From the NCBI GenBank assembly GCA_003162415.1, contig PMOL01000005.1:53726-117725 (forward strand): a DNA stretch of 64,000 nt, read 5' to 3'. The DNA comes from Candidatus Dormiibacterota bacterium. GTDB lineage: Bacteria; Chloroflexota; Dormibacteria; Aeolococcales; Aeolococcaceae. The position numbers and the translations under genes were made by a program. This document shows positions 1 to 64,000 of the stretch, piece after piece. The notes beneath the pieces are model-generated. The model made no database searches and had not been told where the DNA came from. It saw nothing but the letters and a program-made list of their open reading frames with translations. Numbering within the stretch: the stretch's first letter is position 1; every line of letters starts with the position of its first letter.

Positions 1-2
1 CT

Positions 3-869
3 CGCCTCGCGCTCGAGCTCTGCCTCTGCGACGACCCGGACGAAGCGATGCGGCTGGCGATGGACCTCGACATCCAGAACCGGTTGCGGCAGCAAGCGGT
101 AGCGCTCGCGCTTGCCGAGGCCGAGGAGCAGGTCGCGAACATCGATGACGGTGCCGCGGCGATCGTCCTCGGTGATCCCGGATGGCCGATGGGCATTGTC
201 GGGCTCGTCGCCGGACGGCTCGCCGAACGATATGCGCGGCCGGCGTTCATCGCCTGTCTGGACCCGGCGGAGGCGAAGGGCTCCGCACGGTCTGCCGGTG
301 GTGTCCACATCGTCAAGGCCCTCGATGGCGCTGCGACCTCGCTTCTCCGCTACGGGGGCCATGCGGCCGCCGCCGGCTTCAGCCTCGAGGCCTCGCGCTT
401 CGATGAGTTCCGCGAGTTGATCACCGCCTCGGTGAGCGAGCAGAACGCGGAGGTCGAGCGCGTGCGCGACTTCACCATCGACTGCGAGATCTCCGGCATC
501 GACGTCACCCCGGAGCTCTGCCAGGTATTGGATCAGCTCGAGCCCAGCGGTCAGGGCAACCCGGCACCGCTCCTCGCTGTCTGTGGCGCGAGGGTGCTCG
601 GCACGTCAACCTTCGGATCGGAGAGCCAGCACATCAGAGTGACGCTTGCCACCGGGTCCGGCATCGTTGAGGCGATCGCGTTCAACAAGCCGAATCTCGC
701 CGATCACCTTCCGCGAGGGCGGATCGTCGACGCGTGTTTCGGCCTCGAGGTCGACAGCTTCCAGGGGTTCCAGCGGGTTCGGGCCCGACTGCGCGACCTG
801 CGCCCAGCGCGCGCGATCTCGCTGACCGGCCAGCCGGTCGGTGCGGCAGTGAGTTCCTCGGCGAGCTAG
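3..869 (+). CDS. recJ: ssDNA exonuclease RecJ, C-terminal part (5' truncated by window edge)
   Basis: GIVGLVAGRL, KGSARS, YGGHAAAAG (DHHA1) and LEPSGQGNPAP motifs; frame open to window start. Confidence 0.92.
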   Translation, partial: RLALELCLCDDPDEAMRLAMDLDIQNRLRQQAVALALAEAEEQVANIDDGAAAIVLGDPGWPMGIVGLVAGRLAERYARPAFIACLDPAEAKGSARSAGGVHIVKALDGAATSLLRYGGHAAAAGFSLEASRFDEFRELITASVSEQNAEVERVRDFTIDCEISGIDVTPELCQVLDQLEPSGQGNPAPLLAVCGARVLGTSTFGSESQHIRVTLATGSGIVEAIAFNKPNLADHLPRGRIVDACFGLEVDSFQGFQRVRARLRDLRPARAISLTGQPVGAAVSSSAS

Positions 870-1015
870 ATCCGGCCGCTCAGGGTCGCGAGACCATCGG
901 CCGCTGCATCGCTCCGCTCAGGGGTGATGACCTCCTCGACCGGGCTAGCTCTACCCCACCCAAGGTCGAGCTCCTCGACCGGCTAGACCCGCCCGCTCAA
1001 GGTCGCCAGCCCGTC
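852..1015. repeat. Imperfect 47-bp direct repeat (852-898 vs 969-1015) duplicating the recJ/MDMPI convergent junction
   Basis: agttcctcggcgagctagatccggccgctcagggtcgcgagaccatc vs agctcctcgaccggctagacccgcccgctcaaggtcgccagcccgtc; partial third copy ctcctcgaccgggctag at about 932-948. Confidence 0.8.
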
Positions 1016-1621
1016 ACCGGTGAGGTCAGCCAGGCCGGCCTTCCGACCGGTGACCCCGAGGATGATCGAGGCCAGCGGCCCCTTCACCTCCGGGCCGGAG
1101 CCGCGTGTCCAGTCGACGTCGGTGGCGGTGAGCGTGAGGCCGGTCGCGCGGCGCTTCCCACCCAGCAGGAGGTTGCCGCGAATGACGAAGTCGCCAACCA
1201 GCGTCAGCGCCTCGGGCTGGTACGCGTGCGCGATTCCGAGGGGCCGTCGGATGTCCTCACCGTGGATTACCACCTCGGCGACCATCGCGTCGATCGGCCC
1301 TGGCGGTGAGGTGGTGCGATCGAGCACGGACTTGAACGCCGAGAGTGTGTCGGCGGGCGTCGCTCCCAACTCCTCCTTGACGCCCTTCGCATTCATGGTG
1401 TTGAACTGGAAGCCCGTTCCGGCGAACTTTCCGAAAAAGCGTCCGGGGGTCATCCTTGCCGTGGTGGTCATATGCGCCAGGACGTCGCGCACCGTCCATG
1501 CGACGCACAGCGACTGTGTCGACCACTGCGGGTCGTTCACGCTCTGGAGATCCGCGATGAGCGCGACTCGCTCGGCTCGTATCAACGGCCATTGATTTCC
1601 AGCCACCTCGTTCCTCCACAC
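983..1621 (-). CDS. Maleylpyruvate isomerase family (MDMPI/DinB-like) protein
   Basis: SLCVAWTVRDVLAH and EVVIHGEDIRRPLG motifs; true start may be a few codons downstream. Confidence 0.85.
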   Translation of the reverse strand: MWRNEVAGNQWPLIRAERVALIADLQSVNDPQWSTQSLCVAWTVRDVLAHMTTTARMTPGRFFGKFAGTGFQFNTMNAKGVKEELGATPADTLSAFKSVLDRTTSPPGPIDAMVAEVVIHGEDIRRPLGIAHAYQPEALTLVGDFVIRGNLLLGGKRRATGLTLTATDVDWTRGSGPEVKGPLASIILGVTGRKAGLADLTGDGLATLSGRV

Positions 1622-2057
1622 ATCCCGCCATCGCCCCCCACGACGGGACGACCGCTCGACTGTACAGTGCCCCGCTGAGCAAATACAGGACGCCGTTACA
1701 GGTTTACTGCCTGGCTAAGCAATTGCCTGACGACTGGCGATTTCTCCCGGCGGCGACGTTACCCGGAGGCGGCAGTATCGGGGGCGCGAATCCAGGAACG
1801 ATGGCCTCGGGCGGGCGGGATCGCCAGCAGTCGCCCCTGCTCCACCCGGGCTAACTGCCAGCCGCCCAGGCTCGGTCAGACCGACACCAATCGGCTCTGC
1901 GACCGTACTCCGGCGACCGTTACAACTTCGAACTTGCCCCCGCCCTCGCCCGGTGCTAGCGTCGACGGCGCGAGCCCAGCGCGACGCCGAGCCCGCAGGC
2001 GAGAGAGCAGGACCTTCCAATCGGCAGGGTCCCCAACGCGCAATCCGGAGGCACCTC

Positions 2058-3527
2058 ATGCTCGAGGAGGTCGGGATCCCTCGGCTCGTGGTCGGAGGCC
2101 TGGGTTCGGGTTCCGGGAAAACCTCGATCAGCCTGGGTCTCACCGCCGCGCTCCGCACGCGCGGCCGCACCGTCCAGACCTTCAAGGTCGGCGCCGATTT
2201 CATCGACACGGCGTACCTGGCGCATGCCAGCCGCCGGCCCTGTCGCAACCTCGATTCCTGGGTGCTAGGCGCCGAAGGAGTCCGACGCTCGCTCATGCAC
2301 GGGGCGATCGGAGCCGATCGCGTGATCGTCGAGGGCGCGATGGGCCTGCTCGACGGCCACGGGATGCCGGCGGATCGTGCGGCCAGCCCGACCGACTTCC
2401 CCGGAAGCACGCTCGAGGTCGCACGCATCATCGCGGCGCCGGTGGTGCTCGTGATTGACGCCTGGGCGATGGGTGAGACCGCGGCCGCCGCAGCGCTCGG
2501 GATCAAACAGCTGGACAGCACCGGCAGCGTCGTCGGCGTCATCCTCAACAACGTCCCCAACGACTACCGGCGCCGAGTCATCGAAGACGCCATCTGGTCG
2601 CTCGCCCGCATGCCCGTGCTCGGCGCGCTCCCACACATCCAGTCGGTCCACATCCCAGAGCTGCGCACGGGGCTGCTCCCGCTCCTCCAGAACCCCCATG
2701 TCGACGAGGCGATCGCAGAGCTTGGTGAGGCGGTGACACGACATTGCGACCTCGACCTCATCGAGCGGCTCATGGAGGGAGCCCACCCGGTCCACCCGGC
2801 GGTACGGCGGCGCATCACACCGAGCAGCCCTGAACCGGTGCGAATCGGAGTCGCCTTCGACGACGCCTTCTGCTTCTACTACTCCGAGAATCTCGAGCTG
2901 CTCGAGGATGCCGGTGCGGAGATCGTCACCTTCTCGCCGCTCGAGGACGCCACCCTGCCCCGCGACCTCGGTCTCATCTACATGGGCGGCGGCATCTCCG
3001 AGGCGTTCGTGCCGAAGCTCGCGAGCAACCACCCGTTCCTCGAATCATTCCGGAGAGCGCACGCCCACGGCGTCACGGTCTACGCCGAGGGCTGCGGGCT
3101 GCAGTACTCCGCTCGATCCCTCCGAACCAGCGACGGCGCGACCCATCAGATGGCCGGGCTCATCCCCATCGACATCGCTCTAGAGGCCGGCGCGCTGCAC
3201 AGCGGCTATCGCGACCTGAGCATCGCGACCCCGTCAATGCTCGGTCCAGTCGGCACCCGGCTCCGCGGGCACGAGTTCCACTTCAGCCACCTGCTCTCAG
3301 GCGGTGACTGCCTGAATCCCGCATACAGGATGCACGACTGCGACGGCGAGCCACTCGGCTGCGAGGGCTGGACCGATCCACTCATGCTTGCCTCCTTCAT
3401 CCACCTCCACTTCGGCCAGGAGCGGGAGCTTGCCGGCCGCCTCGTCGCCGCAGCGCGTGAGTCCCTCGACCAGAGGATGCACTCCACGCTGGCCGGGCGC
3501 GGCAGTCTCTTCGCCGCCCCGGTGTAG
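2058..3527 (+). CDS. cbiA: Cobyrinate a,c-diamide synthase-like (CbiA/CobB)
   Basis: GSGSGKT, FKVGADFID, NLDSW, VEGAMGLLDG, DAFCFYY, GHEFH motifs; GGAGG RBS before ATG 2058. Confidence 0.85.
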   Translation: MLEEVGIPRLVVGGLGSGSGKTSISLGLTAALRTRGRTVQTFKVGADFIDTAYLAHASRRPCRNLDSWVLGAEGVRRSLMHGAIGADRVIVEGAMGLLDGHGMPADRAASPTDFPGSTLEVARIIAAPVVLVIDAWAMGETAAAAALGIKQLDSTGSVVGVILNNVPNDYRRRVIEDAIWSLARMPVLGALPHIQSVHIPELRTGLLPLLQNPHVDEAIAELGEAVTRHCDLDLIERLMEGAHPVHPAVRRRITPSSPEPVRIGVAFDDAFCFYYSENLELLEDAGAEIVTFSPLEDATLPRDLGLIYMGGGISEAFVPKLASNHPFLESFRRAHAHGVTVYAEGCGLQYSARSLRTSDGATHQMAGLIPIDIALEAGALHSGYRDLSIATPSMLGPVGTRLRGHEFHFSHLLSGGDCLNPAYRMHDCDGEPLGCEGWTDPLMLASFIHLHFGQERELAGRLVAAARESLDQRMHSTLAGRGSLFAAPV

Positions 3528-3539
3528 GCTTGGGATGCG

Positions 3540-4940
3540 ATGTCCCAGGCCCCGTCCACGATCGGTGAGTTGCGTCGCGCGGAGTACCGCGTCCTGCCCG
3601 TCAGGACCGAGCTTCGGCGCAACCTGATCCGCAAGCTCAGCAACAACGAGGAGCTGTTCGGCGGCATCCGCGGCTACGACGATTCGGTCATCCCGCAGAT
3701 CGAGAACGCGATCCTCGCCGGCCAGGACATGGTCCTGCTCGGTGAGCGCGGGCAGGCGAAATCGCGGCTCATCCGTGCCCTGGTCACGCTCCTCGACGAC
3801 GCGGTGCCGGCGATCGCGGGCTGCGAGATCAACGACGACCCCTACGCGCCGATCTGCCGCCGCTGCCGCGACCTCGTCGCCGAACATGGCGACGCGACCG
3901 AGCTCGCGTGGCTCAGCCCCGAGCAGCGCTATTCGGAGAAGCTCGCGACCCCGGACACCTCGATCGCCGACCTCATCGGTGAGGTCGATCCCATCCGGGT
4001 GGCCGAAGGGCGCTACCTCAGCGACGAGCTCACCATCCACTACGGTCTGATCCCGCGAACCAACCGGGGAATCTTCGCGATCAACGAGCTCCCCGACCTC
4101 GCCGAGCGCATCCAGGTGGGCCTGCTCAACATCATCGAGGAGCGCGACGTGCAGATCCGCGGCTACCGGCTGCGCCTGCCACTCGACGTGTTCGTGGTTG
4201 CGACCGCGAACCCCGAGGACTACACCAACCGCGGACGCATCATCACGCCGCTCAAGGACCGCTTCGGCGCCCAGGTCCGGACGCATTACCCGCGCACGCT
4301 CGATGACGAGATCGCCATTGCCGAGCAGGAGCGCATGACCTTCGATGACATGCCGGTCCCGGTCACCGTGCCCGGCTTCATGCAGGAAATCGTCGCCGAG
4401 CTCTCGCACGTGGCCCGCCGCCATCCGCAGGTGAATCAGCGCAGCGGCGTGTCGGTCCGGCTCACCACCGCCAACTACGAAAATCTCGCAGCCGGCGCCC
4501 TGCGCCGCGCGCTGCGCACCGGTGAGCGGGAGGCGGTCGCCCGCATCAGCGACCTGCCCGCGCTGATGTCTTCCACCGCCGGAAAGATCGAGCTCGAGAC
4601 CTGGGAGGACGGCGATGACGGCGCAGTCCTCGAGAAGCTGATGCGCACCGCATGCAACAACGTGTTCCGCCGCCACTTCACCGTTCAGGAGTTCAGCGAC
4701 CTGGTGCAGCGTTTCGACCGCGGCGGATTCACCGTCGAGGTCGGCGACCAGCACACCATCGCGCACTACGCGCAGGCGCTCACCGAGCTCGGCGGCGTCG
4801 AACGCGCGCGCCAGCGACTCGGCGAGCCGGACACCGACGCGATGCGGGTAGCGGTCCTCGAGTTCGTGCTCGAAGGCCTCCACCTCGGGAAGCGCCTCAA
4901 CAAGACCGCACTCGAAGGAAGCGCGGTCTATGGAGGATGA
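3540..4940 (+). CDS. AAA+ ATPase, Mg-chelatase/sigma54-interacting-like (Rv0958 type)
   Basis: LGERGQAKSR P-loop, INELPDL, ANPEDYTNRGRIITPLKDRF. Confidence 0.85.
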   Translation: MSQAPSTIGELRRAEYRVLPVRTELRRNLIRKLSNNEELFGGIRGYDDSVIPQIENAILAGQDMVLLGERGQAKSRLIRALVTLLDDAVPAIAGCEINDDPYAPICRRCRDLVAEHGDATELAWLSPEQRYSEKLATPDTSIADLIGEVDPIRVAEGRYLSDELTIHYGLIPRTNRGIFAINELPDLAERIQVGLLNIIEERDVQIRGYRLRLPLDVFVVATANPEDYTNRGRIITPLKDRFGAQVRTHYPRTLDDEIAIAEQERMTFDDMPVPVTVPGFMQEIVAELSHVARRHPQVNQRSGVSVRLTTANYENLAAGALRRALRTGEREAVARISDLPALMSSTAGKIELETWEDGDDGAVLEKLMRTACNNVFRRHFTVQEFSDLVQRFDRGGFTVEVGDQHTIAHYAQALTELGGVERARQRLGEPDTDAMRVAVLEFVLEGLHLGKRLNKTALEGSAVYGG

Positions 4941-7122
4941 CGCACCGGGGGAAACGCCCCGCACTCCCGCACCTGCTGACGACTCTCCGGAATCCGAAGA
5001 AGCGGGCTCGCGAGGGATTCCCCCGCGGGTGCATCGCTTCAGCGTCTGGGATGGCACCCAGGACCCACTCGGCGACGACGCCGACGCGCTCTTCGACCGC
5101 CTGAGCGAGGACGTCTTTCACGGCTGGGATTTCGAGACGGCACTGCGCCGCCTGCTGAGCCAGGGCTGGCGCGACCGGGATGGGCGAAAGTTCGCCGGCC
5201 TCGAGGAGCTGATGGACCGGCTCCGCAAGCAGCGTCAGAAGCAGCTCGAGCGCTACAGCCTCGACAACGTCTTCAAGGACATCGAGGAGAAGCTCGACAA
5301 CGTGCTCCGGCTCGAGCGCCAGGGAATCGACGAGCGACTCAAGAACGCAACCGATGGCAGCGCGCAGCGCATCCTCGAACGCGTCGCCAAGAAGCGCCGC
5401 GAACACCTCGACAACCTGCCCCAGGAGCCAGGCGGCGCCATCCGTGAGCTGCAGGGCTACGAGTTCATGGAGCAGCGAGCCGAGCAGGCGTTCCAGAAGC
5501 TGCTCGAGGAGATCAAGCAGAACGTCGTCAACACATATTTCAAACAGATGGCCGAGCAGATGGGCCAGATGTCGCAGCAGGACATCAGCGCGCTGCGCGA
5601 GATGGCCCGCGACCTCAACGCATTGGTGCGCCAGAAGCTCGAGGGCGTGCCCGACGCGCAGCTGCAGCACAACTACGAGGACTTCCTGAAGAAGTGGGGC
5701 TCGATGTTCCCCGATGCGCCGGCGACCTTCGACGAGTTTCTCGCGCAACTCGCTGCGCAGATGGCCCGCATGGACTCCCTCATGCAGTCGCTGTCGCCGG
5801 AGCAGCGCCATCAGCTCGAGGAAATGATTTCCGCGACCTTCGGCGACCCCGACCTGCAGGCACAGCTCGCCGAGCTCATGGGCGGCCTCGAACTGCTCTC
5901 CGATCGCCGGCACCTCGGCCAGCGATACTCGTTCTTCGGGAACGAACAGCTCCCCTACGATGAGGCGATGGGCGTCATGGATCGCCTCCAGTCCATCGAG
6001 GAGCTGGAGCGCGGTCTGCGCGGGATGTACCGCGGTGAGCCGCTCGACAGCACGACCGAGGAAGCGCTTCGCGACGTCCTCGGTGACAACGCAGCGCGTG
6101 ACCTCTCGCGCCTACAGCGCATGACCGATCAGCTCGAGCAACGCGGCCTCGTCGAGCGCGATGAGGAAGGCATGCGATTGACCGCGCGCGGGCTCAGACG
6201 CATCGGACAGAAGGCCCTCGGAGACCTGTTCGCGCGCCTGCGACACGACCGCTTCGGAGACCATCCGATATCCCGGCACGGCCAAGGGGGCGAACGCGAA
6301 GAGGACACGAAGAATTACGAATTCGGGGACGTGTTCGATCTCGACGTCCGCGAGACGCTCATGAATGCGGTACGGCGCGATGCGGATGAGCGTGACTTGC
6401 GGCCGGCGGGGATTCCGGCTCCGGCTTCAAACCGGACTATTCAGCCTCCGCCGGAATCCCCACCGGCCTCGGCTAAGTCTGGGCTGCGGCGCTCTGTGCC
6501 TCGACTCTCGCCGGAAGATTTCGTCGTGCATCGGTCCGATACGCTGACGCGGTCGGCGACTGTTCTTATGCTCGACATGAGTCGGTCTATGCCATTGCGC
6601 GGATATTTTTATGCCGCCAAGAAAGTTGCACTTGCACTCGACTCATTGATTCGCAGTGCTTATCCTCGGGACACGCTTCACATCATTGGGTTCAGTGATC
6701 TGGCGCGGGAGATCAAGCCGGCGGCGCTGCCGCATCTCTCGGTGAATGAGTACGTGTATGGGACGAACATGCAGCACGGGTTGATGCTGGCCCGCCGGCT
6801 GCTGGCGAGGGATCCGGGGGAGAACAAGCAGATCATCATCGTGAGCGATGGCGAGCCGACGGCGCATATTGAGAACGGGCGTCCGGTGTTCTTCTATCCG
6901 CCGCTGCCGGAGACGTTTCACAAGACGTTGCTCGAAGTCAAGCGGTGCACGCGGGAGAACATCGTCATCAACACGTTCATGCTCGAGTCGAACCATCACC
7001 TCGTGCAGTTCGTCAATCAGATGACGCGGCTCAATCGCGGGCGGGCTTTCTTCATCAGCCCGGACCGGTTGGGAGACTATGTCCTCGTCGACTACGTGAG
7101 CTCCAAACGGGGAGCGGCTTAG
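4930..7122 (+). CDS. vWA domain protein (Rv0959 type), partner of upstream AAA+
   Basis: MIDAS DMSRSM, GTNMQHG, SDGEPTAH; overlaps AAA+ stop. Confidence 0.85.
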   Translation: MEDDAPGETPRTPAPADDSPESEEAGSRGIPPRVHRFSVWDGTQDPLGDDADALFDRLSEDVFHGWDFETALRRLLSQGWRDRDGRKFAGLEELMDRLRKQRQKQLERYSLDNVFKDIEEKLDNVLRLERQGIDERLKNATDGSAQRILERVAKKRREHLDNLPQEPGGAIRELQGYEFMEQRAEQAFQKLLEEIKQNVVNTYFKQMAEQMGQMSQQDISALREMARDLNALVRQKLEGVPDAQLQHNYEDFLKKWGSMFPDAPATFDEFLAQLAAQMARMDSLMQSLSPEQRHQLEEMISATFGDPDLQAQLAELMGGLELLSDRRHLGQRYSFFGNEQLPYDEAMGVMDRLQSIEELERGLRGMYRGEPLDSTTEEALRDVLGDNAARDLSRLQRMTDQLEQRGLVERDEEGMRLTARGLRRIGQKALGDLFARLRHDRFGDHPISRHGQGGEREEDTKNYEFGDVFDLDVRETLMNAVRRDADERDLRPAGIPAPASNRTIQPPPESPPASAKSGLRRSVPRLSPEDFVVHRSDTLTRSATVLMLDMSRSMPLRGYFYAAKKVALALDSLIRSAYPRDTLHIIGFSDLAREIKPAALPHLSVNEYVYGTNMQHGLMLARRLLARDPGENKQIIIVSDGEPTAHIENGRPVFFYPPLPETFHKTLLEVKRCTRENIVINTFMLESNHHLVQFVNQMTRLNRGRAFFISPDRLGDYVLVDYVSSKRGAA
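6401..6468. repeat. Intragenic 19-bp inverted repeat (1 mismatch), 30-nt loop
   Basis: ggccggcggggattccggc (6401-6419) ... gccggaatccccaccggcc (6450-6468). Confidence 0.85.
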
Positions 7123-7126
7123 GCGG

Positions 7127-7861
7127 GTGGAGTTCAGGGGGTATCTGGATCACATTCGCGCCGACGGCGATCTGATCGCTGCGCTCGCACCGCGCGGGTT
7201 GCATCTGCTCGTGCCGGTCTGCCGGCCGTGGGATGTGCGCGGGGTCGTTGCGCACCTGGCGGCGGTGTACGACCACAAGGTGATGGCGATGCGGCTCGGG
7301 CGCAAACCCAACCAGGGCGAGTGGGTGACCGACGAACCCTACGGCAAGGACACCGTTGAGTGGTTCGAGGACGAGCACTCGAAGTTGCTCGCGGAGTTCA
7401 TTGCGCACTCGCCAAGGGAGCAGGCGTGGTCGTGGTGGGAGGCCGACCAGACCGTCGGGTTCTGGTACCGGCGAATGGCGCTCGAAACCGTCGTGCATCG
7501 CGTCGACGTGGAGACGCAGTTCGGGCCACCGAGTGCCATCGACGCGGCGCTCGCGGTCGACGGTATCGACGAGGTGCTGACGATCATGCTGGCCGGTGCG
7601 GATGACACGGCGGCCGCGATTCCAGGCACCGGGACCGTCGAAGTGCTCGCGGACGACGCGGCGTGGTCGGTGGTGCTCGAGGACACGCGCACCGTGGTGA
7701 CGCCCGGCCGGAGGACATCACCACACGCGACCCTCTCCGGCGATCCCGCCGAGTTGTTCCTCTATCTGTGGGGACGTGCCCCGCTCGACGGCCTCATGCG
7801 CCGTGGCGACGAAACCCGCATCGTGTTGCTGCGATCCCGGCTCGCCGCGGCAACGCAGTAG
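7127..7861 (+). CDS. Maleylpyruvate isomerase family (MDMPI) protein
   Basis: VPVCRPWDVRGVVAHL, RRMALETVVHRVD, DGIDE motifs. Confidence 0.85.
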   Translation: MEFRGYLDHIRADGDLIAALAPRGLHLLVPVCRPWDVRGVVAHLAAVYDHKVMAMRLGRKPNQGEWVTDEPYGKDTVEWFEDEHSKLLAEFIAHSPREQAWSWWEADQTVGFWYRRMALETVVHRVDVETQFGPPSAIDAALAVDGIDEVLTIMLAGADDTAAAIPGTGTVEVLADDAAWSVVLEDTRTVVTPGRRTSPHATLSGDPAELFLYLWGRAPLDGLMRRGDETRIVLLRSRLAAATQ

Positions 7862-7866
7862 GTCGC

Positions 7867-8697
7867 ATGGATCGGGCAGCGTTCGCGGAGCGGATCCGTC
7901 TGCAGTTGATGTCGCGATACCGGGGCGCGAACGTCGAGGTGGACTCGGCGCGATTCGCCTTGCACGTCACCGGTTCCGGGCTCGACCTCATGCTGCCGCT
8001 CGCGCCCCTCTCTCACGCATGTGACCGCCAGCCGGACCGGGTGCCGGCGTTGATCGGTGAGTACATCGCGTCCGTCGAGCACCAGCTCACCCCGCAACCC
8101 GCGATTGCGCTGGCGACATCGCGGCTGCTCTGGTGCGTGCGCAACGACCGCTTCCTTGGCAGTCATGGCCGGGTCGGCGATCTGCTGCGCGCGCCGGTCG
8201 GCGCCGACATGAGCGCGTTCGTCGCCGAGGAGCTCCCAGGCTCGATCATGCGCGGCGTCCCGCGCGACGAATGGACGTCGATCGGGATGAGCGACGAGGA
8301 CACGCGAAGCATTGCCGGCGCGAACACTGCGGAGCGCTTCGAGCCGCTGGTGGCGCGCATCGCACGGACGGATCGCATCCCCGCCGACGGATGGCGGGTC
8401 GCATCGGATCCGCTCTTCCAGGGCAGCGTGTTGCTGGCGACGCGCGTGCTCGCGGCATTCGCCGAGCGCGCGGGCGGCGACGTCCTGCTCGGCGTGCCCG
8501 ACCGCGGCGCCCTCCTCGCGCTGCCGGCGGCGCTCCCGTCCGCGGATCGATTTCAGCGCCGGGTGCTCAAGGAATGGCGCGAGGCGATGAACCCGTGCTC
8601 GCGCGAGGTGCTGATCACCGACGGGCGACAGCTCCGCGCAGTGTCCCGCCGGTCGCGGACGTCAGGGCCGGTGGTGCTGCCCTGGCTCGCCGAGTAG
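7867..8697 (+). CDS. Hypothetical protein
   Basis: Operonic ATG 6 nt after previous stop; host-like codon usage. Confidence 0.65.
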   Translation: MDRAAFAERIRLQLMSRYRGANVEVDSARFALHVTGSGLDLMLPLAPLSHACDRQPDRVPALIGEYIASVEHQLTPQPAIALATSRLLWCVRNDRFLGSHGRVGDLLRAPVGADMSAFVAEELPGSIMRGVPRDEWTSIGMSDEDTRSIAGANTAERFEPLVARIARTDRIPADGWRVASDPLFQGSVLLATRVLAAFAERAGGDVLLGVPDRGALLALPAALPSADRFQRRVLKEWREAMNPCSREVLITDGRQLRAVSRRSRTSGPVVLPWLAE

Positions 8698-9048
8698 CAG
8701 TCGAGACGCGGCCCCGACGCGGTTTGCCTCCTGGCGAGCCACGAATGCGCTCGCGGCGCCCAGCGCAACAGCGGCCGCGACCCCGGCCAGCGTCCTGGCG
8801 GCGACCCGGGTCGCCCGACCCCGAACCGAGATCGGGGACAGACCGGGCCCCTCGCCAAACCACATCGTCATCGCAGTCTGGTCTGCGACGACGCCGTCCT
8901 CGCCGTGAATCCGGCTTCGCTCGATGCGCACGGCGGCAGGCCGAGCGCCACGCCACCGCTTCTGATCGAAGAGCGCGGGGGCTGCACGCAGGGCCCCGCT
9001 GCTGGCAATCGCACGGACAACGGCCACAGCACGTTCCGACGTCGGCAT
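8662..9048 (-). CDS. Hypothetical protein with C-terminal hydrophobic segment
   Basis: TATCCT -10 element 8 nt before ATG 9048 (leaderless pattern); fills gap between genes. Confidence 0.45.
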   Translation of the reverse strand: MPTSERAVAVVRAIASSGALRAAPALFDQKRWRGARPAAVRIERSRIHGEDGVVADQTAMTMWFGEGPGLSPISVRGRATRVAARTLAGVAAAVALGAASAFVARQEANRVGAASRLLLGEPGQHHRP

Positions 9049-9073
9049 CGCTGGACAGGATAGCGTTCTGCCT

Positions 9074-9820
9074 GTGACGCTGATCGACGAACTCCCCGGC
9101 CGGATCGACGCGAGCTTCATCGGCGCGCTCGCCGGTGAGCATGCTGCCGGAACCGCGGCGGGCACAGCCGACCTGGTCGGCGTCGCCGAGTCGGCCGCAG
9201 CGTGCGGCGGGTTCGACGACGCGGATCTGCGCAAGCGCGGCCTCGAACGGCCATCGCGCGCCGGTGCTGCCGGACTGCTGCTTCGTGCCCTCCCGTTCGG
9301 TCTCCTGAGCCCGCTCGACAGGCCGAGGCTGCGGCGCGACGCGTACCGCTGCGTCGCAATGGCCGGTGCCGACGAGGGCACCGCCGTGACAGCGGTCGCC
9401 GCCGCGCTGCTGATCGCCGACCTCCTGAGATTCGACCTGGAGACGTCACTGGTCCGAGTTCGTCAGTCGCTGCTCGAGGACGCCCCGATGGCGCTGCTCG
9501 ACCGGCTCCGCGTGGTCGACGAGGGACCACCGATGGACATCTCCGATCCGGACCCCGGCCTCACCCTCCAGCGCGCCATCTGCGCCCTCGCGACCGCCAA
9601 CCCGTTCGACGACGTGCTCGCCGCCGCGGCCAGCGGAACGGCTGTCGCCGCGAGCCTCGCGGGTGCGCTGGTCGGAGCCCGCGATGGCGTCGCTGCCGTC
9701 TCCGGCATCGACCGCGACCATCTTCCGCATGCGGACCGCGCCCTCAGCGTTGCACGCCATCTCGCCGAAGCAGCGGTCGCGACCCTACCTCGCGATGAGC
9801 CGAACGCCTTCAGGCTCTAA
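9074..9820 (+). CDS. ADP-ribosylglycohydrolase-like protein (divergent)
   Basis: FIGALAGE, GLLLRALPFGL, ASLAGALVGARDG resemble ARH family; canonical acidic metal motifs not evident. Confidence 0.55.
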   Translation: MTLIDELPGRIDASFIGALAGEHAAGTAAGTADLVGVAESAAACGGFDDADLRKRGLERPSRAGAAGLLLRALPFGLLSPLDRPRLRRDAYRCVAMAGADEGTAVTAVAAALLIADLLRFDLETSLVRVRQSLLEDAPMALLDRLRVVDEGPPMDISDPDPGLTLQRAICALATANPFDDVLAAAASGTAVAASLAGALVGARDGVAAVSGIDRDHLPHADRALSVARHLAEAAVATLPRDEPNAFRL

Positions 9821-9833
9821 CATCAGGAACGTT

Positions 9834-10265
9834 ATGGAAGCCACCGCCGCGCCGTCCTCGACGCGAAAGATCAGGATCCTCACGGCCAAGGTCGGCCTGG
9901 ACGGCCACGACCGCGGGGTCAAGGTCATCTCGCGGGCGCTCCGCGACGCCGGTGTCGAAGTGATCTACACGGGGCTGCACCAGACCCCTGCCATGGTCGT
10001 CGAGGCCGCCATCCAGGAGGACGTCGACGGCATCGGCATCAGCCTCCTGAGCGGCGCCCACATGACGCTGTTCCCCGAGATCATCCGGCTCCTCAAGGAA
10101 CGCGACGCCGCGGACATCGTCGTCTTCGGCGGCGGGATCATCCCCGACTCCGACGTCACGGCACTCGAGAAGCTCGGCGTCGACAAGGTGTTCACCCCCG
10201 GAACGTCGCTCGATGAGGCGGTCTCCTACGTCAAGGAGCGATTCGGGGCGGGGGCGGCGGCCTGA
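9834..10265 (+). CDS. Cobalamin-binding subunit of methylmalonyl/isobutyryl-CoA mutase
   Basis: KVGLDGHDRG (DxHxxG), SLLSGAH, FGGGIIP, FTPGT. Confidence 0.93.
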   Translation: MEATAAPSSTRKIRILTAKVGLDGHDRGVKVISRALRDAGVEVIYTGLHQTPAMVVEAAIQEDVDGIGISLLSGAHMTLFPEIIRLLKERDAADIVVFGGGIIPDSDVTALEKLGVDKVFTPGTSLDEAVSYVKERFGAGAAA

Positions 10266-10288
10266 CCCCGGGACTGCTCTGCCTCACG

Positions 10289-10972
10289 GTGGCGGCGGCC
10301 CGCGCGGGGCGGTTCGTCAGTGATCCGGGAGATCCGAGGGCAGGTGTCGCTCCGCCGCATCCGGCATTCGCGACCTTCCGGAAGATGTCCTATGTCTGGG
10401 TCGACGGGCAGGCGTTCGAACCGATCGGGGACAGCCTCGACCTCTGGCTCGCTTTCCTCCGGGGCAACGGCGCCCGCCAGGCGTGGATGGACGTGAGTGG
10501 TGGCGAGGAGGTCTGCCGGGTGATCCGCGGCGACGGCGAGGAGACCTGGCGGGCGATCTGGAATGGCGGCATCTTCATGCTCCACGGTGCTGAGGAGACC
10601 GGACCGCCGAGGCGCCACGAAACCGATGTGGCCGCGATGGCGCAGCGGCTCCACGATGCCGTCCATGCGGAGATCGAGGCCGGGGCGGCCGACGTCCGCC
10701 GAGCGGCGCTGGAGCGGGCGCTCGAAATCCTGGCCTCACCTGGCGATGGCGAGGAGGTCTCCGATGTTGCCTGGCCATATTTCGTTCTCCCGGACGGGAG
10801 CTCGACGGCCGCCCGGCGCCTGGTCGCGGCCGCGTGCGCGGCGTGGCCCGAGACTCCGGCGACCGCCGATCCTGATGCCAAGCCGGCCCGTGGGGAGGGG
10901 TCCGTCGACGCCGCCCTCGAGGCGATCGCGGCGGCGGTGAATTCGGCAGCGACTGCAGAGCCGGTAGAGTAG
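10289..10972 (+). CDS. Hypothetical protein
   Basis: ORF fills gap in a co-oriented run; start uncertain. Confidence 0.55.
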   Translation: MAAARAGRFVSDPGDPRAGVAPPHPAFATFRKMSYVWVDGQAFEPIGDSLDLWLAFLRGNGARQAWMDVSGGEEVCRVIRGDGEETWRAIWNGGIFMLHGAEETGPPRRHETDVAAMAQRLHDAVHAEIEAGAADVRRAALERALEILASPGDGEEVSDVAWPYFVLPDGSSTAARRLVAAACAAWPETPATADPDAKPARGEGSVDAALEAIAAAVNSAATAEPVE

Positions 10973-10982
10973 CCAGGCGGAT

Positions 10983-11642
10983 ATGGCAGTTTCCCTCGAG
11001 CTCAGCGCATCGCTCCGGTCCGAGACCGGACGCCACGTGCACGCCGTCAGACGTCGCGGCGATGTGCCCGCGGTGCTATACGGCCACAACGTTGAGCCGC
11101 AGGCGCTGTCGATCGAAGCGCGCAGCCTGCAGCGGGTCTGGCACCACGCCGGCCACAGTCACTTGGTGGACCTGGCGCTCGAGGGCGGACGCGCTCGCAA
11201 GGTGCTGATCCGGGAATTGCAGGTCAATCCGCGCACGACCCAGCTCATGCACGTCGATCTCTTCGCGGTCAACCTCCGCGAGAAGCTGACCGTTGAGATT
11301 CCGCTCATCCCGGTCGGCGAGTCCCCGGCAGTCACCGAGCTGAAGCTGGGCGTGCTCCAGCAGATCATCACCTCGATCAAGGTCGAGTGCATGCCGGGGG
11401 ACATCCCCGCGCAGCTCAACGTCGACATCTCCGGCCTGACCGAGATCGACCAGGGTATTCGGCTCGCCGAGGTGCCGCTCCCCGAGCGGGTGACCCTCGC
11501 AACCGGCGTCGATCCCGACGAGCTCGTCCTCAAAGTCGCACAGGTACGGGTTGCCGCCGAGGCCGAAGAGGCCGAGGCTGTGCCTGCCGACGGCGAGGCT
11601 GAGGCGGCCGAGCCCGTCGACGACGACACCGGGTCGTCCTAG
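10983..11642 (+). CDS. rplY: 50S ribosomal protein bL25/Ctc
   Basis: VPAVLYGH, ELQVNP..HVDL, C-terminal beta domain and acidic tail. Confidence 0.93.
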   Translation: MAVSLELSASLRSETGRHVHAVRRRGDVPAVLYGHNVEPQALSIEARSLQRVWHHAGHSHLVDLALEGGRARKVLIRELQVNPRTTQLMHVDLFAVNLREKLTVEIPLIPVGESPAVTELKLGVLQQIITSIKVECMPGDIPAQLNVDISGLTEIDQGIRLAEVPLPERVTLATGVDPDELVLKVAQVRVAAEAEEAEAVPADGEAEAAEPVDDDTGSS

Positions 11643-11662
11643 CGGCCCCGACCCCGATCCTG

Positions 11663-12526
11663 ATGCCGGCGATGATGATCGCCAGTACCGCGTCGTGCGA
11701 CCAGAGCAACTGGTTCTCATTCGTCTGCAATTCGATCCAGTCGCACGATCACAGCGGCCTGGTCGGCCCGCTGGTGCAGAACCTGCTCTCGGCGATCGCG
11801 ATCTTCATCGTCCTCTACCTGGTCGGGCGGTTGATACGCGTGCTCGTGCTCTGGGCGATGAGCAGGGGCAAGGCCGATCGCCAGGTGCGGACGCTGGTTC
11901 GCAACCTCATCACGGTCACGACCTATGTCGTCGCGGTGATCAGCGCACTGGTCGTCTACGGCGTCAACGTCGCCGTCATCCTCACCGCCGCCGGAGTTGG
12001 CACGGTTGCGATCGGTCTGGCGTTCCAGGACCTGCTGCGCAACGTGCTCGCGGGGATCTGGCTGCTCCTCGAGCAGCCATTCCGGCTCGGGGACACGATC
12101 ACGGTTTTGGATCAGACCGGCGCGGTCCAGAACATCACGTTGCGCACCACGACACTTCGCACCGGCGTCGGCGAGCTGGCGATCCTGCCCAACCTCACGG
12201 TGTTCACCGGGATCGTCGTCAACACGACGCATTTCGACACGCGCCGGCTCACCGTCGGCGTGCGGATCCTACCGAACGTCGATCTTGCTGAGTTGATGCG
12301 CCGCGCGCGCACCGCGGTCGAGGAGATACCCGGCATCGAGGCCAAACCTGCAATCGTGCTCGAGCCGACGCTCGACCGTGACGTGCCCCTGCTTCGCTGC
12401 CACTTCTGGGTGGACCAGCGCGAGCAGGATCCCGATGCGATCACCGCGGCGGTCGCCGAGCGCCTATGGGATGTGGTCGGTGCGAAGCCCGAGGCTGAGT
12501 CCGCCGAACCCAAGGCTCAGAGCTAG
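11663..12526 (+). CDS. Small-conductance mechanosensitive channel (MscS family)
   Basis: IGLAFQDLLRNVLAG, PFRLGDTI, ITLRTT, ILPN. Confidence 0.9.
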   Translation: MPAMMIASTASCDQSNWFSFVCNSIQSHDHSGLVGPLVQNLLSAIAIFIVLYLVGRLIRVLVLWAMSRGKADRQVRTLVRNLITVTTYVVAVISALVVYGVNVAVILTAAGVGTVAIGLAFQDLLRNVLAGIWLLLEQPFRLGDTITVLDQTGAVQNITLRTTTLRTGVGELAILPNLTVFTGIVVNTTHFDTRRLTVGVRILPNVDLAELMRRARTAVEEIPGIEAKPAIVLEPTLDRDVPLLRCHFWVDQREQDPDAITAAVAERLWDVVGAKPEAESAEPKAQS

Positions 12527-12537
12527 AGTCGCCGCCC

Positions 12538-13134
12538 GTGGAGACTTCCCAGCCCAACACCTCGCAGCGGATCGTCGTCGTGCGCCATGGCGAGACCGAG
12601 TGGAGCCGCGAAAAACGCCACACCGGACGCACCGACCTTCCGCTCACCGCCGAGGGCCGCGCGCAGGCGGGTTCCCTGGTCGCGCGACTCGCAGGTCTGA
12701 CCTTCGCCGCGGTATTCGTGAGCCCCTTGCAGCGCGCACGCGAGACGTGCGCGATCGCCGGCTTCGGGGATCGAGCGGTCGTCGATCCGGATCTGATCGA
12801 GTGGGACTACGGCGAGTTCGACGGACTCACGGGCACCGAGATTCAGCAGCGAATCCCGGGATGGACGCTGTTCGACGATGGCGTCATCGGCGGCGAGACG
12901 ATCGACGATGTTGCGGCCCGCGCACGGCGGGCGATCGCACGCGCCCGAGCGGTGGACGGAGACGTGCTGCTTTTCGGCCACGGTCACCAGCTGCGCATCC
13001 TCACGGCGTTGTGGCTCGACTACCCGGCGCGCGCGGCGCAGCGTCTGCAACTCGCGACCGCCTCACCATCGATGCTCGGCTATGAGAACTCATGGACGGC
13101 ACTGCTCAGCTGGAACGGCTTGCCCGCGAGCTGA
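12538..13134 (+). CDS. Histidine phosphatase (phosphoglycerate mutase family)
   Basis: RHGETEWS, SPLQRARET, EWDYGEFDG, GHG. Confidence 0.92.
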   Translation: METSQPNTSQRIVVVRHGETEWSREKRHTGRTDLPLTAEGRAQAGSLVARLAGLTFAAVFVSPLQRARETCAIAGFGDRAVVDPDLIEWDYGEFDGLTGTEIQQRIPGWTLFDDGVIGGETIDDVAARARRAIARARAVDGDVLLFGHGHQLRILTALWLDYPARAAQRLQLATASPSMLGYENSWTALLSWNGLPAS

Positions 13135-13149
13135 GCGTGCGCGGACGGA

Positions 13150-13506
13150 TCAACCCCTGGGGAGGCCGGCCTTCTCCTGAAGGGTGGAGATGCGGCCGCG
13201 CCAGTACACGAGGCGCCGTTCGAAGCGAAGCGCCTCGGCGTGCAGCGCCTTGAGATCGGTCCTCTGCACCTCGCCACTGGCGTCAGCGTCCATGGTCCCG
13301 ACGTGCTCCTCGGTCGTTGCCAGCACCGAGCGCTTGAACTCGAGCAACTCCATATAGACCTTGACCCAGTGCTCGGCGTCGTCGAGATGCTGGCTGCTCT
13401 CGTCTTCGCCATCGAGAAGCCGGTCCGGCTCCACCTGCTCGACTGCAGCCTTCTCGTCGCTCGGGGAGGCCGTCGTCTCGGATGGATCGTCGTTCATTGC
13501 TGCCAT
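13150..13506 (-). CDS. Small helical hypothetical protein
   Basis: Codon-biased ORF downstream of MerR gene. Confidence 0.65.
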   Translation of the reverse strand: MAAMNDDPSETTASPSDEKAAVEQVEPDRLLDGEDESSQHLDDAEHWVKVYMELLEFKRSVLATTEEHVGTMDADASGEVQRTDLKALHAEALRFERRLVYWRGRISTLQEKAGLPRG

Positions 13507-13540
13507 GCTCCCGAGTTGGTCCAGTACGCAGCTCGTGCTC

Positions 13541-13861
13541 TCAGAGGCGGACGTGGTCGACGTCGATCTCGACCAGCTCAGGTGGCCGCGGGATGCCCTG
13601 GGCATCGAGGAGTTGCAGACACTTGATGACATAACGCGCGCCGGCGATGTTCAGCCCGCGCTGCCTGGTGAGGCGTTGAATCGCGCTCAGAGTCAGGATG
13701 TCGCGCTGGGTGTAGCGGCGGCGATTGGTCGCGGTTCGCGCCGGAACGCCGAGACCCATGGTCTCGTACATCATCAGCGTGCGCGGGTGCGACGCGAGGA
13801 TCTCAGCCGCGACGCTGATCGTGTAAAGCGGCTTGTCGAGGTCGAGCATTCGTTCCGACAT
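13541..13861 (-). CDS. MerR-family (HspR-like) transcriptional regulator
   Basis: YTISVAAEILASHPRTLMMYE..GL..P.RT..NRRRY, GLNIAG; start could be GTG 13912. Confidence 0.88.
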   Translation of the reverse strand: MSERMLDLDKPLYTISVAAEILASHPRTLMMYETMGLGVPARTATNRRRYTQRDILTLSAIQRLTRQRGLNIAGARYVIKCLQLLDAQGIPRPPELVEIDVDHVRL

Positions 13862-13874
13862 CGGAGCCAGTGCT

Positions 13875-13946
13875 TCAACAGCCACAGCTGACTCCGCAGA
13901 AGCTGCATGCACCGCGGGTGCGCCACGTCGGTCGCTTGGTGGTCAT
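13875..13946 (-). CDS. Putative leaderless 23-aa Cys-rich micro-ORF MTTKRPTWRTRGACSFCGVSCGC
   Basis: TAGAAT (13959-13954) + 7 nt + ATG; hand translation. Confidence 0.4.
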   Translation of the reverse strand: MTTKRPTWRTRGACSFCGVSCGC

Positions 13947-14214
13947 GGTTTCGATTCTAGTCGCGTGCACCGTGAATGGGGCCATGAGGGCGTGCGATTG
14001 CGCCATACCCGTTACGCGCCCAAGGTGCTTTACGCGCCCGGCCACCGGGTGAGATGAAATCTGGTAGAGCGGCTATACGCTTTTCAACAGCTTTATCCGC
14101 CAAACGCACACGAGGAGACCGATATGCGAAATCGGAGCCCGAACGGTCGCCGCACTTGCGCTCGCGGGTACCTCCAGGCATCATTCTTGGTTATAGGTTC
14201 GCTATAACTACTGG

Positions 14215-14447
14215 AGGTCATCCGGGTGGTCGAGGTCAGAGGCTGGCGTCAGCTCATGGCCGGCAGAAGGTCATGACTGCTCGGGCCGAGCGGCGGCGAC
14301 TGCTACTACGGGCAAACAACTGCTGGTGAGCGGCGGAAGGGGCCGCCGGGCTGAGAATGAGCGGCCCGGCCGGCCCCGACCGCCTCTGTTCTTTTCTGTC
14401 CACGGAAGGGGGTGCAGGGCAGGCGTTCCGTGAGCGCCTGCCTTTTT
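14215..14447 (+). ncRNA. Candidate structured ncRNA (6S/Ms1-like rod) or corA leader
   Basis: TATAAC at 14203; long-range pairings 14224-32/14377-85, 14241-46/14366-71, 14252-57/14357-62; ends in intrinsic terminator. Confidence 0.45.
14416..14447 (+). terminator. Intrinsic terminator
   Basis: ggcaggcg...cgcctgcc stem followed by TTTTT. Confidence 0.8.
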
Positions 14448-14469
14448 GCCAACGTGGGATGGTTGAGCG

Positions 14470-15420
14470 ATGCAAACGCTCTTCTCCGCCGACGGTCATA
14501 ACCGCGAGGTCGACGTCGCGACCGTCCAGCAACTGCTCGCATCCCATGAGACGTTCTGGCTCGACATTCAAGCGCCGGACGACGACGACTACAAGCTGTT
14601 GAGCGACACATTCAAGTTTCATCAGCTCACCATCGAGGACGTCAAGCATCAGAACCAGCGACCGAAGCTGGATGGGTACGACGGCTATGTCTTCGCCGTG
14701 GTCTTCGTCATCGCGCTGAACGGACAGGACGTGTCATTCCGCGAGCACCATCTCTACATCTCCCCCAACTTCCTGGTCACGGTCCACCAACCGCCCGAGC
14801 CGTCATTCGACAACCTCAACCTGCGAATCGCGGAGTCGCCGGTGAGCGTCTGTCACAAGTCGTCGTTCCTGACCTACCTGGTCATGGATGCCATCGTGGA
14901 CACCACCTTCGGGGCGCTGGAGACATTCGATGAGTCCGTCGACCGGCTGCAGGACGAGGTCCTACGGGACGCCAACAACGCCCAGCTCGCGCTCCTCCAG
15001 CAGATGAAGCACTCGGCGGTCGAGATGCGACGCGTCCTGGGCGCACAGCGGGACATGTTCCAGCGTCTGGTGACGCTGTCGCTCGAGGCGGACCGTGAGA
15101 CGACGGCGTACTACCGCGACGTCTACGACCACATCATCCGCCAGTACGAGACCGTCGATTCGCTCCGCGACCTGCTCACCGGCGCGATGGACGTCTACCT
15201 CTCGACCGTCTCGAACCGGCTCAACATGACCGTCAAGGCGCTCACCGTGGTGGCAAGTCTCTTTCTCCCGCTGACATTTCTCACCGGGTTCTTCGGCATG
15301 AACTTCGCCTGGCTGGTCACGCGCATCAACACCGGTTCGGCGTTCGCCATCGGCCTGTCACTCATGGCGATATCGATCATCACTCAGCTGGTGTTCTTCC
15401 GGCGACGGGGCTGGATCTGA
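14470..15420 (+). CDS. corA: CorA-family Mg2+/Co2+ transporter
   Basis: QRPKLD, YYRDVYDH, FLPLTFLTGFFGMNF, FRRRGWI. Confidence 0.93.
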   Translation: MQTLFSADGHNREVDVATVQQLLASHETFWLDIQAPDDDDYKLLSDTFKFHQLTIEDVKHQNQRPKLDGYDGYVFAVVFVIALNGQDVSFREHHLYISPNFLVTVHQPPEPSFDNLNLRIAESPVSVCHKSSFLTYLVMDAIVDTTFGALETFDESVDRLQDEVLRDANNAQLALLQQMKHSAVEMRRVLGAQRDMFQRLVTLSLEADRETTAYYRDVYDHIIRQYETVDSLRDLLTGAMDVYLSTVSNRLNMTVKALTVVASLFLPLTFLTGFFGMNFAWLVTRINTGSAFAIGLSLMAISIITQLVFFRRRGWI

Positions 15421-15428
15421 TCTGCGGC

Positions 15429-15905
15429 CTAGCCGTAGAGGTCTGAAGGAGCGGTGGACGATGCACCGGCTCGGCGGCCAACCATCAGCGCCAGCGCGGT
15501 TCCATATACCAGATGGCTGGCGAGCATGATCATCTGTCGGTCGCGGCGATCCCGGTCGGCCGCCGGCATGATGCCGAAAGCGGGCACCCAGCCCATGTAG
15601 CTCACGCCGTAGATCGCTACCCCGTAGGCTATCCCCAGTGGGATGCGGGCGATCAACCGCTTCGGCGCCATGACGCCAAAGACGGCGCCGGCTGCGGTGC
15701 CGAATCCAAGGTGGAAGACGGTCGCGAGCGCATCCTGCTGCCCTTCGCTCGGTCGGATGCCCCCGCGTCTCAGAACGCGCGAGGTGATCTTCTTGGGCGG
15801 CAGGCTGCCGCCCATGAGCCCGAATTGCTTGCCCCCCATCATCACCGCACTCATCGGCGCTGTCGCCAGCGCTCCGGCGACGGCACCGCGCAGGATCCGG
15901 TTCAC
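15429..15905 (-). CDS. Membrane protein (DUF1440/DUF6789-like)
   Basis: GAVAGALATAPMS, FHLGFG, SHLVYG; GAGGAG RBS before GTG 15905. Confidence 0.75.
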   Translation of the reverse strand: MNRILRGAVAGALATAPMSAVMMGGKQFGLMGGSLPPKKITSRVLRRGGIRPSEGQQDALATVFHLGFGTAAGAVFGVMAPKRLIARIPLGIAYGVAIYGVSYMGWVPAFGIMPAADRDRRDRQMIMLASHLVYGTALALMVGRRAGASSTAPSDLYG

Positions 15906-15927
15906 TGGGTGCTCCTCTTCCTGCCTC

Positions 15928-16005
15928 TCACCGCGCACGCCAGAAGTAGCCGCCGCCTCCGAGAAGAAGCACGACGAGCACGATGATCAGAATCAGTGTC
16001 AACAC
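15928..16005 (-). CDS. 25-aa membrane microprotein MLTLILIIVLVVLLLGGGGYFWRAR (DUF3309-like)
   Basis: AGGAGG RBS; single TM helix + GGGGY + basic tail; below the ORF-track cutoff. Confidence 0.75.
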   Translation of the reverse strand: MLTLILIIVLVVLLLGGGGYFWRAR

Positions 16006-16031
16006 AGCCCCGACCTCCTAGCTCTTCATTT

Positions 16032-16056
16032 TAACTATCGCATTCTATGATAGTTA
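16032..16056. promoter_or_regulatory. AT-rich palindromic operator candidate TAACTATC-N9-GATAGTTA
   Basis: Perfect 8-bp inverted repeat overlapping a minus-strand TAGAAT. Confidence 0.5.
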
Positions 16057-16153
16057 TCCTGTCAGGTGGGATGGCTGGATCAGCCAGATCGGCGCGACGG
16101 TTGCATCGGAGACAATCCGAGATCGTGCAGCTCAAGACTGACAATGCGTCCTG

Positions 16154-16849
16154 ATGGCTGAAAAGCGCGCCGTCGTGGTCGTTTCGGGTGGTCTCGATTC
16201 CACGACGATGGCCTACTCGCTTCGAGCCCAGCGGTACTCGCTGGTCGCCATCTCCTTCGACTATGGACAGCGTCACCGCAAGGAACTCGCCTTTGCGGAG
16301 CAGATGGCGGCAGGCCTCGATGCACCCTGGACGCTGATCGATCTCCATGCGGCCGGGCTCACCAGCTTGCTCACCGGGTCGGCGCTGACCGATGAGACCG
16401 TGACCGTCCCCGACGGCCACTATGCCGACGAGAGCATGAAGATCACGGTGGTGCCCAATCGCAACGCGATCATGCTCAGCATCGCGTGCGCGCTTGCGGT
16501 CACACGCGAAGCCGGTGCAGTTGCATTCGGCGCGCACACCGGTGATCACTTCATCTACCCGGACTGCCGTCCTGAATTCGTGCGCGCGTTCGAGACGATG
16601 GTGAACGTCGCAGTCGAGGGTCTCGCGAGCATCGAGATCCTGACGCCGTTCCTGTCGATGACCAAGGCCGACATCGTCAAACTCGGTGCTGAGCTGCATG
16701 TTCCCTTCGAACGAACCTGGTCCTGCTACAAGGGTGGTGCGTTGCACTGCGGCACATGCGGGACCTGCTACGAGCGCCGTGAGGCTTTTGCGCTCGCGGA
16801 TGTAGCCGATCCGACGGTGTACGAGAGCGAATCCGCGATCGTCCTCTAG
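16154..16849 (+). CDS. queC: 7-cyano-7-deazaguanine synthase
   Basis: SGGLDS, FDYGQRH, VPNRN, YPDCRPEF, CYKGGALHCGTCGTC. Confidence 0.95.
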   Translation: MAEKRAVVVVSGGLDSTTMAYSLRAQRYSLVAISFDYGQRHRKELAFAEQMAAGLDAPWTLIDLHAAGLTSLLTGSALTDETVTVPDGHYADESMKITVVPNRNAIMLSIACALAVTREAGAVAFGAHTGDHFIYPDCRPEFVRAFETMVNVAVEGLASIEILTPFLSMTKADIVKLGAELHVPFERTWSCYKGGALHCGTCGTCYERREAFALADVADPTVYESESAIVL

Positions 16850-16958
16850 TGTCGAATAAAGGCTGAGGGAAATCCCAGAAAGCTCCAAGAACCAGTGGAG
16901 GGCGAGCCCCTAGCGTCGTCAGTGTCGAATCAACAACCGCTGACACAGGAGCACTGAC

Positions 16959-17144
16959 ATGAACACCACGGAAATCCTTCTGAACATCGACCTCGCGGCC
17001 GGCACCACCGCACTCGTAGCACTCGGAATGGTTGCGGTGCCAAACATCGACCGCATCCGCGCATTCAAGCGCGCGCTCACTCGTCGCCCTCTGCGTCATG
17101 TGCGCGAACGGCGTCTCGTGGTGAACGGCCTCAGCAGGTCGTAG
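16959..17144 (+). CDS. Small hypothetical membrane protein (61 aa)
   Basis: AGGAG RBS, hydrophobic N-half, basic tail, followed by terminator. Confidence 0.55.
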   Translation: MNTTEILLNIDLAAGTTALVALGMVAVPNIDRIRAFKRALTRRPLRHVRERRLVVNGLSRS

Positions 17145-17185
17145 GGCGCAGCCGCGCGACAGAATGCACCTCTATCCCCTCATGA

Positions 17186-17222
17186 GAAAGGGCCGCCTCC
17201 AGCCGTTGGAGGCGGCCCTTTC
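17186..17222. terminator. Bidirectional intrinsic terminator
   Basis: gaaagggccgcctcca-gccgt-tggaggcggccctttc, perfect 16-bp stem between convergent genes. Confidence 0.88.
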
Positions 17223-17251
17223 GAGTCTCTGAGCACCCGGGAGTGGGCCGG

Positions 17252-17671
17252 TCAGGCGAGGGCGGTCGGCAACGGTCCGGCCTTCCGCTCAACCTTGGTC
17301 GCGAGCTGGCGCGGCGTCACATCAGCCTTGACGAGGAATTCGAGCGCTCCGAGGCGCAACCCGCGCTCTCGCAACTCTGGATCGCTGTAGTTGCTCAGGA
17401 TGATCACGGGGATCTGCGCCGTCTCGCGCATAGCGCGCAACCGCTCGAGCACCTCGAAGCCGTCGAGCTTCGGCAAACGCAGGTCGAGGTAGATGAAGTC
17501 GGGCAGCTCAGCCAGCGCCAGCCGCACACCGTCTTCCCCATCGCACCCGACCAACACCGCGTAGCCCTCTCCAACCAGTCGAAGGCGATACATCTCGGCA
17601 GCTTCGGCGTCGTCCTCGATGACAAGGACCTTCACAGTCTCCTCCACCCTGGTGCCCTCCTCATAACTCAT
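17252..17671 (-). CDS. Stand-alone response regulator receiver
   Basis: VLVIEDD, LDLRLPKLDG, IILSN, FLVK. Confidence 0.9.
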   Translation of the reverse strand: MSYEEGTRVEETVKVLVIEDDAEAAEMYRLRLVGEGYAVLVGCDGEDGVRLALAELPDFIYLDLRLPKLDGFEVLERLRAMRETAQIPVIILSNYSDPELRERGLRLGALEFLVKADVTPRQLATKVERKAGPLPTALA

Positions 17672-17761
17672 ATCTACAGCGCCGCCGCGGGCCGATCGCA
17701 GATTCATCAGGAGTTCTCGGCTCGGTACGCTAGCGTACCGGGGGCCCTAGAATCAAGCGCC

Positions 17762-18580
17762 ATGGCTGCGTCTGGTCGCGCCTTGCAACCGATGGTGCGG
17801 TCACCGTCACCCAGCGACTCCGAAGCTCCTGACGAACAGCGCTGGGTTCGAGAATTCAGTGATCCCTCGCGGGAATGGCGCCGTCTGTTCTCGGAGTTGC
17901 TGGGGACATTCCTCCTCGTCCTCGCCGCGGCGGGAGCGGGTGTCACCGCATCGGCCACAGGCATTCCCATCTCCCGGACAGCCGCTGTCACCGCGCCCGG
18001 CCTCACGGTGATGGCGGTCATTCTGTTCATGGGCAAGGTTGGCGGCGCCCACCTCAACCCGGTTGTGAGCCTGGCGTTCGCCCTTCGCTCAGAGTTCCCG
18101 TGGCGCAAGGTGCCCGGCTACGTGCTCGCGCAGGTTGCAGGCGGCCTGATCGCCTGCCTCTTCCTGTTGGCGGCGGTTGGCCGGCCCGGCACGTTGAGCG
18201 CCACGATTCCCGCCACCGGGCTCGGCGATTTCCGCGCCATGCTTGTCGAGGCGGTGCTCACCCTAGGTCTGGTGAGCGTGATTCTCGGCACGGCGTCAAG
18301 TGCACAAAACGTTGGTGGTTTGTCCGCTGTGGCTGTGGGTGCCTACATCGCGCTTGCAGGATTGTGGTCGAGCCCGCTGAGCGGCGCGTCGATGAATCCG
18401 GTGCGCTCATTCGCGCCCGATCTCGTCCGTGGGGACCTGACGCACACCTGGGTCTACGTTGCCGGCCCAGTCGCAGGAGCGCTGTTGGCGGTGCTCTTCG
18501 CAGTGCTGCTTCGGGGCCGCGGCGGTGACCCCAATGCGAGGCGAGCCGCCGAGGGAGACGCCCCTGCTCCGGGGCGCTGA
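17762..18580 (+). CDS. MIP family aquaporin
   Basis: GAHLNPVVS and GASMNPVRS (NPV/NPV); leaderless TAGAAT-N8-ATG. Confidence 0.92.
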   Translation: MAASGRALQPMVRSPSPSDSEAPDEQRWVREFSDPSREWRRLFSELLGTFLLVLAAAGAGVTASATGIPISRTAAVTAPGLTVMAVILFMGKVGGAHLNPVVSLAFALRSEFPWRKVPGYVLAQVAGGLIACLFLLAAVGRPGTLSATIPATGLGDFRAMLVEAVLTLGLVSVILGTASSAQNVGGLSAVAVGAYIALAGLWSSPLSGASMNPVRSFAPDLVRGDLTHTWVYVAGPVAGALLAVLFAVLLRGRGGDPNARRAAEGDAPAPGR

Positions 18581-18583
18581 GCA

Positions 18584-19339
18584 TCACTCCAGGGTCATCA
18601 GGAAGTCCGCCGGGTTTTCGTAACTCGGATTCGTGACCACGCCCGCGCCGGCAACTTCGGGGTGCGTGCGACGCGCGTTGATCAGCACGCTGTCGGGCAA
18701 GGAGCGTGTGTCGTAGCTGCAAACAATGGTTGCCGGAGATGATGCAAACGAGAGATTGATCACAGACTCGTAGCGGAACCATTCCGCCAGCTGCGTCTCG
18801 GATAGCCCGGTCCACACCGGCTCTGCGATGATGCGAACCCAGGGAGCACCACGTGCGAAGCGCTCCCGCACGAACGTGCGATATCCGCTCGCCGCATCGC
18901 GGAGGGAGCTGTACCACTCCGCCGCGTCCAGGAACTCGACGTGCCGAGCATCGTCCCCAAGCGCGCCACGTACAAGGCTCATGTGACGCTTCGCCGTGAC
19001 CATCAGGAGACAGTCAGAGCGCGCGATCCCCTCCGTGAGAAACGGAATCGCGGTCGCCAGATACTCGTCGTCGGACCCATACTCGAGGATCCGGTGTTTC
19101 AGGAGCCCGGGGGAGACCGTGGCTGCGCCGCCCACGAGGTAGTCGACGCTGACCCCGAGTGCACTCGCGAGCGCAACCAGGCTGCTGGCACGGACCTCCT
19201 GGCGGCGGCCGGATTCAATCTGCGTGATCGCCGCGACGCTGAGGCCCGAGTGATACGCGAGCGCTTCGCGGTTCCAGCCCAAACGCTCGCGCGCTGACTT
19301 GAGCGACTGCCCGACTCGAGACGTCCCCATGTTCTCCAT
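18584..19339 (-). CDS. XRE HTH fused to MEDS sensory domain
   Basis: LKSARERLGWNREALA..QIESG..LGVSVDYL; YGSDDEYL..PFLTEG, RYES.IN, CSYDTRSLP..THP. Confidence 0.8.
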   Translation of the reverse strand: MENMGTSRVGQSLKSARERLGWNREALAYHSGLSVAAITQIESGRRQEVRASSLVALASALGVSVDYLVGGAATVSPGLLKHRILEYGSDDEYLATAIPFLTEGIARSDCLLMVTAKRHMSLVRGALGDDARHVEFLDAAEWYSSLRDAASGYRTFVRERFARGAPWVRIIAEPVWTGLSETQLAEWFRYESVINLSFASSPATIVCSYDTRSLPDSVLINARRTHPEVAGAGVVTNPSYENPADFLMTLE

Positions 19340-19431
19340 TTTCCACTCAAGGTACGAGCCGACTTGCAGAGAGAGTTCTGGTATTATGTCACATGACGCC
19401 GTCAATTGACTGAAACGGAGCAAACCGAGCC

Positions 19432-20583
19432 GTGGGCGACTCGCGCAAGGAAGGAGCTTTGGACCACGCCAGCCAATCCACAGAGAGGGCCGATCGTCAC
19501 GCTCGCTGGGTCGCGATGTGGCGGGAGGCGGTTCGCACGAGCCACCTGGCGATTGGCCTCGTCCAACTTTCCACGACGCGCTTCGTCGAGATATCGGATA
19601 AGGCGGCGGAGCTTTTCGGGACAACGCCCGAAGCGGGAGTCGGCCTTGACTACCTTTCGGTCTCGGAACGCCCGCAGGAGGCCGCTCAGACCTTCCGGTT
19701 GGTCGGGGAGCGGATGCTCGACGGGATCCGGGGCCGGCGCCGCTTCAGGAGGGCGGATGGCTCCAGCGTCGAGCTGCAGATCTCGGGTTGGGCTGTTCGT
19801 TCCAGCAACGGTCCCGACCTCGGGCTCCTGATCGCCTCCGAGGTTTCAGAAGCCGACAACGCAGCCATCGGTGGAGACGTCGTCGCCCCCAATTCTCGGA
19901 GCAGGCCCGGCTTCGACTTTGACGACGTGCAGATCACGCTGAATGACCACTGGTGCATCGCGTACGTCAGTGCGAACGCCGGCACGGTCCTTGGACGACC
20001 CGCTCGCGAGCTGCTCGCGTCGTCCATCCTTGAGCTCACGCACCGGGATGACCTGGCCGCCCTGCTCCTGGCGTTCGCGCGGGCAACCACCGACAGGAGC
20101 GCCGATGTTCGAATTCGGCTCCGCAAAGACCGCAGCTGGCGAACGGTTCAGGCTGTGATCGCCGCCCTCGAGGGCGACGGCAGCTTGCCCTTCTCGTTGA
20201 TCGCCATGCCGTCGGTCGAGCCCTACGCACAGGACTCCACCGGGACCAGCCAGCTCGCCGGGCACCTCCGGCGAATTGCAGCGCAGATCGAGGCAGCGGG
20301 CGCCCTCGCCCCCCTCATCGAAACGGCCGCGCACCTGGCTATTCCAGCCGCTCCCGAGCTGTCGCCGCGCCAGTGGGAGATCGCATCTCGCTTGCTCGGC
20401 GGAGAGCGTGTGCCGACCATCGCCGCGGAGATGTACCTGAGCCAGGCCACGGTGCGGAACCACCTGAGTGCGATCTTCCAGAAGTTCGGAGTGCATTCCC
20501 AGCGGGAACTCCTCGCTCTGTGGCGCGGTGGGGTGAGAAGGCCCATCCCACCAGGAGATACGCCAATTAGTCACCGGCTGTGA
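19432..20583 (+). CDS. PAS-domain LuxR-family regulator
   Basis: PAS-like segments; LSPRQWEI..IAAEMYLSQATVRNHLSAIFQKFGV. Confidence 0.85.
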   Translation: MGDSRKEGALDHASQSTERADRHARWVAMWREAVRTSHLAIGLVQLSTTRFVEISDKAAELFGTTPEAGVGLDYLSVSERPQEAAQTFRLVGERMLDGIRGRRRFRRADGSSVELQISGWAVRSSNGPDLGLLIASEVSEADNAAIGGDVVAPNSRSRPGFDFDDVQITLNDHWCIAYVSANAGTVLGRPARELLASSILELTHRDDLAALLLAFARATTDRSADVRIRLRKDRSWRTVQAVIAALEGDGSLPFSLIAMPSVEPYAQDSTGTSQLAGHLRRIAAQIEAAGALAPLIETAAHLAIPAAPELSPRQWEIASRLLGGERVPTIAAEMYLSQATVRNHLSAIFQKFGVHSQRELLALWRGGVRRPIPPGDTPISHRL

Positions 20584-20753
20584 TCGGCGAAGGGCAATGG
20601 GAATCACGTCGTCGCCGTGACACTCCGTCTATACCGGCGTGATACGTCGTCTACGGCGATGCGACCAGTGGGGGCCCACACTGGTTTGGATGACGGCTGT
20701 CAGCGAGTCGCATCGGTTCACACCAACTCCTTCGCGACTCGACTTCGGGCTCC

Positions 20754-22874
20754 ATGACTGACGTGGTACGAAGGCTCAACCCAAGCAGACTGGCCGCTCA
20801 CGCTGCGGCCCTGCAGGAAGGGAAGCATCTCTACGAGTCGCTCTTCGAGCGCAGCGCAGTCGGGCAACTCGTCATCGACGTCCCGTCGTTCCGAATCGAC
20901 GTCGTCAACAAGGCGTTCTGCGCGATGGTGGGATTCGGCGTCGACGAACTGGTCGGCGAGGACATCGCCGTGATATTTCCGCTCGGACAGAGCCCGGCCA
21001 ACGATATCCTCGAGCGGGTCAGCGACGCAGCGTCCGAAGGATATGTCGCGCAACGATTTCTCCAGCGCCGGGACGGCACCATCCTTCCTGCGCTCGCCAC
21101 CACCGCAGTGATGCGCGATGACGATGGTCGAGCCTTTCGACTTCTCGTCAGCCTTCAAGATCAAACCCGGCAGCGGGCATCCGACAACCTGGAGTGGCGC
21201 AGCCAGGCGCTGATCGATGGCGCGATCGCGGCACTGCCCATGACCTTCACGGCTTTCGACACCAACCTCCGGTTCACGTATGTTGCCGGCGGCCTGTCGC
21301 AACACGGAACGGTTCCCGAGGTATTCATCGGGAGACACGTGCGCGAATTCACGTCGCACCGACCAACGCTTGTGGCGCTTCGAAATGCTCTCCTGGGATA
21401 CGAGTCGACCACGCGGACGGTGGTGGATGGTGAGACCTACCTCAGCCTGCACGGACCCATACGCGACGACGCCTCCACGGTGATCGGGGTCATCTCCGTC
21501 TCGACCAACGTCACCGCCGAAGTATCCGCCGAGGCAACGCGCCAACAAGCTGAAGACCTTCTGCTGTTCATCGCGCAACACGATCCTCTTACCGGGCTTC
21601 CCGGCCGTTCGGCGCTCATCGAGCACCTCAACACGATGGCCTTCACCGAGCAAGGCCCAGGGTCGCTGCTTCTTGTCGACATTGACGATTTCAAGCTCAT
21701 CAACGAAGGCATGGGACTGCCTGCGGGCGATGCAGTGATTCTGGAGGTGGCCAGTCGCCTGTCGAAAGCATTTCCGGGGGCGGTGGTCTCGCGAAACGGC
21801 GGCGACGAGTTCGCGGTGGTCCTTCCTGCTGACTCCGTGCCGGCCGATGCCACGGCCGCAGCTGAAGTCATCCGCACCGTGCTCGGCGCGGATATGGATG
21901 TGGACGGCCGTCTGCTCAGGGTGACCGCAGGGGTGGGGGTTGCAATCAGACAGATGGTCGGAGCGTCGTCGACGCTCATCGGCAATGCTGACTGGGCGTT
22001 GTCCCGGGCCAAGGATGCGGGCATTGACCAGTGCCGCGTGTATGACCGAGCCATGCGTCTGGAGGCGGAGAATCGACTCGTCATCCAGGCCGGACTGCGC
22101 GTTGCGCTCATGGCCGGCCAGCTCACCGTCGCGTATCAGCCCATCGTCGATCTCGGTCGCCGCCTGACGGTCGGATCCGAAGCCCTGCTCCGGTGGACTC
22201 ATCCTGATCGCGGGGCAGTCGCGCCGGGGGACTTCATCCCGATCGCCGAGCAGAGCGGGCTGATCATTCAGATCGGACAGTGGGTGATGACCACCGCGTG
22301 CGGGGATGCTCGATCGCTCCAGCTCGAGCACGGAATCCAGCTCTCGGTGAACATCTCGGTGCGACAGTTGACGGGTGGCATGTTCTGGGATTGGCTCGAA
22401 CAGGTTCTCGAGCAGACCATGTTGCCGCCGACCGCGCTGACGGTCGAGGTGACTGAGAGCGTGCTCATGGATGATGTCCCGCACATTCGACAGACGTTCG
22501 AGCGGTTGCACTCTGCCGGAGTCAAGGTGGCGCTCGACGATTTCGGCACGGGGTATTCGTCACTCGCGCGTCTGAGCAGAGTCCCTGTCGATGTGATCAA
22601 GCTCGATCGTGCTTTCGTCACCGACATCGACAAGCGGATGGAATCGCGCCATATGGCATCCGCAATACTGGGATTGAGCTCCGCAATCGGAGCGACCATG
22701 ATCGCCGAGGGCATCGAAACCGAGGCTGAGGCCGCAACGCTGCGCGACCTCGGCTGCGGTCTCGGCCAGGGGTTTCTCTTCGCCCGCGCCATGTCCATTG
22801 CTGATCTCACCGATCGCGTTGCACTGGAGGCTGCCACTGAACGAGCTCGTGACGTTCCGCCTAGGTCCGCGTGA
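20754..22874 (+). CDS. PAS-PAS-GGDEF-EAL c-di-GMP enzyme
   Basis: HDPLTGL, GGDEF, YQPIV..EALLRW, DDFGTGYSS, AEGIET. Confidence 0.93.
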   Translation: MTDVVRRLNPSRLAAHAAALQEGKHLYESLFERSAVGQLVIDVPSFRIDVVNKAFCAMVGFGVDELVGEDIAVIFPLGQSPANDILERVSDAASEGYVAQRFLQRRDGTILPALATTAVMRDDDGRAFRLLVSLQDQTRQRASDNLEWRSQALIDGAIAALPMTFTAFDTNLRFTYVAGGLSQHGTVPEVFIGRHVREFTSHRPTLVALRNALLGYESTTRTVVDGETYLSLHGPIRDDASTVIGVISVSTNVTAEVSAEATRQQAEDLLLFIAQHDPLTGLPGRSALIEHLNTMAFTEQGPGSLLLVDIDDFKLINEGMGLPAGDAVILEVASRLSKAFPGAVVSRNGGDEFAVVLPADSVPADATAAAEVIRTVLGADMDVDGRLLRVTAGVGVAIRQMVGASSTLIGNADWALSRAKDAGIDQCRVYDRAMRLEAENRLVIQAGLRVALMAGQLTVAYQPIVDLGRRLTVGSEALLRWTHPDRGAVAPGDFIPIAEQSGLIIQIGQWVMTTACGDARSLQLEHGIQLSVNISVRQLTGGMFWDWLEQVLEQTMLPPTALTVEVTESVLMDDVPHIRQTFERLHSAGVKVALDDFGTGYSSLARLSRVPVDVIKLDRAFVTDIDKRMESRHMASAILGLSSAIGATMIAEGIETEAEAATLRDLGCGLGQGFLFARAMSIADLTDRVALEAATERARDVPPRSA

Positions 22875-22915
22875 TAAGACGTCTATTCCGTTGATGCCAC
22901 ATAGCGCCCAAACTG

Positions 22916-23776
22916 GTGGTCGATGGCGCCCGCACGTACAGACGACAGCCGGTGCGACGCGATGATAAGACGGACCTGCCGCCGAACCGTCCTCGGTTGC
23001 TGCTTGTAGTCCGGAATCCGCGCTCTCTATTTGGCAGGCTGAACATAACAGGCACTGACGGCATACCCCAGCGCGAGAATCGCATTCTCGCCGCCCTTCC
23101 CGTGGTGGAACGACTGCAATTGTTGGAGGCGGCGAGCAGCGTCACTCTCGAGGTTCGAACCGTGCTGTTCGAACCGGGTGGCCCGATTGACGCTGTCTAC
23201 TTCCCGACCGACGGGGTCATCTCACTGGTCACTCCGCTGTACGGCGGTGCAGTCGTCGAGGTGGCCACCATCGGCAACGAGGGAATCGTCGGAGTTCCTC
23301 TCGTCCTGCCGGTCGGCGGCTTTGCGGTTCGAGCCATCACGCAGGTTGCCGGCCATGGCCTTCGGCTCGAGGCCGGTGTCTTCGTCGAATGGCTCGGGCA
23401 CAGCCGCGCCTTCCAGACGCTGGTCGAACGGTATACACAGGCGCTGTTCGGGCAGATCGCTCAGGCGGCGGCGTGCAATCGGCTCCACTCGAGTGAGGAG
23501 CGCCTCAGCCGCTGGCTCCTGATGAGCCACGACCGTGTCGAGGCGGATGACTTCATGATCACGCAGGAATTGCTTGGGCAGATGCTCGGGGCCCGGCGCT
23601 CAACAGTGTCGGTCTCCGCCGGCATCCTTCAGCGCGCTGGCCTCATCAGGTACACACGAGGACATGTGACCATCGTCGACCGGGATGGCCTGGAGAGCGT
23701 GTCCTGCGAGTGCTACGCGGTGATCAAGCGGGAGCTCGATGGGGTCTCGCTGAGACCGCTGCACCCTGACGCCTGA
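22916..23776 (+). CDS. Crp/Fnr-family regulator
   Basis: VYFP..GVISL, IGNEG, ACNRLH..ERL.RWLL, TQE.L.QMLG.RRSTVS; start uncertain. Confidence 0.9.
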   Translation: MVDGARTYRRQPVRRDDKTDLPPNRPRLLLVVRNPRSLFGRLNITGTDGIPQRENRILAALPVVERLQLLEAASSVTLEVRTVLFEPGGPIDAVYFPTDGVISLVTPLYGGAVVEVATIGNEGIVGVPLVLPVGGFAVRAITQVAGHGLRLEAGVFVEWLGHSRAFQTLVERYTQALFGQIAQAAACNRLHSSEERLSRWLLMSHDRVEADDFMITQELLGQMLGARRSTVSVSAGILQRAGLIRYTRGHVTIVDRDGLESVSCECYAVIKRELDGVSLRPLHPDA

Positions 23777-23829
23777 CGGTCGACGTACTCTTTGCGGCGT
23801 CGTCCACTCGCCCTACCCAGGGGACTGCC

Positions 23830-24477
23830 ATGAACACTGATCAACTGAGAGCCGCCCTCGACGCCGCACTTGCCGACCGCCAGCTCCTCACGCATCCCTT
23901 TTACCTTCGCTGGGAGGCGGGAACGCTGCAGCCCGGCGAGCTCGGTGCGTATGCCGCGCAGTATCGCTACTTCGAAACGGCGCTGCCCAGCCTGCTCCGA
24001 GGCATGCTCAGCCGCCTTCAGCCGGGTCCAGCCTCCGACCTCGTGTCGCAGAACCTCGCCGATGAGGAAGGCAACCCGGAGCCGCACGTCGCTGCGTTCG
24101 CCCGTTTCGCGGACGCGGTCGGCGCGGAGAACGCGCCAGCCACCGTTGGCACCGAGAGGCTTCTCGACGCCTATCAATCGCTCACCGCGTCGAGCGGCGC
24201 CGAAGGATTGGCCGCGGTTGTCGCGTATGAGATGCAGGCACCCGGGATCGCCTCGTCCAAGGCGAGCGGACTGCGCCGGCATTACGGGATCGATGTGACC
24301 GGCACGTATTTCTGGGATATCCACGCGACCATGGACGTGGACCATGCGCAGTGGGGGATCGAGGCGCTGGCAGCCCTCGACATCCCGGAACGCCGGGTTG
24401 TCGGGGCTGCGCGCGCCGCCGCCGATGCCTGGTGGGCCTTCCTCGACGATCGGGAGTCAGCGGCACCGCAGGCGTAA
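23830..24477 (+). CDS. CADD/PqqC-like heme-oxygenase-like diiron protein
   Basis: HPFYLRW.AG, NLADEEG...H, YE.Q.P.IA..K..GL, YF..H...DVDH. Confidence 0.82.
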   Translation: MNTDQLRAALDAALADRQLLTHPFYLRWEAGTLQPGELGAYAAQYRYFETALPSLLRGMLSRLQPGPASDLVSQNLADEEGNPEPHVAAFARFADAVGAENAPATVGTERLLDAYQSLTASSGAEGLAAVVAYEMQAPGIASSKASGLRRHYGIDVTGTYFWDIHATMDVDHAQWGIEALAALDIPERRVVGAARAAADAWWAFLDDRESAAPQA

Positions 24478-24505
24478 AAGCGGACCGCCTCCAGGCGGGC
24501 GGCAG

Positions 24506-24985
24506 TTACTTCGCCGCGACGTCGGCGAATCGGCGGAGATAGAGCGGCCATCCGGACTCGCCGTCCACGCCGTCGCGGACCGCGTCCCAACCGTTGCCGT
24601 GGCGGTCGAGGTTCCGGTGCTCGAGCTCGACGCGTGTGCGGTTCGGCGTCTCGGCGATGAATCGCACGTCGACCTCGCTGGTTTTCTCGATGTCCGTCTC
24701 GATCTGCCACTGCGGGCTGATATCCCAGCTGATCACGACTCGGTGCGGCGGCTCGTACGCGAGCACCCGCGCCCAGCGACACTCGCTGCCGTCGACACCC
24801 CTGTCGTAGACATGGCCGCCCTCGCGCGCCTCGAAGATCGTCTCCGCGATATCCACGCCAAGGATGTTGTGCTCGGGCGGCTTGAAGCTCCCGAAGCCCG
24901 TTGTGAAGACCGAGAACGCGCGCTCGATCGGCGCCTCGACGACGATCTCGTGGCGGATGGACGTTGCTGCTGCTGGCGTGGTCAT
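24506..24985 (-). CDS. SRPBCC/AHSA1-family protein
   Basis: VEAPIERAF.VFT, WARVLAYEPPHRVV.SW, TRVELEHR. Confidence 0.9.
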   Translation of the reverse strand: MTTPAAATSIRHEIVVEAPIERAFSVFTTGFGSFKPPEHNILGVDIAETIFEAREGGHVYDRGVDGSECRWARVLAYEPPHRVVISWDISPQWQIETDIEKTSEVDVRFIAETPNRTRVELEHRNLDRHGNGWDAVRDGVDGESGWPLYLRRFADVAAK

Positions 24986-25302
24986 GTCTTCTCCTCCTCT
25001 GGTTGTTCGACGGCGGACTTGTACGCCGTCATTGCACTGGTCCAAAACCGGTCGAGCTCTGCACGCAGTTCGCTGAGACCGTCCGGATTGATCGCGTAGA
25101 TGCGGCGGTTGCCGGCGGGCTGGTCGACGACCAGCCCCGCCTCTTTGAGCACCCTGAGGTGCTGCGAGACGGCCGGTCGACTCACGGGCAGGCCCTTGGC
25201 GAGATCGCCGACTGCATAGGGGCGTTGGGTGAGCCGCTCGAAGATCGTCCGTCTGGTGCGATCGCCCAGGGCAGACCATCCGGCAAGTTGGTTAGTCGCC
25301 AC
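24982..25302 (-). CDS. ArsR/SmtB regulator
   Basis: ALGDRTRRTI..L, VSRPAVSQHLRVL..AGLV; ATGA overlap with SRPBCC. Confidence 0.92.
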   Translation of the reverse strand: MATNQLAGWSALGDRTRRTIFERLTQRPYAVGDLAKGLPVSRPAVSQHLRVLKEAGLVVDQPAGNRRIYAINPDGLSELRAELDRFWTSAMTAYKSAVEQPEEEKT

Positions 25303-25306
25303 GCAC

Positions 25307-25339
25307 CGTAAGCTACCACTTACGATCATCGGGTGTCAA
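25307..25339 (-). promoter_or_regulatory. ArsR promoter (TTGACA 25339-25334) with operator CGTAAG-N6-CTTACG
   Basis: Palindrome 25307-25324 overlaps -10 TAGCTT, 7 nt before GTG. Confidence 0.65.
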
Positions 25340-25350
25340 CGCCACCCAAC

Positions 25351-25387
25351 AAAAGAGGGCCGCCTCCAAGCGTTTCGGAGGCGGCCC
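25351..25387 (-). terminator. nrdJ terminator
   Basis: gggccgcctcc/ggaggcggccc stem, T-run on minus strand. Confidence 0.8.
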
Positions 25388-25415
25388 GGGCGAGAGGGGA
25401 GGAGGTGCTAAGACG

Positions 25416-28319
<2,904 letters not shown>

Positions 28320-28388
28320 TGTGCAGAGACGTGTGCTGGACGGCGCCCTGGCGACCTCAAGCCCTGATCTCCGCGTACTGAGATCACT

Positions 28389-30590
28389 CTAATGATCCCA
28401 TATCTTGGGGCTCAGCCGTCCGGGAGCCCCCATATCTTGCGAGTCGAGAGCGCTGGCGTCAAGGGGGTGTGCGGTTCCAGTTCCGTCCGTGAGTAAGGAC
28501 CGATGCAGCTCCGGAACCTCGATGCGCATGGCCACTCTCCGATCGCCGGCGAGGAGCAGGAACTCGCCCCGAGATGCGGTTTCGAGGAAGCTTCGCTGCG
28601 CTTCGGTGAGACCGAACGCACGCTCCATTCGGGCCGTTTCCGCGGCTCGATGACCGCCGAGGAGAACGACCGCGCAATTGGTCGCGATCACGCTCCCCTC
28701 GTCGGTGCCGAGGAGGTCCTGTGCGTTCTGGGTCGCCACCACGAGTGACGCGCTGTATTTGCGGCAGCCCCGCGCGAGCTGCACGAGAAGGTCGCGGAGC
28801 GGCCGGTGGACGCAGAGCGCACCAACCTCGTCGAAGACGATGTGGCGGCGCCGGCGGTCGCGTCGAACGAGCTCCCACAGCCATCGCGCGACGATGAGCG
28901 TCGCTGCCGCCACATGTTCGGGGGGCATGTCGCGCAGCGAGATGGCGCAGACGCCGGAATCGACTTCGAGCGATGTGGGTCGGTCGAAGAGTGCGCCCAG
29001 GCCTCCGGTGCAGAAGCGACGCACCACCATGGCGACGGGCCGTGCTTCGACGTCGAGCATGGGAAGGCAGTCCTCGAGCAGCGGCGTGCGATGTTCGCTG
29101 AGCGCACGCTGCAGGGCATCGCGGGCTGCCGCATCGACGACGGCACGCTCGACATCGCCGAGGCCATCGCCGCAGAGCACCGTGACGAGATCGACGACTG
29201 CGGCGACCGTCTCCTCAGGGTCGTCGGTAGCTCCTTCGAACACGTTGACAGCGGCGTCGGTGCCGGGCGCCAGCTCGAGGTAACGACCACCGAGCGCGGT
29301 GACCAGGCCGCGGTATTCGCCCTCGGGGTCGATGATCACCGAGTTCACTCCCGCGGCCTCGAGCACGAGCGTGCCGATGGCGAAGCTCTTTCCGTGGCCG
29401 GACGCCGCAAACACGGCGATGTTCGGGTTGGGATGACGTGATGTGTCAAACGGCGCCACGCGAACCGGAAGCCCTGAACGCGTGGCGGCGCCGAGGCGGT
29501 AGCCGTCCTGATCCGAGCACCCTGCCTCGATCCACGGGATGCAGGTTGACGCGGCGGTTGAATCGACGAGCTTGGACGAGCGCAACGCGTTGATCCCGAG
29601 CGGCAGCGTGCTGACATGGGCTGCCAGATGCCGGAAATGGGTCACCTCCACGCCGATCAGCGCGGACGCGAACCCGAGGCGCAAGGCATCGCTGCGCGCC
29701 TGCAGCTCATCGATCGAGTTCGCGCGAGCGGTGGCGATGACCGCGAGATGCAGTGGCCGTCCGAGGTTGCGAGCCAGGCGTTCGCGAAGTGCGGTTGCGG
29801 CGTCGACCCCGATGTCGACGTGCACATCGCCGAGCGCTCCTCGCTCGACCTCGAGCATGCGGTGCGCCGAGAAGTCGCGCAGACGGCGGTTGAGGCGTCC
29901 CAGCGCATCCCCGAGTGGCGCCGGCTCGAGGTGGATGGCGATGTCCGCTTCCGCCTGCACGCCGAGGAGCGGCGCGAGCCATCCCGGGCTGACGGGATGC
30001 CCCGGAAGTCGTTGCAGCGCATGGCCGCAGACCACGTGGTTTCCGACGGCGGCGTGTTCTCGATGTTCGGACCATGTGGTCGCGGCGTTGTCGTCGACCC
30101 CCTCGGTTATCGCCTCGATGAGCGCGTCGCCGTCGAGACGATGTGCGCGCACGCCGAGCGCGCCCAATCGATCGCAGGCTTGCGCGCACGCCGAGTCGAG
30201 AGCCGCCGGCGTCGGCGCGGAGAGGATCACGAAGACCTGACGCGCGTGCCGCTCGCCATCGCGGATCTGTTCGGCCCAATAGCGGCGCATCGCCTCGTCG
30301 AGGCGCGCGTGCTGACCCTCCGAGGGCGGCACGTCAGGATCGGTCAACCGGCGCACGCGGATGAGCAATTGCATCGGGCGTTCGAGGGTGTGGCACATGC
30401 GTGCGAAAGCGGCAGCCGCGGCGGCCTTCCGCGCGGGGTCGAGCGCGTCGATGTCGAGATCGGTGGTGGCGAGGACCGCAGACAGCCGTCCGCCCCGCTC
30501 GCAGCGATCGCCGCGGATGACGATGCGGTCGTCGATTGGCGCTCGACGAAGAGCGGCGCTCCTGACCGCTCCGAGATTCAGGCCGGCCAC
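28389..30590 (-). CDS. VirB4/TraE-like P-loop ATPase with N-terminal TraC-like domain
   Basis: ASGHGKS Walker A, IIDPEGEY, IVFDE Walker B, RKY..SLVVATQN, GEFLL. Confidence 0.85.
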   Translation of the reverse strand: MAGLNLGAVRSAALRRAPIDDRIVIRGDRCERGGRLSAVLATTDLDIDALDPARKAAAAAAFARMCHTLERPMQLLIRVRRLTDPDVPPSEGQHARLDEAMRRYWAEQIRDGERHARQVFVILSAPTPAALDSACAQACDRLGALGVRAHRLDGDALIEAITEGVDDNAATTWSEHREHAAVGNHVVCGHALQRLPGHPVSPGWLAPLLGVQAEADIAIHLEPAPLGDALGRLNRRLRDFSAHRMLEVERGALGDVHVDIGVDAATALRERLARNLGRPLHLAVIATARANSIDELQARSDALRLGFASALIGVEVTHFRHLAAHVSTLPLGINALRSSKLVDSTAASTCIPWIEAGCSDQDGYRLGAATRSGLPVRVAPFDTSRHPNPNIAVFAASGHGKSFAIGTLVLEAAGVNSVIIDPEGEYRGLVTALGGRYLELAPGTDAAVNVFEGATDDPEETVAAVVDLVTVLCGDGLGDVERAVVDAAARDALQRALSEHRTPLLEDCLPMLDVEARPVAMVVRRFCTGGLGALFDRPTSLEVDSGVCAISLRDMPPEHVAAATLIVARWLWELVRRDRRRRHIVFDEVGALCVHRPLRDLLVQLARGCRKYSASLVVATQNAQDLLGTDEGSVIATNCAVVLLGGHRAAETARMERAFGLTEAQRSFLETASRGEFLLLAGDRRVAMRIEVPELHRSLLTDGTGTAHPLDASALDSQDMGAPGRLSPKIWDH
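28395..28462 (-). promoter_or_regulatory. nrdJ promoter with tandem NrdR boxes (28395-28410, 28427-28442)
   Basis: Two cccatatcttg-core 16-mers 32 bp apart; minus-strand TTGACG-N17-CAAGAT. Confidence 0.8.
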
Positions 30591-31825
30591 GAGGAGCGCA
30601 ACTCACTGCCGACGCGCCTTGCCAGACGGCGCAACGCGATCGCGGCGGGACCGGTCTCGTCGAGCCCGACGAGGCGGTGCGCATTCTCCGCGGTCACCAC
30701 CGCGTCGTCGTCCGGGATGTCGCCGATCAGCTGGCCGTCCAGGTCGGCCATCGGCTCGCTCAGGTCTGTGCCGGGCCGGGACCGATTGACGATGTACCGG
30801 AGCTGATGGCGCAGACCGAGGCGGCGCAGGGCCTCGGTGCTTCGGTACGCGTCGTGCACGCCGCCCGCGGTGGGCACGACAACGATGAAGACGTCGTCGC
30901 AGGCGCAGATCGCGGTGGTGGTCAAGGGATTCAGCTCTGGGCACACGTCGAGCACCACGAGATCGAAGCCCTCCATGTCCAGCTCGCGAAGCACCTCGCG
31001 CAGCAACGCCGGGGTCACCGGCCACTCGGGGTTGACCGTGCTCTGGGGACCGAGCAGGACGCGTGCGCCCGAGGCGTGAGTGATCATGAAGTCGATCACG
31101 CTGCGGTCTTCCGGCGGCGCGAGCGCGTAGTCGAGCAGCGTGCGTTCGGGTGCGCCGAGGCGGATGGCGACGCTGGGGCTGCGCAGGTCGAGGTCGACCA
31201 GCGCAACGCGCGGAGCCGGCTGCTCGTCGGTCCGGCTGGAGGCGATGAGGCAGGTGAGCCCGGTGGCGAGCGTGCTGCGACCGGTGCCGCCGCGCAATGA
31301 GAAGAAGGTCACGCGCCGTGCTCCGTCGGCGCGGGTCGGCGGGCGAAGGATCGGCGTGAAGCTCGGACCAGCCGGCGACTGGGACGCTGGCGCCGGACCT
31401 GGATCGCTCTTTCGTCGATCGCCGGGCGGTGGGTTAGATGGTGGCGCCGGCGGCGTGGCGCGCTTGCCAAACAGCTCGACCAGCTGTGACCGATCGTCGT
31501 CGCCGCCGTCAGAGGACCCGTCCGAGGGGGCCGCAGTCGCGAGCTCCCAGCGAATCGTCCCGCGACGCGGCCGCATCCAGAACAGCCCCGCGAACACCGC
31601 CCAGTCGAGCGCCGGACGCCCGGCAACGCGCAGCCATCCGAGCCCGGCTGCCGCAGCCGCGATCGCCACCGCAACCGGGTCAGCGACGGCTGGAGGGAGT
31701 GGCGATCGAACCAGCGAGTACGCCGCCAGCGCTCCCACCATGACCACCGCCAGCTGTCCTGCGCCAAGCCCAAAGGCCAGCGTGTCGGGTCGGTCGAAGC
31801 CGTCGGCGAACTCAATCTGATCCAT
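30578..31825 (-). CDS. PrgI-like membrane domain fused to MinD/CpaE-like ATPase
   Basis: N-term D.LAFGL...QL, 2 TM, GRP..DW...F..RPR; Pro linker; FFSLRGGTGRST, VDLDL, VLDVCP, IVNR. Confidence 0.75.
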   Translation of the reverse strand: MDQIEFADGFDRPDTLAFGLGAGQLAVVMVGALAAYSLVRSPLPPAVADPVAVAIAAAAAGLGWLRVAGRPALDWAVFAGLFWMRPRRGTIRWELATAAPSDGSSDGGDDDRSQLVELFGKRATPPAPPSNPPPGDRRKSDPGPAPASQSPAGPSFTPILRPPTRADGARRVTFFSLRGGTGRSTLATGLTCLIASSRTDEQPAPRVALVDLDLRSPSVAIRLGAPERTLLDYALAPPEDRSVIDFMITHASGARVLLGPQSTVNPEWPVTPALLREVLRELDMEGFDLVVLDVCPELNPLTTTAICACDDVFIVVVPTAGGVHDAYRSTEALRRLGLRHQLRYIVNRSRPGTDLSEPMADLDGQLIGDIPDDDAVVTAENAHRLVGLDETGPAAIALRRLARRVGSELRSSWPA

Positions 31826-31999
31826 GCCGCCACTCCACTATATGTGATCGCAGAATGACAGTATCGTAGGGTTCGGTCAAATCTTCCTCGCGGACAAAAT
31901 CGCGGAGTGCGCCGCGCCCGGACGCGCGAGGGCGACAACCTCATCGCCGCCATAATCGACACCGGTGTCAACGTCGATTCAGGCCGCGTGGAGGTAGTC

Positions 32000-33526
32000 A
32001 TGGCAGCGATCGTCGAGCCAGACGTCGCGACGTATCAGCAGTACATCGACGGCGAGTGGGCCGGCGCCGAGGACGGGCGCACGTATCCGGTCATCAACCC
32101 GTCCACCGAAGAGGTCATGGCCGTCGCGCCCGCGAGCACCAGGGCCGACGCAAGGCGTGCGGTCGCCGCGGCTCGCCGGTCATTCGACGCAGGCGAGTGG
32201 CGCCTCAAGTCGCAGCTGCAGCGGACCCAGATCATGTTCCAGATCGCCGAGCACCTCCAGGAGGTCTCCGAGGACTGGGGGCTGCTCGAATCGCAGAACG
32301 CGGGCGCGGCGCTGCGCAAGACCTCGGTGGTCGACGTGCCGCTCGCCATCGAGTGGTTCCGGAGCATGGCCGAGCAGGCGCTCGGCGTGCCCTGGTACGA
32401 GCCGCTGCCCTGGATCGATTCGCCCTACGTGTCGTGGAACTTCGTGCAGCGCGAGCCGGTCGGCGTGTGTGCCGGGATCATCCCCTGGAATTACCCGCTG
32501 ATCTTCGCGATGTGGAAGATCGCGCCGGCGCTCGCCATGGGCAACTCGATCGTGCTCAAGCCGGCGCCGCAGACGCCGCTCTCCGCACTCGCGATCGCCC
32601 GCGCCATCGACGAGACCGGCCTGCTCCCCCGCGGCGTGCTCAACGTGGTCACCGGGGACGGCGTCGAGGCCGGCATCGAACTGGTCGAGAACCCCGACGT
32701 CGACAAGGTCGCCTTCACCGGCTCCACCGCGACAGGTCGCAAGATCCTCGCCGCTGCCGCATCCACCATCAAGAAGGTGACGCTCGAGCTCGGCGGCAAG
32801 TCGGCGAACATCGTCTGCCCCGACGCGGACCTCGACATCGCTGTCGACGGTGCGCTCTTCGGCACCTTCTTTCACCAGGGCCAGATGTGCGAGTCGGGGA
32901 CGCGTCTCTTCGTCCACGACGACATCTACGACACGTTTGTCGATCGCCTGGTCGACGGTGCGGCGTCGCTGCGCGTCGGTGACGCCGCGGACTTCGACAC
33001 GCAGGTCGGCCCGGTGATCAGCCGCGCGCAGTACGACATGATCCTGTCCGCCATCGACCGTGCCAAGCAGGAGGGCGCGACGGTCGCGTGCGGCGGCGGA
33101 CGCGCGCCCAACGTCGGCGATCGGGGCTTTTTCATCCAGCCGACGGTGCTCACTGGCGTCAGCCCCGACTCGCACGCCGGCACCGAGGAGATCTTCGGAC
33201 CTGTACTGGCGGTGCAGCGCTGGAGCGATCTTGGCGAGGTGATCCAGCGTGCCAACCGGACCATCTACGGACTGGCCGGCGGGGTGTGGTCGCGGGACAC
33301 GCGCGGTGCGATCGAGATCGCCAAACAGCTGCGCACCGGGACCGTCTGGATCAACGACTGGCACCTGCTCAATCCGCTCGCGCCATTTGGGGGCTACAAG
33401 CAGAGCGGCATCGGTCGCGAGCACGGCCGCGAGGGGCTGCTCGCATACACCGAGGTGAAGCACATCCACGTCGACCAGGGCGTGCCCCGGAGCGAGCGCT
33501 ACTTCTGGGACGTGCTGCTCGGCTGA
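32000..33526 (+). CDS. NAD(P)-dependent aldehyde dehydrogenase
   Basis: IPWNYP, FTGST, LELGGKS, QGQMC, EEIFGP. Confidence 0.95.
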   Translation: MAAIVEPDVATYQQYIDGEWAGAEDGRTYPVINPSTEEVMAVAPASTRADARRAVAAARRSFDAGEWRLKSQLQRTQIMFQIAEHLQEVSEDWGLLESQNAGAALRKTSVVDVPLAIEWFRSMAEQALGVPWYEPLPWIDSPYVSWNFVQREPVGVCAGIIPWNYPLIFAMWKIAPALAMGNSIVLKPAPQTPLSALAIARAIDETGLLPRGVLNVVTGDGVEAGIELVENPDVDKVAFTGSTATGRKILAAAASTIKKVTLELGGKSANIVCPDADLDIAVDGALFGTFFHQGQMCESGTRLFVHDDIYDTFVDRLVDGAASLRVGDAADFDTQVGPVISRAQYDMILSAIDRAKQEGATVACGGGRAPNVGDRGFFIQPTVLTGVSPDSHAGTEEIFGPVLAVQRWSDLGEVIQRANRTIYGLAGGVWSRDTRGAIEIAKQLRTGTVWINDWHLLNPLAPFGGYKQSGIGREHGREGLLAYTEVKHIHVDQGVPRSERYFWDVLLG

Positions 33527-34392
33527 GCCGCGAGCTCATCGACGAACGAGGCGATCGCCGCCGCGACCTGCGCGGGTCGCTGCACCGGCAGGTCGTGGAC
33601 TCCGTCGATCCAAACGAACCGAGCGCGATCGCCAACCACCTCCTGGGCCCTGGCGATCGACCGCACCTTCGGCGAATCCTCTGGCGACGGTGACCCCGCC
33701 GGGATGAAGAGCATCGGGCAGCGCACCTGGCCCATCAGCTCGTAGCCCTTGGCGTCGAAGAGGTGGTGGGCGATCTCCATGTGATGCTCCAGGGAGAGGC
33801 GCGGGCGAAGCGTGCCGGCACCGCTCCCGTCGTCCTCGAAGTTGCCGCCGAGGATCTCCGCCGCGGTGTCGGGATCCGACCCGTCTCGCAGCGGCGATGA
33901 ATCCATCCACGCACGCAGCATCGCCGGGGTGATGCCCTTGAGCGCCGGCGGTCGCATGGTCTGCTCGGCCATCTCCCAGTTGGGCCCGAAGTACGCTTTG
34001 AGGTCGCCTGCCCCGCCGTCGATGCAGACGACGCCGAGCGTCAGCTCCGGATAGGCAATGGCGAAGGAGAGCGCGACGGTCGCTCCCCAGCTGTGCCCGA
34101 CCACGACCACGGGCTCGGTATGGCGGAGCGCCGCGAGCAGCCCCTCGAGGTCACGCGAGACGGTGTCGAAGTCGTACCCGCTGTCCGGGCGGTCGCTTTT
34201 CCCGTGCCCCGGCAGGTCCACCGCGATCACCCGATGGGCAGGGGCCAGGCGGTCGGCGACCAGGTCCCACCAGCGTGCGTTGCTCGCCAGTCCGTGCAGA
34301 GCGATGAGCGCCGGTTCACCTCCGGCGTGATCTCGGACCGAGAGCTTGAGGCGAGGTGTGTCGACGCGGTACTCGGCGATGGGGTGGGTCAT
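33499..34392 (-). CDS. Alpha/beta hydrolase
   Basis: LHGLASN, DLPGHG.S, GHSWG, C-terminal HD. Confidence 0.9.
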   Translation of the reverse strand: MTHPIAEYRVDTPRLKLSVRDHAGGEPALIALHGLASNARWWDLVADRLAPAHRVIAVDLPGHGKSDRPDSGYDFDTVSRDLEGLLAALRHTEPVVVVGHSWGATVALSFAIAYPELTLGVVCIDGGAGDLKAYFGPNWEMAEQTMRPPALKGITPAMLRAWMDSSPLRDGSDPDTAAEILGGNFEDDGSGAGTLRPRLSLEHHMEIAHHLFDAKGYELMGQVRCPMLFIPAGSPSPEDSPKVRSIARAQEVVGDRARFVWIDGVHDLPVQRPAQVAAAIASFVDELAAQPSSTSQK

Positions 34393-34443
34393 ACGACACG
34401 GGATTGTCGCCGGAGAGGCCCCCCCAAGGACTGTCCCGGTAGC

Positions 34444-35988
34444 ATGGGTCGGCGGGCAGGGCCCCGCTCGGCCTGTGATGGAGTCGAGCATTTGTCGGCA
34501 ATCGAGCCGTACACGCGCAGGATCCTCGGGGGTGTCCAGCCGATCATCGTCGCCAACCGGGCGCCGCTGGTCCTGCATCAGGCCGACCCGTACCGGGGCA
34601 CGCCGGAGCGGCTGGTCAAGGGCGCCGGCGGACTGGTCACGGCGATGACCTCGCTGGCCTCTGCGACAGACGCGGTGTGGGTCGCGCTGGCGCGTGACGC
34701 GTCGGATCGACAGCTCGCGGAGCGGGGCGACCCGGCCGAGCTGACCACCGACGACGGCACCACCATCAAGGTCGCGTTCGTCGAGCCGACCAGCGAGGCA
34801 TACGACCTCTACTACAACGTGATCGCCAACCCGCTGCTCTGGTTCATCCAGCACTACCTCTGGGATCTCGCGCGCGAACCGGTCGTCGACGAGACCATCC
34901 ACCGGGCCTGGCGGGACGGCTACATGAACGTGAACCAGCTGGTCGCGAAGCGAGTGCTTGCCGAGGTCGAGCGTACCGACAAGCCGGCCGTCGTCTTCGT
35001 GCAGGACTACCAGATGTACTGCGTCCCGGGGCTGATCCGCGAACAGCGGCCCGATGTGCGCATCCAGCATTTCGTACACATTCCGTGGCCGACGCCGCAG
35101 TACTGGACGGTGCTGCCGCGCCACATCCGCGATGCGATCGTGCACGGCCTGCTCGGTGCCGACATCATCGGGTTTCAGACGTCACGCGACGTGCGCAACT
35201 TCCTGATGACGTGCGAGCAGAACCTCGGTCTGACGGTCGACCATCGCGAGCGCACCGTGTTCGCGGAGGGGCGCGCGGTATGGGTGCGCAATTACCCGAT
35301 CAGCGTTGATCCCAAGACGTTCATTCAACATTCGGAACAACCCGCGGTGCTCGCCGAGATCGAGCGCATCGAACAGTGGCGGCCGAAGCACCTCATCCTG
35401 CGTGTCGACCGTACGGATCTCAGCAAGAACATCGTGCGCGGTTTTCTCGCGTACGAGCGCATGCTCGAGGCCCATCCTGAGCTGACCGGGGACGTCCTGT
35501 TCTGGGCATTCCTGCAGCCCAGCCGGCAGGACATCGACGACTACCGCGCCTACCTCGGCAGCGTGCTGCGCGTCGCGGCGCGCATCAATCGCGAATACAG
35601 TCGCGGCGGCTGGACGCCGATTCGCGTCGAGATCGAGGACAACATGGAGCGAGCGATTGCTGGGTATCGCGTCTTCGACGTCCTGCTGGTCAACCCGATC
35701 TATGACGGGATGAATCTCGTGGCCAAGGAAGGTCCGCTTGTCAATCAGCGCGACGGTGTCCTGGTGCTCAGCGAGAACGCGGGCTCACACGAGGAGCTCG
35801 GCGAATGGGCCATCACCGTCAATCCGTTCGACATCGATGAGACCGCAGAAGCGCTCTACCTGGGGCTGACCATGGATGACGGCCAGAAGAAGGCTCGGCA
35901 GGCGAAGATTCGCGACGTCGTGCGAACCAATGACATCACGCGATGGATATCACTCCAGCTCCAGGATCTCCGCGAGCTGATCGGTTAG
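34444..35988 (+). CDS. otsA: Trehalose-6-phosphate synthase (GT20)
   Basis: ANRAP, GGLV, QDYQ, HIPWP, VDRTDLSKN, DGMNLVAKE, LSENAG; start uncertain. Confidence 0.9.
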   Translation: MGRRAGPRSACDGVEHLSAIEPYTRRILGGVQPIIVANRAPLVLHQADPYRGTPERLVKGAGGLVTAMTSLASATDAVWVALARDASDRQLAERGDPAELTTDDGTTIKVAFVEPTSEAYDLYYNVIANPLLWFIQHYLWDLAREPVVDETIHRAWRDGYMNVNQLVAKRVLAEVERTDKPAVVFVQDYQMYCVPGLIREQRPDVRIQHFVHIPWPTPQYWTVLPRHIRDAIVHGLLGADIIGFQTSRDVRNFLMTCEQNLGLTVDHRERTVFAEGRAVWVRNYPISVDPKTFIQHSEQPAVLAEIERIEQWRPKHLILRVDRTDLSKNIVRGFLAYERMLEAHPELTGDVLFWAFLQPSRQDIDDYRAYLGSVLRVAARINREYSRGGWTPIRVEIEDNMERAIAGYRVFDVLLVNPIYDGMNLVAKEGPLVNQRDGVLVLSENAGSHEELGEWAITVNPFDIDETAEALYLGLTMDDGQKKARQAKIRDVVRTNDITRWISLQLQDLRELIG

Positions 35989-36016
35989 CGATCACTCGGC
36001 GGAATGAGTCCCGAGG

Positions 36017-36211
36017 TCAGTGGTTGAAGCCGGCGAACCCCGCGATGAACAGCCAGCCGACGACGGCGAAGACGCCGACCCAGAGGGAGATCCACACGCG
36101 GCCAGTCGCAAAGCGGCGGCTGCGGCGGAGGTAGCGGCGGCGCACCGCCAGGTCGGCTGAGCCGTCGGGTCCGCTGCGGGGGAGTCGTCGAAGAGGACTG
36201 ATTTCCGCCAT
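36017..36211 (-). CDS. Small membrane protein (64 aa)
   Basis: Basic stretch followed by C-terminal TM helix. Confidence 0.5.
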   Translation of the reverse strand: MAEISPLRRLPRSGPDGSADLAVRRRYLRRSRRFATGRVWISLWVGVFAVVGWLFIAGFAGFNH

Positions 36212-36364
36212 GTGCTCTTTCCAACGGGGTTGGCAGGGATCCAGTTACGCCCCCCGCGAGTCCGCGCAAGTATCATGCAACCCTGCGAGTTTGGGTGAGC
36301 TTGCGGGCGAATGCGCCGCACTGCAGTGTCGCGTTGAGCTCCCGATCCAACGTCTGGAGGTACT

Positions 36365-36781
36365 GTGGCCGGCGACGCGCCTGAGAGCACCGACCCCATC
36401 TCGCTTGCGCGCCAGGTGGTCGAGGACGCCATCAAGCTGGTGCGCGCCGAGCTGGCCGTCGTGGGCTCCGAACTGAAGCGGGCGATCCTCCAATTGGTGA
36501 TCGCTGCGGTGATGCTCATCGTCGCGTCGGTGTTCCTGCTGATTGCAGTGATCGAGGCATTGGGCGCCCTGCCGTCGGGGCTCGGCATCCTCGGCGCGGA
36601 GTGGGTGCGCTGGCTCGTGCTCGGCGGGATATTCCTGGTCCTCGCCGCAGTACTCATCTATATCGGGCAATCGAAGGCGCGAAAGGCGATCAAGCGAGGG
36701 CGGAAGCACATCGAAAGCACGTTGAAGGAGGATGCCGAGTGGCTCCGGGAACTGACGAAGCGCAGCGTCAAAGGGAGCTGA
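36365..36781 (+). CDS. Phage holin family (holin-X/YqjE-like) membrane protein
   Basis: LVRAEL...ELK, two TM, STLKEDAEW; GGAGG RBS. Confidence 0.75.
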   Translation: MAGDAPESTDPISLARQVVEDAIKLVRAELAVVGSELKRAILQLVIAAVMLIVASVFLLIAVIEALGALPSGLGILGAEWVRWLVLGGIFLVLAAVLIYIGQSKARKAIKRGRKHIESTLKEDAEWLRELTKRSVKGS

Positions 36782-37158
36782 GCAAGGCGGCGCTGGCGAC
36801 CAGCGCCGGCCGGTTGGAGGAGCGCGTGCGCGCTGAGCTCGACTGGAAGGCGCGCCTCCGCCGCGACGGCCCTCGCTATGCGGCGATCGCCGGCGGGGCG
36901 GTCGTCCTGATCGGAACGATCGTGCTGGTCCGGTCGCGCCTCCGCGGCGACAAAGCCGAGGAGGAGGCGGCCCCCGCGACGCTCGACGAGCTCGTGGCCG
37001 AGCTCCAGTCGCTGCGCAAGGAGATCAAGAAGGGCGGGGACAAGACCCCGGTCTGGCAGAAGGTCGTTCTCCGCGGGGTGAGCGCCGCGGCGTCCGCCGG
37101 CGGAGCCTATGCGGCCAAGCGGCTCGTCGACCGGCAGGAGGCTAAGGCCGGGGCCTGA
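36739..37158 (+). CDS. DUF3618-like membrane-anchored protein
   Basis: Overlaps holin-X gene; AAGGAGG RBS before GTG 36739. Confidence 0.65.
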   Translation: MAPGTDEAQRQRELSKAALATSAGRLEERVRAELDWKARLRRDGPRYAAIAGGAVVLIGTIVLVRSRLRGDKAEEEAAPATLDELVAELQSLRKEIKKGGDKTPVWQKVVLRGVSAAASAGGAYAAKRLVDRQEAKAGA

Positions 37159-37540
37159 CAGCGATCGTGACCCGGCCGATGGCGCAGAGTGCGCCGTCGT
37201 CGTTGGTGATCTCGACGTCCCAGATCCAGGTGGTTCGCCCCCGGTGGCGGGGCGTGGCATCGGCGTGGATGGTCCCGGTCGTGATCGGGCGCAGGAAGTT
37301 CATGTTGTTGGACATCCCGACGCTGATGTTGCCCGCGTCGTTGACGCCCAGGTAGGTGCCGACTGAGGTGATCGTCTCGGCCATCGCGCAGAAGACACCG
37401 CCGTGGACAATGCCGAAGGGTTGGAGGACCTTGGGGGTGACCGGGCACGTGGCGGTCATATGCTCCGGGGAGGTCTCGCCGAACTCGAGCCCGTAGAGGG
37501 CATCGAAGACCATGTTCTGCCCGGGATCGAGGCTCGCCAT
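37142..37540 (-). CDS. PaaI-family thioesterase
   Basis: QPFGIVHGG....AET, NFLRP, HRGRTT. Confidence 0.92.
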   Translation of the reverse strand: MASLDPGQNMVFDALYGLEFGETSPEHMTATCPVTPKVLQPFGIVHGGVFCAMAETITSVGTYLGVNDAGNISVGMSNNMNFLRPITTGTIHADATPRHRGRTTWIWDVEITNDDGALCAIGRVTIAVRPRP

Positions 37541-37580
37541 ACGGCGGGCAAGTGTCGCACGGACCCCGGCGGGGTCGCGG

Positions 37581-37901
37581 TCAGCGCTTGACGAGCAGCT
37601 CGGTCAGCGCGCCTTCGTGCGAGGAGAGCAGGGAGTGGAGCTCGAGCATCTCGTCACCGGTGATCGGGTCGGCGACGTCCGGGACGCCCTCATCGATGGC
37701 AGGGACCTTGTTCTCCTCGGCCTCGGTCTGGAAGATGATCTGAAGGAGGTTCTCGTCGTTGCAGGACGCGCAGGTCACCCGGACCAGCGCGCGGTTGCCC
37801 TGCTGGGCGAGGACGTTGATCCCGCAGTCGGCCATGTTCTCGCCACACGCCGAGCAGCGATAGCGCCGGGCCTGAAAACGGAGCAGCTCAAGCAGATCCA
37901 T
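37581..37901 (-). CDS. Small Zn-ribbon hypothetical protein
   Basis: CSAC..CASC; PITGDEMLELH; leaderless TATACT-N8-ATG. Confidence 0.75.
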   Translation of the reverse strand: MDLLELLRFQARRYRCSACGENMADCGINVLAQQGNRALVRVTCASCNDENLLQIIFQTEAEENKVPAIDEGVPDVADPITGDEMLELHSLLSSHEGALTELLVKR

Positions 37902-37980
37902 CACTCCCCAGTATATGCCGCGTGCCGAGGCGGCAAACAGGGGGTCCCGCGGGGCGTCCGGTACACTCGATTGCCTCCGC

Positions 37981-38055
37981 TGGGGAGTGGCCAAGTGGTA
38001 AGGCAGCTGATTCTGGATCAGCCAATCAGAGGTTCGAATCCTCTCTCCCCAGCCA
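37981..38055 (+). tRNA. tRNA-Gln(CTG)
   Basis: Cloverleaf: gctga-ttCTGga-tcagc anticodon arm, GGTTCGAATCC, encoded CCA. Confidence 0.97.
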
Positions 38056-38222
38056 ACCCGGCCCTACCCGACTTTTGAATTCATTTCGAGAGATTTCGGG
38101 TCCGGCGAGTGGTGATATGAGCCTCCGTCGAGATATGGGTCAGTTGATGCACGGGAGCGGTTTCTGGAGCTTAGTTGCCCCAGATTTGAACTCAGACAAC
38201 CACTTTCTTGTGAGGGCTTCCA

Positions 38223-39164
38223 ATGACTATCCGCATCGTTAGTAGCGTTAAGCGCTCGTCCCTCGTCGAGCTCACCACCCAGTACCTGGTGCACTGCCGT
38301 GCCCGGGGGCTCATGCCCAAGAGCCTGAAACAGTATCACTACTCGATCGACGCCGTCTTCCTCCCCTGGTGCGAAGAGCAGGGGATCACCGAGATTGGTC
38401 AACTCGACCAGCGCCAGCTCGACGCCTTCACGGTGATGCTCCACGACCATCGGACCGCGGCGGGCCAACCGCTTTCCCGGAGCTCCATCCGCACCTACAT
38501 ACGACCCGTGGGCCTGATGCTCAACTGGGCGAAGAGGGCGGGAGAGGAGGTCAAAGCGAAGCCGCAAATGCCACGTCGCGAGCGCCAGCCCCGCGACGTG
38601 CTCAGCCGCGAGGAGGTCGACCTCCTCGAGGCGGCGATGCCCTCCGAGCGGGACAAACTCATCATCCGGATCTTCGCCGACTGCGGTCTCCGGCTCAACG
38701 AACTCACCCAGCTCAATGCCGATGACATCATCAAGGTGTACGGCAAGCACTGGCTCCGGGTCCTCGGCAAACGCGATCGTCCCCGAGACGTCCCAATCCC
38801 GCTCGAGCTACTCCATCGCCTCGAGCGGCACATCGCCAAACGTCCGAAGGACCGCATCTCCGAGGCGATCTTCCTCGCGTACAGGGGAACGCGGCTCGGC
38901 GAGCATCTGGCACTGACCTCCGGCGGCGTCTATCAGGTGGTCAAGGAAGCAGTTGCTCGTGCTGGGATCACCAAGCGCGTCTACCCGCACCTCCTCCGCC
39001 ATTCGTGGATGACGGAATTGCTCCGCAACGGTCTAAGTGCGGACCAAATCAGCCCGATCGCTGGCGCGTCCCCTGCCGTGATTTCTGAGTGCTACGCCCA
39101 CCTCACCCGGGACGACGGCCACGACGCCATGCTCCGCGCGCTCTCGGCGCGGATCCGGCGATGA
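38223..39164 (+). CDS. Tyrosine recombinase/integrase
   Basis: DCGLRLNE, GKRDRPR, YPHLLRHS, CYAHL. Confidence 0.92.
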   Translation: MTIRIVSSVKRSSLVELTTQYLVHCRARGLMPKSLKQYHYSIDAVFLPWCEEQGITEIGQLDQRQLDAFTVMLHDHRTAAGQPLSRSSIRTYIRPVGLMLNWAKRAGEEVKAKPQMPRRERQPRDVLSREEVDLLEAAMPSERDKLIIRIFADCGLRLNELTQLNADDIIKVYGKHWLRVLGKRDRPRDVPIPLELLHRLERHIAKRPKDRISEAIFLAYRGTRLGEHLALTSGGVYQVVKEAVARAGITKRVYPHLLRHSWMTELLRNGLSADQISPIAGASPAVISECYAHLTRDDGHDAMLRALSARIRR

Positions 39165-39191
39165 GTCGCCGGATAGACGACCTGGTGATCG

Positions 39192-39425
39192 CTATGCCGG
39201 CCCCGTAGGTGGTGGGGGGATGAGCCGCTTCAGGAACTCACTCGGCGGAATAGCCTGCAGCACCTTCTCGATTTCCCGAGCCGATGCCTCCGCGATACGT
39301 CTCCCGGCTAGCGCCGCGCTCACGGTTGCGGGACTCAAGTGCGCCCGCTTAGCGAGGTCGAAAGCGCTCAGAGCGCGAATCGCCAACTCGTAACGGAGGA
39401 GAACGGGGTCGAATGCGACGCTCAT
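39192..39425 (-). CDS. Small XRE/Cro-like HTH protein
   Basis: LSAFDLAKRAHLSPATVSAALAG HTH pattern. Confidence 0.7.
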   Translation of the reverse strand: MSVAFDPVLLRYELAIRALSAFDLAKRAHLSPATVSAALAGRRIAEASAREIEKVLQAIPPSEFLKRLIPPPPTGPA

Positions 39426-39640
39426 CGGCTGACTCGTGAGGTGTCAGCCGCATTGCGGCACAGTTGGTGGAGGTGCGCTCCGATATGTCGCGCCGGGTGC
39501 ACGCGCTGCGGTTCTGCGTCCATGACAACCTAGCCGATTCGCCCGCCTGATCGGGAGACGACGGCGATTGCCACTGCCACTGCCTTCTGGCAGGGGAGGC
39601 GCTAACTTATTGAGCCGAGTCGGCTGGTGTTGGAAAGAGT

Positions 39641-40306
39641 CTACCGCGGCCGGTGGGCGTGGGCAAGTGGCTGCGTCGCCTCAGTTCGAGCCCACATGAG
39701 AAGCTCCAATTCGGGGTCAGGAACACTCAGCAAGTACGGTCGGTCCGGCTTGATCACAAAAAAGTCCTCCTGCCGGATCGACCGTCCTTGGGCACCCTCG
39801 TTGAGCAGGGTGAGCCTCGGACTGCTGAACATGACGCTCATCGCCATGTCAAGAGGGACCGAGGTTCTCTTCGTCGTGCGCGTCCCCGGCGGCTCAGCTC
39901 GCGCAACTCCCCCGCCGCCGTCTCTGACCTGATGCCAGAGCGACCTGAACCAGCTGCCGCTCTCCCCTGCGAGGTCCGCCTTCCATCGATCCACGACCCC
40001 GGGGATCAACTCGTTCAACAGATCGGCAGTCACGAGGTTTATGCGCCCACATTCGGGGCATCGCACCTCGGCGGGCAGCGGGGGTGTGATTGCGAATAGC
40101 TCAAACCCATCTAAGTGCGGCCGGCGCCGATGGGTCGCGGTGATTGGGAACCAGTTCCGCTGGATGGCGTCTTCCCGCACGCGTGCGCGCCGGGTCATCG
40201 CCCAAAGCCCGGATGGGCTGGTTCTCCTGAAACCCTCAGGGAGGACGTAGGCGACGCCGCATCGAGCCGTGGCCGGTGCTTGAGCTTCGATCAACGCTTG
40301 ATACAT
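39641..40306 (-). CDS. Hypothetical protein (CPECG motif)
   Basis: Distal part of a 331-aa ORF; start uncertain. Confidence 0.4.
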   Translation of the reverse strand: MYQALIEAQAPATARCGVAYVLPEGFRRTSPSGLWAMTRRARVREDAIQRNWFPITATHRRRPHLDGFELFAITPPLPAEVRCPECGRINLVTADLLNELIPGVVDRWKADLAGESGSWFRSLWHQVRDGGGGVARAEPPGTRTTKRTSVPLDMAMSVMFSSPRLTLLNEGAQGRSIRQEDFFVIKPDRPYLLSVPDPELELLMWARTEATQPLAHAHRPR

Positions 40307-40730
40307 GCGCGGTGTGCCCGCGATCACGTCTGGCAGCGGGCCGGGGAAGGTGCGGCGAACGCTGCTCGTGTGAAGTCGCCCAACCCGACCATTGCAGCGT
40401 GATAGGCCGCAGAAGAGGACGGGGATCTCATTGCGCAGCGCCAGGCGTGGGACGACCGATGTCACGCCGGGTCGCCAGGCGACAGATACCGCCGATCTGG
40501 TATCGCGGTCATTTCGCGATCGACAATAACGCTGATCCGAGCGCTCAGGGGGGACCTTGCCCAAACGGGATTGGAATGCCCTATCGGAGCACCGCGTGAT
40601 GCCCAAGCGTCGACAGGCGAGGTGGTGCGGCCCCACAACACGCCCGGGCGATCAGTGACCTGCGGTCCACCTGTGGAGGCGACGGCGGCAAGCTCCGGGT
40701 ATTGCTCAACCCGCTGACGTTGCGGAGCGC

Positions 40731-40867
40731 CCCCTTCGCGCGCGCGTAAGGCGCGCGCGAAGGGGAGGTTGAGATCCGCCTGCCCCCGGATTACTCAACG
40801 CGCACTCTAGTGCGGTTCTTTCACGGCCGTAGGGGTCACTTACTCCCTCCGGATAGGCACTATCCGG
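40731..40867. other. Hairpin cluster with MOBQ-oriT-like core
   Basis: Perfect 15-bp hairpin 40731-40765; cgcact/agtgcg; ccggatag-gca-ctatccgg next to minus-strand TAAGTGACCCCTACGG. Confidence 0.45.
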
Positions 40868-41088
40868 CACATGACGGCCACTGACTGACCCTCCAGCGGG
40901 TGATCGAAGGCCTTCTCGGACTCCCACAGGTCAGCCGATTGACACTTCCCGAACTCAGCGGGCGCATCGACACACGCACACCGATGACTTGCCGAATGTT
41001 GTTTGCGAATTTTTCGTCGCCACTTTTTTTCTAAGCAGTGCCGCTCCACACACGACAGAAGCGTGCCTGATGCGCCCGCGGAGCGCCC

Positions 41089-41575
41089 GAGGGTCGGCGC
41101 CCCCCAAGAACCGTCGCCTCTTCGACTCGGACGGGACCTGTCATGGACACATCCGCTGCCGTCGGGCGGTCCAGAGTCGCCTCGGCCGAACTCAGCACGA
41201 GCATTTTGTGGCTCCGACCCGATATGACAAAGTTGCTATATGGCCCCTGCGAAGATAGTCTACTCAAGGGGTGCCGGGAGCCCTCCGTCACGCGCTGCTC
41301 AGCTCGCCGAGCCCAGAGAGAGCGATGCGTCCGCTAAGGCTCGAGGGCCGACGCCCTCCAGAGCCGTCGCCTTACCGACTCGGGAGCCCCGGTCTTAGAC
41401 GCGCACGCCGCCAGCGGACGGTCCAAAGGAGCCTCGCCCAAGCTGAGCAACAGCACCTTGTGAACTTCACCGCATATGGCAAAGTTGCTATATGGTCGCT
41501 GCGAAGATAATCTACTGAAGGTGTCTGGAGCCCTCCGTCACGCGCTGCTCGGCTCGCTGAGCCAAGAGAGAGCGA
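41089..41575 (+). repeat. About 250-bp diverged tandem duplication of padR promoter and 5' end
   Basis: 41222-41325 vs 41474-41575 highly similar; weaker similarity extends about 130 bp upstream of each. Confidence 0.9.
41271..41325 (+). pseudogene. Truncated padR 5' fragment
   Basis: MPGALRHALLSSPSPERA vs MSGALRHALLGSLSQERA of the intact copy. Confidence 0.75.
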
Positions 41576-42039
41576 GTGGCTACGAGCTTGCTCGAAGGTT
41601 CGAACGCACGCCGTGGCGCTACGCCTGGCATGCCCAGTACAGCCAGATCCGGCCTGAGCTAGGCCGGATGGCGATCGATGGTCTTATTACTGTGGTGGCG
41701 ACGGGTGCTCGGCACCGGCGTACGTACTCGATCACCCGGTCCGGCCTGACGGAACTCCAGCGATGGGTGCGCAATCCTCCTGCAGCGTTCGGCGCACGGA
41801 GCGAATTCGTGCTGCGGCTCTTCCTGTTGTCGACCCTCGACGCGGCTGACGTCCGGATCCTCCTAACTCCGGTGGCCGATGACAGTGCCCAAGAACTCGA
41901 GCGGCTGCGCGCCGCCATGGCGACCGCGAACGCCGGCCCACGGCTGTCGTTCGATCGACTGGCCACCGAGTTCAGCATCCGATCGGTGCAGGCGCTCCAT
42001 GACTGGGCGATGTGGGCCCTGGCCGAACTCGACCGTTGA
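41521..42039 (+). CDS. PadR-family regulator
   Basis: LRHALLG.L...ASGYEL..RF, W.A.YSQI.PEL, YSIT.SG..EL..W. Confidence 0.9.
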   Translation: MSGALRHALLGSLSQERASGYELARRFERTPWRYAWHAQYSQIRPELGRMAIDGLITVVATGARHRRTYSITRSGLTELQRWVRNPPAAFGARSEFVLRLFLLSTLDAADVRILLTPVADDSAQELERLRAAMATANAGPRLSFDRLATEFSIRSVQALHDWAMWALAELDR

Positions 42040-42647
42040 CAGAAGGCGCCTGAGAAATCCTGAGCGGTGCCGCGAGCGTGGGACCTGTGCCTCGACTGCG
42101 GCGCCAAGCGTAGAGAGCACTCGTCCCACGTCGCCACTGGTGACCAGGCGATGGCGGCGATCCGCCCCCGCCGACACCCCTGAACTCGATTCTCGGGGAT
42201 TCCACGGCCCGCTGGACAACTCTATCTTGGCCATTCTTGGGCGGGCATTCGGACTCCACGCCGATGACGCGGGAACCACCATAGATGCTCCATGGCCACT
42301 ACCGCAGGGCCCTCGCAACCCACCTGGGGCCGCACCGGCATGGTCTGGAGGGTCGCGTCGGACCCGCCCTCGCGAGCCGGTCCGACCCCTGGCGCAGCCC
42401 ACCCGTTTGACCGCTGTCGAGGAGGCCATCGCCGCGTGGTTGAGCGCCCGGCGATTCGCCCGTTCGACGGCCGCTGCGCCACACCAGCGCCGGAGAGTGC
42501 CTGGGCGCGGGGTGGCGCGCCCAGCGCGGCACCGTGACCATCGACCAGCCCAGACCGAGGTTGGTGCCGTCTACCTACGCTCTCTGCGCGACCGGGATGC
42601 ATCGCCGTCGATCCGAGCCCGCGATTCATGGAGCCGATTAGAGATAG

Positions 42648-42881
42648 ATGCCGCTCTGGAACCCTCGCTCGGGCGCCTTCGACGGCGCGCAGCTGCGCGG
42701 CGCGATCGTCATGCGGGGCTGGACCATCGCTGAGTTTGCGGCGCTGTCCAAGATCAGCCTTGCCTGCCTGTATCGGGCCCTGGGCGGGTATCGGGTCACC
42801 GATCGGACCGCGATTCGGATCTTCGAGGGCTTGCGCCAGGGTCACCCGCTCCCTCTCCCCGAACTACCGAACGCTCGGTAG
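42648..42881 (+). CDS. Small XRE/Cro-like HTH protein
   Basis: RGWTIAEFAALSKISLACLYRALGG; similar to 39192-39425. Confidence 0.65.
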   Translation: MPLWNPRSGAFDGAQLRGAIVMRGWTIAEFAALSKISLACLYRALGGYRVTDRTAIRIFEGLRQGHPLPLPELPNAR

Positions 42882-43280
42882 AAGCCGTCCGCCTGGGCGT
42901 GCCGGTGCTGGGCGTGGCAGCGCCGCACCACGTCGAGCGAACGGTGGCCATCCTGGAGCGGCCGCTGACGGCCGCGGTCGGCTGATCAGTCGATGAACAA
43001 CAGCGGAGTCGTCGCGTCACCGCGCTCTCGGGAATTCAGCACTCGTGCCGGCCGGCCCTGGGGTAGAGCGGAGGACTTTGGCTCAGCAACCATGGGTTAG
43101 GATCGAACCCACGCTGCCAATCCGACCGATCGGGAGAGCCGGTCGGCCTCACCCTCATCCTCAGCGCCCGGGTCGCTGCGCCGGCGGCGCTCGCACTCGC
43201 GGGCCCGGGTTCCTTCACCGTACGTCGAGGGCGGACTGGGCTGCCTTCCCCCCATCGAAGCCCAGGGGCTGGCGGATGGC

Positions 43281-43970
43281 TCAGTCGGACTGGTGCTGTT
43301 CTTCGTTTTCAGCCGTGTGGCTGGGAGAGGGAGGGCGTGCAGAAGGCGCTGAGTGGGCAATGTCGAGCCTTTCCGGCGATGCGATGGTGACGCTGCGGAG
43401 TGCCTCCTCGACTCGGACGTTGTCTTGAAGGCTTTCAATCGCGCCACCCACGAGCCAATTGGCAACGTAGACCGCGTCAATGGCGAGCTTCCGGCCTGCT
43501 CGACGATCCATTGATGTCAGCATTCCTGCAAGCCACTCGAAGTCCTCAAAGACCGAGACGCCGTTGGCGACCCGCTGACGCTGGACAAATGGCTCAAGGA
43601 CAGTCCACCAGCGGACTGTAACGAGGCCGAATACGCGCCAGAGCAGTTTGATGTCGAGGTGCCCGCTCCGGCCGAGCGAAGCCAACCCTTCAAAGTAGTT
43701 GCCGACGCTCACCCCAGCTCCGAGAGGTATGTCCACCTTGTCGCGAAGCGCTAGGAGGATCGTGAGTTGATAGCGAGCCATCCGCTCCTCGTCGAACTGT
43801 CGCGTATACAGGGCGACTTGCTCGACGGAATGTGAGCTCCGGGCGGTACGTAACTGTCGGTAGATCGCGATGAACGTGATCGCGAGGGCCGTGAACTGGA
43901 GCGCGGCCCAGAACCACTCCGAGCCTGGTCCGAAGAATGCCATCCCCTTGGTGTTGATGAACGTCACCAC
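43281..43970 (-). CDS. Membrane-anchored hypothetical protein (DUF4760-like)
   Basis: N-terminal TM ending IYRQLR, NYFE.L..L, FEDFEWL; GGAGG RBS. Confidence 0.7.
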   Translation of the reverse strand: MVTFINTKGMAFFGPGSEWFWAALQFTALAITFIAIYRQLRTARSSHSVEQVALYTRQFDEERMARYQLTILLALRDKVDIPLGAGVSVGNYFEGLASLGRSGHLDIKLLWRVFGLVTVRWWTVLEPFVQRQRVANGVSVFEDFEWLAGMLTSMDRRAGRKLAIDAVYVANWLVGGAIESLQDNVRVEEALRSVTIASPERLDIAHSAPSARPPSPSHTAENEEQHQSD

Positions 43971-44263
43971 TTATCCCTCCGTTCCGCTGACAGGATGGGC
44001 GGGACGATACAGAGCGCGGGATCGGCGAGCAACGAGCGCTGTGGGGCCGAACGTCCGTGAGCACCCGAGGTAGCTACTAACGCGCATTCGACCTCGCGAA
44101 CGTTGTGCCAGTCCCTTGAGCCGCGGCGTTGCCATAGTGGAACCGCCGTCGCCGGCAGCGCCCCATGGATCAGTCGGTGGACAGGAGCGGGGTCGTCGGG
44201 TCAGCCGAACCTCCGGAGTTCACCGTGCCCGTAGCGCAGGCGATGACGGTAGATCGAAGAACG

Positions 44264-44292
44264 CTGGCTCAGCCAATCAGAACCTCGTATCC
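44264..44292 (+). repeat. Degenerate tRNA-Gln fragment (older att scar)
   Basis: ctggctcagccaatcagaacctcgtatcc vs tRNA 38013-38041 ctggatcagccaatcagaggttcgaatcc (24/29). Confidence 0.65.
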
Positions 44293-44516
44293 GTGCCTGA
44301 GCGCTGTGGCGGCGACGGTGGGAGGCCAAGCGTAGTGTCAACACTTATCGGCTGATCGTTTACCCTCCGACACGACGAGGCGTTCGCGCCGAGCGCTGAA
44401 TCACACGTGATCAGGGCGACACCCGGTTGAAAGCAGCCGATGCGGACGCTGTATGGTGGTCGCCCGACGGGCAGAGACACGCCGTGACCGCACCGGCGCG
44501 CCGGGCAGGAGATCCA

Positions 44517-45077
44517 ATGGCGTTGACGACGGGCACCTACACGATCGGGCCCGACCACGGAAAGCTACTCATCAAGACGGCACGCGAGGGGGCCGCCGCG
44601 AGGATGGGTCACGACCTCACACTCGAGGCAACACGCTGGAGCGCGACGGTAGTCGTAGACGCCCGCGATCCCACCCGCTCGAGCGTTAGTGCGGCGGTCG
44701 ACGCTACCTCGCTGGAGGTTCGCGACGCTCGTGGAGGAGCGATCGCCCTCACCGACAAGCAGCGGGGTGAGATCGGCACCAACATCCGCGACAAGGTACT
44801 CAACACCTCCAAGCACCCAGAGATCTCATTCCGCTCGACGCTGATCGCCGGCGACGCAACGGCCGCAACGGTGACGGGCGATCTCACGATCGCAGGGAGC
44901 ACACGACCGGTGCAACTCCGCCTGACCGCACACTCCGATGCCGACCGCGTCACCGGGGCGGCCACCATCGTCCAGACCACCCACGGCATCAAGCTGTACT
45001 CCGCGATGTTCGGCACGCTCAAGGTCAAGGACGTGGTCGAGATCGAGGTGGACGTGAGGTTGCCTGCCGGCCGGTGA
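44517..45077 (+). CDS. YceI-family protein
   Basis: GHDL, VL....HPEISFRST, VTGDLTIAG.T.PV, GIK.YSA.FG.LKV; AGGAG RBS. Confidence 0.85.
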   Translation: MALTTGTYTIGPDHGKLLIKTAREGAAARMGHDLTLEATRWSATVVVDARDPTRSSVSAAVDATSLEVRDARGGAIALTDKQRGEIGTNIRDKVLNTSKHPEISFRSTLIAGDATAATVTGDLTIAGSTRPVQLRLTAHSDADRVTGAATIVQTTHGIKLYSAMFGTLKVKDVVEIEVDVRLPAGR

Positions 45078-45152
45078 GCTGTTCGCCCCGCGGCCTCGTT
45101 GGTAACGGAAATGGGGTAAGGCGGCCGGATCGTCGGACTCCATAGACAAGAA

Positions 45153-45176
45153 GTTCGAATCCTCTCTCCCCAGCCA
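45153..45176 (+). repeat. attR (copy of tRNA-Gln 3' end)
   Basis: 24/24 identity to 38032-38055. Confidence 0.9.
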
Positions 45177-45284
45177 TTTTGCGCGCGCCTAATCTGAATA
45201 CGCCGTGAGAACAGTTTGCGCCGCCGGTGACCGGGCGAGACGGGGGGCGCGATCTCGCCCTGGATTGCGGATTGTGGCTCGTGG

Positions 45285-47993
45285 TTGGAGAATGGGGTGT
45301 GTGGGGTGCGGGGTGACAACGTGAGGGTGGACGGTTCCGTGACTTCGACCCCGCTGCGGTTGCTGGAGCGGGCCGAGCATCTGAAGGTTCTGGGCGATTC
45401 GCTGGCTGCAGTTGTGAAGACTCAGCTGGGCCGGCTTGTACTGCTGCGAGGCGAGGCGGGGGCCGGAAAGACGGCGGTTGTACGGCGGTTCTGCGAGGGG
45501 CAGCAACCGCCAAGCCGGGTCCTGTGGGGCGCTTGCGAAGCTTTGTTCACGCAGCGCGCACTGTGCCCGTTCGTCGACGTTGCCCAGCTCACAGGCGGTC
45601 AGTTCCGAAACGTCGTGGAGCGTGGGGACGGTCCTCACGAGGTGTTGAGCGCGCTTGGCGATGAAGTTTCCAAGAGCTCACCGACGGTGCTGGTGCTCGA
45701 AGATTTGCACTGGGCGGATGAGGCGACCCTTGATCTCGTGAGGTTGATTGGCCGTCGGATTGACGGGTTTCGCGCCTTGGTGGTGGCCACTTATCGTGAC
45801 GACGAGCTCCACTCGGATCACCCGCTGCGCGTTGTGTTGGGTGAGCTCGCTAGGGCCCGTGGTGTCGAACGTCTGGATATCCCGCGGTTGTCGCAGGCCG
45901 CGGTCGCGGAACTCGCCGAGCCGTTCGGAATCGACGTCGAGGAGCTTTATCGCAGCACCGGCGGAAACCCATTCTTCGTATCAGAGGTGCTGGCCTCGGA
46001 GACACGGGAGATCCCGTCGACCGTACAGGACGCGGTCCTCGCACGGGCCGCTGGGCTGAGCAGCAAGGCAAGGGCGCTACTGGAGGCAGTTGCGATCGCT
46101 CCTCCCTCGGCTGATCTCGGCGTGCTCGAAGCGATCGCGGGCCAGGGGATGCAGTACGTTGAGGAATGCATCGGCGGTGGGATGGTGATCCCGGCCGGAG
46201 TGGGTATTACGTTCCGGCACGAGCTTGCCCGATTGGTGATCGAACAGTCGACCGCGCCCAATAGGAGGAAGGCGCTGCATGCGCTGGCTCTGCGGGCGCT
46301 GGGTGATTCTTCCGATAGGGCTCGCCTGGCCCATCATGCGGAGGCCGCGGGCGACGCTGACAAGGTACTGCGCTTCGCACCGCAGGCAGCTAGGCATGCT
46401 GCAAATCTCGGCGCGCACCGCGAGAGCGCCGCGCAGTACGCGCGGGCGCTTCGCTTCGCCGAGAGCCTGGCACCGGACGAGCGGGCCGAACTGCTCGAAC
46501 GCCGATCCTACGAGTGCATGTTGACAGACCAGACCGACGAGGCAATCGACACAGTCAGGACTGCGATCGGCCTTCGCGGTGAGCTCGGCGATGTGCAGGC
46601 GGAGGGAAAGGCGCTGGGGCAGCTGTCGAATGTGCTCTGGTGCCCGGGTCTCGTCGTCGAGGCACGAGAGGCCGCCGTACAGGCGGTCACACTGTTGGAA
46701 CGTGGCGCGCCCGGTCGCGAGCTGGCGATGGGGTACAGCCGCATGGCTCAGCTGTGCATGGACGCTGAGGACGTTGATGGTGCTGTCTCGTGGGGCGATC
46801 GGGCGGTCGATTTGGCGGAAGCGTTAGGCGATACCCAGCTCGCCGTTCACGCTCTGAACAGCATCGGCACCGCGAGGCTCCTGAACGGGCAGATTGAGGG
46901 CAAGGCGCAACTCGAGCGGAGCCTCGTGTTGGCCACCGAGGCCGGACTCGGAGATGATGTGATCCGGGCGATGACCCATCTCGCCTGGTGCGCGGCACGC
47001 CAGAGAGATTTCACGGTCGCGCTCGATTATCTCGAGCCGGCGATCCAGCAGGCGAGCGAGCATGGATGGGAGCTACGGCGGGGCTACCTACTCGGCTATC
47101 GGGCGCAAGTCGAGTTCGCCCTGGGCCACTGGCAAGACGCCGTCGAGACGGCAGCGCTTGTTCTGCGCGAGCCGCGCCGTTCCCGCGTCCCCCGGATCGA
47201 TGCGCTTACAGTCGTCGCCCGCGTCCGCGCCCGACGAGGTGATCCCGATGTCTGGCCGCTGCTGGACGAGGCGCTCGCGCTGGCGGAACGCGGCGAGGAG
47301 CTCCAGGCGAACATACCCGTGGCAGTAGCGCGCGCCGAGGCGTCCTGGCTCGAAGGCGATCGCAACGGCGTAGAGGCGGCAACTAACGCCGCCCTGGCAC
47401 TCACACGCCGCAAACGATCGCAGTCGGCTACCTCAGAGCTCGTCTCGTGGCGCAGGCGCTCAGGGATCATCGATCAGGTCGCTACCGACGAAACGACAGG
47501 ACCTCATGCGCTCGAGATCGCGGGTGAGTGGAGAGCAGCCGTCACGCGGTGGAAGGAGCTCAGATGCCCATACGAGGCGGCGCTCGCGCTGTGTGAGGCG
47601 GACAGTCAGGACGCGCCGAGCCAGGCGCTCGATGAGCTGAGGGCACTGGGTGCCACACGCACGGAAGCCGTCGTCGCCCGAAGGCTGCGCGAACGCGGCG
47701 AACGCGGACTGCCGCGGGGCCCGCGTCCGCAAACACGCTCGAATCCGTTCGGGCTCACAGCACGCGAGCTCGAAGTGCTCGCACTGCTCGCAGCTGGCTA
47801 TAACAACGCTCAGATCGCTCAGCGTCTCTTCGTGTCCGAGAGGACTGTCGATCATCATGTCTCCGCAATCTTGCGAAAGCTGGAGGTTCGCAATCGCACC
47901 GAGGCCGCCGCCGAGGCATCACGCCTTGGGCTCACGCCGCGGAGCATCGGGTTGCCCGATTGGCCGGGCCGGGGACGAGCAACCGGCGCTTGA
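45285..47993 (+). CDS. Large ATP-binding LuxR-family (LAL/MalT-like) regulator
   Basis: LLER, GEAGAGKT, EDLHWAD, GGNPFF, C-terminal LuxR HTH; start may be 45339. Confidence 0.92.
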   Translation: MENGVCGVRGDNVRVDGSVTSTPLRLLERAEHLKVLGDSLAAVVKTQLGRLVLLRGEAGAGKTAVVRRFCEGQQPPSRVLWGACEALFTQRALCPFVDVAQLTGGQFRNVVERGDGPHEVLSALGDEVSKSSPTVLVLEDLHWADEATLDLVRLIGRRIDGFRALVVATYRDDELHSDHPLRVVLGELARARGVERLDIPRLSQAAVAELAEPFGIDVEELYRSTGGNPFFVSEVLASETREIPSTVQDAVLARAAGLSSKARALLEAVAIAPPSADLGVLEAIAGQGMQYVEECIGGGMVIPAGVGITFRHELARLVIEQSTAPNRRKALHALALRALGDSSDRARLAHHAEAAGDADKVLRFAPQAARHAANLGAHRESAAQYARALRFAESLAPDERAELLERRSYECMLTDQTDEAIDTVRTAIGLRGELGDVQAEGKALGQLSNVLWCPGLVVEAREAAVQAVTLLERGAPGRELAMGYSRMAQLCMDAEDVDGAVSWGDRAVDLAEALGDTQLAVHALNSIGTARLLNGQIEGKAQLERSLVLATEAGLGDDVIRAMTHLAWCAARQRDFTVALDYLEPAIQQASEHGWELRRGYLLGYRAQVEFALGHWQDAVETAALVLREPRRSRVPRIDALTVVARVRARRGDPDVWPLLDEALALAERGEELQANIPVAVARAEASWLEGDRNGVEAATNAALALTRRKRSQSATSELVSWRRRSGIIDQVATDETTGPHALEIAGEWRAAVTRWKELRCPYEAALALCEADSQDAPSQALDELRALGATRTEAVVARRLRERGERGLPRGPRPQTRSNPFGLTARELEVLALLAAGYNNAQIAQRLFVSERTVDHHVSAILRKLEVRNRTEAAAEASRLGLTPRSIGLPDWPGRGRATGA

Positions 47994-48140
47994 GGGCTCC
48001 GAAGACCGATGGGCGTTTCAGACATACATCATCGACAACCCGCGCCTCCTCACTTCGCCTGAGCCTCGTCCATGGAAGAACGTTCGACGCATTTGGCGCG
48101 GATGTAACCGTTCATGACGGTTCCCGTTGAATGGGCAACC

Positions 48141-49349
48141 ATGAAACGCACAACCATCATCGGCACTGCGATCGCCGCTCTTGGCCTCGCAGCATGTGGA
48201 TCGACAGTCGCTCCGAGGGCAACCCCGACCCACGCGACGACGGTCGCTTCAACCCCTGCGCCGACCGCAACGCCCGTGTCGACTCCATCAGCCACTCCTG
48301 CGCCGCCTCCGCCGCTGGTGGTGACCGCAGGGCGGAATTCCGCGACTGCCGTGCAACTCAGCCTGGTCGGTGAGAACGGCAGCGTAGCCGCCACGGTCGA
48401 AGACCCCGGAGGCGTCGATGGCCATGCGTACTACGTCGGAACCGACGATGTCTACTTCCTCGACGGCACCACCGTTAAGGCGTTCGGGAGATCCGGCATC
48501 GTCTCGACCGTGGGCCAGGTGCCGCAGGTGAAGACATCAGTCACTGCGGCCGATCTCCAGGGGTACACCACGTTTGCCGTGTCCCCCGACCAGACAACGC
48601 TGGTGTTCGGCATCCCCGTGGCAATGACCTTCGACAACGGCGCGACTGCCGACCACTCGCAGCTGTGGACCGAGCCCACGGGCGGCACCGCCGCGGACGC
48701 GACCATGGTCTATGACGACGCCAATAACATCGACAACGGCGGCGAGGTCCTGATGCCCTTCGCGTGGAGCACTACCGGAATCTCGGTTTCGGAGATGTGC
48801 AAAGGACTCGGCGGAGTAGGACCGTTCCTCGAGTGGACTGGTTGCGCCCAAGCCACGTTTAACCCAAGCACGCGGGCGCTCACGCAGGTCCCGATCAACA
48901 ACACTTGGGGAGGGTATCTCTGCCCCGTGACAGTCGTCCCCGGCTCGGTGTGCGTCACGCTGGTGGGCTCGTCGAGCCTGAAGGTGGTGCGCAGCTCGGG
49001 CAATGAGACGATTGCCCTGTACCCTGCAAACGCAGCGGCGTATGGTCCCGTGAGCGTGTCCGGCTACGGACGCTACCTGGCGTATGGCGCCTACGTGGGG
49101 ACCTTCGATTCCGGTTATTACGTGACCACGGTCGTGGATCTCGGCAACAAACAGACGGTTTCCACCGTACGGAATTTCGCGCCTGAGGTGTGGCTCCCCG
49201 ACGATCGTCTGGTCGGGTGGAATAACGACTACCCGGAAAAAGGAGCGACCTGGTTGCTCTCACCTGCGTTCACAAGCCGCACTAACATCTCACCCGCCCC
49301 GGCGGTAGGCGCTCTCGGGGTGCTCCCGCAGCACATCCCGCTGGCGTAG
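48141..49349 (+). CDS. Putative lipoprotein (Thr/Pro linker, beta-rich)
   Basis: MKRTT..LGLAAC lipobox. Confidence 0.75.
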   Translation: MKRTTIIGTAIAALGLAACGSTVAPRATPTHATTVASTPAPTATPVSTPSATPAPPPPLVVTAGRNSATAVQLSLVGENGSVAATVEDPGGVDGHAYYVGTDDVYFLDGTTVKAFGRSGIVSTVGQVPQVKTSVTAADLQGYTTFAVSPDQTTLVFGIPVAMTFDNGATADHSQLWTEPTGGTAADATMVYDDANNIDNGGEVLMPFAWSTTGISVSEMCKGLGGVGPFLEWTGCAQATFNPSTRALTQVPINNTWGGYLCPVTVVPGSVCVTLVGSSSLKVVRSSGNETIALYPANAAAYGPVSVSGYGRYLAYGAYVGTFDSGYYVTTVVDLGNKQTVSTVRNFAPEVWLPDDRLVGWNNDYPEKGATWLLSPAFTSRTNISPAPAVGALGVLPQHIPLA

Positions 49350-49476
49350 CCGGCTCAGCCGCCGCGTGGCGATCGCGCCGCGGACTGGGGCAAGGCGGGC
49401 TGTGCCTTCGGCACTGGTAATATCGTAGCTCCGACAGAAGTGCGAGTCTGGTCGAATGCAGGCGTAGCGGAGGTCA

Positions 49477-50025
49477 TTGATGTCGCCGGTTTCTCTGTTG
49501 CGAGACGGGGCCGCCGTCGGCGTGTGGGTGCTCGACCCTGCGACCTGCGTACTCGAATTCCGGGTCAAGCACTTTTGGGGCGCGATGAATGTCCGCGGGC
49601 GCTTTGGCGCCGTAACGGGACGCGTCGAGGTCGCTGCCTCTGGGACGGTTTCCGGGAGCATCGAGGCACAATCGGCGTCACTCGAAAGCGGGAGCGGCGC
49701 GCGAGATAAGCACCTTCGATCCGCGGATTTCTTCGACGTCGCGAACCATCCCACCGTGGTGTTTTCGATTGTTGCAGTGCACCCGCTCGGCGACGCAGGC
49801 GTTCGCGTCACCGGCGATCTGACAGCAGCAGGCCGGACGCAATCGATCACCTTCGACACGAGCGTCAGCGACGCGACTCAGGAGCACTTCACCGTGGACG
49901 GTCAAGTCAGTGTCGACCGCCGCGCCGGGTTCGGGATGAACTGGAGCCCGCTCGGGATGGCGTCGTCGACTGCCGTGCTCGTGGTGCACGCCCAGTTTGC
50001 CAAGTCGGCGCAGACGGCCACGTAG
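49477..50025 (+). CDS. YceI-family protein
   Basis: W.LDP...[32 protein letters not shown]. Confidence 0.92.
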
Positions 50026-50056
50026 CTGACAGCCCGCCCCGATTCGCCAGCTGCCT

Positions 50057-50103
50057 TCAGCCGTACGTGGGATGCTGTGCCAGCCAGGCGGCGAATCTCC
50101 CCA
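50057..50103 (-). pseudogene. 3'-end relic of a DUF899 gene
   Basis: Encodes WGDSPPGW-(1-nt deletion)-QHPTYG* vs WEDSPPGWPQHPTYG* at 59147-59194. Confidence 0.8.
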
Positions 50104-50210
50104 GCCCCCTAGCGCCCATGCGGCCTGAGGTCGAGGATGCTGTTGACGAAGAGGAGGCCCCGCTCACCGCATGCAGTAGGGTTACGGCGTCGCCGGTGAG
50201 GGGAGCGCGA

Positions 50211-52841
50211 ATGGACGATCGAGGTGATGACGCCACGAGGGAGCTGCTGGAACGCGAAAGCCAGCTTGCCGAGCTGTCTGAGCGGCTCGGATCGGTAACC
50301 CGGCAGCACCGCGGTGGCGTCGTCCTCATCAGTGGCGAAGCCGGTATCGGCAAGACGGCGCTCATCAGTGGTTTCCTGGCACAGCGGGCGAAAACGGTAG
50401 AAGTACTCAGGGGTGCCTGCGACGCGTTGTTCACACCACGGCCCCTCGGTCCTTTCCATGACATCGGACCGGCCGCCGGTCGTGAGGTCGAGGAGCTCTT
50501 GGAGCACGACGAACCTCCCTACCGTCTGGCCGCGGCTCTGCTGGCGAGGCTGGCGCGCGGACCAACGGTCCTTGTTATCGAGGACGTGCACTGGGCAGAC
50601 GAAGCCACGCTGGACGTCATCGGTCTCATCGCGCGCAGGGCCGACACCGTGCCATTGCTCATGGCTCTCAGCTATCGAGACGAGGGACTCGATCGACGCC
50701 ATCCACTGCGCATGCTTCTGGGCGAACTCAGCTCGGCCGGCATCGGTTGGCGCATCCGATTGCCCCTCCTCACTCCTGACGCAGTCTCGCGAATGGCGAT
50801 CCCCAAAGGCGTGGATCCCGCTGACCTCTATATCAAAACGGGGGGCAACCCCTTCTTCGTCACCGAGGTGCTCGCCGCCGAAGGCCGAGGTGTCCCAGAC
50901 ACAGTGCGCGATGCCGTCCTGGCGCGCGCCGCTCGCCTCAGCCTGGGCGCACATCGAGCCCTCGAGGCGGCGTCGATACTGCAGCCGCAAGCGGAGCGGT
51001 GGCTTCTCGAAGCAGTGGCACCGGAGGCGCCTTCGCACCTCGACGAGTGCTTGACCGCGGGGATGCTCCTCTCCACCACCGACGCGGTGAGCTTCCGTCA
51101 CGAGCTCGCGCGCCTGGCCGTTGAGACCTCGCTGGCGCCCAATGCGCGGCGCGCATTGCACCGCGCCGCCCTCGTCGCGCTCGAGGCGCGTCCTGCCGAA
51201 ACGCAAGATTCCGCCCGGCTCGCTCACCATGCGGAGGCTGCAGAAGAGGCCGCCGCGGTGCTGCGGCATGCACCGCGCGCAGCGATCGCCGCGGTCGCTG
51301 CCGGCGCGCACCGCGAAGGCGCGGCTCAATACGCCAGGGCGCTGCGCTTCTCGGCCGAGGCCGGTCCCAGCCTACGCGGCGCTCTCTTTGACGGCCACTC
51401 GTACGAATGCTACGTGGGCGGCCGATTCGAGGAGGCGCTGAAGTCGGCGGAGGTCGCACTGGAGTGTCATCGGCTGTCCGGCGATAGGCGCCGCGAGGGC
51501 AATGCGCTTCGCGCGCTGTCCCGCCTGCTGCGCTACATCGGACGCCCGGAGCCGGCGCTCGAGGCGGGACGCTCAGCCGTGACCGTTCTCGAGACGATCA
51601 CCCCGGGGCGCGACCTGGCCCTGGCGTACTGCAATCTCTCGTATCTCTTCATGAGCGTCGAGGATGGGGCGAACACGGCCCATTGGGCCGCGAACGCCCT
51701 CAAGCTCGCGGATCAGCTCGGCGATCTCGAATCGAGGATCTATGCGCTCATCAACTGCGCCACTCTTGACTACCTGGCGGGGATACCCGACGCGACCGCG
51801 ACTCTCGAACGTTGCCTCAAGCAGGCGTCCGAAGCCGGCCTCGACGAGTACGCGGGCCGCTCCTACGTCGCTCTTTGCTTTTGGGGAGCACGCAGCAAAT
51901 CGCATGCCGATGCGGGGCGGTGGCTCGACGACGGGCTGAACTATTGCACCGATCACGGACTCGATCTCTGGCGCAGCTACCTCGCCGTGTCCCGTGCGCG
52001 GGCGGAGCTCGATCACGGCCGATGGGACCAGGCGGTCGAGTCCGCGGACTTGATCGTTCACGATCCGCGAACCTCGCCGGTCATCGTGCCGATTGCGCAG
52101 GCAGTGATCGGCCTCGTGCGCGCCCGGCGCGGCGACCCCGAGTGGCGATCGCTCCTCGACGAAGCATGGCATCGCGCTGAGCCAACGGGCGAGCTGCAGC
52201 GATGGGAGCTCCCCGCATTGGCCCGAGCCGAAGCGGGATGGCTCGAGGGCGACGCGCCGGCGGTTGACGCAGCCACCGCGCCTGTGCTCGACCTGGCAGA
52301 GACGCGACGTGCAGCCTGGATCACCGCCGGCGTCATGGCCTGGCGGCTTCGAGCGGGGTTGGACACCGCGACGAACAGGACGTCGGTTTTGCCACCGCCG
52401 TTCGCTGCGCAGGCGCAGGGCGATTACGTGCTCGCAGCTGACCTCTGGCGACAGCTGCACTGTCCGTACGAGGCTGCGCTCGCACTCGCCGATTCGGACG
52501 ATTCCGGCGCGTTGCGGCAGGCCCTCGTGGAGCTGCACCGCCTGGGCGCCAGGCCGGCGGCGGCGATCGTGGCACGACGCCTGCAGGAGCGTGGGGTTCG
52601 CGACCTACCTCGCGGACCGCGGCCCGCGACCCAGCGAAACTGGGCGCTGCTCACCGGGCGTGAGGTTGAGGTCCTTCGCCTGCTGGAGACGGGCGTGTCG
52701 AACGGTGAGATTGCGAGCCGCCTGTTCGTATCAACCCGGACTGTGGACCACCACGTTTCGGCGATCCTCGCAAAGCTCGGGGTGCGATCCCGGGACGAGG
52801 CCGCCAGGAAGTTGCGAGAGCTACCGATCCCGGACGGCTGA
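50211..52841 (+). CDS. Large ATP-binding LuxR-family (LAL) regulator, paralog of 45285-47993
   Basis: [29 protein letters not shown], LuxR HTH. Confidence 0.92.
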
Positions 52842-52943
52842 CCCACCTCCAGGCGCCCTCAACAGAGAACTGCGCTTTGATTCATGACCATCGTTTGCTG
52901 CGCGTAGGGTCTCGCGCCGGTTGCGGAGCTGGACGGGCCGCGG

Positions 52944-54320
52944 TCAGAGGTGCGGGCGCACACACCGGGCAAGGTCCCGCACCGCCGGTTCGATTGCAGA
53001 TTCGGGCACGCGTCCGTAACCGATCACGAGTCCACCGCTGTTCGCCGGTACGATTCGAAACGACGCGAGGGCAGCGACCCTGATGCCCGCGCTTCTGGCG
53101 TCCTGCGCGATCGCGCGGTCATCAACCCAAGCGGGCGTTCGCAACAGGAGGTGCAGGCCGGCGGCGACGCCCTCCACCTTGAGCTCCGGCAGATGCTTGG
53201 TGAGCCCCTCGATCAGGCGATCCCGGCGCCCGCGGTAGACACCACGAGCCCGCCTCACATGGCGATCGTAGTCCCCGCGAGTCAGGAACTCTGCGAGCGT
53301 CAGTTGGTCGAGGGAAGGTGAGAACTGGTCGAGGAGGTGCTTGGTGCGGTCCACCTCATCGACGAGGTGTGACGGCACGACGAGCCAGCCAAGTCGCAAT
53401 GCTGGAGCCAGTGTTTTCGATACGGTGCCGATCTGCACAACGTGCTCCGGCGCAACACCCTGCAGCGCACGCACCGGTTCACGGTCGTAGCGGAACTCAG
53501 CGTCGTAATCGTCTTCGATGATCAGCGCACGGTTCGCGCATGCCCACGCGATCAGCTGGCGGCGTCTCTCCTCGCTCAAGACGCAGCCCGTTGGGAACTG
53601 GTGCGCCGGCGTGACCAGCACTGCGTCGGCGTCAAGGCCGCTGACGACCATGCCCTGGCTGTCAACCGGCTGCGGCACGACTGCAAGGCCGTTTGCCGCG
53701 ATGCGATCGCGCGCAGTTGTCTGAGACGGATCTTCAACGGCGACGCGGGATGCTCGGCGTGCCTGGAGCGTACGCATCACAAGATCGACACCTTGAGCGG
53801 TTCCCTGGACGATCAGGATCTGGGCCGGGTCGGCAATGACCCCTCGCGTGCGGCCGAGATGATCGGCGAGCACGTCACGCAGGGCGCGCTCTCCGCGAGC
53901 GTCCCGGTAGTCGAGGATGGCCGGCCCACCACGGGCGGCACGCTGCGCGGCAGCGAGCCATTTTGTGAGCGGGAACAGCGACACGTCCGGTCTTGTCGCA
54001 CTCAGGTCATGGCGCAGCTTCGGGGCTGGTGGGTCGGCTTCGGCTCGAACTCGATTACGCGCCTGGACCTCAGCGACAACCGGCGCTTCGCGCTCCCGGC
54101 TGAGCAGGAAACCCTGAGCCTGCAGCTGGTTGTAGGCATCACTGACAACGCGGCGCGAGATGCCGAGTTGCTGAGCCAGCGCGCGTGAAGCCGGCAGCCG
54201 AACGCCGGCGCGCAACGCGCGGCTGACAATCGCGTCGCGCAGCGACCGTTCGAGAGCCGATCGAAGGGTCTCGCCGGCGCGTCGCTCCAAGGAGAGCCAT
54301 CTGGCCTCATCAGACGCCAT
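52944..54320 (-). CDS. MocR/GabR-family PLP-dependent GntR regulator
   Basis: LPASRALA..LG.SR, TPAHQFPTG, IEDDYD.EFRY, SKTLAPALRLGW. Confidence 0.93.
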   Translation of the reverse strand: MASDEARWLSLERRAGETLRSALERSLRDAIVSRALRAGVRLPASRALAQQLGISRRVVSDAYNQLQAQGFLLSREREAPVVAEVQARNRVRAEADPPAPKLRHDLSATRPDVSLFPLTKWLAAAQRAARGGPAILDYRDARGERALRDVLADHLGRTRGVIADPAQILIVQGTAQGVDLVMRTLQARRASRVAVEDPSQTTARDRIAANGLAVVPQPVDSQGMVVSGLDADAVLVTPAHQFPTGCVLSEERRRQLIAWACANRALIIEDDYDAEFRYDREPVRALQGVAPEHVVQIGTVSKTLAPALRLGWLVVPSHLVDEVDRTKHLLDQFSPSLDQLTLAEFLTRGDYDRHVRRARGVYRGRRDRLIEGLTKHLPELKVEGVAAGLHLLLRTPAWVDDRAIAQDARSAGIRVAALASFRIVPANSGGLVIGYGRVPESAIEPAVRDLARCVRPHL

Positions 54321-54367
54321 CGGGTGGATCTTCCCATACCCCGTTTCGCTGTGTGAGCTGCGCCTCT

Positions 54368-54493
54368 TCTGGCACCCACATTTCGCGTGTGTTTGGACTC
54401 ACGTGAAGCCGTGTGCGCACTGTGACATCGCTCGGCAACGTGCCGTGAGACGACGCTGATCTGGCACCCAGATCTCGCGCGAAACTGGTCTCA
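54368..54493. repeat. 34-bp imperfect direct repeat in divergent MocR/ABC promoter region
   Basis: tctggcacccacatttcgcgtgtgtttggactca vs tctggcacccagatctcgcgcgaaactggtctca (26/34), 92 bp apart. Confidence 0.6.
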
Positions 54494-54599
54494 TTCGTTG
54501 GAATGAATTCTGGCGCAGAGCCTTGCAAAAACCTTTGCCCCTCATGACTATTCTCGACGAGAGTCGCGTTCGCGACGAGACGTGAACAAGGGAGGCCCG

Positions 54600-56522
54600 A
54601 TGAGCGTTCGCAGCATGCTAGTGCGAAGCACCGAGAGAAAGACTTGCGGTGTCACCCGGTGGACCGGCATCCTGGCAATCGCGGCGCTGGCGGTCGTCGC
54701 GTGCGGCTCGACGAGCACCTCCACAACCTCCTCGGGCGCGGCGCAGGGCAACGATCTGTTCAACCCGAGCGACTTCAACGCATCGCACATCTCGTGGCTG
54801 TCCGCGAACCAGAACGCGAGCGGCTCGCCGGTGATGGGGGGCACGCTGCAAATCGAGGGGAGTACAGACCTCTCGGCCGCTGCAGACCCTCAAGGGGAAT
54901 ACGAGACCATCGGCTTCACGCTCGAGCGCGCGTACGCCCGCCAGCTGCTGTCCTATCCGGCATCCACTGACCTCACCAAGGCGGAGAGCGTCGTCCCCGA
55001 CGCAGCGGCGACCATGCCCACGATCAGCTCCGATGGCTTGACGTACAGCTTCACGCTGCGATCGGGGCTGATGTGGAACACCGCGCCACCGCGGCCGGTG
55101 ACATCGCAGGACTTCGAGCGCGGCATCTTGCGCAACTGCGATCCGACGCTCGCGCCGAACGGCAACCCCGGTTACTACGTCTCCACGATTGCAGGCTTCA
55201 AGGCGTTTTGCACTGCATTCGAGAATCAGAGCCCGTCAGAGAGGCCCGCCGCTCGCGCGGCGACCATCAACGCCGGCATGACCAGCGTGTCCGGCATCAA
55301 GACGCCGGACAGCAACACCATTGTCTTCACTCTCACACAGCCGGCCACGGACTTCGACAACATCATCGCGTTGCCGTTCGCCTCGGCGGCACCTATTGAG
55401 TACCTCAAATACACGCCGCTCACCCCTGGCAACGTCCTGTACTCGGATGGTCCATACGCCATCACCACGTATAACGTCGGTCACGAGATCATCCTCACCC
55501 GGAACGCCGCGTGGACACAGGCCTCCGATTCGATCCGGCACCAGTACGTCGACACGATTGACGTCAAGCTCGACCTTGCCGGTTCGGCGGCCGCTACCGA
55601 GGTGCAGCAGGACCTGGCGGCAGGCACGGCGGACCTCGAGTGGAACACCAACGTCCCTCCCGCGGATATCCACGGTCTCGAATCTCCAAGCCGGAACCCG
55701 CAGCTCGGCGTCTTCCCCGCTCCGGGTACGACCAATCCGTACCTCGTCTTCAATGTCCAGAGCCCGAACAACGGCGGAGCGCTCGGCAACGTCAAGGTGA
55801 GGCAGGCGCTCGAGTACGCCATCGACAAGGTGGCCATCAACAAGATCTACGGTGGCGCGAGCCTTAACGAGCCGCTCAACCAGGTGATCGCCGCCGGGGC
55901 CGAGGGCTACGTTCCCTTCAATGACTACCCGACGCCGAACAATCAGGGCGACCCCGGGAAATGCAAGTCGCTGCTGAAGGCTGCCGGGTACCCGAATGGG
56001 GTCACGCTCAAGGACTACTACCGCAACAGCGGCAATCATCCGGCCGTGTTCCAGGAGGTCCAGGCCGACTTCGCGAGGTGCGGTGTCACGGTTGTCGGCA
56101 CTCCGATCGCAACCGGTTACTACGGCTCGTCGGGGATCGGCGTCACCTCGCCGAACGGCCTCAAGACGGGGAATTGGGATGTCACCGAGCCCGGCTGGGT
56201 CCCGGACTGGTTCGGACCGACCAACGGTCGCGCCACCCTTCCCGACATCCTCGACGGCGCGCTCAGCTTCCCCGGCTCTGACTGGGGTGGTTACGACGAT
56301 CCGACGGTGGACTCATTGGTGACGCAGGCCGAGTCATCGATGACGCTCTCCGCCGCCGCGGCGCTCTGGCACCAGGCCGACGAGCAGGTGATGAAGGACG
56401 CAGCATTCATCCCCTTCGAGACAACGCTGACACCACTCTTCCGGTCGGCGCGGGTCCATAACGCGATCTTCATCCCGTTCAGCGAGTACTACGACATCAC
56501 GCAGGTCTGGCTCTCGAAATGA
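54600..56522 (+). CDS. Peptide/nickel ABC transporter substrate-binding lipoprotein (family 5)
   Basis: VVAC lipobox, SSDGLTYSFTLR, VRQALEYAIDK; GGGAGG RBS. Confidence 0.92.
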   Translation: MSVRSMLVRSTERKTCGVTRWTGILAIAALAVVACGSTSTSTTSSGAAQGNDLFNPSDFNASHISWLSANQNASGSPVMGGTLQIEGSTDLSAAADPQGEYETIGFTLERAYARQLLSYPASTDLTKAESVVPDAAATMPTISSDGLTYSFTLRSGLMWNTAPPRPVTSQDFERGILRNCDPTLAPNGNPGYYVSTIAGFKAFCTAFENQSPSERPAARAATINAGMTSVSGIKTPDSNTIVFTLTQPATDFDNIIALPFASAAPIEYLKYTPLTPGNVLYSDGPYAITTYNVGHEIILTRNAAWTQASDSIRHQYVDTIDVKLDLAGSAAATEVQQDLAAGTADLEWNTNVPPADIHGLESPSRNPQLGVFPAPGTTNPYLVFNVQSPNNGGALGNVKVRQALEYAIDKVAINKIYGGASLNEPLNQVIAAGAEGYVPFNDYPTPNNQGDPGKCKSLLKAAGYPNGVTLKDYYRNSGNHPAVFQEVQADFARCGVTVVGTPIATGYYGSSGIGVTSPNGLKTGNWDVTEPGWVPDWFGPTNGRATLPDILDGALSFPGSDWGGYDDPTVDSLVTQAESSMTLSAAAALWHQADEQVMKDAAFIPFETTLTPLFRSARVHNAIFIPFSEYYDITQVWLSK

Positions 56523-57496
56523 GCCTGTCGGCGATTGACGTCGCCTCCCCCGAGTCCCCGCTCGAGGAACGCGCGGCCGGCGGGATCGAAGCGCGCAGCC
56601 CACTGCGGCTCGTCCTCGCGCGGCTGCGCACCGACCGCGTGGCGATTGCGTCGGTCGTGGTGATCCTGCTCATCGTGGCCCTCGCGATCGCGGCTCCGTT
56701 GATCGCGGGCATCACCGGGCACGGTCCCACCGACACCAACGTCGATGGCGGCACGGACGCGAACGGCCAGCCACTGCCGCCGGGCAGTGCGGGCTACCTG
56801 TTGGGCACGGACAACCTCGGCCGCGACATCCTCGTGCGGATTGCGTACGGGGCGCGCATCTCGCTGCTGGTCGGCGTGCTCGCAACTGCGATCGCGGCGG
56901 TCGTCGGCGTCGTGATCGGTCTGGTCGCCGGGTATTTCGGTGGCTGGCTCGACAGCATCCTCGCCCGCGTCATGGACGTGGTGCTCTCGTTTCCGTACGT
57001 GCTGTTCGCCATCGTTCTGGTCTCCGTCTTCGGCCCCAGCCTCCCACTGACGATCCTGGTCATCGCCTTCTTCTCGTTCGCGGCCATCGGGAGGATCGTT
57101 CGTGGCCAGGCGCTGTCGCAGCGTGAGAAGGAGTACGTGGAGGCCGCGCACTCACTGGGCGCCGGCAACCTGCGCATCATGTTCGTGGACATCCTTCCCA
57201 ACCTGGTGGCACCGGTCATCGTGCTTGCCACGCTGCTCATTCCAGCGGCGATCATCTTCGAGGCGACGCTGTCATTCCTCGGTCTCGGCGTCGTGCCACC
57301 AACCCCCTCGTGGGGGAACATGCTGTCCGATGCGGAGGGCGTCGGTTTCCAGGCGTGGTGGTTCTACATCTTCCCAATGCTCTTCCTGCTGGCCACGACA
57401 CTCGCGTTCAACCTGCTCGGCGACGCGATACGTGACGCACTGGATCCACGAACCGAGCGCATCTTCGCCGGCCGTCGGAAGAAGAAGAACGCATGA
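56519..57496 (+). CDS. ABC permease (DppC/OppC)
   Basis: LGTDNLGRD, EYVEAA..LG, LSFLGLG, PSWG.ML. Confidence 0.94.
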   Translation: MSLSAIDVASPESPLEERAAGGIEARSPLRLVLARLRTDRVAIASVVVILLIVALAIAAPLIAGITGHGPTDTNVDGGTDANGQPLPPGSAGYLLGTDNLGRDILVRIAYGARISLLVGVLATAIAAVVGVVIGLVAGYFGGWLDSILARVMDVVLSFPYVLFAIVLVSVFGPSLPLTILVIAFFSFAAIGRIVRGQALSQREKEYVEAAHSLGAGNLRIMFVDILPNLVAPVIVLATLLIPAAIIFEATLSFLGLGVVPPTPSWGNMLSDAEGVGFQAWWFYIFPMLFLLATTLAFNLLGDAIRDALDPRTERIFAGRRKKKNA

Positions 57497-58470
57497 TCCG
57501 CTTCCTCATCCGTCGGATCATCCTGGGCTTGATCACGCTGTGGGTGATCATCACGTTGGTGTTCATTCTGTACTACGCGCGCCCGGGTGTCGACCCGGCA
57601 CGAGAGCTCGCCGGACGCGCGGTGACGCCGGCGCTGCTCGCCAATATCAACAAGGAGTACGGGTTCGATCAACCGGTGATCATCCAGTACTGGCATTACC
57701 TCGAGCGCCTGATACCGATTCCCGGGCACTTCAACCTGGGCACGTCGAACACCAACCGGCTGCCGGTGACCACGATCATCGCGCAGGCCGTGCCGATCGA
57801 TCTCTCGCTTGCCGCGGGAGCAGCGATCCTCTGGACAGTGCTCGGGATCGGTGTTGGTGTGCTCGCTGCACGACGGCCACGAAGCCTCATGGACCGGGGC
57901 GCGACGGTGTTTGTCCTCACCGGAGTCTCCATGCCCGTCTTTATCCTCGGCCTGCTGCTTCTCTATGTCCTGTACTACCTGCTGACGATTCACGGCATTG
58001 CGATCTTTCCGAAACCGGGCAGCTGGACTCCGATCACCACGAATCCGCTGGAGTGGGCACACGACCTGATCCTGCCGTGGATCACGGTCGCCCTCGTCAT
58101 TGCCGCGACCTACTCGCGGCTCACGCGGAGCTCGCTGCTCGAGACCCTGGGAGAGGACTACATCAGGACGGCCCGCGCCAAGGGGTTGAGCGAACGCCGC
58201 GTCGTCTATCGCCACGCCTTGCGCAGCTCGCTCACACCCATCGTGACCCAATTCGGCATCGACCTCGCGGGCGTGATGGGGGGCGCAATCGTCACCGAAA
58301 GTATCTTCGGGTTGCCCGGACTTGGACTCGCAGTGGTTCAGGCCATCCAGGTCCAGAACCTTCCCGTTGTGATCGGGATCGTCCTCGTCTCGGCCTTCTT
58401 TGTGGTGGCTGCGAATATCGTCGTCGATGCCTTGTACGCGGTCCTCGATCCGCGTGTGCGGGTCAGCTAA
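57493..58470 (+). CDS. ABC permease (DppB/OppB)
   Basis: DYIRTARAKGL, HALR, E.IF..PGLG, LDPRVR. Confidence 0.94.
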   Translation: MIRFLIRRIILGLITLWVIITLVFILYYARPGVDPARELAGRAVTPALLANINKEYGFDQPVIIQYWHYLERLIPIPGHFNLGTSNTNRLPVTTIIAQAVPIDLSLAAGAAILWTVLGIGVGVLAARRPRSLMDRGATVFVLTGVSMPVFILGLLLLYVLYYLLTIHGIAIFPKPGSWTPITTNPLEWAHDLILPWITVALVIAATYSRLTRSSLLETLGEDYIRTARAKGLSERRVVYRHALRSSLTPIVTQFGIDLAGVMGGAIVTESIFGLPGLGLAVVQAIQVQNLPVVIGIVLVSAFFVVAANIVVDALYAVLDPRVRVS

Positions 58471-58489
58471 GGCCTGCTCCGAACGCCCG

Positions 58490-58966
58490 CTACCTCGCCC
58501 GCCTCTTCGCCGCGGCTTTGGACCGCGAAATCTCCGCCTGATAACGGGCCAGTTCGGCGTCGAAGCCTTCCAACCCGAATCCCTCACAACGCGATCGCGC
58601 ATCTCGGAGCGTGAGCACTCCGATCGCGACGTTACGAGCCAGTTTCCTGCCGTCAGCTGCTTCGTGCTCCTTGCTGTCCGCGGCCAGAGCGGCGAGGGGT
58701 TGACTGAGGGGGGATCGTCCCTGTGCCTTCCGCTCCGTCTCGACGGCGTGCACGGCCGGCCCCACCAATTCCACAAAGTAGGAGGCTCGGTCGTCGCTGA
58801 CATGGAGCTCGAGTTTCACGCCTTGCGCATGCAGGAACGTGAGGTCCGCGAGTGTGTCTGGGAAGTGGTCAGCTGCGATCTCCAGCAGCCGGCGCCACGG
58901 GCGCGCCGATGACTCATACCGGACGATGGTGTTGACCAGTCTCACGATGCGTTCAGTATCCTGCAC
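58490..58966 (-). CDS. Hypothetical protein
   Basis: 158-aa ORF; no motif recognised, may be 5' truncated. Confidence 0.45.
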   Translation of the reverse strand: MQDTERIVRLVNTIVRYESSARPWRRLLEIAADHFPDTLADLTFLHAQGVKLELHVSDDRASYFVELVGPAVHAVETERKAQGRSPLSQPLAALAADSKEHEAADGRKLARNVAIGVLTLRDARSRCEGFGLEGFDAELARYQAEISRSKAAAKRRAR

Positions 58967-59146
58967 CGGCGGGTCTCTTTAGCCAGCGCCATCACCGGCC
59001 GCAGTGCGGCGTCGTATCCCGCATCCTCGGCGCGTTGGTGTGCGCGCCGGTCGCGTTCGCATTCGCGAACGCAGGGCCAGTGCCCATGTACTTGACCGGC
59101 TTGTCCATCGCCGAAGGGTACTGGCGCGTCTCAGCCGGCGTATCGC

Positions 59147-59776
59147 CTATCCGTAGGTGGGATGTTGCGGCCACCCGGGCGGCGAATCTTCCCAGTCCTC
59201 CTGGCGCCCGTACGGAGCAAGGTCGAGGATGTTGTTGACGAACAGCAGCCGGTCCACCCCGCGGGCTGTGGTGCTGTAGGTTCGGTAGACCTCTTCGCCA
59301 TCGCGAAGGAACACGCTGAGCATGAAGCCGTCATCGGCGCCGCAGTCGTTCGCGAAACTCGTGCCGTGGGAGGAAACGAACGGTAGGGTCCAGCGCTTCC
59401 GATCCGCGTAAGCCTGAATCTGCGCGAGCGGCATGTTGGACACGGTCGCCCACGCAACGCCATTGGCGGCCAGCGTGGGCAGGGCGGCTACGTTGTTGGT
59501 GAAATGGGTGCAGCCCGGGCAGTACTCATCGGGCCCGCGGTCCATGAACTGGTAGACGATCAACTGCTGTTGCGCAGCGAAGAGGTCGAGCAGGCGCTTC
59601 GGGCCGTCGGGAGTGTCGAACATGTACCTGGCGTTGTCGAACCTGACCATCGGCAGGCGACGGCGACGCGCGGCGATGGCGTCGAGGGAGCGCGTGGCCT
59701 CCTTCTCCGCCGTGAGCAACCCGTCGCGCTCCTCCTGCCACTTCTCGGCAGAAACGATCTCCGGCATGCTGGGCAC
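59147..59776 (-). CDS. DUF899 thioredoxin-like protein
   Basis: AARRRRLPMV, LLDLF....QL.VY.FM, CPGC, LDLAPYGRQE.WEDSP.GWPQ; AAGGAGG RBS. Confidence 0.9.
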   Translation of the reverse strand: MPSMPEIVSAEKWQEERDGLLTAEKEATRSLDAIAARRRRLPMVRFDNARYMFDTPDGPKRLLDLFAAQQQLIVYQFMDRGPDEYCPGCTHFTNNVAALPTLAANGVAWATVSNMPLAQIQAYADRKRWTLPFVSSHGTSFANDCGADDGFMLSVFLRDGEEVYRTYSTTARGVDRLLFVNNILDLAPYGRQEDWEDSPPGWPQHPTYG

Positions 59777-60004
59777 GGCAACCTCCTTATCAGGCGCGTC
59801 GATCCGTGGAAACGACAAGCCTTCCGCGGCTGTCGGTGGTCCCGAAGGCACCTTACTGCGGTGGGACGGGAAAGCAGTTCAGGATTTCAGGCGCCCGTGA
59901 GTGAGCATCTGCCCACGTGCTTGTCATTTGCTCACCTTGCCGCTACTCTGGCTTCTCGAGATCGAGTTATGGGAGATTTGATGTCCGAGCTTGGCGGCCA
60001 GTAG

Positions 60005-60925
60005 ATGCCGCTCGTCCCGCTGCAGCGAATCCTGGGGAAGGCCCGGTCTGACGGTTACGCCGTCGGGTACTTCGAGGCGTGGGACGCGTGCTCGCTCGAG
60101 GCGGTGCTCACCGCCGCCGAGGAGGAGGCCGCACCGGTGGTTCTCGGTTTCGGCGCAATGATGGTGGACGGGACTTGGCTTGACGGCGGCGGTATCGAGG
60201 TCCTCGGCGCGATCGGACGCAGCTACGCGGAGAAAAGTGCCGTTGACGTCGCCCTACTGTTCAACGAGGCCCACAGCCTCGAGCAGGCCAGGCATGGCAT
60301 CGACGCGGGCTTCAACGCGGTGATGATCGACACGCATTCCTGGCAAACGGACGACGCCATCGTCGCGGTGAAGGAGCTCTGCCGGGTGGCGCACCAGTCG
60401 GGCGTGGCCGTTGAGGGCGAGCTCGGCAGTCCGGCGGAAGCCACGGCGTCAGGCGTGGATCACAGCCACGCCAGTCTCACCGATCCGGACGAAGCAGCGC
60501 GCTTCGTCGAGAGGACCGCTGTCGACTGTCTGGCAGTTTCGGTCGGGAATGTCCACATCATGATGGACCGGGAAGCGTCCATCGACATGGAGCGGCTGCG
60601 ATCGATCCACCAGCGCGTCGACGTGCCCCTGGTCATCCACGGCGGGACGAGCTTCCCGCCGGCTGCGGTGGTGCAGGCGATCGCGCTCGGGGTCGCCAAG
60701 TTCAATGTCGGTACCGTCCTCAAGCACGCCTTCTGGGACGGCCTCGAATCGTCTGTCCGCTCGGTTGGTACGAACCCGGAGGTGCACCAGCTTCTCGGCT
60801 CCCATAAGGAGTCCGATGTGATGGGCGTCGCACAGCAACGGATGACTACCAAGGTTCGCTCACTCATACGGCAGTACGGGGGAAGCGGGCGCCATGTGGT
60901 CGCGGCGGAGCTGAGCGCCCGATGA
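60005..60925 (+). CDS. Class II fructose/tagatose-bisphosphate aldolase family (variant)
   Basis: GFNAVMID, VEGELG, TDP..A..FV..T.VD.LAVS.GNVH, LVIHGG. Confidence 0.88.
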   Translation: MPLVPLQRILGKARSDGYAVGYFEAWDACSLEAVLTAAEEEAAPVVLGFGAMMVDGTWLDGGGIEVLGAIGRSYAEKSAVDVALLFNEAHSLEQARHGIDAGFNAVMIDTHSWQTDDAIVAVKELCRVAHQSGVAVEGELGSPAEATASGVDHSHASLTDPDEAARFVERTAVDCLAVSVGNVHIMMDREASIDMERLRSIHQRVDVPLVIHGGTSFPPAAVVQAIALGVAKFNVGTVLKHAFWDGLESSVRSVGTNPEVHQLLGSHKESDVMGVAQQRMTTKVRSLIRQYGGSGRHVVAAELSAR

Positions 60926-61956
60926 GCGACGGCGCACGCGCTGGTAGGGCGGAGCTAGATTCGGCCCAGCTCACGGCCGACGTCGACGCGACCCACGAGC
61001 TCGACCTCTATCGCCGGATGCAATTGATCCGGCGCTTCGAAGAGCGGGTCTATCTTCTGTACCTGCAGGGCGAGATCCCGGGGACGCTGCACCAGTCCCA
61101 GGGCCAGGAGGCGGTTGCGGTCGGCGTCTGCGACGTGCTTCGACGGACGGACTGGATCACCTCGACGCATCGACCACACGGTCACGCACTGGCAAAGGGC
61201 GTCGACCTTCGCGCGGCGATGGCTGAGCTCTTTGGCAAGGCGACCGGCTGCTGCGGCGGCAAGGGCGGCTCGATGCATCTCGGCGACCCGTCGGTCGGCA
61301 TGCTCCCGGCGATCGCGATCGTCGGGGGAGGCAACACGGTGGTCACCGGTCTTGGACTGGCATTCAAGCTGACGCGCACGGACCAGGTGGCCGTGTGCTT
61401 CTTTGGTGAGGGCGCGAGCAACGAAGGTGCATTTCACGAGGGTCTGAACTTCGCAGCGGTCCAACATCTCCCGATCGTGTTCGCCTGCGAGAACAATCTA
61501 TACGGCGCGTCCACGCCATTCCACCAAGTGAGCCTCGTTCCAGATGTCGCGAGCCGCGCTGGGGCGTACGGCGTGCGGGGGGAAATCGTTGACGGGATGG
61601 ACGTGCTCGCCGTGCGCGAGTCAGCGGGACGCGCAGTGGTGGAGGCGCGCGCAGGAGTCGGCCCGGTCCTTCTCGAGTGCAAGACCTATCGATTCGCCGG
61701 CCACAGCCGCGGTGACGTCAAGGGCTATCGCAGCCGCGAGGAGGAGGCTGAGTGGACGGCGCGCGATCCGATCGTTCGTCTCCGCGAACGCCTCGCGGTG
61801 ACCCTGGACGAAAGAGTCCTCGATGCGACGGACGCGCAGGTCGAAGCGGCGCTGGATGACGCCATCGAGTTCGCGCGACAGTCGCCGCTCCCGCGAGCCG
61901 AAGACGCGTTGACCGGCGCGTACGCGACCGTGATCGGCATGGAGTCAACGTCGTGA
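60922..61956 (+). CDS. TPP-dependent 2-oxoacid/acetoin dehydrogenase E1 alpha
   Basis: GQEA, HRPHGH, GKGGSMH, GEGASNEG..ENN, YRFAGHS. Confidence 0.93.
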   Translation: MSDGARAGRAELDSAQLTADVDATHELDLYRRMQLIRRFEERVYLLYLQGEIPGTLHQSQGQEAVAVGVCDVLRRTDWITSTHRPHGHALAKGVDLRAAMAELFGKATGCCGGKGGSMHLGDPSVGMLPAIAIVGGGNTVVTGLGLAFKLTRTDQVAVCFFGEGASNEGAFHEGLNFAAVQHLPIVFACENNLYGASTPFHQVSLVPDVASRAGAYGVRGEIVDGMDVLAVRESAGRAVVEARAGVGPVLLECKTYRFAGHSRGDVKGYRSREEEAEWTARDPIVRLRERLAVTLDERVLDATDAQVEAALDDAIEFARQSPLPRAEDALTGAYATVIGMESTS

Positions 61957-62999
61957 CCGCGTCTGCCGCGTCCGCCGTGGGCGAACGCCGGCTCACGATT
62001 GCCGAGGCGTTGCGCGAGGCAATCGCCGAGGAGATGCGCCACGACGAGAAGGTCTTTCTGATCGGTGAAGACATCGGCGTCCCCGGAGGGTTCGGAGGTG
62101 CGTTTGGTGTCTATCTCGGCCTGACCGAGGCATTCGGTCATGAGCGCATCATCGACACCCCGATCAGTGAGAAGGCGCTTGCCGGTGCCGCGGTCGGCGC
62201 TGCGCTGATGGGGATGCGACCGATCGCGGACCTGCAGTACGCCGACTTCCTCTTCGAGTGCATGGACGAGCTGGTCAACCAGGCAGCGAAGATGCGGTAC
62301 ATGTCGAACGGGCAGTTGAGCGTCCCGATGGTCCTGCGCTGTCCGGTCGGCACGGCAAACCGAGGAGCGCAACACGGTCAGTGCCCGGAGAGCTACTTCG
62401 TGCACGTGCCCGGCCTTAAAGTCGTCTGCGTTTCCGACGCATATCACGCGAAGGGTCTGCTGAAGAGCGCGGTGCGCGACGATGACCCCGTGCTCTTCTT
62501 CGAGCACAAGTTGCTCTACGGCAGCAAAGGGCGCGAACAGGCCGGCGGCATGGATCTGACCGCGCACGTGCCCGAGGAGGAGTACTTCTTTCCCATCGGC
62601 AAAGCGGTGGTGAAGCGCGAGGGCACGTCGGTCAGCGTGGTGGCAACGCACATGAGCCTCTACCGTTCGCTCGCGGTCGCCGAGGAACTCGCCCAGGACG
62701 GCATCGAATGCGAGGTGATCGATCCCCTGACGTTGCTCCCCTTCGACGAGGAGACTATCTTCACGTCAGTCAGGAAGACCGGCCGTCTGGTGATTGCCCA
62801 CGAGGACACCCTGACCGGAGGCTGGGGAGCCGAACTCGCCGCCAGGGTCGCTGAGGAGTGCCTTTTCTCGCTGGAAGCGCCGATCAGGCGGGTAGCAAGC
62901 CATGACGTCCCACTGCCGGTCGCGCCGGTGATGGAGCAGGCCGTGGTGCCGTCGCAGGCGCGGATCAAGGCAGCGATCCAAAGTTGCTGCGAAGGCTGA
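61953..62999 (+). CDS. 2-oxoacid/acetoin dehydrogenase E1 beta
   Basis: GEDIG, DTPISE, NQAAK, FEHK.LY, KTGRL. Confidence 0.93.
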   Translation: MTASAASAVGERRLTIAEALREAIAEEMRHDEKVFLIGEDIGVPGGFGGAFGVYLGLTEAFGHERIIDTPISEKALAGAAVGAALMGMRPIADLQYADFLFECMDELVNQAAKMRYMSNGQLSVPMVLRCPVGTANRGAQHGQCPESYFVHVPGLKVVCVSDAYHAKGLLKSAVRDDDPVLFFEHKLLYGSKGREQAGGMDLTAHVPEEEYFFPIGKAVVKREGTSVSVVATHMSLYRSLAVAEELAQDGIECEVIDPLTLLPFDEETIFTSVRKTGRLVIAHEDTLTGGWGAELAARVAEECLFSLEAPIRRVASHDVPLPVAPVMEQAVVPSQARIKAAIQSCCEG

Positions 63000-63007
63000 C
63001 CAGAACT

Positions 63008-63547
63008 ATGGCGCACCGGATCGACATGCCATCGGTAGGTCAGACGACGGACGAGCTGGTGATCGTCGAATGGTTGAAGAAGGAAGGCGACCCGGTTGCG
63101 TTGGGAGAGTCGCTCTTCAGTGTGCAGACCGACAAGGCGCAGGTCGAGGTTGAGTCGGTCGCCGCCGGGACGCTGCTGAAGGTCCTCCGCGATGCTGGAG
63201 ACACTGTGCAAGCAGGTTCGCCGGTGGCATACATCGGCACTGCGGGCGAGGCGGTCCCGGACGGCAGCGACGCTGGTTCTGCCGACATTGCGACCTCCAT
63301 CGCGGTCAGCGAGATCCCGGCGCCCACGCCCGCCCCGCGCGCGGGACCCGAGCGCCGCTCGCCAGAAAGAGCACCAGGCAGAGTTGCGGCACTGCCGGCC
63401 GCGCGGCGGTTGGCGAGCGCGCTTGGCATTGATCTGACCACTCTGGCGGGCACCGGCCAGGACGGTGTCATCACCGTTGGCGACGTCGAGCGTGCCGGGC
63501 AGGAATCGTCGGTTCTCGCGGACGATCTCGAGAGTGGGGCAACGTGA
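63008..63547 (+). CDS. Lipoyl + E3-binding domain protein lacking acyltransferase domain
   Basis: TDKA lipoyl-Lys; PAARRLA...GIDL..L.GTG.DG.IT..DV; stop soon after. Confidence 0.85.
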   Translation: MAHRIDMPSVGQTTDELVIVEWLKKEGDPVALGESLFSVQTDKAQVEVESVAAGTLLKVLRDAGDTVQAGSPVAYIGTAGEAVPDGSDAGSADIATSIAVSEIPAPTPAPRAGPERRSPERAPGRVAALPAARRLASALGIDLTTLAGTGQDGVITVGDVERAGQESSVLADDLESGAT

Positions 63548-63548
63548 G

Positions 63549-64000
63549 GTGACCATCACCGCGCCGTCGCGGGTAAGCAGTCGCTGGGACGACGAGCAAG
63601 CAGCCGCGTGTAAGACCGAGTTGGATCTCCGTGCCTACACGTCGCGCCTGTTGGGGCAGGACCCTAGATTGGTCCTCCACGGCGGTGGCAACACGTCGGT
63701 GAAGCGCACCGAGACCAATATCTTTGGTGAGGCGGAGGACATCCTCTGGGTCAAGGGCAGTGGCTGGGACCTGGCCACCATCGAGCCGGCCGGTTTCGCG
63801 CCGGTTCGGATGCAGCAGCTGCTGCATCTCGCCGAACTCACCGCACTCTCCGACGTGGACATGGCTCGGGAGCTCCGCATCGGCACCATCGACCCTGCCG
63901 CGCCGGCTCCATCGGTCGAAGCGATGCTCCACGCCATCGTCCCGTTCAAGTACGTCGACCACACGCACGCGGACGCGGTCCTCACGCTCACCAACTCGTT
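63549..64000 (+). CDS. Class II aldolase N-terminus (bifunctional rhamnulose-1-P aldolase/SDR-like), 3' truncated
   Basis: SRLLG.DP.LVLHGGGNTSVK, VKGSGWDL, PSVE..LH, VDHTHAD; hand-translated from GTG 63549. Confidence 0.88.
   Translation, partial: MTITAPSRVSSRWDDEQAAACKTELDLRAYTSRLLGQDPRLVLHGGGNTSVKRTETNIFGEAEDILWVKGSGWDLATIEPAGFAPVRMQQLLHLAELTALSDVDMARELRIGTIDPAAPAPSVEAMLHAIVPFKYVDHTHADAVLTLTNS

Follow-up and report, generated by a model that had tools for sequence, protein, structure and literature searches.

A fixed, translated hairpin repeat precedes a sense-strand-specific shift in silent sites of a vWA gene in an uncultured genus of Candidatus Dormibacterota

Palindromic repeats situated in frame within bacterial genes are already known, and have been treated as passive peptide inserts. 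The Rickettsia palindromic elements (RPE), reportedly described by Ogata et al. in 2000, are said to occur both intergenically and in frame in conserved protein genes. Strand asymmetry associated with transcription was, reportedly, the subject of Francino and Ochman in 1996 and of Green et al. in 2003, while a GC skew linked to R-loops is said to have been described by Ginno et al. in 2012. For REP sequences, the available part of PMC3733652 describes a conserved tetranucleotide (GTAG or CGTC) that marks one end of the palindrome, and the available part of PMC5896051 describes MITEs in coding regions of Coxiella. Among the texts retrieved in a literature search, in the portions accessible, no downstream synonymous-site skew was reported for RPEs, and nothing was found on Dormibacterota repeats or on codon skew beside in-frame palindromes. 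At the locus presented here, it is the hairpin that has survived over the lifetime of a genus, with the encoded peptide giving way to it, and old translated copies precede a sharply bounded, sense-strand-specific rewriting of silent sites, a pattern without an established explanation.

The window, i.e. the whole stretch of 64,000 nucleotides analyzed, originates from an uncultured soil bacterium with a genome completeness of 89.8%. As judged by ORF call, translation and Pfam, the host gene (4930..7122, plus strand) encodes a 730-aa product with a C-terminal vWA domain (VWA_2, residues 544-642, E = 6e-7); the protein had no match in NCBIfam, and orthologs of the gene are present in 39 out of 41 related genomes. 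Upstream on the same strand lies the gene of a MoxR/chelatase-like AAA+ ATPase (3540..4940), identified by Pfam AAA_5 and a partial bpMoxR domain together with weak chelatase-family matches in NCBIfam. Its third codon positions are normal and C3-rich (C3 14-22 of 30, GC3 0.87-1.0). The next gene downstream, also on the plus strand, is MDMPI/DinB-like (Pfam MDMPI_N and MDMPI_C), and its first ~130 codons (7127..7516) have a moderately raised third-position fraction of G3+T3, hereafter S.

The vWA gene contains an in-frame insert of about 26 codons (6391..6468, plus strand), delimited by protein alignments with orthologs: these codons are missing in orthologs from other genera of the same family, and sister-family orthologs are about 42 residues shorter at this position. 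Its peptide, ...DLRPAGIPAPASNRTIQPPPESPPASAKSG..., stands immediately N-terminal of the VWA_2 match. The 19-bp main stem is formed on the plus strand by a G-rich 5' arm (6401..6419) and a C-rich 3' arm (6450..6468), pairing with one mismatch, i.e. the translated palindrome that the original prediction had placed just before the vWA domain is real and in frame within the 730-aa ORF. An inverted-repeat search lengthened the arms to 26 nt at 85% complementarity. Between them lies a near-invariant apex (6420..6449, plus strand; invariant alignment columns), laid out as a 3x3 internal loop (TCC/TCC), a 4-bp apical stem (6423-6426/6443-6446) and a 16-nt loop (6427-6442). The element is open in each of its three forward reading frames, and each of the reverse ones holds a stop. 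The hairpin has a predicted stability of approximately -50 to -60 kcal/mol, and is accompanied by a PPP motif.

The hairpin matched no Rfam family at gathering score. The best match was tRNA-Sec (16.8 bits, gathering score 47), and the other top matches were miRNA-like hairpins with E of 0.29 or worse; derivation of the conserved apex from a tRNA or another known RNA was rejected, as tRNA and Rfam searches were without match. Seven matches to the apex 20-mer were found outside Dormibacterota, all without the palindrome. An intrinsic terminator was also rejected, since no T-run is found 3' of the hairpin here or in the listed copies, and the terminator scan returned only an unrelated small hairpin at 6542-6558.

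Six clear copies and one diverged copy of the repeat were identified in the source genome, and ~80 further copies in related MAGs, which bears out the earlier proposal of a palindromic repeat with several copies, one of them inserted here in frame. Among the genomes searched, the repeat is specific to one genus of Candidatus Dormibacterota, where 15 of 37 genomes hold type-A copies (1-12 per genome). The six non-vWA copies in the source genome lie outside called ORFs, three of them between convergent ORFs; copies are often found between convergent genes, 2-5 nt past stop codons. In-frame copies occur in the vWA gene (20 genus loci), in the E2 acyltransferase gene (24 loci) and in two further genes, each in single species. 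When 84 copies were aligned, a 36-nt centre was near-invariant, and the arms varied with compensatory changes: 93.4% of cells pair, compared to 84.4% in shuffles, and both sides have changed at 17 of 23 pairs, a number matched by none of 500 shuffles. Within the main stem this applies to 16 of 19 pairs, and the apical pair has switched from U-A to C-G in seven copies. Among orthologous vWA copies the stem sequence varies, as does even the type of apex, while the palindrome persists, and in four genomes the vWA copy is the sole type-A copy, so it has not simply been overwritten from other copies. The hairpin has thus been kept by compensatory changes since its insertion, even where the encoded peptide was altered.

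The insert is found in 20 of 20 genus loci (the apex being lost in one), and is missing from 10 sister-family loci, from two loci of the same family in other genera and from two at class level; it entered the linker just before the vWA domain in the ancestor of the genus. RNA-library assemblies contain short contigs of relatives, with 90-99% identity on both sides of the insert. Recently filled and empty sites in two other genes delimit an inserted unit of 72-75 nt, and at one such pair CAG flanks the 72-nt insert, while the flanks of the other pair were too diverged for the target-duplication check. The palindrome represents a small mobile hairpin repeat (unit of about 72 nt), one copy of which became fixed here and is translated. 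We know of no partner transposase for it. The original prediction invoked an HUH/RAYT-type enzyme and proposed looking for RAYT/IS200 TnpA; the Y1/RAYT transposase domain PF01797 had no matches in the source genome or in any of 41 genus genomes, and did match in 6 of 14 control genomes, so RAYT/IS200 involvement was rejected.

From the insert and across the vWA domain extends a zone rich in G3 and T3 and poor in C3 (6370..6900, plus strand). Over 6340-7122 (261 codons) the third positions are A.06, C.28, G.46 and T.20, against genome means of.07,.46,.36 and.11, respectively. Compared to genome windows of the same size, this segment is in the top 0.10% for (G+T)3, the lowest 0.14% for C3 and the top 1.2% for T3, and the T/G-rich downstream synonymous sites noticed originally thereby stand within the top 0.1% of the genome for (G+T)3. 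In 150-codon windows the gene ranks fifth among 2044 ORF-called genes (S 0.73; mean 0.466, sd 0.049). At four-fold sites of the zone, C, G and T are.17,.60 and.17, respectively, compared to.44,.37 and.10 in the genome, and the silent-site A/G ratio is below the genome value, not above it, in keeping with a change that is specific to one strand. The skew had been proposed to continue into the next gene. Its first 60 codons do have S = 0.63 in the source genome, and codons 1-60 have S of 0.53-0.74 across 13 genus loci, followed by ~0.5; the last ~70 vWA codons are near normal, so the skew is not one smooth gradient into that gene.

Compared with other places, the zone shows no reduction of silent-site entropy, and an overlapping functional element or synonymous constraint was rejected on that basis. 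A replication-scale skew or a nearby origin was rejected as well, third-position skew being flat along three large contigs on both strands, and so was a general signature of gene 5' ends (a 'ramp'), which is slight and only ~20 codons long.

The skew follows the insert between loci. In the vWA gene all 20 genus loci have S of 0.63-0.82, and all 13 loci lacking the insert have S of 0.44-0.50; the original prediction had named a hairpin in unskewed orthologs as evidence against it, and here the orthologs with insert are skewed and those without are not. No relation between hairpin stability and skew was found within the genus beyond the clade contrast. A second G/T zone is situated 3' of the in-frame copy in the E2 gene, the remainder of which has normal composition (S 0.57-0.88 in all 24 genus loci that carry the element, 0.42-0.56 in all four loci lacking it), and a third follows a different palindrome in carAB (S = 0.71, 23 genus loci). 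Four-fold G in the zones is.52-.70, compared to.37 in the genome, the change from C to G being the biggest. The two recent in-frame copies have no downstream skew, which means that the skew follows insertion and does not attract it. After fixation, silent positions in the 100-200 codons 3' of the hairpin have shifted from C towards G and T, and this only on the sense strand. The core of the original idea, a local strand-specific signature tied to a coding palindrome, is in this way supported and recurs at E2 and carAB. The further expectation of the same polarity at every copy failed at the two recent in-frame copies as well as at the intergenic ones, where the raw flanks are asymmetric, but in the flanking genes, with orthologous loci merged, the values of 0.417 vs. 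0.454 (~1.7 SE) do not differ significantly, and polarity at intergenic copies was rejected.

The other side of the proposed footprint is much fainter. A mild excess of A-ending codons at 6100..6321 (plus strand) is marginal and mostly specific to the source genome: A3 is.19 (top 1.2%), while (A+C)3 is only in the top 4.2%. The excess is strongest in the source genome and its sister, with genus means for upstream A3 of.08-.12 compared to.04-.06 in sister-family orthologs. No asymmetry is present in the inferred upstream spectrum, where C>T/G>A per base is 0.9-1.0. Of the two-sided footprint only the downstream zone therefore stands, and the origin-like switch with a mirror-image upstream skew does not. 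Per-base C>T/G>A ratios are 3.5-4.6 in the vWA zone, 0.9-1.5 upstream and 2.9 in the carAB zone; in E2 the C>T excess is gene-wide and not limited to the zone. These ratios are about those of any stationary skewed composition, and so do not separate mutation from selection. In distal zone bins G>C is far above C>G (42:5 and 73:20), which suggests that the G excess is now relaxing rather than maintained, though parsimony may exaggerate this.

The reading we favor, with a probability of roughly 0.35, is that translation through the hairpin is impeded and that the sense strand or the transcript is exposed downstream, the silent-site change being driven by mutation. The very stable hairpin and the PPP motif would slow the ribosome, and RNA polymerase would run ahead of it. 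In this lineage no Rho was found (the Rho RNA-binding domain PF07497 had no matches in the source genome, and TIGR00767 was above cut-off in none of 41 genomes of the genus and the sister family), and ribosome-free nascent RNA and displaced sense DNA could become exposed just downstream, e.g. in an R-loop-like state. Cytosines of the sense strand would then be lost ~4 times faster, those of the template strand being protected, and purifying selection on the protein together with the genome-wide preference for G/C-ending codons would lead to C about equal to T, raised G and low A. By our own arithmetic, dividing the four-fold C frequency by 4.4 and renormalizing gives A.14, C.15, G.56 and T.15, which is close to the observed zones save for the lower observed A. 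The missing relation of hairpin stability to skew within the genus, the gene-wide C>T excess in E2 and the apparent relaxation of the G excess weigh against this reading. R-loops from nascent untranslated transcripts have been proposed for the case when Rho is absent, in the available part of PMC11551753. That fixed translated hairpin repeats in general create heritable, local, strand-specific mutation zones of a few hundred bases, in an apparently Rho-less lineage, is a more tentative proposition, which we hold to be possible though doubtful.

With the same trigger, i.e. a hairpin leaving the downstream mRNA poor in ribosomes, the changes from C to G or T may also have been selected, a C-poor and G-rich RNA being the fitter, e.g. 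through resistance to a cytidine-preferring endonuclease or for some other reason at the mRNA level; we regard this as rather unlikely. RNases with a preference for cytidines have been encountered in work on mycobacteria. Such selection would accommodate that the biggest four-fold change is from C to G, which deamination does not yield directly, and that, by our own arithmetic, per-base C>T is up ~2-fold and T>C down relative to the N-terminal part, the pattern of a fixation bias. The restriction of the effect to translated, old copies agrees with it too. Selection against C does not, however, predict the lowered A/G ratio, and the obvious agent, loading of Rho on C-rich RNA, is missing: avoidance of Rho was rejected as selective cause, given that no Rho was found in the source genome or in the 41 genomes. 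Furthermore, the mRNA of the zone folds locally no more weakly than that of outgroups (-17.0 vs. -18.1 kcal/mol per 60 nt, with similar differences elsewhere in the gene), and weaker folding was discarded as a candidate.

Less probable still is that the association is a coincidence, in which certain domain starts have a lineage-specific codon usage and hairpins are merely tolerated in the linkers before domains. The vWA, E2 and carAB contrasts all fall on the same genus stem branch and are thus not phylogenetically independent, which leaves room for such a coincidence, as do a weaker and shorter sense-strand GC skew at the same place in sister-family carAB and the G3-rich PAP2 and nth genes, in which no palindrome was detected. 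A genome-wide k-mer scan for inverted repeats was used to collect intragenic palindromes from the source genome. No effect was found at four of the eight strongest, and dnaE was rejected as a fourth replicate, its zone being inconsistent across the genus (S 0.38-0.64, no spectrum asymmetry) and its G/T-rich stretch in the source genome lying mostly inside a low-complexity insert. These two results, like the shared stem branch and the carAB skew of the sister family, also weigh against the favored reading. Against coincidence, four of the 11 palindromes of at least 17 pairs precede 80 codons with S of at least 0.69, for which a background probability of 0.0011 gives a binomial p of 5e-10, at a threshold set post hoc. 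All three zones begin at the insert or palindrome, gene 5' ends in general carry only the slight effect over ~20 codons, and other genera of the family are without both insert and skew.

It is quite improbable that a promoter in the insert, or in the AT-richer patch after it, forms an internal transcription unit, by which the 3' part of the vWA gene and the next gene would be transcribed more and their transcription-associated strand asymmetry strengthened. The start of the asymmetry at the insert, the moderately raised S in the first 130 codons of the next gene and the gene-wide C>T excess in E2, assumed to be highly expressed, would all suit such a unit. A scan of 6000-7400, however, found no sigma-70-like promoter, though promoters of this phylum may look different, and no general effect is seen in genes that begin behind an intergenic copy of like orientation. 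Neither the near-normal final stretch of the vWA gene nor E2, where the composition anomaly is local and the asymmetry gene-wide, is what an added promoter would lead to.

We consider it very improbable that insert and downstream segment came in together from a donor whose codon usage was different. The sharp boundary at the insert is what such a mosaic would leave, and within the crown group substitutions run on balance from G and from T to C, which resembles amelioration. Identity of the C-terminal domain, however, drops with distance (84-90% within the family, 73-78% to the sister family and 63-69% at class level), what is anomalous is a skew between the strands, with lowered A3, rather than a reduced GC content, and the same kind of event with the same type of junction would be needed in three genes. 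Lastly, the original notion that repeated nicking or priming at the hairpin by an HUH/RAYT enzyme exposes opposite strands on each side, as at an origin, is largely refuted and scarcely credible: the repeat is mobile and the downstream polarity (G/T-rich on the plus strand) fits the leading-strand sign, but no transposase of the Y1 type, the one HUH family searched, was found in 41 genus genomes, the upstream mirror signal is marginal with a symmetric spectrum, and polarity is not significant at intergenic copies and absent at recent in-frame ones.

Should the hairpin be causal, the zones would provide a sequence-only readout of how RNA polymerase, the ribosome and the displaced strand behave behind a translational obstacle, in an uncultured phylum seemingly without Rho, and small mobile repeats would impose local regimes of mutation or selection on essential genes, e.g. 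E2 and carAB. If fixed translated hairpins do create mutation zones, the uncoupling of transcription and translation would leave a footprint legible in the genome alone, and mobile palindromes would go on altering silent positions of their host genes throughout the life of a genus. A practical warning is in order as well: zones of this kind may be taken for assembly chimeras or for horizontally transferred DNA.

Among known systems, RPEs are alike as a functional class, which does not define a family by sequence: copies of one repeat stand between genes as well as in frame within conserved ORFs that read on through them, and the added peptide is accommodated on the surface or in a linker, with the host gene still functional. 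By description, the present repeat is set apart by its ~72-nt unit, near-invariant apex, co-varying stems and 1-12 type-A copies. With bacterial MITEs, as far as described in the sources available in part, it shares being a small, non-autonomous mobile repeat that adds peptide segments, with filled and empty sites also here; their terminal inverted repeats are conserved, while here the arms vary and the 36-nt centre is conserved, and a possible target duplication is at most ~3 bp (CAG, one site). Like REP/REPIN-RAYT systems, as described in the available parts of PMC3733652 and PMC8049555, it is a short, G+C-rich, multi-copy palindromic repeat of mainly intergenic location. Unlike with them, no RAYT was found in 41 genomes; the repeat is present in a handful of copies rather than hundreds, with some translated, and its consensus of 84 copies has no conserved tag adjoining the stem of the GTAG/CGTC kind described there; in a few copies GTAG or TAG occurs just 5' of the stem, the place of the preceding gene's stop codon. 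With transcription-associated asymmetry and R-loop skew, finally, it shares the sense-strand excess of G+T and the dominance of C>T over G>A, which here extend 300-550 nt from an intragenic translated hairpin instead of over a whole transcription unit or from a promoter.

The palindrome reported in the vWA gene was confirmed: its arms (6401-6419 and 6450-6468) pair with one mismatch, and it is read in frame and translated, giving ...RPAGIPAPASNRTIQPPPESPPA... in the product. The gene itself (4930-7122, plus strand) is an ORF encoding 730 aa, with a VWA_2 match in the C-terminal part (residues 544-642), and it lies between a MoxR/chelatase-like AAA+ ATPase gene upstream (3540-4940) and an MDMPI/DinB-like gene (7127-7861). 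In the genome to which the window belongs, G000 (3.69 Mb, 22 contigs, 66% G+C, 89.8% complete), 2044 genes were called by an ORF heuristic that accepts long reading frames whose G+C pattern is as expected, and vWA orthologs were located in 39 out of 41 related genomes. Of the MAG orthologs, several had frameshifts; these were either taken in pieces or excluded. In six genus MAG loci (L013, L015, L016, L018, L019 and L020) the vWA ortholog is broken by frameshifts or a stop; this looks like an assembly artefact, not a biological feature. Some of the tallies take in the unpublished genomes G027, G032, G036, G078 and G185.

From the insert to about 6900, third positions are C-poor and G/T-rich, as had been reported for the silent sites downstream; the genome-wide mean over 2044 genes is A.073, C.46, G.36 and T.106. 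The stretch 6340-7122 is in the top 0.10% of the genome for G3+T3 (hereafter S) and in the lowest 0.14% for C3, and the gene ranks 5th of 2044 by S in 150-codon windows. Four-fold sites in this zone have C.17, G.60 and T.17, T/(C+T) at two-fold pyrimidine sites is.56 vs.23 in the genome, and the A/G ratio is below the genome value. The A-rich stretch reported upstream is present but marginal, being found mainly in G000 and its sister genome. Large contigs of G000 displayed no replication-scale skew. Equally G3-rich and C3-poor are a PAP2-like membrane protein gene over its whole length (G000:C11:366148-366744) and an endonuclease III-like gene over its initial ~60 codons (G000:C11:147170-147967), both named from reading of their translations; no adjoining palindrome was detected at either. 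A long ORF, GGDEF/EAL-like by the same kind of reading, opens with ~90 codons (G000:C1:205089-205400) of extreme T3 content that specify a repetitive Arg/Pro/Gly-rich peptide; these codons are probably an over-extended ORF call across a tandem repeat.

The shift goes with the insert in two genes. Over vWA residues 531-660, S was 0.63-0.82 in all 20 genus loci with the insert and 0.44-0.50 in all 13 insert-free loci, including a genus of the same family. Protein identity of the C-terminal domain falls with taxonomic distance (84-90%, 73-78% and 63-69%), hence its inheritance was vertical. The second gene encodes a 2-oxoacid dehydrogenase acyltransferase (E2), whose linker separating the E3-binding domain from the catalytic domain carries an in-frame copy with a diverged apex (G000:C7:48811-48877; ~1812-1878 of locus L125); the relative L098 has a standard apex at the same site. 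Over the ~80 codons after the element S was 0.57-0.88 in 24/24 genus loci, and 0.42-0.56 over the matching codons in 4/4 element-free sister-family loci, with normal composition in the rest of the gene; all clean contrasts of this kind fall on one branch of the tree. A fused carAB gene (G000:C15:225157-229794, minus strand; L126:1158-5795), a single ORF of 1545 aa, has a linker palindrome of 24 pairs whose sequence differs from the vWA repeat, followed by ~200 G3-rich codons (S = 0.71 across 23 genus loci). Since the carAB genes of the sister family, also fused but with other linkers, show at the same place a sense-strand GC skew that is weaker and extends less far, this contrast is not clean.

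Out of 11 intragenic palindromes of at least 17 pairs in G000, four preceded an 80-codon stretch in which S reached 0.69 or more (background probability 0.0011, binomial p 5e-10, with the threshold picked post hoc), and the other strong intragenic palindromes of this genome had no downstream shift. The strongest, with 28 pairs, is in a low-complexity insert of ~100 residues after the PHP domain of the DNA polymerase III alpha gene dnaE (G000:C18:20228-24088, minus strand; L157:729-4589). The insert varies between 195 and 366 nt between anchor residues within the genus, and as a further zone example dnaE fails across the genus. Two recent in-frame copies are followed by normal composition (S 0.41-0.47).

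The genome-wide search showed the element to be multi-copy, G000 having five more copies that are clear and one that has diverged. All six lie outside called ORFs, three of them between convergent ORFs and 2-5 nt from stop codons. The 20-nt apex motif matched 89 stretches in contigs of one genome per species, 82 of them in Dormibacterota MAGs and each with a full palindrome; the seven from other phyla had no palindrome, tRNA or Rfam family. Related copies come from MAGs labelled Candidatus Dormibacterota/Dormibacteraeota. Within the genus, 15 of 37 genomes (G000 counted in) contain the motif, with 1-12 copies each, against 0/24 sister-family genomes; a reversed control pattern gave 0 matches among the relatives. 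Intergenic copies often start a few bases past the TAG or TAA that ends the preceding gene (G000 C1:272010, C6:84086 and C13:184585, and many copies in relatives), which suggests either a target preference or a stop supplied by the flank of the element. One relative has tandem arrays of partial units, four at 53-nt spacing (L037:701-879) and three at ~88 nt (L101:701-897), the 53-nt unit consisting of the apex and 3' arm only.

The element is, or was, mobile. In-frame copies are found in two other genes, each in a single species, and G000 has the empty site; comparison of filled and empty sites gives an inserted unit of 72-75 nt, essentially the hairpin alone, with CAG on both sides at one filled site. 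Translated copies share one orientation because the element is open in every one of its three forward frames and is interrupted by a stop in each of the three reverse ones.

Across 84 distinct copies that were aligned, the arms vary and the 36 nt at the centre show little or no variation. The proposed structure, i.e. a 19-bp stem, a 3x3 internal loop, a 4-bp apical stem and a 16-nt loop, is supported by covariation: 93.4% of cells pair vs 84.4% in shuffles and 35-55% with the partner column slid, 17 out of 23 pairs have changes on both sides, and 0/500 shuffles matched any covariation measure. Stem mismatches on the given strand are A:C three times as often as G:T (76 vs 23, many cells being shared by descent), which points to wobble-compatible pairs on the opposite strand. 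Part of the invariant apex (6421-6437) can alternatively fold into a 5-bp stem with the 7-nt loop CTTCAAA, resembling an anticodon arm reading UCA. This likeness is probably due to chance; the fold competes with the covariation-supported apical stem. No Rfam family was matched by the element, the best structured match being tRNA-Sec at a weak 16.8 bits (gathering score 47).

The vWA copy is old, with its structure kept. It occupies the same place in all 20 aligned genus loci, the apex being the same in 12, diverged yet palindromic in seven and lost in one, while ~42 residues are missing there in ten sister-family orthologs, and the insert is also missing in two orthologs from the same family but outside the genus and in two at class level. 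Stems vary between species through paired changes, and changes in the apical stem alter the peptide as well (Q to R, P to T). In four genomes this is the sole type-A copy, i.e. with the near-invariant apex, and its conservation there cannot therefore be due to conversion from other copies. Upkeep reflects either selection on the hairpin or, possibly, self-correction of the palindrome by template switching.

Substitutions were counted by parsimony at strictly synonymous columns. In moxR and over the initial two-thirds of vWA the per-base ratio C>T/G>A is 0.9-1.5, compared with 3.5-4.6 in the vWA zone and 1.8-2.9 in the tail; counts of G>T vs C>A, 39:1 and 10:0 within the zone, are balanced outside it. 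The carAB zone is alike (2.9 and 37:2), and in E2 the C>T excess is gene-wide. By hand arithmetic these ratios are about those expected of a stationary skewed composition; they show a real skew among substitutions and do not reveal its cause. In distal zone bins G>C vs C>G is 42:5 and 73:20; this hints at a G excess that originated on the genus stem and is now relaxing, which parsimony may overstate.

What remains is an effect that requires an old translated hairpin and acts downstream on the sense strand only, with the template strand spared or even protected. We therefore favor impeded translation through the hairpin leading to loss of sense-strand C by mutation, with a probability of roughly 0.35. 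The window hairpin has a predicted stability of about -58 kcal/mol and adjoins a PPP motif; such a hairpin would impede translation, and in this lineage, where no Rho was found, nascent RNA would be left exposed together with the sense DNA strand that is displaced. If sense-strand C were lost ~4.4-fold faster, this single parameter yields C ~ T and G near.56 at four-fold sites (hand arithmetic). Direct selection against C in exposed mRNA, the main rival, predicts nearly the same composition, and we regard it as somewhat less probable. A selective pressure to avoid Rho loading onto C-rich RNA that lacks ribosomes fails as an explanation, as no match to Rho above the family cut-off was found in 41 genomes of the genus and sister family (13 of them with a completeness of 90% or more); what matches there were are weak and ATPase-like. 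As causes of the zone, tests turned up neither weaker mRNA folding nor an overlapping element under constraint, and neither a promoter nor a general signature of gene 5' ends. The original prediction of nicking by an HUH/RAYT-type enzyme fails, with the enzyme in 0/41 genus genomes, a marginal upstream mirror signal, and no significant asymmetry, of the polarity expected at each copy, in genes flanking intergenic copies (orthologous loci merged). As for exposed nascent RNA, R-loops have been proposed to form from transcripts that are not translated in the absence of Rho (PMC11551753).
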